A DNA stretch of 24,000 nt from an uncultured Candidatus Bathyarchaeia archaeon (GTDB lineage Archaea > Thermoproteota > Bathyarchaeia > 40CM-2-53-6). The stretch is taken from the NCBI GenBank assembly GCA_964549795.1, contig CAZJVZ010000003.1, positions 20,249 through 44,248 of the forward strand, in the 5' to 3' direction. A model generated the notes under the pieces. The model worked only from the letters and a program-made list of their open reading frames with translations, was not told the origin of the DNA and ran no database searches. The translations under genes and the position numbers were made by a program. Below, one piece after another: positions 1-24,000 of the stretch. Each line of letters starts with the position of its first letter. Within the stretch, counting starts at the first letter, position 1.

Positions 1-213
1 GATTGCCATCATCGTCGCGTCCGCTTCCTGCCCACCGTACTCTCTGGGTAGCCTGAGGCCCAGCAGACCAGCCTTTCCCATCTTACGGTAGATCTCCCAT
101 GGGAACTGGCCCTTGCGCTCATGCTCACGTATCTTCGGAGCGACTTCCTTCTGTGCGAACTCGCGCACCGTTCGTCTGAAGAGCTCCTGCTCGTTAGTGA
201 AGCTGAAGTCCAA
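1..213 (-). CDS. acyl-CoA dehydrogenase, N-terminal 71 codons (gene continues past the left edge)
   Basis: Absent from the ORF track because no stop lies inside the window. The minus-strand frame reads MDFSFTNEQELFRRTVREFAQKEVAPKIREHERKGQFPWEIYRKMGKAGLLGLRLPREYGGQEADATMMAI, a typical ACAD N-terminus. An in-frame TGA (220-222) leaves TTG at 211-213 as the only possible start. Confidence 0.8.
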   Translation of the reverse strand, partial: MDFSFTNEQELFRRTVREFAQKEVAPKIREHERKGQFPWEIYRKMGKAGLLGLRLPREYGGQEADATMMAI

Positions 214-352
214 TCTCAGTCACCCGCCAAGCAACGACCCCGTTGTATTCCTAGTACCGTTGATAAGCTTGCCTTCGCTCAGTCAAATGCTGATGGCGAA
301 AGAGATGGGGTCCTATGCACTGAGACTCTGGTCATTGGATTCGAGAGAGCCC

Positions 353-862
353 TCAAAGGTACATCGTGATGACTTTTCTCTTGACTAGGAAGTACATGAC
401 GATGACGCTCAGAATCAGTTCGACTATCAAGTACGACCCGTTGTAGATCGCCGAGTACAATATGGGATTCATTCCGGCAGGAGCATAGGTGGCGAAGAAC
501 ACAAATCCAGACACAAAGTGACTGGCAAACCTACCAGCAATCCCAACGACGACTCCTACGATCGGATGCCCCTTGAAGAATCCTGCAAGACCTAGGGCGC
601 CAAATGCAATCGGATAGTCCAGCAACAGCTGGGCCGGGTGCACAATGTAAGGTTGCGGGAACATATCCACCAGACCAAAGACAACCCCTCCCAAGATTCC
701 TACCTTCGGGCCTCTTCTCAGGGCCAACCATAAGATCGGAACCATGCTCACGGCAGTCACAGAGCCACCCTGAGGCAATCGGAATACCACCAGCAGATTC
801 AGAACGTATGCGAGAGCCACAGCAACAACTATCTCAGCAACGATCTTCGTCTTCATTCTCAT
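353..862 (-). CDS. thiT: thiamine transporter ThiT (ECF-type S component), polytopic membrane protein
   Basis: 169-aa hydrophobic protein with ThiT-like segments (QGGSVTAVSMVPILWLALRRG, HPAQLLLDYPIAFGALGLAG). It lies directly downstream of a TPP riboswitch on the same strand. A GAGGGG Shine-Dalgarno sits 8 nt before the ATG. Confidence 0.8.
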   Translation of the reverse strand: MRMKTKIVAEIVVAVALAYVLNLLVVFRLPQGGSVTAVSMVPILWLALRRGPKVGILGGVVFGLVDMFPQPYIVHPAQLLLDYPIAFGALGLAGFFKGHPIVGVVVGIAGRFASHFVSGFVFFATYAPAGMNPILYSAIYNGSYLIVELILSVIVMYFLVKRKVITMYL

Positions 863-894
863 TCAATCAACCCCTCAGGGGCCAGTTCTATCAA

Positions 895-991
895 CTGAGA
901 AGTCCCCTTCCTTCGCCAGCATTGTCTGGATCAGGTTCAAAGGGTCGACGGCTCCAGCCGTCCTCTCAGCCGGGTAGACCCAGCTCCCCAG
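895..991 (-). promoter_or_regulatory. TPP (THI-box) riboswitch aptamer controlling thiT
   Basis: The minus-strand RNA reads CUGGGGAGCUGGGUCUACCCGGCUGAGAGGACGGCUGGAGCCGUCGACCCUUUGAACCUGAUCCAGACAAUGCUGGCGAAGGAAGGGGACUUCUCAG. It contains the conserved CUGAGA and ACCCUUUGAACCUGAUCnnGnnAAUGCnnGCG cores. P1 is CUGGGGAG/CUUCUCAG, P2 GGGUC/GACCC, P3 GACGGC/GCCGUC, P4 CCU/AGG and P5 CCAG/CUGG. Confidence 0.85.
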
Positions 992-1012
992 CCTACTTGA
1001 CTGATGTCGACG

Positions 1013-1020
1013 ATATATAA
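1013..1020 (-). promoter_or_regulatory. putative archaeal TATA box for the riboswitch-thiT transcript
   Basis: The minus strand reads TTATATAT about 22-29 nt upstream of the first riboswitch P1 nucleotide (991). Confidence 0.5.
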
Positions 1021-1259
1021 CTCAAGCTGACGCGAGGCGACCTGCGAATCGAATTCTGCCTCAGCATACGCCAAGCCAGACCCCCTTGGAGATTCCGGCA
1101 CGTAGTGGAATGATCAACTTGTAGCTTCCAGCAGGAAGATGAACACTGTCTATGATGAGATGGCGGCCCTCTCTTTCGCCTGGTCGTGAAATGGAGCTAA
1201 GTTTTTGCTGGCGTACACTCATACCAACTCCAGACAAAACGATCTTGGGAGGGCACGGG

Positions 1260-2345
1260 ATGGCATCTGTTCCTTCACAAAGAGGCAAAGAAGCTGAACT
1301 GTATCAGCGGCTTCCTGCAGGAAGAGTGAGATGCACCGCCTGTGCTCGGTTCTGCAACATCCCAGATGGGAAGATAGGTTTCTGTGGGATTCGTGGGAAT
1401 CTCGGTGGGAAGCTGCACCTGTTCGCTTATGGAAGGATCACAGCGAGTCATGTGGACCCGATCGAGAAGAAGCCGCTTACTCATTACCTGCCGGGGACTA
1501 GGATCTTCTCGATCTCGACCAACGGCTGCAACTGGAGCTGTGCCTATTGCCAGAACTACGACATGAGTCAACGGAGAGTTGTGGAAGGAACCCACGTGAC
1601 GCCTGAGCAGATCGTGCGACTGACAAAGGAGTACGGATGTCAAGGCATCGCATACACCTACAACGAGCCGATGATATTTCTTGAGTTTGCTCGTGACATC
1701 GGGGTTCTGGCACGCAGAGATGGCCTCAAGAACGCTTTCGTGTCGAACGGGTATGCCACGCCGGAAGCGGTGCAGATCATGAGCAGTTTCCTCGACGCGA
1801 TAACTGTAGACTTCAAGGGCAGCGGGGAAACAAGCTTCCTTCGTCGCAACGTGGGCATCCCAGATGCTGGTCCGGTCTACGAGACACTGCTTGGGTTGAA
1901 GAATGCAAAGGTCCACATTGAGATCACGGATCTGATCGTCCCGACGATTGGTGACAGCCTACAGGAGGCGAGGAAGCTTTCCCGTTGGATCTACGAGAAT
2001 CTTGGCCCTGAGACCCCTGTACACTTCCTGAGATTCCACCCTGACTTCAAGTTGAGCCACCTGCCATGGACTTCGATCGAAACGCTTGAACGCCATCATG
2101 AAGTGGCCAAGGCTGAAGGACTGAAGTATGTCTACGTTGGCAACGCGCCCGGACACCCTCTCGAGAATACGTACTGCGCAGGATGCGGTGCGACAGTGGT
2201 GAAGCGGTACGGATTCGACATTACTGGGTGGTACATGGATAAGGACAACAATTGCCTGGCTTGTGGTGAGCATATCCCGATTGTGGGAGCGTTGTCTCAG
2301 TCGGCAAAAGACGATCGATTCTCCGCAGTTTCAATCCACGACTGA
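1260..2345 (+). CDS. AmmeMemoRadiSam system radical SAM enzyme (PFL-activase-like)
   Basis: Carries the CNWSCAYCQN radical SAM cluster motif, an N-terminal C-rich segment (RCTACARFCNIPDGKIGFCG), the HVDPIEKKPL motif and a C-terminal CAGCG...CLACG zinc ribbon. I prefer the ATG at 1260 (MASVPSQRG) over the ORF-track start at 1152, whose extra 36 aa look non-protein-like. Confidence 0.75.
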   Translation: MASVPSQRGKEAELYQRLPAGRVRCTACARFCNIPDGKIGFCGIRGNLGGKLHLFAYGRITASHVDPIEKKPLTHYLPGTRIFSISTNGCNWSCAYCQNYDMSQRRVVEGTHVTPEQIVRLTKEYGCQGIAYTYNEPMIFLEFARDIGVLARRDGLKNAFVSNGYATPEAVQIMSSFLDAITVDFKGSGETSFLRRNVGIPDAGPVYETLLGLKNAKVHIEITDLIVPTIGDSLQEARKLSRWIYENLGPETPVHFLRFHPDFKLSHLPWTSIETLERHHEVAKAEGLKYVYVGNAPGHPLENTYCAGCGATVVKRYGFDITGWYMDKDNNCLACGEHIPIVGALSQSAKDDRFSAVSIHD

Positions 2346-2393
2346 GGTCTTGCACATCACCGAAGGCGTCAGGACGACAAGACGACAGACGAG

Positions 2394-3476
2394 CTAGCTG
2401 CCTTCGAGTGTCGAGAGCTCTCTCAACAGCTCTTTCTGCCGACTCGTCAACTTGGTAGGTATACGTACGGATATCTGGATCAGTTCGTCCCCCTTTCCGC
2501 CGCGACCGTTGGGCATACCTCTTCCCCGGAGCCGGAGAACCGTCCCGGGCTGTGTCCCCGCCGGAATCTTCACTCTTGCATTTCCTCCCAGGGTCGGGAC
2601 ATCGATCTCCTTTCCAAGCGCAAGATCCGCAAATCTGAGGCCAGCGCGGTAGATGAGGTCGTCCCCGTCTCTATGTAACAGACTGTGAAGCTTCACATGC
2701 ACAACGACGTAGAGGTCCCCAGGCGGCTCTCCTGAATTACCCACCTCTCCTTCTCCTGTCAGTCTCAAGTGGCTACCTGAATCGACCCCTGGCGGGATCT
2801 TGATCGAGATCCTGCGGGTCCGACGAACGTGGCCGGTCCCCCTGCACTCTCCGCACGGATTGTCAATGACTGTTCCCCTGCCGCGGCATGTGCTGCAGGG
2901 CTCAATCCTTACGAATCGTGCGAAGCCGGCCTCTTGGACGAGCTGGACCTGCCCCGTACCGTGGCATCTTGTGCATCGCTTCGGTTTCGTTCCAGGCCTT
3001 GCGCCACTTCCTCTGCAAGTGGGGCATGCCTCGGTTCTCGGAACATCAATGTCGCGTCTTACGCCTGTGTACGCCTCTTCGAGAGAAATAGTCGCGTCAT
3101 ATCTCAGGTCCGCACCACGTGATACTCGGCGCCTTCCACCGCTTCCGAAGAAGCGGTCGAATATGCTCTCGAAACCACCAAAACCGAATCCAATGTCTCT
3201 GAATACTTCGCCAAAGTCGACGTTCCTGAACAGGTCGTCCCACGAGTACCGACTGTCTATTCCGGCATGCCCGAATTGATCATACTGCCTCCGTTTTTCG
3301 TCGTCGGAGAGAACAGCGTACGCTTCCGAGATTTCCTTGAATCTCTCCTCTGCGTCCGGGGACTTGTTTCTATCCGGATGATATTGAAGCGCCAGCTTCC
3401 TGTAAGCGCTTTTGATATCGTCCTTGGCCGCTTCGTGGGGAACGCTCAAGACATCATAGTAGTCGCGTCTGCTCAA
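2394..3476 (-). CDS. dnaJ: molecular chaperone DnaJ (type I, J domain + G/F + four CxxCxGxG zinc-finger repeats)
   Basis: J domain [33 protein letters not shown] and G/F region [11 protein letters not shown]. Zinc-finger repeats are [24 protein letters not shown] and [11 protein letters not shown] is the only start between the upstream in-frame stop (3483-3485) and the J domain. Confidence 0.95.
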
Positions 3477-3512
3477 ACTCGCTCAGCCGCTGGCGCGTAG
3501 CGCAAATGTGCT

Positions 3513-5381
3513 CTACTTCTTGTCGTCCTTGATTTCGTATTCCGCATCGACAACCTTCTTTTCAGGTTCACCCTGAGGAGGTTTGTCCGTCGTTGTCTGC
3601 TCGGCTTTCGCTCTTTCTTGGGCCGCTTGCTGATAGACTACGGTGCCCACTTCTTGGAGGACTCTGCTTAAGGCTTCACTCTTCGACTTGATGATCTCGA
3701 GATCCTTCTCCGCCAGCGCTTTTCTCAGTTCGTCCAGAGCCTTGTCTATTCTCTCGACTTGATCCTTTGAGAGTTTCTCTGCAAGATCCTTCTTTGTCTT
3801 CTCCGTGGTGTAGATCAACGAGTCCGCGTTGTTGCGGGTTTCTGCCTCTTCCTTACGCTTCTTGTCTTGCTCTGCGAACTGCTCTGCCTGTTTGATCATC
3901 CGTTCCTTCTCTTGTTCCGAAAGTTTTGTGGACGCGGAGATTGTGATGCGCTGTTCTTTTCCTGTTCCTATGTCTTTCGCGGAGACGTTCAGGATTCCGT
4001 TCGCGTCTATGTCGAAGGCTACTTCGATCTGCGGGACTCCTCTCGGGGCAGGCGGTATCCCGACAAGATTGAACATCCCGAGCGATACGTTGTCGCCTGC
4101 CATTGCGCGCTCGCCCTGAAGCACGTTGATAGTCACACTCGTCTGGAAATCTGCGGCGGTCGAAAAGACCTGAGTTCGCTTGGCCGGGATGGTGGTGTTC
4201 TTCTCCATCACTCTGGTGAACACCCCTCCAAGCGTCTCAACACCGAGAGAGAGAGGAGTGACATCGAGCAACAGGAGGTCCTTCACTTCGCCTGCTAGGA
4301 CGGCGCCTTGGATCGCCGCGCCTACTGCGACACACTCCATCGGGTCGACTCCCATCTCAGGCGGTTTGCTGAACGTGTCTTGGACGAACTTGCGAACCAG
4401 AGGCATCCGGGTCTGCCCGCCGATGAGGATTATCTTGCTGATGTCGGCAAGCCTCAGTTTTGCGTCCTCGATCACGTGTCTGATCGGTGTGCTGATCCGT
4501 TGAACGATGGGGGTAGCCAGTTCCTCAAGCCTGGCTCTGGTCAGCGTCTCATGCAGGTGTTTGTCCTGCATTATGAACGGCAGATCCACGTCAGTGGTCA
4601 CGAGTGTGGAGAGCTCGATCTTCGCCTTTTCGGCGGCCTCCTTAAGCCGCGTCATGGCCATCCTGTCAGAAGATAGGTCAATCCCCGTCTTTCGCCGAAA
4701 CTCCTCTACTAGGTACCCAACGACTGCGTTGTCAATGTCGGCTCCGCCTGTCTTCGTGTCCCCGCTGGTTGCGAGAACCTGAAAGACGCCGCCACCAAAA
4801 TCCATCAGCGTCACGTCGTGGGTCCCACCGCCGAAGCTGAAGACCAAGATCTTCATTTCCTTCCCCAGCTTGTCCAACCCATATGCAAGGCAGGCAGCCG
4901 TTGGCTCGTTGATTATCCTGACAACTTCAAGGCCAGCTATCTCGCCCGCGTCCTTCGTTGCCTGCCGCTGATTGTCGTTGAAGTGAGCTGGGACAGTAAT
5001 CACCGCCTTCTTCACGGGTACTCCAAGAAAGGTCTCCGCGTCGCGCTTTATCTTCTGGAGAACAAATGCGGAAACCTGTTGGGGAGTGTATTCTTTGCCA
5101 AAGACCGACACCCTGTAGTCTGTGCCCATCTTCCTCTTGATCTCGAACACTGTTCCCTCCGGATTGACGGTGGCCTGCCTCTTTGCCGATTCACCGACCA
5201 GAAGCTGCCCATCCTTTGTGAAGGCAACCACTGATGGAAACATCTTCCCAGCCATCGTTGGCCCCTCGGCGCTGGGAATCACGGTGGGCCGTCCGGCCTC
5301 CATTATTGCGGCTGCCGAATTGGTCGTACCGAGGTCTATACCAAGTATCTTCTCCTTCGCTGATGGTCCCGAACTACTCAA
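3513..5381 (-). CDS. dnaK: molecular chaperone DnaK (Hsp70)
   Basis: Hsp70 signatures [37 protein letters not shown] and [14 protein letters not shown]. The start is TTG (5379-5381), the only start codon after the in-frame stop at 5394-5396. It overlaps the grpE stop as TTGA. Confidence 0.97.
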
Positions 5382-6043
5382 CTCGATCCACTCTCAAGCT
5401 CTTCTGAACTATCAGGCTCCTTGATTTGCGGAACCGCAATTTTAACAATACTCGGTCTGATCAGTCTCCCCTTCAATGTGAAACCCTTCCTAATCTCCTC
5501 CAAGACAGTCCCCTCGTCCTTATCGGCGCATTGGACACGCTCAACCGCCTCATGCACTGTTGGGTCGAACTTCTTACCAACGGGTTCGATCGCGGACAAG
5601 CCCTCTGCACTGAGTATGTCACCGAACTTCCTCAGTACAATCCCAACACCGCCTACGATCGCACTTGTGCTTTCAGCATTCTTCGCCGCCTTCAATGCGA
5701 GCTCCAGCTCATCAACGACCGCCAGCAAGTTCTGAACCAGCCCTGCCTTCCCGGCGTCGATCTTAGACTCGACCTCCTGACTGAGGCGTCGACGGTAGTT
5801 GTCGAAGTCCGCTTGGGCATAGAGAAGCTTGCTGAGACTCTCCTTCGATCTCTCTTGTTCCTGCCTGAGCTCTTCTTCTAGAGATGCGATTTCGTCAGCC
5901 ATTTGTTGTCTCGATCGAGTGTCCTGGGGTTCGGGAGGGATCTCCTCCACCGGGGGAGCAGGCTTCTTCTGTTTCTGTTGCTTCACTTGTCGTCTCTCCC
6001 TTGCGGGGGGCTGTTCCCAAGCTTTCTCATCAGGAGTGGTCAT
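5378..6043 (-). CDS. grpE: nucleotide exchange factor GrpE
   Basis: Charged N-terminal region, a long helix ([28 protein letters not shown]) and a C-terminal beta domain (FDPTVHEAV...[16 protein letters not shown]). I prefer the ATG at 6041-6043, because the GTG at 6103 abuts the putative TATA element. Confidence 0.9.
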
Positions 6044-6107
6044 GACGCGCGTCCCGCGGAATACGTCTCGAGGAAAGCCAGAGACCCAGAGCCCAAGGGC
6101 CACTTCC

Positions 6108-6113
6108 TATAAG
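6108..6113 (-). promoter_or_regulatory. putative TATA element in the grpE/guaA divergent region
   Basis: TATAAG on plus, CTTATA on minus, with an A-rich BRE-like stretch (AAAAAAC) upstream in the grpE direction. It lies about 65 nt from the grpE ATG and about 55 nt from the guaA GTG. Confidence 0.3.
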
Positions 6114-6163
6114 TTTTTTGGCAAACCCGGACAACATGGCTAGTTGCCAGCTGGAGGCTCACA

Positions 6164-7708
6164 GTGTCGGTCAAGCTGCACGATACGGTCTTGGTGATGG
6201 ATTTCGGTGGGCAATACTCCCACCTCATCGCCCGACGCATTCGAGAATGCGAGGTCTACTCGGAACTCCTACCTTGGAACACGGAGATCAATCAGATTCG
6301 GGCGAAGAAACCCAAGGCCATGGTACTCTCAGGCGGGCCTGCCAGCGTGAACGACCAGAACGCGCCGAGGTGCCATGCTGACATCTTCAACTTGGGCATC
6401 CCTGTGCTCGGTATCTGCTATGGGCTGCAACTAATGGTTGACACTTTTGGGGGAAAGATCGACCGCCCGCCCGCAAAAGAGTACGGGCGCACCAAGGTGC
6501 ATTTTGATGACCGCACCGACCTCTTCAAAGGCCTTGGCACGGAGAGCATCTGCTGGATGAGCCACGCAGATTCGGCCAAGGACCTGCCTGAAGGTTTCGA
6601 AGCCACAGCTCACTCGAAATACAGTCGTTATGCAGCGCTGAAGGGCAAGAAGCGCTTGTTGTTTGGCGTGCAGTTCCACCCCGAGGTCGTACATACCGAA
6701 AGGGGGATGGAGATCATCCGGAACTTCCTTTTCGAAATAGCGAAATGTCGACCGACATGGAAGATGACCCCATTTGCAGAGGAGACAATCAGCGAAATCA
6801 GGCGCACGGTAGGAAGGGAACGTGTTCTCTGCGCGGTCAGTGGAGGAGTTGACTCAACAACAACCGCCGCTCTTGTGAGTAGGGCCGTGGGCGATCAGCT
6901 GATGTGCATATTCGTTAACCATGGCTTGCTCAGAAAGGGAGAACCAGAACAAGTAAGAGACATACTAAGACGCATGAAACTCAAGACCATCTATGTAGAC
7001 GCTTCAGAGAGATTCATTCAAAGGCTGAAAGGGATCTCAGACCCTGAAGAGAAGAGGAGAATCATCGGCGAAGAATTCGCGAAGGTCTTCACAGAAGTCG
7101 CAAGAGAGCATGGCAAGTATGAGTGGCTCGCCCAAGGTACACTCTATCCGGACGTGATCGAGAGCGCGCAGACAGGGAGCCCAGCATCAAGAATCAAGAC
7201 GCACCACAACGTCGCAGGCCTCCCTGCGTGGATCGAATTCAGACTGATCGAACCGTTGCGATCCCTGTACAAAGACGAGGTGCGAAGAGTGGCGGCAACC
7301 CTAGGAGTCCCAGATGCAATCACTGCGCGACACCCATTCCCTGGACCGGGGCTGGCCGTGAGAATCCTTGGGGAAGTCACCGAAGAGAAGCTTACGATCT
7401 GCCGTGAGGCAAGCGACATAGTGGAGGAGGAGCTGAGAGCTGCGGGAACATACGACAGGGTCTGGCAAGCCTTTGCGATGGTCGGAGATGACCTTGCAGT
7501 CGGAGTTCTTGGTGACGAAAGAAGACTCGGGCACGTCGTAACGGTTCGCATTGTGGAATCGATTGATGGCATGACCGCAGATTGGGCTCGTTTGTCTGAT
7601 GACCTTCTATCGCGAATCAGCGACAGGATAACGAATGAAGTTGGCAATGTGACGTGGGTCGCGTACGCAGTTTCCTCCAAGCCTCCGTCAACGATTGAGC
7701 CCTGCTGA
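6164..7708 (+). CDS. guaA: GMP synthase (glutamine-hydrolyzing), fused GATase + ATP-pyrophosphatase
   Basis: GATase part (GICYGLQLM, FGVQFHPEV) fused to an N-type ATP-PPase (SGGVDSTT P-loop) and the dimerisation end (KPPSTIEPC). The GTG start is preceded by GGAGG with 6-nt spacing. Confidence 0.95.
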   Translation: MSVKLHDTVLVMDFGGQYSHLIARRIRECEVYSELLPWNTEINQIRAKKPKAMVLSGGPASVNDQNAPRCHADIFNLGIPVLGICYGLQLMVDTFGGKIDRPPAKEYGRTKVHFDDRTDLFKGLGTESICWMSHADSAKDLPEGFEATAHSKYSRYAALKGKKRLLFGVQFHPEVVHTERGMEIIRNFLFEIAKCRPTWKMTPFAEETISEIRRTVGRERVLCAVSGGVDSTTTAALVSRAVGDQLMCIFVNHGLLRKGEPEQVRDILRRMKLKTIYVDASERFIQRLKGISDPEEKRRIIGEEFAKVFTEVAREHGKYEWLAQGTLYPDVIESAQTGSPASRIKTHHNVAGLPAWIEFRLIEPLRSLYKDEVRRVAATLGVPDAITARHPFPGPGLAVRILGEVTEEKLTICREASDIVEEELRAAGTYDRVWQAFAMVGDDLAVGVLGDERRLGHVVTVRIVESIDGMTADWARLSDDLLSRISDRITNEVGNVTWVAYAVSSKPPSTIEPC

Positions 7709-7835
7709 ACTCTCACTTGCAGTGGACCAAGTATTGTGATATCGGAGATGGGAATTGGCGTACGCGGAGTCTTGACCGAGGACGTGGACAGTCATGATCG
7801 GAGCGACCATGCAAGACCTCTCCGATGGGATGACC

Positions 7836-8408
7836 CTAGGACGAATCACTCCTGTCTCCATTGATGAGGATACCGCTCGAACTTTCGAGCCCGTCCCGCA
7901 CCAGAGCTCCGAGCCTGCCGTACGTGCCGGAGCATCGGCGCGGAGGTCGGCTGGCTTCGGAATTCCCGAGGATCTCCGAGTGGAGCCCCGCTCTCGCGTA
8001 GGAGGATCTTACGAATCCCTCAACTGACCGGAGAGGACCGACTGCCGCCAGAAGGTGAGAGCTGCACCTGCAGTCAGAGGACCCAACCCCTCTGCAGGGG
8101 ACTCGAACATTCGAGTTATGAAGAATGGCAGCATTCACTGTACACTCTCGCTTTCTGGCTGTCCTTGCGAAAACAACCGAGACGACCCGTGCATGTCTAC
8201 ATGCGAGGATGCGATCAATGTGCCAGAACTCCTTCTTGACTCGTCTAAGGTGACGCCCGACCCTCCCTTCCAGCGAGGCCGAGCCACAGCCCAGGGCCGA
8301 TCCGGTGTAGAGATACAGTCCTCGTCCCAAGGAGACTCGCAGCCTCCTGCCTGCGGTCGTAACGCAGCGACGGGTTAGGCGAATGATTAAAGTGTAGACT
8401 CCTCTCAA
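7836..8408 (-). CDS. DUF123 (GIY-YIG/Uri superfamily-like) protein with about 60-aa C-terminal extension
   Basis: Motifs GVYTLII, GLYLYTGSA, RVGRHLR, FWHIDRIL and GVGSSDCRCSSHL match the DUF123 pattern. TTG start. The tail after the SHL motif is low-complexity and may be over-extended. Confidence 0.6.
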   Translation of the reverse strand: MRGVYTLIIRLTRRCVTTAGRRLRVSLGRGLYLYTGSALGCGSASLEGRVGRHLRRVKKEFWHIDRILACRHARVVSVVFARTARKRECTVNAAILHNSNVRVPCRGVGSSDCRCSSHLLAAVGPLRSVEGFVRSSYARAGLHSEILGNSEASRPPRRCSGTYGRLGALVRDGLESSSGILINGDRSDSS

Positions 8409-8488
8409 AACCTATTTCGTCTCACTACACGTGCCCTAGTCGAACTTTCATCACGATGATTTGATAGTGGTGCTGCGACCTGAAAGCG

Positions 8489-9574
8489 TTGATCCTTGCT
8501 GGAGGATATGCGACTAGGCTTAGGCCCTTGAGCTACGCGCTTCCGAAGCTCCTCTTCCCGGTCTGCGACAGGCCTATTCTCGAGCGCACGTGTGAGCATC
8601 TGTCGTCTTTCGGTGTCGACGAGATCATCCTTGCGGTGAAGTATCTTGCGGACCAACTCAGAGAGTACTTCGGCGAGCAATACAACGGGGTGAAGATCAG
8701 GTACTCTCTTGAGCACTTCTCCTTGGGGACTGGAGGGCCCATCGCGCTTGCACGCCAGTACTACAGGAACGAGAGGATACTCGCAATGAATGGGGACATT
8801 CTCGCCGAGATCGACCTTGATGCAATGCGAAGTCTGCACGAGTCCAGTGGCGCTCTCGCCACCATCGCGTTGCATGAAGTGGGAGATCCAACCCGTTTCG
8901 GAGTCGTCAGACTCGATGAGCATTCGAGGATTACCGAGTTTGTCGAGAAGCCGCAGTTGGCGGATGCCCCGAGCAAGTTGGCCAACGCAGGCGCATACCT
9001 GTTGGAACCCGAGGCGATAGACCGTATCCGGAAAGGCAGAAAGGTGATAATCGAACGCGAGGTCTTCCCTGCCCTCGCAAGTGAAGGAAAACTCTCCGGA
9101 TATGTGCATTCAGGAACCTGGTTTGACGTTGGGAACATCGCGGACTTCCGGAACGCAAACTTCGCATGCCTCGACAGCATGGCAAGAGGAAAGACCATCA
9201 TGACCGAAGATGCCAGCCTTTCGGCTTCGGCGAAACTGACCCACCCTCTTCTCGTAGGCAAGCATGCGACGGTCGAGGACGGGGCTAGCCTTGGCCCGCA
9301 AGCGATCATCGGCCACGGCGCGCACATTCACAAAAATGCAAGCGTCGCGGGAACGATAGTATTCGACGATGTCGAGATAGGAAGCGATTCCTCGATCGAA
9401 GGAGCCGTCATAGGCAACAGTGTCAGAATAGGAAAAGGAGTCACGATCCAGCAGGGATCAGTGATCGCTGGACACGTGACCATCCGCGACAGCGTCCACA
9501 TCACACGAGATGTTTATGTCCACCCTCACAGGGAAGTCGCGGGAGACATCGACAGTCCGGGGCACGTGGTCTAG
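8489..9574 (+). CDS. sugar-1-phosphate nucleotidyltransferase with C-terminal left-handed beta-helix (archaeal GlmU/ST0452-like)
   Basis: N-terminal ILAGGYATRLRPLSYALPKLLFPV nucleotidyltransferase signature. The C-terminus has hexapeptide-repeat-like segments (IGHGAHIHKNASVAGTIVFDDVEIGSDSSIEGAVIGNSVRIGKGVTI). TTG start (CTG at 8480 is the only alternative). The stop lies 1 nt before the next gene. Confidence 0.8.
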   Translation: MILAGGYATRLRPLSYALPKLLFPVCDRPILERTCEHLSSFGVDEIILAVKYLADQLREYFGEQYNGVKIRYSLEHFSLGTGGPIALARQYYRNERILAMNGDILAEIDLDAMRSLHESSGALATIALHEVGDPTRFGVVRLDEHSRITEFVEKPQLADAPSKLANAGAYLLEPEAIDRIRKGRKVIIEREVFPALASEGKLSGYVHSGTWFDVGNIADFRNANFACLDSMARGKTIMTEDASLSASAKLTHPLLVGKHATVEDGASLGPQAIIGHGAHIHKNASVAGTIVFDDVEIGSDSSIEGAVIGNSVRIGKGVTIQQGSVIAGHVTIRDSVHITRDVYVHPHREVAGDIDSPGHVV

Positions 9575-9575
9575 A

Positions 9576-10967
9576 ATGGCATCTGAGATGGATGAACGCC
9601 GTCTATTCGGCACCAACGGCGTCAGAGGAGTCGTCAACAAGGACCTAACACTTGAGCTGGTCCTTGAACTGTCACAGGCCATCGGGACCTTCTTCAAAGG
9701 AGGAAAGATGATCGTCGGCTCCGACGGTCGAACGAGCAGCCCAGCACTTCGCAATCTTGCAATGGGCGGACTCGCCTCTGTGGGCTGTGATGTGTACGAC
9801 ATCGGTGGAGCACCAACCCCCATGATCGATTTTCTGACGCGCGCCTGGAAGGCCGATGGCGGCATCGCCATCACGGCAAGCCACAACCCGCCCGAGTACA
9901 ATGGAATCAAGACCATCGCCCCAGACGGAATCGAGACTGACAGGCACGAGGAGCTCGAGATCGAGAAGATCTACTTTGCCCGTTCCTGGAAGAGAGCAGA
10001 ATGGAACCGCGTGGGGAAGATGCTGAAAGCCGACTCAGGGTTGCGTGAGTATTTCGACTCGATCAAGGGGCAGGTAGATCTTGAAGCGATACAATCACGT
10101 CACCTTAGAGTCGCTGTTGATCCCGGGAATGGTATCTCGGCTGTAACAACACCAGCCCTGATGTCGGAACTGGGATGCAGAGTCATTACTGTGAACAGCA
10201 ATGTCGACGGGGCATTTCCGGGCAGACTATCTGAGCCAAGGCCAGAGACGACAAGTTCGCTCGCAGATCTGGTGAAGTCCTCCGGGGCCGATTTCGGAGT
10301 GGCGCTTGATGGAGATGGTGACAGAGCGATATTCGTTGACGAGACCGGGAAACCGCACTGGGGCGATCGAAGTCTGGCTTTGATCGCCGACAAATACTGG
10401 TCAGCCAAGCCGGGAAGCACAGTTGTGACACCGGTCAGCTCATCGAGAGCCCTTAAGGAGATCGCGGACGCACGAGGCGGAAAGATTGTCTGGACGCGAG
10501 TCGGTAGTGTCGATGTTTCTCACAAGATGGTGGAGATAGGGGCGGAGCTTGGTGCAGAGGAGAACGGCGGAATCTTCTACGCGCCACACATCGCAGTCCG
10601 AGATGGCTCCATGGCCTCAGCCCTCATCGCGGACATCCTAGTCAAGTCGAAGCAGCCACTCTCGAAGCTTCTGTCTGTCCTCCCATCCTACGAGCTGGCA
10701 AAGGAGAAGGTCCCCTGTCCGAACAACTTGAAGAGGGATGTCCTAGACGGTCTCCGAGATCGCACGAGCAAGTACAATCCCGAGACGATCGACGGAGTCA
10801 AGCTCATCCTGGAGGATGAGACCTCGGTCCTACTGAGGCCGAGCGGAACCGAACCCATCTTCAGAATATTGGCAGAAGCAAGATCAGAGAGCGCCGCAAG
10901 AAACCTAGCTGAGCAATACAAAGTGATGGTCAACGAGATCATCAAAGAGAAGACCCGTGATGCTTGA
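9576..10967 (+). CDS. phosphoglucosamine mutase / phosphomannomutase (alpha-D-phosphohexomutase family)
   Basis: Active-site TASHNPPEYNGIK, metal site ALDGDGDR, sugar loop GAEENGG and phosphate loop LRPSGTEP. The ATG at 9576 gives MASEMDERRLFGTNGVRG. The ORF-track start at 9510 would overlap the previous gene. Confidence 0.9.
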   Translation: MASEMDERRLFGTNGVRGVVNKDLTLELVLELSQAIGTFFKGGKMIVGSDGRTSSPALRNLAMGGLASVGCDVYDIGGAPTPMIDFLTRAWKADGGIAITASHNPPEYNGIKTIAPDGIETDRHEELEIEKIYFARSWKRAEWNRVGKMLKADSGLREYFDSIKGQVDLEAIQSRHLRVAVDPGNGISAVTTPALMSELGCRVITVNSNVDGAFPGRLSEPRPETTSSLADLVKSSGADFGVALDGDGDRAIFVDETGKPHWGDRSLALIADKYWSAKPGSTVVTPVSSSRALKEIADARGGKIVWTRVGSVDVSHKMVEIGAELGAEENGGIFYAPHIAVRDGSMASALIADILVKSKQPLSKLLSVLPSYELAKEKVPCPNNLKRDVLDGLRDRTSKYNPETIDGVKLILEDETSVLLRPSGTEPIFRILAEARSESAARNLAEQYKVMVNEIIKEKTRDA

Positions 10968-11961
10968 CCCACAGTCCTGCGTCATGGCCGCAGTCGTTTC
11001 TATAGGTGCCTTTGCAGCGACTTACCTCACGATTCAGCCCATTGCCTCGTGGATGAGGAATCATGGTATCACTGGGATCGATATCCACAAGCTAGACAAG
11101 CCGAAGATACCCGAAATGTGCGGGCTCTCAATCATTGCCGGCCTTGCCGTGGCAGGCGTGCTTTCATCGGCACTGTTTCTTGGGTACTCGCGCGAAGTCG
11201 CCGCGTTTCTTGGGACTGTGTTGATCGCCGGGGCAATTGGAGCCATCGACGACCTCAGGCCACTCACCCCGAAACTGAAGCCCGCCCTGACGGCCCTCGC
11301 TGCAGCTCCGATCCTTCTACTGGGCACCTACAATCCTCACCCGTTTTTCCCACTCATCGGTAGCACAAGATTGACGATCATCTATCCCATCTTGATCCTG
11401 TTCGCAATAGCAGTACCCGCGAACGCGGTCAACATGCTCGACGTCTTCAACGGCGCCATGAGCGGGACTCTCGCGATCGTCTCGTTGGCGCTCGGTCTGA
11501 TTCTTTTTCTGTCAGGAAGCCTGACCGCGGCGAGCCTCGCGTTGGCGCTACTTGGCTCTTTGGTTGCGTTCTATCTGTTCAACCGCTATCCAGCGCGCGT
11601 ATTCATAGGGGACACCGGAAGTCTCGCGGTTGGGGCCGCTGTCGGAGCGCTCGCAGTAATAGGACGCATAGAAGCCGCCACGGTTGTGGCATTGGCGCCC
11701 TACATAATGAACGCGTTCTATGGGCTCGCGTCTGTCGGCCGACTCTACGAGAGACGAGAGATCAAGTCACGTCCTGTCAGGTTGAGGGACGATGGAATGC
11801 TGGAAGCGACCGCGGACAGAAATGCCCCTGTGACTCTTACGAGGTTGATCCTCGCCGAAGGCCCACTCCGGGAACCACAGATTGTTCACATGATGCTGCT
11901 GCTGACAGCAGTCTCGTCTGCGCTCGCCGTGCTCACGTACTTGCTTCAAGGAGGGCTGTAG
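10960..11961 (+). CDS. UDP-GlcNAc:dolichyl-phosphate GlcNAc-1-phosphate transferase (GT4 MraY/WecA/AglH/ALG7 family)
   Basis: Polytopic membrane protein with AIDDLRPLTPKLK, NAVNMLDVFNG and VFIGDTGSLAVG motifs. The ATG at 10960 (GTG at 10957) overlaps the stop of the mutase gene. Confidence 0.8.
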   Translation: MLDPQSCVMAAVVSIGAFAATYLTIQPIASWMRNHGITGIDIHKLDKPKIPEMCGLSIIAGLAVAGVLSSALFLGYSREVAAFLGTVLIAGAIGAIDDLRPLTPKLKPALTALAAAPILLLGTYNPHPFFPLIGSTRLTIIYPILILFAIAVPANAVNMLDVFNGAMSGTLAIVSLALGLILFLSGSLTAASLALALLGSLVAFYLFNRYPARVFIGDTGSLAVGAAVGALAVIGRIEAATVVALAPYIMNAFYGLASVGRLYERREIKSRPVRLRDDGMLEATADRNAPVTLTRLILAEGPLREPQIVHMMLLLTAVSSALAVLTYLLQGGL

Positions 11962-11962
11962 T

Positions 11963-12217
11963 GTGCGAGTGATCGCTCTGACAGGACTCGTCGTCTTCGT
12001 CTGTCTTTCGGTGATTCTAGGAATCTTTGTCTTGGTCAGAGTGGTGATGTTCGTCCTGCCTTCGTCGCTCACAGAATTCAGAATTGTCACTGACGTTCTC
12101 AGGGTGGTTCTTGCCGTCGTGCTCGCGTACGCTTGGCTTCGCCTTTGGAAGATTATCACTGATTCATACTTCTGGCGGTCCATTGGTGCTGTCAAGATAG
12201 ACCAAGATGAGCCATGA
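11963..12217 (+). CDS. small hypothetical membrane protein (84 aa, two predicted TM helices)
   Basis: The GTG start lies 1 nt after the transferase stop (TAGTGTG), suggesting translational coupling. Two hydrophobic helices are visible. No recognisable family. The 3' end overlaps the convergent DUF354 gene by 26 nt. Confidence 0.4.
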   Translation: MRVIALTGLVVFVCLSVILGIFVLVRVVMFVLPSSLTEFRIVTDVLRVVLAVVLAYAWLRLWKIITDSYFWRSIGAVKIDQDEP

Positions 12218-13262
12218 CGAAGCTCACCGGGTCCTGCATTCTGGCCAGCACGCGATCAGCCTTCTCCTTCTGACGCTTGGCAATTCCGGGATCAGCTAGG
12301 AACTTGCGAACCCTACCCAAGACTCTCTCTGGAGTAAGCATCCTCTCTGCAAGTCCAAGCCTGAACAAGTATCTATCCACATAAGTTGGGTTGGATGGAA
12401 AGCAGCTGATCGTGGGGATTCCCATGAGTGCTGCTTCCGCGCTCATGGTTCCTCCTGCGCCGACGAAGGCCGAAGCTCGCGAGAGTAGGCCGATGGCATC
12501 AACGACACTGGCGGGAACGGCGGCAACATCCGAGAATTCCTTGGTGAGCGTCTCAACTTGCTTCTCGTATCGCGGCAACATCACGACTTGGGCACCAAGT
12601 CCAGCGAGCGGACGCGCCAAATGTGTGACAATGCTCCTCTGTGCCCCGGTCTGGATGAAATAGGAGGCGTATTCCTCTTCTGTCCGTAGCACAACGATAG
12701 GCTTCTCATCACGCAGCTCTAGCGCGCCTGTGAGATCAGCTCCGGGAGCGTACGCGCGGATCCAGGCGGCAGGGTCAAGAGCGTTGTACCGTGCGATGTC
12801 AGATGAGGTGATGCCGTATCGCTTCCACGCACTCTTGGGCACAGCTCTCGGGGTGAACAGTCTCTTTGACAAAGGAATTGCCAGCCTACAGACTGCTTCG
12901 GCGTGTGGGGAGTCGCAAAGAGCGTAGTGTGGAACCCGCAGTCCATATGCCACTCTCGCAGCCTCTGGCGAACAGAAGGAGATTGCCAGATCCAGCCGCT
13001 TGTCGACGACGAACTCCGCGAGCTCCCTGACTCTCTTGGAACTCTCCGTGAGTTTTGCTGCAAGGTCAGCGCCGCCGTGTCTTCCGATCGCAGTTGCGCT
13101 CGTGTTGCGTACTCGCAGCAGTTGCTCCACCTCCCTGTAGTGTCTAGTGGTGACAAGAGTCTCGTGTCCGCGCTCAGCCAGCCTTCGAACAAAGACGGAG
13201 AAGAGGTTCGCCTGTTTCGGAGTCAGCACATCGATCCAGATTCTCTTTGCAGCGTTGCCCAT
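12192..13262 (-). CDS. DUF354 family protein (archaeal, GT-B / UDP-GlcNAc 2-epimerase-like fold)
   Basis: The N-terminus KRIWIDVLTPKQANLFSVFVRRLAERGHETLVTTRHYREVEQLL resembles the DUF354 pattern as I recall it. Size is about 350 aa, with a C-terminal GGTMSAEAALMGIPTIS nucleotide-sugar-binding-like loop. Confidence 0.6.
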   Translation of the reverse strand: MGNAAKRIWIDVLTPKQANLFSVFVRRLAERGHETLVTTRHYREVEQLLRVRNTSATAIGRHGGADLAAKLTESSKRVRELAEFVVDKRLDLAISFCSPEAARVAYGLRVPHYALCDSPHAEAVCRLAIPLSKRLFTPRAVPKSAWKRYGITSSDIARYNALDPAAWIRAYAPGADLTGALELRDEKPIVVLRTEEEYASYFIQTGAQRSIVTHLARPLAGLGAQVVMLPRYEKQVETLTKEFSDVAAVPASVVDAIGLLSRASAFVGAGGTMSAEAALMGIPTISCFPSNPTYVDRYLFRLGLAERMLTPERVLGRVRKFLADPGIAKRQKEKADRVLARMQDPVSFVMAHLGLS

Positions 13263-13375
13263 CCGAGGTCCCCTATTGCGGTATCAGCCACATCGTCGTG
13301 ATTGTTCGATTCCAAGCTAAGGAGCAGCAGCCCTAAATACGCCTTCCATTCGAGCGTACGTTTTGGTGTTTCTGA

Positions 13376-14758
13376 GTGGCGCCCTCCGAACTCATGACAA
13401 TGGACCCGCGCGATATCCCAGCGAGACTGAGACGCGGCCTGCTAACCGTTGAGATGGTCGGACTTGGATGGATGGGCTTGCCCCTGGCATGTCTCTTCTC
13501 TGAGGCTGGCGCCCGAGTCATCGGAGCAGACCAGAACTCGTCTCTGGTCAAGGCGATCAACTCCGGGAAGTCGCCGATCAAGGAGGAAGGCCTACCAGAA
13601 CTTGTCAGGAAGGTCGTTGGCTCAGGCAAGTTGGTCGCGACCGCAGACACGGAGGACGCCTCATCGAAGAGCGACATAATCGCAATCATGGTGCCGACAC
13701 TGATCGACCGGCACAAGAAACCATACTACCAACACGTGGAGGAGGCATGTGTTGAGATCGGCAAGGGGATTCGCTCTGGATCACTTGTGCTCTTCCAGAG
13801 TACATGCGGGCCTGGCGTTACCGACAGAGTCGTCAAGGCAACGATCGAGAAACACTCTGGACTCAAAGCCGGAAATGATTTCGGACTTGCATACAGCCCC
13901 ATTAGGGCAATGGGAGGTCAAGGACTGACCGACATGCGAAAATACGCAAGGGCTGTGGGCGCCATTGACAAGAGAAGCCTAGACGTGACGGTCGCAGTAC
14001 TTTCATGCATCGTTGATGGGCAGCTGATCAGAATGCGAGACATACCTACTGCTGAGGCTTCGAAGCTGTTCGAGACAGTATACAGAGACGTCGTCATAGC
14101 ACTTTCTAACGAGTTCGCAATCTTCTGCGAGGAAGCAAGAATCGACTATCTTCAGGCAATGATGGCAGCCAATTCTCAGCCTTACTCCCACCTGCTCTTG
14201 CCTGGGGCCGGCGTAGGAGGACACTGCCTTCCCGTCTATCCCTATCTTCTCGCAGCTGAAGCAGACAGCACGAAACTGAGAATCCCCATGGATTCGCGTC
14301 GTACCAACGATCAGATGCCCAGTCACGTTGTAAGACTCGCCACCGAGGGCCTGAGAATCTGTGGCAAGAGTGTGAAGAGGTCAAGGTTCACGGTGCTCGG
14401 CATCGCGTATCGCCCGAACGTGAAGGAGACTAGGTTCTCACCTTCAATCGAGCTTATCAGCCTACTGAGAAGGCGGGGGAGTAGAGTTTCTGTGTATGAT
14501 CCCTTGTACGCCCCAGAAGAACTCAAGCATATGGGCTACCACGCGGAGCCGACGTTGCCGGGCGCGTTAGAGAGAGCAGACTGTGCAGTTCTGGCAGTGG
14601 CTCACGATGAGTTCAGATCGATCAAGGCCATTGACCTGGCTGCCAACATGTCAAAGAACTCTGTCGTCGTCGACTGCACAGGAACCCTTGAACCGCAAGA
14701 CATAGAAAAGGTAGGCCTCACCTACAGAGGCATCGGGAGAGGACTCTGGTCCAAGTGA
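13376..14758 (+). CDS. nucleotide-sugar dehydrogenase, UDP-ManNAc dehydrogenase (WecC)-like
   Basis: Rossmann motif VGLGWMGLPLACLFSEAGARVIGAD, catalytic GVGGHCLPVYPY, and a C-terminal UDP-binding domain (VLGIAYRPNVKETRFSP). The start is uncertain: GTG 13376, ATG 13394 or ATG 13400. Confidence 0.8.
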   Translation: MAPSELMTMDPRDIPARLRRGLLTVEMVGLGWMGLPLACLFSEAGARVIGADQNSSLVKAINSGKSPIKEEGLPELVRKVVGSGKLVATADTEDASSKSDIIAIMVPTLIDRHKKPYYQHVEEACVEIGKGIRSGSLVLFQSTCGPGVTDRVVKATIEKHSGLKAGNDFGLAYSPIRAMGGQGLTDMRKYARAVGAIDKRSLDVTVAVLSCIVDGQLIRMRDIPTAEASKLFETVYRDVVIALSNEFAIFCEEARIDYLQAMMAANSQPYSHLLLPGAGVGGHCLPVYPYLLAAEADSTKLRIPMDSRRTNDQMPSHVVRLATEGLRICGKSVKRSRFTVLGIAYRPNVKETRFSPSIELISLLRRRGSRVSVYDPLYAPEELKHMGYHAEPTLPGALERADCAVLAVAHDEFRSIKAIDLAANMSKNSVVVDCTGTLEPQDIEKVGLTYRGIGRGLWSK

Positions 14759-14823
14759 TTGGATCAGCAGGACCAATGACCAAAGAAACGCCCAAAATGC
14801 ATTGTGTGTGAGAGGCGAGCTAG

Positions 14824-15093
14824 TTGAAGAAGAGACTGATGGACATACTCGCATGCCCAATTGACAAGACGTATCCACTGGGCCTTCACGTCTTCGAAGA
14901 GGGCGAGGAGATCGTCTCGGGCATCATACTATGCCCAAAGTGCAACCGATGGTATCCTATAATCGATGAGATCCCACACATGTTGCCTGACGACCTGAGA
15001 GAAGAGAAGGAAGATGTGGCTTTCCTTCGGAAATGGAAGGAAAAGATCCCGCCCAGTACGCTCACTGAAGGCCGCCCCTTCAAGCTCACATGA
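14824..15093 (+). CDS. Trm112 family protein (methyltransferase activator-like zinc-ribbon fold)
   Basis: LMDILACPIDK...LCPKCNRWYPIIDEIPHMLPDD matches the Trm112/UPF0434 pattern. The first CxxC is degenerate (one Cys only). TTG start, with ATG at 14839 as the alternative. Confidence 0.7.
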   Translation: MKKRLMDILACPIDKTYPLGLHVFEEGEEIVSGIILCPKCNRWYPIIDEIPHMLPDDLREEKEDVAFLRKWKEKIPPSTLTEGRPFKLT

Positions 15094-15115
15094 TACATCT
15101 CGCGGAAATGAAGGA

Positions 15116-15121
15116 TTTATA
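15116..15121 (+). promoter_or_regulatory. putative TATA box for the tRNA-Gln gene
   Basis: TTTATA preceded by the purine-rich GAAATGAAGGA (BRE-like). It lies 41 nt upstream of tRNA position 1, which implies a short 5' leader of about 15-20 nt. Confidence 0.5.
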
Positions 15122-15171
15122 GCAACGGTGAGGACTCGGGGTAGCTCGGCCCGGAGCTTACAGCCCGGTGG

Positions 15172-15193
15172 AGGAGCCTGATACTCCGCCGAA
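15172..15193 (+). other. tRNA intron 1 (22 nt, between tRNA positions 10 and 11)
   Basis: The central 4-bp helix pairs C5G6G7U8 (15166-15169) with GCCG (15188-15191). The 3-nt bulges are GGA (15170-15172) and AAU (15192-15194). The inner helix is GGAG (15173-15176) / CUCC (15184-15187). The outer helix is weak, so this is a relaxed BHB. Confidence 0.65.
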
Positions 15194-15205
15194 TGTAGTG
15201 GACAA

Positions 15206-15226
15206 AGGAACACTCATTCCGTCTAG
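15206..15226 (+). other. tRNA intron 2 (21 nt, between last D-loop nucleotide and position 22)
   Basis: The central helix is GGAC (15200-15203) / GUCU (15221-15224), with bulge AAA (15204-15206). The inner helix is GGAA (15207-15210) / UUCC (15217-15220). The 3' site lies in AGG (15225-15227). The outer helix is not stacked, so this is also a relaxed BHB. Confidence 0.6.
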
Positions 15227-15242
15227 GCATAGCGGGCTTTGG

Positions 15243-15262
15243 TTCTCTTCCGATGAGAAGAA
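15243..15262 (+). other. tRNA intron 3 (20 nt, canonical position 37/38)
   Basis: Canonical hBHBh' motif. The anticodon stem forms the outer helix. The central helix pairs C32U33U34U35 (15237-15240) with GAAG (15257-15260). The bulges are GGU (15241-15243) and AAA (15261-15263), closed by a short inner hairpin. Confidence 0.8.
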
Positions 15263-15283
15263 ACCCGCCGACGGGAGTTCGAA

Positions 15284-15306
15284 AGGCTCGTGCACGAGCC
15301 CGAGAA
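15284..15306 (+). other. tRNA intron 4 (23 nt, T-loop position 59/60)
   Basis: Perfect hBHBh' motif. The T stem forms the outer helix. The central helix is UUCG (15278-15281) / CGAG (15301-15304). The bulges are AAA (15282-15284) and AAU (15305-15307). The inner helix is GGCUCG (15285-15290) / CGAGCC (15295-15300) with a UGCA loop. Confidence 0.85.
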
Positions 15307-15411
15307 TCTCCCCCGGGCTACCATTCTACAACGTCAAGCAACACCACCCAGTATCCTGCGTCACCTGTGGGCGATTCCACCCGCATAGGCCCGCACTATC
15401 TCAGGACGAAA

Positions 15412-16188
15412 TCACAATTGCTGAGCTCCACACGATCCGCAGAATCTGTCATCTGCGAGCATAGTGGTTCCACAGTACATGCAGTATTTCACGCTAGGGG
15501 AAAGTGGAGGTGGCCTCGTCTCCAACTTGAATGGAGAAGACGCAAGCGCGGCTCTCCTGAACCTGAAGAAGATCACCCATCCTGCCGCGATGATTATGCT
15601 AGCGATCATGATCGCATTCAAAGCCTGAGCAGCAACTAGCGCATAGTCGAATGCCGTGTGCAGCATGGTTGCGAGACCTAGGCCTGCGAGGCCCGAAACA
15701 CGTCCAGTCCCGAGTTTCTGGCGGGCCAAGTAGTATCCGATGATTGATCCCCAAAGCGCATGCCCCGGAACTGAGAGGACAGCTCGCACGATCCCCAAGA
15801 ACGCTCCTCGACTCAACACATATATCAGATTCTCAGGCGCTGCGAACCCCAACCCAGCTATTGCACCATACACCAGACCGTCCATCAGCTCATTGAACTC
15901 GCGTGACTTGTACACCGAAAGCCGGACCGCCAGTAACTTGGATGACTCTTCCACGAACGCCACGACAATCAAGAAATGAAGGAACAGCGCGAGTGGGTCA
16001 CTCGATGCCGGGAGAAACAAGCTTCCGACTGCTTCGGCGAAGATCACTGGGACGACAAGGATTGCGCCCAGTACGAAAGTCTTCACGATCAGCCTGCGCG
16101 GTTCCCGCTCATACCGATCTCTAGTGTACACGTACCAAGCGAGAAACACGATTGGAGCAATCGCGATGACGACGAGCCCAAGGTCCAT
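15412..16188 (-). CDS. PrsW family intramembrane metalloprotease with C-terminal zinc-ribbon
   Basis: Polytopic membrane protein with YVYTRDRYEREP, FVEESSKLLAV and HALWG/HTAFD PrsW-type motifs. The C-terminal tail YCMYCGTTMLADDRFCGSCG is a CxxC...CxxC zinc ribbon. Confidence 0.75.
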   Translation of the reverse strand: MDLGLVVIAIAPIVFLAWYVYTRDRYEREPRRLIVKTFVLGAILVVPVIFAEAVGSLFLPASSDPLALFLHFLIVVAFVEESSKLLAVRLSVYKSREFNELMDGLVYGAIAGLGFAAPENLIYVLSRGAFLGIVRAVLSVPGHALWGSIIGYYLARQKLGTGRVSGLAGLGLATMLHTAFDYALVAAQALNAIMIASIIIAAGWVIFFRFRRAALASSPFKLETRPPPLSPSVKYCMYCGTTMLADDRFCGSCGAQQL

Positions 16189-16433
16189 TGACTATCAAGC
16201 CCCGTTCGGCGCATCGATCTAGTGACTGATCGCAGCGGATTCCCTGCTTGAACGGAACAGCGCCCTGCCGGTCAGCTATTTCTGCATTGCCATTGACATC
16301 AGTCACAGCCCAATACAATCACTGATCTTGAACAGAAGGCCCGCTCCAGCCAGACTCCCGGGAGATCTCGGGGCGCAGTGACGCAAAGAGTTATCGTCTC
16401 GTGACCAGCATCAATCTCGCAGAGGTGGACAGC

Positions 16434-16634
16434 ATGGTTTGGAAATATATCGAAGTCGTCGGAGAATCGTCCGAAAGCTTCGCCGATGCGGTCCGAGAAG
16501 CCGTAGAAGAGGCAACAAAGACCGTACGCGGGATGGAGTGGTTCGAAGTGACTTCCCTGCGAGGAAGAATCACGAAAGACAAGGTTGGACTGTTTCAGGT
16601 AGCCGTGAAGATAGGCTTCAAGGTGGAACGATAG
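16434..16634 (+). CDS. dodecin family flavin-binding protein (66 aa)
   Basis: MVWKYIEVVGESSESFADAVREAVEEATKTVRGMEWFEVTSLRGRI...FQVAVKIGFKVE matches the dodecin pattern. GAGGTG lies 6 nt upstream of the ATG at 16434, supporting this start over 16401. Confidence 0.8.
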   Translation: MVWKYIEVVGESSESFADAVREAVEEATKTVRGMEWFEVTSLRGRITKDKVGLFQVAVKIGFKVER

Positions 16635-16650
16635 AACTAGGTGCCGCTTG

Positions 16651-17628
16651 ATGAAAGCGCCTCCCGAGATGATCCTCCCGACCGCACAAGATGTGAAGCG
16701 AGCCGCGAAGATGATACAAGGCATTGCCTACAGAACCCCATTGCATAGGAGCGAGCATCTCAGCCGCCGATTCGACGCAAACGTGTTTCTGAAATTGGAA
16801 TGCTACCAGCCGATTCGAGTCTTCAAGATACGCGGTGCCACAAACAAGATGCTGCACCTTGACGACATTCAGAGTCACGGCGTCGTCGCAGTTTCCTCCG
16901 GCAACCATGGCCTCGCTGTGGCATACATTGCCAGGCTTCTCGGAACGAATGCAACGATTGTTGTGCCCACGTCTGCCGTAGCTGAGAAAGTGGCTGCTAT
17001 AAAGGAACAAGGTGCGACCGTGATAGAACATGGACGAAGCCATGCCGAAAGACACGCTCGAGGTCTGCAGATACAGAAGGAACAGGGAGCGTTTCTTGTT
17101 CACCCGTTTGATGACCCAGATATCATAGCAGGTCAGGGAACAATAGGCTTGGAAATCCTAGAAGACCTGCCAGATGTTGACACGGTTCTTGTTCCAGTTG
17201 GCGGGGGCGGACTCATCGCAGGAATCTCGCTCGCCGTGAAGGCAGAGAAGCCAGACATCAAGGTGTACGGTGTCCAATCCGAAAGAGCCCCGTCGATGTA
17301 TGAATCAATCAAAGCTGGGAAGCCAATCAGGTTGGACGACTCCACCACTATCGCGGATGGCCTTGCTCCTGGAGAACCAGGGCAACTTACATTCCGCATC
17401 ACAAGGGAACAGGTAGACAGAATCCTATTGACATCAGAGGACGACATTCGATCGGCAACTAGAATGGCCCTTGAGTCACTCCACGTGCTCGTGGAACCAT
17501 CAGCCGCCGCAGTCGTAGCTGCGCTTCGTCACAGCTACCGTCCGAGAAAAGGAGAGAATCTCGTGCTGGTCATCAGCGGCGGGAACATCTCACTTAGACT
17601 GCTTCGAGACCTACTCAACAGCAACTAG
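16651..17628 (+). CDS. PLP-dependent threonine/serine dehydratase (TdcB/IlvA catalytic-domain type, no ACT domain)
   Basis: PLP-lysine motif LKLECYQPIRVFKIRGATNK, the SSGNHG motif and the glycine loop VPVGGGGLIAGI. Length is about 325 aa. Confidence 0.85.
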   Translation: MKAPPEMILPTAQDVKRAAKMIQGIAYRTPLHRSEHLSRRFDANVFLKLECYQPIRVFKIRGATNKMLHLDDIQSHGVVAVSSGNHGLAVAYIARLLGTNATIVVPTSAVAEKVAAIKEQGATVIEHGRSHAERHARGLQIQKEQGAFLVHPFDDPDIIAGQGTIGLEILEDLPDVDTVLVPVGGGGLIAGISLAVKAEKPDIKVYGVQSERAPSMYESIKAGKPIRLDDSTTIADGLAPGEPGQLTFRITREQVDRILLTSEDDIRSATRMALESLHVLVEPSAAAVVAALRHSYRPRKGENLVLVISGGNISLRLLRDLLNSN

Positions 17629-17709
17629 ACCGAGCGGTCGCCCAACAGAAAACGCTATCATACGACAGGTCAGCATCTAGCCTCTCCTGACAACCAGGAG
17701 AGACATGAG

Positions 17710-18120
17710 ATGGTCTTCACAGTTGACATTCCTGTTAGGTGGGTGGACACAGACGCGCTTCGAGTCGTCCACTACTCAAACTACTTCAGATACGTTGAGG
17801 CAGCAGAGGAGGAACTCTATCTTTCTCTCGGTTTCACTTTCAAGGAACTGAATGAGAGACACAAGATAGCCATTCCGAGAGTGGAGGCCTTCTGCAGCTT
17901 CAAGGCTCCGGCAAGATTCGGGGACATTGTGACTGTAACGCTACGGGTGGACGATAGGACAGAAAAGACGATGAAGTACAGCTTCAAGATCCATAGGAAG
18001 TCTGATAGCGAATCGCTCTGTACGGGCTATCTGAAGATCATCGGGCTCGACCTCGTTGACTGGAAAGCAACAGCGCTCCCTCCCGACATCATGGATAGGG
18101 TGGAGAAGGCGCTCGAATAG
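17710..18120 (+). CDS. acyl-CoA thioesterase, hotdog fold (YbgC/4HBT family)
   Basis: VRWVDTDALRVVHYSNYFRYVEAAEEELYLSLGF is the 4HBT-type catalytic Asp region. The 136-aa size is typical. GGAGAG lies upstream of the ATG. Confidence 0.8.
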   Translation: MVFTVDIPVRWVDTDALRVVHYSNYFRYVEAAEEELYLSLGFTFKELNERHKIAIPRVEAFCSFKAPARFGDIVTVTLRVDDRTEKTMKYSFKIHRKSDSESLCTGYLKIIGLDLVDWKATALPPDIMDRVEKALE

Positions 18121-18171
18121 GAATCCCCGCAAAGAAAGGACGAAGCTGTCGGAGATAGCAGGGTTGCTGAG

Positions 18172-19764
18172 CTAGGCTGCCTTCGCCGCCTCTGGTCTCG
18201 CGGTTCTTCTGTAGAAGTCATCGCTGAGCTTACGGCCTGTTCTCTTCTCCCACTCCGGGATCGGTGTCCCATACTGTTTCTGGATCTTGTCCTTGTACCA
18301 CTCTGGTATCACGTTGAAGGCGCAGAACGGGACTATCCGCTCGTCTGGGGTCGCATAGTGGATCGCGCAGCGTTTGACTCGCTCGATGTCGTAGTTGTAG
18401 AGATCTTGGAAGTGCATCAAACCGATGAAGAGGCTGTTGTGATGAAGTACACCCAGCGTTTTGTAGTCGTGTTTGAGGAGCGATTCGAAAAGAATCCTCG
18501 ACAGGTTGAGCCCCTTAGGCGCCTTGCTCTTGTCGATGAACTTCGTGAAGAGATTATAGAGCAAACCAATGCCGACCGCGTACTTGTTGGAACCGCTTCT
18601 CAGATCGCTCGCTTTCTCATCCAGGTACTCGAAGAGACCATCCACGTCCAGGAAGCGAGGCATCGGAATGATCTTCTCGCCGTCCAAGAACAGGTATGTT
18701 GCCATTCCGCAAGCGAAGTGTGTCGAAAGCTCGTACTCTCGCTCTCTTGTCAGAGCCTCAACAAAGTTGCTGAAGGGCATACACGACGGGATCGGATAGA
18801 AGTCATCTCGCGATATCTCCCCCGGGAACCTCTGTTCTATCCTATCTATGACATCCGGAATCGTGATTCTGAGGCGTTCTCTCTCGCGCTCCGGGACCCT
18901 TCCGACAATCGAGATTGGTTGAAAGTTGACACCCCTGATCGGGTCGAGGTTCTTCAGCGCAAACCGGATGATGTTTCCGACGTCAGAATCATTGACGCCC
19001 TTGATGACTGTTGGAACTAGGACTACGCCTACCCTGGCTCGGCTGCAGTTTGCGAGGGCTCCAGGTATCTCTCGGTGGTTCTTCGGATTCTTCTCGAGTG
19101 TCGTGCCGTCGTAGCTCATGTAGATCGTGTTGACGCCTGCCTTCCTCACTCTCTCTGCGAGCGTGGGATCGTTGGAGAGTCTAATACCGTCTGTATTGAG
19201 CTGGACATGGTCGATTCCTTCCTCCCTGCAGATCTGTACTATGTCCAGAAGATCCTCGCGAAGAGTCGGTTCCCCACCTGTCAACTGAACAGCATTGCAG
19301 GGTACCGGTTTCTCATTCGTCAACGAGCGAGCCATTGACCGTATCTGGTCTAGAGTGGGTTCGTACACGTATCCGGCTTTCTCAGCGAAGAAGAAGCAGT
19401 ACCAGCAATTGAGGTCGCACCTGTTTGTCAGAACAATGTTCCCAAGCGCCGTGTGGCTCGTGTGCAGATTACAGAGACCGCAATCGGCTGGGCATGTGGG
19501 CGTCTGCTTGGTAACAAATGGGTTGCTGACTCCCTTTCCATCCCGTGCGTATTTCTGCGCTCGCCTGTAGAGATCGCTGGAACCCCAGTACAGTTCGTTG
19601 AATTCTCCGTGATTCTTGCAGCTCTTGCGGATCCAGACTTTTCCTCCCTGTTCGTATATCTCTGCATCCAATACTGCGAGGCATTCAGGGCAGAGACTCT
19701 GTGTACGGCTCAGCGTGGTCGCAGGCTGAACGTGATAAGATGGCTCAGTGGCAGCTTCGACCAA
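18172..19764 (-). CDS. radical SAM protein of the MJ0619/COG1964 type, candidate tetraether lipid synthase (Tes / GDGT-MAS family)
   Basis: N-terminal CPEC...CKNHG rubredoxin-like knuckle and radical SAM motif NRCDLNCWYCFF. Also VQLTGGEPTLREDLLDIV, HVQLNTDGIRL and about 250 aa of C-terminal domain. TTG start preceded by GGAGGG. The functional assignment is by family resemblance only. Confidence 0.6.
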   Translation of the reverse strand: MVEAATEPSYHVQPATTLSRTQSLCPECLAVLDAEIYEQGGKVWIRKSCKNHGEFNELYWGSSDLYRRAQKYARDGKGVSNPFVTKQTPTCPADCGLCNLHTSHTALGNIVLTNRCDLNCWYCFFFAEKAGYVYEPTLDQIRSMARSLTNEKPVPCNAVQLTGGEPTLREDLLDIVQICREEGIDHVQLNTDGIRLSNDPTLAERVRKAGVNTIYMSYDGTTLEKNPKNHREIPGALANCSRARVGVVLVPTVIKGVNDSDVGNIIRFALKNLDPIRGVNFQPISIVGRVPERERERLRITIPDVIDRIEQRFPGEISRDDFYPIPSCMPFSNFVEALTREREYELSTHFACGMATYLFLDGEKIIPMPRFLDVDGLFEYLDEKASDLRSGSNKYAVGIGLLYNLFTKFIDKSKAPKGLNLSRILFESLLKHDYKTLGVLHHNSLFIGLMHFQDLYNYDIERVKRCAIHYATPDERIVPFCAFNVIPEWYKDKIQKQYGTPIPEWEKRTGRKLSDDFYRRTARPEAAKAA

Positions 19765-19800
19765 GTTCGGGCTCTCCCTCCGAGCAGGTTGCTCTTGTAC

Positions 19801-19806
19801 TATTTA
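19801..19806 (-). promoter_or_regulatory. putative TATA box for the Tes-like gene
   Basis: The minus strand reads TAAATA about 37 nt upstream of the TTG start. Confidence 0.3.
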
Positions 19807-19845
19807 CCCGTTCTGGATTACACCCGGATCTGCCAACGAGGCACG

Positions 19846-19853
19846 TTTTTATC
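19846..19853 (+). promoter_or_regulatory. putative TATA box for the PIN-ATPase gene
   Basis: TTTTTATC lies 30-37 nt upstream of the ATG at 19883, implying a near-leaderless mRNA. Confidence 0.4.
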
Positions 19854-19882
19854 ACAAGGAGACTGCTGCTACGCCGATCAAG

Positions 19883-21688
19883 ATGCCAACACCGGAGCGC
19901 CTCGTCCCCGATACTTCAGCACTAATTGCTGGGCGAATATCGGAGATTCTGGGCAGGGAAGAGATCGCTGAAGTAATCATACCATATGCCGTGCTAGACG
20001 AACTGCAGGCACAGGCGTCGAAGGGCAGGGATGTGGGCCACACTGGTCTAGCCGAGCTGAAGAAACTGCGGGCTCTCTGCGAGAGCAAGAACACGAAGCT
20101 CACCTATGTTGGGTCTAGGCCGGATCTTGAGCAGATCAAACTGGCAAGGAGCGGCAGACTAGATGCAATAATCACGGACGTTGCCCGAAAGGAGAATGCA
20201 ACCTTGGTCACCAATGACTACGTTCAAGCACTCGTCGCAGAAGTACAGGGCATCAAGGTGCTCTACGCAGCACGCCAAGTGAAGACTGAGGGCTTGATCT
20301 TTGAGAACCTCTTCACACCGGAGACAGCGAGCATCCACGTCAAGGAAGGAACCCTGCCTCTCGCGAAACGAGGCAAGCCAGGGAATTTCGAACTCGTCAG
20401 GATATCGGATCGAATCACAACAAGCGAAGACCTTGAGCAGATGATCAAACAGATCAATGACGCGGCACATGTGAGCGACGAGGGATTCGTTGAGATCAGC
20501 CGCGTCGGTGCCTCAGTAATACAGCTCGGAAGATACCGTATCGCAATCACTAGACCGCCGTTCTCAGATGGCTTGGAAGTTACGATTGTGAGACCAGTCG
20601 TCTCGCTTCGCTTGGAGGATTACAAGCTTTCCGAGCGACTGATGGAGAGGCTGAAGTCGAAAGCCGAAGGGATCCTCATTGCAGGACCGCCGGGATCAGG
20701 CAAGACGACCTTCGCATCGTCACTTGCCGAATTCTACCTGAAGCAGAATCAGATCGTGAAAACCCTTGAGTCACCGCGCGACCTCCAAGTAAGCCCCGAG
20801 ATCACCCAGTATGGCCCGCTGGAAGGGGATTTTGAGAATACCGCCGAGATCCTGTTGCTGGTGAGACCCGACTATACGGTCTTCGATGAAGTAAGGAAGA
20901 CCAAGGACTTCCAGGTCTTTGCCGACATGCGCTTGGCTGGAGTGGGCATGATTGGGGTCGTACACGCGACCGACGCAATAGATGCGGCACAGAGATTCAT
21001 AGGACGCGTCGAGCTAGGCATGATCCCTCACATCATCGACACAATCATCTATGTCCGGTATGGAGAAGTCGTCAACGTATTCTGTCTCAACCTAATCGTG
21101 CGGGTCCCAAGTGGCATGACAGAGGCTGACCTTGCACGCCCAATTGTGGAGGTCAAGGACTTCGAGACCGGGAAACTAGAATATGAAATGTACACGTTCG
21201 GCGAGGAGAATGTCATAGTGCCTGTTACTGAGACGGCGCCCCAGGTGTCCGGAGCTCGCAAACTCGCCGCTGAAAGAGTCCTGCAGGAGATACGCCGCTT
21301 CGACCCAGATGCCGAGGTGACCTTTGTCTCAGACAACAAAGCCATCCTGAGGGTGGACAGCGAGGCAATACCCCTTCTGATAGGCAAGAAAGGAGCCACG
21401 ATCACCAAGCTCGAGAAGTCGCTAGGCATCCGCATTGATGTGGAGCCTGCGACACCGACAGGAGGAGCCGAAGTCCGGTTCAAGACAATAGAGGTAGGAA
21501 ATAGAATTGAGCTCGAGTTCGACAAGAGGCACGTCGGCGAAGTCGCGAATGTATATGTTGACAACGAATTCGTCTTTTCAGCCACGATCGGAAAGAAGAG
21601 CCAGATCCGCGTCTCAAAGGATTCCGATCTTGGAAAGACCCTGCTTCGCGCCATGGTTGGCAAGAAGACAATGAAGATCCTCGTCTAG
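19883..21688 (+). CDS. PIN domain + PilT-like ATPase + KH domain protein (COG1855, PINA-type)
   Basis: N-terminal PIN (LVPDTSALIAGRI...IITDVARKENATLVTNDYVQ), Walker A GPPGSGKTT, Walker B-like TVFDEVR and C-terminal KH (LIGKKGATITKLEKSLGIRIDV). The ATG at 19883 avoids the ORF-track extension that would overlap the divergent gene. Its TAG stop shares CTAG with the convergent gene stop. Confidence 0.8.
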   Translation: MPTPERLVPDTSALIAGRISEILGREEIAEVIIPYAVLDELQAQASKGRDVGHTGLAELKKLRALCESKNTKLTYVGSRPDLEQIKLARSGRLDAIITDVARKENATLVTNDYVQALVAEVQGIKVLYAARQVKTEGLIFENLFTPETASIHVKEGTLPLAKRGKPGNFELVRISDRITTSEDLEQMIKQINDAAHVSDEGFVEISRVGASVIQLGRYRIAITRPPFSDGLEVTIVRPVVSLRLEDYKLSERLMERLKSKAEGILIAGPPGSGKTTFASSLAEFYLKQNQIVKTLESPRDLQVSPEITQYGPLEGDFENTAEILLLVRPDYTVFDEVRKTKDFQVFADMRLAGVGMIGVVHATDAIDAAQRFIGRVELGMIPHIIDTIIYVRYGEVVNVFCLNLIVRVPSGMTEADLARPIVEVKDFETGKLEYEMYTFGEENVIVPVTETAPQVSGARKLAAERVLQEIRRFDPDAEVTFVSDNKAILRVDSEAIPLLIGKKGATITKLEKSLGIRIDVEPATPTGGAEVRFKTIEVGNRIELEFDKRHVGEVANVYVDNEFVFSATIGKKSQIRVSKDSDLGKTLLRAMVGKKTMKILV

Positions 21689-22956
21689 GCCGACAGCAAG
21701 GACGTGTCCAGCCTAAGCTTCACCGGCCTCCTTGCCAACTTCTCTGCCATCAGTCCAGTCTCCTTTCCAACCTGAACCAGGGAGCTCCTCAGAGTCTCCG
21801 CCTTGTCTGACAGCAACTTGGACTGATGCTTAAGGTCTGCATGTCTTGACTGAAGACTCTTGAGATCCTCCTTCTTCTGCTTGTATGCGTGGACCAGTTC
21901 GAGGCATGCGGGGTCATGCAGGTATTCCCTTCTCTTGGCCACGAGGGCTGTGGCTTGGCCATGTATCCTCTCCAGTATGTTTCCTTCTGCGACGTTGTCT
22001 ACTCTCTCAAGGACCTTCCGTTCTTCACGCTGTTTCAGGACAAGCTTCTTTCGTTTCACAGCCTCCCGCATCGTCCTCATGACCGATTTGAGATACGGGT
22101 ATCCTTCTCCCTCTCGGATGAATGTCGTGAATGGCCGCTTCAGGTACTCCGACAGTTTCTCCCTGATTTCGGGGGAGACTGGATACTCGCCCCTGTTGGA
22201 CATCGCCTCCAGTTTCCTGAGAGGTCTTCCTAGCCGCCTGAAGCCCGACGTGAGGAGTTCCGTGCGGAGGCTCTTCAGTTCCGCATCGATTCTCCTCAGC
22301 TCCGCGATTCTCTGATCGCCTGCAACGTACTCGATCTCGCGTTCTGCTTCTGAGATTAGCGGGTCAAGCTTCTCGAGTTCGATTGTAATGCGATCGCGTT
22401 CTTGGAGTTGCTTCTGTAGTGATGTCTCAAGTTCTTCGATCTTCTCAACCTTGTTCTGGATTTCTTCGAAACTCTTGAGCAAGCTTCCCTCCTTGCCGAA
22501 AATCTCCCATGCCTGCTCTCCAAGCCGGCGAAGCTTGTCGATTGAGGCGTTCAGACTCATCGTGTCAAGGATGTAATAGGGGCGTATGTATCCGATCCAC
22601 CTGTCACGTACTCCGGCAACATCATTTGCGAGTTTGGCCGTGGCATCACTGAACTGCCGCAGTCCCTCGTGACTTTGAGGTTCTGCTAGGGCAGGAGATG
22701 ATGTGAGATTCTGCAGTTCCAGGCACATTCGGTTTACTGCCTTCGCGGCCCTGTAGACTGCTCTGTTGTCTCTCTTTTCAGTGGAGTCCTTCTCGGACTT
22801 GGCCAGCAGATCCTCTACGATTTCGTTGAGTGAGACCAGCTGGGCCTCAATGTCGGTCTTGGACTTCTGGATGGCTTTCTCAGCTGTCGTGACTTGGGTT
22901 TTCAGAGCCTGCTTGAGCCAGGGCTCCAGCGCCTCCGGCCTCATGACATCTTCCAT
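21685..22956 (-). CDS. hypothetical cytoplasmic coiled-coil protein (423 aa)
   Basis: Long open frame, highly charged and helical (many heptad-like E/K/L/R stretches), with no TM segment and no recognisable catalytic motif. It lies 75 nt downstream of, and co-oriented with, the membrane protein gene. Confidence 0.6.
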   Translation of the reverse strand: MEDVMRPEALEPWLKQALKTQVTTAEKAIQKSKTDIEAQLVSLNEIVEDLLAKSEKDSTEKRDNRAVYRAAKAVNRMCLELQNLTSSPALAEPQSHEGLRQFSDATAKLANDVAGVRDRWIGYIRPYYILDTMSLNASIDKLRRLGEQAWEIFGKEGSLLKSFEEIQNKVEKIEELETSLQKQLQERDRITIELEKLDPLISEAEREIEYVAGDQRIAELRRIDAELKSLRTELLTSGFRRLGRPLRKLEAMSNRGEYPVSPEIREKLSEYLKRPFTTFIREGEGYPYLKSVMRTMREAVKRKKLVLKQREERKVLERVDNVAEGNILERIHGQATALVAKRREYLHDPACLELVHAYKQKKEDLKSLQSRHADLKHQSKLLSDKAETLRSSLVQVGKETGLMAEKLARRPVKLRLDTSLLSA

Positions 22957-23031
22957 GGCTCACACCATGGCATTCTCCGCTGGCAAAACGATTGCGGTGG
23001 ATCTTATGCTGGGCAGGCGCGGTCAGTGTCC

Positions 23032-24000
23032 TCAGCGGGCTTCTTCTCGAAGCGTGACCAGACTCGTGTCTATGACTTCCCTTGCCTTCTCGATGCGTCT
23101 CTCGATGTCTTCGATGGCTCTATCGTATGCCTCTTTGGAGATCTTCCCAGAACGATACTGCGTCCTGAAGTGCTCCTCACCCAAGCGATTTGCATCGATC
23201 TCGCCTTCGGCCTTCTCCATTTTGAGGAATATCTCGTTGTATCTCGGATGGAATGCTTTGAGATCTTGTCTGAGCGGTTGAAGGGCCCTATCGAGTTCAT
23301 CCATTCGCAGCTCTATGGTCCTACGTCTGCGCCTGTACTCGTGTTTGTTGAGGGCACCACGAGTCAGATCCTGAGCCATTCTATCAAGCTCAAGTCTGAG
23401 GGCATTCCTCCCGTCGTAGAGCTCGACGAACTCCTTCAGCTGCTCCGATGGGACAGGAATTCCCGATGGTGCCGGTCTCCGCGTTCTGGCAACGACAATC
23501 GCGATCACTGCCACGAGTTCAATCAAGGCGGTCCAGACTAGCAGCATTGATCCTGACCAGAACGGCGCGTAGCTGTATTGGATGTTCAGCTCCAGATCGG
23601 CGTATGGGGTAGCGTCCGTGGTCTCGTATCGGAGTGTGCGGTCGTATAGTGAACTCGATGTTGCGAGTGGGATCGGGGACGTGCTCTTGATATTGAATCC
23701 GTTTGGAACAATGACGGTGGCCTCAAGCTTGTCAACCACCCAATACTTCACTTCCGGGAGAAGTGCAGAAGTGTACGTGTCGGTGCCCCACAATTCGCCT
23801 TGCTTCACGTACGTTCGTGGATCCACTTGGTACTTGAGTGTGAATGTGAATGTCCTGTTCGTGCTGATGCCGTCTGAGTATCTGGGGCTGAGCGAAACAC
23901 TGGGGCCTTGGCGCGGGAGGTCCCACAGAGGACCGAAAAGGTCGTAGGCCATTACGTCAGTGGAGTTCTGGGGAATTGTGAGCGAGATCGTCGAGACGGA
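23032..24000 (-). CDS. single-pass membrane protein, beta-rich ectodomain + TM + about 150-aa helical cytosolic tail; possible ribophorin I/OST1-like (N-terminus outside window)
   Basis: The frame stays open upstream of the ORF-track ATG (23952) to the window edge (...SVSTISLTIPQNSTDV-MAYDLF...). The TM helix SMLLVWTALIELVAVIAIVVA is at 23485-23550. Collinear motifs resembling ribophorin I are PRY, VVDKLEATVIVPNGFNI, LRYETTD and IQYSY just before the TM. That the CDS is real: about 0.7. The ribophorin assignment: about 0.4. Confidence 0.55.
   Translation of the reverse strand, partial: SVSTISLTIPQNSTDVMAYDLFGPLWDLPRQGPSVSLSPRYSDGISTNRTFTFTLKYQVDPRTYVKQGELWGTDTYTSALLPEVKYWVVDKLEATVIVPNGFNIKSTSPIPLATSSSLYDRTLRYETTDATPYADLELNIQYSYAPFWSGSMLLVWTALIELVAVIAIVVARTRRPAPSGIPVPSEQLKEFVELYDGRNALRLELDRMAQDLTRGALNKHEYRRRRRTIELRMDELDRALQPLRQDLKAFHPRYNEIFLKMEKAEGEIDANRLGEEHFRTQYRSGKISKEAYDRAIEDIERRIEKAREVIDTSLVTLREEAR

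Follow-up and report, generated by a model that had tools for sequence, protein, structure and literature searches.

Positions 15162-15323 (+) of the window, the whole 24,000-nucleotide stretch of DNA under analysis, very probably constitute a genuine, selected tRNA-Gln gene of an uncultured Bathyarchaeia archaeon that is interrupted by four introns. When segments of 22, 21, 20 and 23 nt are removed, the joined exons (10+12+16+21+17 nt) form a tRNA-Gln(UUG) of 76 nt, the encoded CCA counted, with the sequence AGCCCGGTGGTGTAGTGGACAAGCATAGCGGGCTTTGGACCCGCCGACGGGAGTTCGAATCTCCCCCGGGCTACCA; introns make up 86 of the 162 nt, more than half of the gene. The junctions fall at 10/11, 21/22, 37/38 and 59/60 in Sprinzl numbering, leaving a D loop of 9 nt and a variable loop of 4 nt. 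An earlier note on this DNA had proposed the same five-exon cloverleaf, and its coordinates, sequences, junctions and intron share all proved exact. The pair A1:U72, an identity feature of archaeal tRNA-Gln, is read straight from the sequence. Were all four introns spliced as their predicted structures suggest, no tRNA gene so far documented, in any domain of life, would have as many introns.

Gene structure and bulge-helix-bulge motifs

The gene occupies part of the 318 nt that separate a Trm112-like gene (14824-15093, +) from one for a PrsW-family protease (15412-16188, -), a spacer in which none of six assemblies has a called gene. The joined exons were recognised by ARAGORN as tRNA-Gln(ttg) with a complete cloverleaf, whereas the unspliced DNA yielded no tRNA with the same program, either across the whole window or in eight related loci; the earlier note had proposed this run as a check. 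Rfam searches of the unspliced locus returned no tRNA at the gathering threshold, nor at E<=10. A match at E<=10 to an sRNA on the opposite strand was judged meaningless. The only Rfam match at the gathering threshold was a TPP riboswitch.

Table 1. Features of the tRNA-Gln(UUG) locus in window coordinates. BHB, bulge-helix-bulge; helix entries give the pairing of the central, inner and outer helices of each predicted motif.
Feature	Position	Strand	Description
Putative promoter	15108..15123	+	BRE-like purine-rich stretch and TATA box, ATGAAGGATTTATAGC; TTTATA at 15116-15121
Copy of acceptor 5' strand	15148..15154	+	GGCCCGG, in the leader, 7 nt upstream of +1
Exon 1	15162..15171	+	tRNA nt 1-10 (AGCCCGGTGG); invariant among orthologs
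Intron 1	15172..15193	+	22 nt, at 10/11; relaxed BHB; central 4/4 (C5-U8 with GCCG), inner 4 bp (GGAG/CUCC), outer 1 bp
Exon 2	15194..15205	+	tRNA nt 11-21 (TGTAGTGGACAA), extra D-loop positions 20a and 20b included
Intron 2	15206..15226	+	21 nt, at 21/22; relaxed BHB; central 4/4 (GGAC/GUCU), inner 4 bp (GGAA/UUCC), outer 0 bp
Exon 3	15227..15242	+	tRNA nt 22-37; anticodon TTG at 15239-15241
Intron 3	15243..15262	+	20 nt, at canonical 37/38; strict hBHBh'; central 4/4 (CUUU/GAAG), inner 2 bp, outer 5 bp (anticodon stem)
Exon 4	15263..15283	+	tRNA nt 38-59
Intron 4	15284..15306	+	23 nt, at 59/60, T loop; strict hBHBh'; central 4/4 (UUCG/CGAG), inner 6 bp, outer 5 bp (T stem)
Exon 5	15307..15323	+	tRNA nt 60-73 and CCA (15321-15323); discriminator A at 15320

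Upstream of the gene, ATGAAGGWTTTATAGC (15108-15123) is the sole block of the upstream spacer kept in all five four-intron orthologs described below. It reads as an archaeal BRE/TATA promoter from which the gene would be transcribed, and the usual archaeal spacing between TATA box and start would place initiation near 15145-15148.

A BHB is defined as a 4-bp helix between two 3-nt bulges, with closing helices on the exon side (h) and the intron side (h') (PMC7714728), and the strict hBHBh' form has at least two Watson-Crick pairs in both flanking helices. Each cut was placed after the second bulge nucleotide, and in this exact register the central helix was fully paired in all four introns (Table 1). 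The bulges, with a slash marking the cut, are GG/A and AA/U in intron 1, AA/A and AG/G in intron 2, GG/U and AA/A in intron 3, and AA/A and AA/U in intron 4. Introns 3 and 4 are strict and introns 1 and 2, for want of an outer helix, relaxed, the division that the earlier note had drawn when it described strict motifs in the former pair and good 5' halves with weak outer helices in the latter. The intron 4 junction was the sole one ambiguous from the sequence, on account of a GAA repeat, and the BHB fixes it at 59/60. When each intron was shuffled 100,000 times, a 4/4 central helix together with an inner helix of at least 2 bp was reproduced in 0.35%, 0.10%, 0.22% and 0.54% of cases for introns 1-4, respectively. 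Multiplied, these give a joint probability of ~4e-11, which bears out the note's opinion that four such coincidences are unlikely by chance. The four motifs occupy separate, non-overlapping stretches, so that no intron needs the prior removal of another; formation of the D stem requires that introns 1 and 2 both be gone.

Folding analyses predicted that the BHB of intron 2 is the minimum free energy (MFE) structure of its local sequence and that the BHB of intron 4 lies near the minimum (-18.7 vs -20.2 kcal/mol). By nearest-neighbour folding, the BHB conformer of intron 1 was assigned -4.2 kcal/mol, against -14.9 kcal/mol for a slipped helix of 8 bp that a GGA/GGA repeat allows, and that of intron 3 was assigned -7.4 kcal/mol, against -13.9 kcal/mol for a shifted hairpin. 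The predicted probability of the intron 3 central helix was about 0, and the leaderless fold contained the BHBs only in part at its MFE. Given the greater predicted stability of the competing folds of introns 1 and 3, their BHB conformers would have to be captured by a bound protein. One ortholog (L038) forms a 4-bp inner helix in intron 3 when this is folded in the BHB register, which supports the predicted register for that intron.

The exon boundaries were confirmed independently by genes elsewhere that carry no introns. Metagenomes were scanned for the junctions of exons 1, 2 and 3 without introns, and three fully uninterrupted genes were identical to the predicted mature tRNA-Gln, as the earlier note's cloverleaf would have it. 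These genes belong to other organisms, with GC contents of 45%, 45% and 30% compared with 55% for the window, unrelated flanks and different samples of origin. One of the three, with UDPG-dehydrogenase and Trm112 neighbours (L129), scored 61.5 bits against the Rfam tRNA model (RF00005; gathering score 29) and is effectively an empty-site ortholog. In Bathyarchaeia genes with a single intron, such as L025, exons 2-5 are contiguous and identical to those of the window. Viral contigs were a further source of intron-less controls; seven of the ten matches were due to chance (non-archaeal) and three were usable. The metagenome scan found no intron-free tRNA-Gln copy in the samples containing the window's strain, which argues weakly against a second tRNA-Gln(UUG) gene.

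Conservation across Bathyarchaeia and alternative explanations

Six independent assemblies, drawn from five or more samples, agree exactly in the sequence of the locus, and the window was at least 99.9% identical to JGI, ENA and Logan contigs from several samples. Samples with this organism include JGI 3300025279, 3300013090 and 3300022556, ENA ERZ27245784 and SRR6481331. Six same-species contigs fetched via PrsW, all at least 99.9% identical, carry no comparative information. The nearest named relative is a Candidatus Bathyarchaeia MAG (L092), with protein identities to the window of 83% for PrsW, 91% for Trm112, 91% for a radical-SAM protein and 84% for a PALP enzyme. The adjoining 10 kb of DNA contains two further gaps, one of which resembles by eye an unannotated N-terminus of a radical-SAM wyosine gene; in the other no tRNA was seen by eye.

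Orthologs with the same four introns were found in L092 and three other MAGs (L017, L038 and L044), each with the tRNA-Gln in the same position between Trm112 and PrsW and with flanking proteins 72-91% identical to those of the window. In the five-way alignment of these genes with the window, variable columns numbered 0/76 in exons, 8/52 at paired intron positions, 4/12 in intron bulges, 23/25 in intron loops, 51/75 in the upstream spacer and 22/22 in the downstream spacer. The difference between paired and loop positions of the introns was highly significant (Fisher p = 7e-11). When the alignment was read against the BHB structure, 95.6% of cells paired, compared with 41-56% when the partners were slid by 1-3 columns. 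Every substitution in intron 2 lay within its 6-nt loop, leaving the helices unchanged. A single fully compensatory change, C:G to U:A in the inner helix of intron 4, was seen, together with two one-sided changes that preserve pairing, including U:G to U:A in the central helix of intron 4. A shuffle control on pair counts was uninformative (200/500) because the helices are almost invariant; the signal lies in the slide control and in the placement of substitutions, which provides most of the comparative support. Judged by this pattern, purifying selection acts on the tRNA-Gln at the syntenic locus of four other species.

The wider distribution of these introns was surveyed in GTDB, with a single genome for each species, by scanning for 5' halves of tRNA-Gln with an insert at 10/11, which returned at least 120 loci, about a dozen of them chance bacterial matches. 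Spliced alignment by script and subsequent BHB refinement resolved 106 tRNA-Gln genes, 107 with the window, and ARAGORN recognised the spliced product as tRNA-Gln in all but two (L049 and L059), for which the automatic parse failed. Among the matches listed, genes with the 10/11 intron came from Nitrososphaeria, Bathyarchaeia, Hadarchaeota, Methanomethylicia and Brockarchaeota; 77 had one intron, 16 two, 6 three and 8, the window included, four (L059 was tallied with two, and manual reading gives it three). Several MAGs have exactly one UUG and one CUG tRNA-Gln gene, with the 10/11 intron in both.

All four-intron tRNA-Gln genes among the matches listed are from Bathyarchaeia, and they fall into three layouts. 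That of the window is shared with its four syntenic orthologs, two genes (L075 and L098) have introns at 10/11, about 24/25, 37/38 and 53/54, and one with anticodon CUG (L026) has them at 10/11, 29/30, 37/38 and 53/54. Introns at 21/22 and 59/60 were confined, among the matches listed, to the Bathyarchaeia subgroup of the window. Two truncated genes extend the series, one (L085) with the start of a fourth intron and the other (L014) with three introns before the contig end. The earlier note had given three introns as the archaeal maximum and held a four-intron gene to be unusual. That figure agrees with the published limit (tRNAscan-SE 2.0 paper, PMC8450103; Kanai 2015, "up to three introns", PMC4390854) and the gene does surpass it, but the four-intron state is not unique to the window, since it recurs in at least seven other complete and two truncated Bathyarchaeia MAG genes.

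Among the matches listed the 10/11 intron has 96 distinct sequences, which range from 14 to 31 nt and differ in their inner helices (44 different strands), and its central helix was paired at 4/4 positions in 99% of them. With the register shifted, the mean fell in most cases to about one pair in four (0.26-2.92, never 4/4). The intron's 3' strand also occurs as GCUG, ACCG, AUCG and GUCG, all of which retain pairing with CGGU.

These comparisons bear directly on the other readings of the locus. Were it a decaying pseudogene, a former tRNA-Gln that has gathered insertions and whose function rests with another, intact tRNA-Gln(UUG), substitutions should be spread evenly over exons, inserts and flanks. 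The failure of ARAGORN and Rfam to recognise the locus, and the occurrence in metagenomes of intron-free genes with an identical mature sequence, fit such a history. Those intron-free genes, however, belong elsewhere, as their base composition, flanks and samples indicate, and the alignment showed exons that are 100% identical in five species whose flanking proteins differ by 9-28% and whose downstream spacer varies in every column. Moreover, the inserts preserve their helices and vary in their loops, the promoter is conserved, and the locus is the syntenic ortholog of the relatives' single tRNA-Gln(UUG) gene. A pseudogene is accordingly very improbable. Chance resemblance or an assembly artefact can practically be dismissed given the joint shuffle probability, the identical sequence in independent assemblies and samples, and the same architecture in four other MAGs.

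It is slightly less probable still than a pseudogene that the gene is real and yet yields little mature tRNA, some segments (introns 1 and 2, for example) being removed inefficiently or by a route other than the BHB endonuclease. The near absence of outer helices in these two introns and the much lower predicted stability of the intron 1 BHB relative to its slipped helix would be in keeping with partial processing. Against it stand the central helix kept in 10/11 introns whose inner helices differ widely in sequence, the 3'-strand variants that all pair, the local MFE structure of intron 2, and the description of relaxed motifs as standard substrates of (alpha-beta)2 and epsilon2 EndA (PMC5829648, PMC7714728). 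A selected gene with four BHB introns thus remains the favoured reading.

A copy of the acceptor strand in the leader

The leader of the window gene repeats the 5' strand of the acceptor stem a few nucleotides before +1 (Table 1). A copy of acceptor nucleotides 2-7, GCCCGG, was present in the 40 nt before the tRNA in 103/107 of the listed matches that have the 10/11 intron, usually ending 1-3 nt before +1, compared with 0.24% of background 40-nt windows and 0/103 downstream regions. Of the four exceptions, three differ by one C-to-U change (GCUCGG in two genes and GCCUGG in one), for which G-U pairing with CCGGGC is still possible, and the fourth (GCCCGUGG) has a one-nucleotide insertion. Apart from this copy the leaders of 10/11-intron genes are unrelated. 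The copy was absent from six intron-less tRNA-Gln genes that have the same acceptor sequence and represent about four independent lineages.

Acceptor nucleotides 5-8 form one strand of the intron 1 central helix, which therefore competes with the acceptor stem. Folding analyses predicted a mean probability over genes of 0.80 for this helix with the native leader, 0.03 without a leader and 0.23 with a shuffled leader; the native leader exceeded the shuffled one in 94/100 genes (Wilcoxon p = 1e-17), and its copy paired with the 3' acceptor strand at a mean predicted probability of 0.96. For the window itself, addition of the leader raised the predicted probability of the central helix from 0.20 to 0.93-0.97 in intron 1 and from 0.31 to 0.81-0.84 in intron 2. 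After splicing in silico, two-dimensional folding still favoured the leader copy (0.86) over the true acceptor (0.10). Return to the cloverleaf and cleavage by RNase P would therefore need tertiary structure, an ordered pathway or other factors.

These predictions suggest that the copy may act as an "anti-acceptor", holding the 3' acceptor strand CCGGGC(U) so that nucleotides 5-8 are free to form the BHB of intron 1, a proposal for and against which the balance is about even. The full joint reading stands at a little under an even chance: Bathyarchaeia tRNA-Gln genes would have four introns spliced by proteins, in three or more independent layouts, and the ancient 10/11 intron would depend on a leader anti-acceptor that has co-evolved with it across Nitrososphaeria, Bathyarchaeia, Hadarchaeota, Methanomethylicia and Brockarchaeota. 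Two other roles for the copy were considered, one as the genuine 5' end of a gene that would have a fifth intron, the other as part of a BHB for leader removal. Both were rejected: the product would be missing nucleotides 8-10 or begin with C/U opposite U72, and no BHB geometry is suitable. No description of a comparable leader element was found in the literature searched.

Proposed processing and comparison with known systems

The evidence is best explained by four rounds of ordinary archaeal tRNA splicing, with the enzymatic steps modelled on the established pathway. The gene would be transcribed from the BRE/TATA promoter, and each intron would fold locally into its own BHB, the leader copy probably holding the 3' acceptor strand and letting the intron 1 helix form, as its co-occurrence with the intron and the folding predictions suggest. 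A broad-specificity endonuclease, most likely the (alpha-beta)2 form of TACK archaea, would then cut each 3-nt bulge behind its second nucleotide. The five exons would be joined by an RtcB-type ligase, and RNase P would then remove the leader. A broad-specificity enzyme would be required because introns 1 and 2 are without an outer helix. Non-canonical introns are reported to be cut only by (alpha-beta)2 and epsilon2 enzymes (PMC5829648), and the (alpha-beta)2 EndA of TACK archaea is described as accepting relaxed BHBs (PMC7714728, PMC5829648). This enzyme is reported mainly in TACK archaea, Bathyarchaeota among them (PMC7714728). Neither an EndA nor an RtcB gene lies in the ~45 kb of this genome that the analysis covered.

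No report of a tRNA with four or five introns, and no description of Bathyarchaeia tRNA introns, was found in the literature searched, the coverage of which was incomplete, so that an earlier report is possible. Four-intron tRNA-Gln sequences are already present in public MAGs. With four introns the gene goes one beyond the previous maximum for the fragmentation of a tRNA gene, and it adds Bathyarchaeia, an uncultured lineage abundant in sediments and soils, to the groups with intron-rich tRNAs. ARAGORN and the Rfam tRNA model miss the gene, and completeness estimates of MAGs and tRNA inventories of these archaea are probably too low as a result. The orthologs, which share an identical mature sequence and have 0, 1, 2, 3 or 4 introns, offer a natural series for the study of BHB intron gain. 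The anti-acceptor, if functional, would be a new cis-acting splicing helper for introns whose BHB competes with a stem of the tRNA.

Among the closest known parallels are the multiple-intron tRNA genes of Thermoproteales (Pyrobaculum and Thermofilum; Sugahara et al. 2007/2008, as cited in PMC4390854 and PMC8450103). In those genes, too, each intron has its own BHB, strict or relaxed; removal is by a broad-specificity (alpha-beta)2 endonuclease, the type proposed for the window gene, and standard tRNA finders miss them as they do the window gene. They have at most three introns, whereas the window gene has four and belongs to Bathyarchaeia. For the non-canonical introns of Thaumarchaeota/Nitrososphaeria tRNAscan-SE 2.0 has a clade-specific BHB model, and the 10/11 intron of the window is orthologous to that in the tRNA-Gln of many Nitrososphaeria MAGs. 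The two are alike in position, central helix and AGG...GCCGAA ends, and DUF354 and/or Trm112 adjoin the gene in both, but Nitrososphaeria tRNA-Gln genes have one to three introns among the matches listed, compared with four in the window.

Outside the archaea, a single, highly disrupted nuclear tRNA gene of the red alga Cyanidioschyzon merolae can likewise have several BHB introns, placed in the D arm, at 37/38 and in the T loop, and their stepwise removal has been shown by RT-PCR (PMC3728597). These genes are eukaryotic, have at most three introns each and are in some cases permuted, unlike that of the window. In the split and permuted tRNAs of Nanoarchaeum, Caldivirga and Thermofilum, RNA-RNA pairing that involves leader and trailer sequences presents a BHB to the endonuclease (PMC3218864, PMC4090602). 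The five exons of the window gene, in contrast, are colinear within one transcript, and its leader element lies outside any BHB, with a proposed role in sequestering the 3' acceptor strand. What is new here relative to known tRNA genes with BHB introns would thus be the count of four introns, the Bathyarchaeia lineage and the leader element.

The tRNA-Gln leader

The motif GCCCGG, which repeats the 5′ strand of the acceptor stem, was present in the 5′ leader of 103 of the 107 tRNA-Gln genes with a 10/11 intron among the matches listed (loci L007-L126 from the scan of one genome per GTDB species, and the window), and in none of the six intron-less tRNA-Gln genes examined. Folding predicts that this leader copy would sequester the 3′ acceptor strand and thereby allow the bulge-helix-bulge (BHB) of intron 1 to form.

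Alignment of the five four-intron orthologs identified a second conserved block, in the leader or close to the promoter, TCGGGGTAG, that was unchanged in all of them. By complementarity, GGTAGCTCGG pairs with the 3′ end of the tRNA (CCGGGCTACC), one G-U pair included. The block may lie 5′ of the transcription start, so that it may act either at the RNA level or as a promoter element.

Intron 1 and a possible origin of intron 2

At its 5′ splice site, intron 1 has a tandem GGA/GGA repeat spanning the junction, and A was the first nucleotide in 93 of the 96 orthologous 10/11 introns among the matches listed; together, these features indicate that the 3-nt bulge of intron 1 is able to slip, and an 8-bp helix without a bulge is predicted to compete with the BHB. 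Intron 1, AGGAGCCTGATACTCCGCCGAA, resembled intron 2, AGGAACACTCATTCCGTCTAG, at approximately 60% identity by eye. This likeness raises the possibility that the ancient 10/11 intron gave rise, through duplication or transposition, to the 21/22 intron, which is lineage-specific.

Other features of the contig

The Thia_YuaJ thiamine-transporter gene of the Bathyarchaeia archaeon carried a TPP riboswitch immediately 5′ of it. On L140, a stretch of the same contig, consecutive genes for a ThiF-type E1, a UQ_con E2, a ubiquitin-fold protein and a JAB deubiquitinase formed a eukaryote-like ubiquitin cluster. Wyosine-pathway tRNA-modification genes were also close to the window, and the 387-nt "gap" 5′ of the radical-SAM Wyosine_form gene appears by eye to be the N-terminal part of this gene, left unannotated, with a CxxxCxxC motif in it.

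Locations of the features described
Feature	Location	Strand	Remarks
Thia_YuaJ gene	window 353-862	-	
TPP riboswitch	window 891-1000	-	Rfam RF00059, 60.3 bits, E = 9e-10
Second conserved block (leader or promoter-proximal)	window 15135-15147		
Leader acceptor-strand copy	window 15148-15154		upstream of tRNA-Gln
GGA/GGA repeat	window 15169-15176		
Intron 1	window 15172-15193		
Intron 2	window 15206-15226		
Wyosine_form and TYW2/Trm5-type methyltransferase genes	L140 12179-13746		
Ubiquitin cluster	L140 16486-20261		~6-10 kb past window start
Hadarchaeota tRNA-Gln	L059 2177-2321	-	introns 10/11, 37/38, 53/54 (30-nt)

tRNA-Gln genes in other genomes

The tRNA-Gln gene of a Hadarchaeota MAG, for which the automatic parse failed, was parsed manually and contained three introns. 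Among loci L113, L116 and L080, intron-bearing archaeal tRNA-Gln genes came from MAGs assigned to Deltaproteobacteria or Acidiferrales, and a gene of Nitrososphaeraceae type came from a 530-nt contig with the label Bathyarchaeota; binning contamination is the probable explanation. In many Nitrososphaeria and Bathyarchaeia loci among the matches listed (flanks of L007-L126), a DUF354 gene, a Trm112 gene or both lay within a few kb of tRNA-Gln, a deep synteny that supports the orthology of these tRNA-Gln genes.
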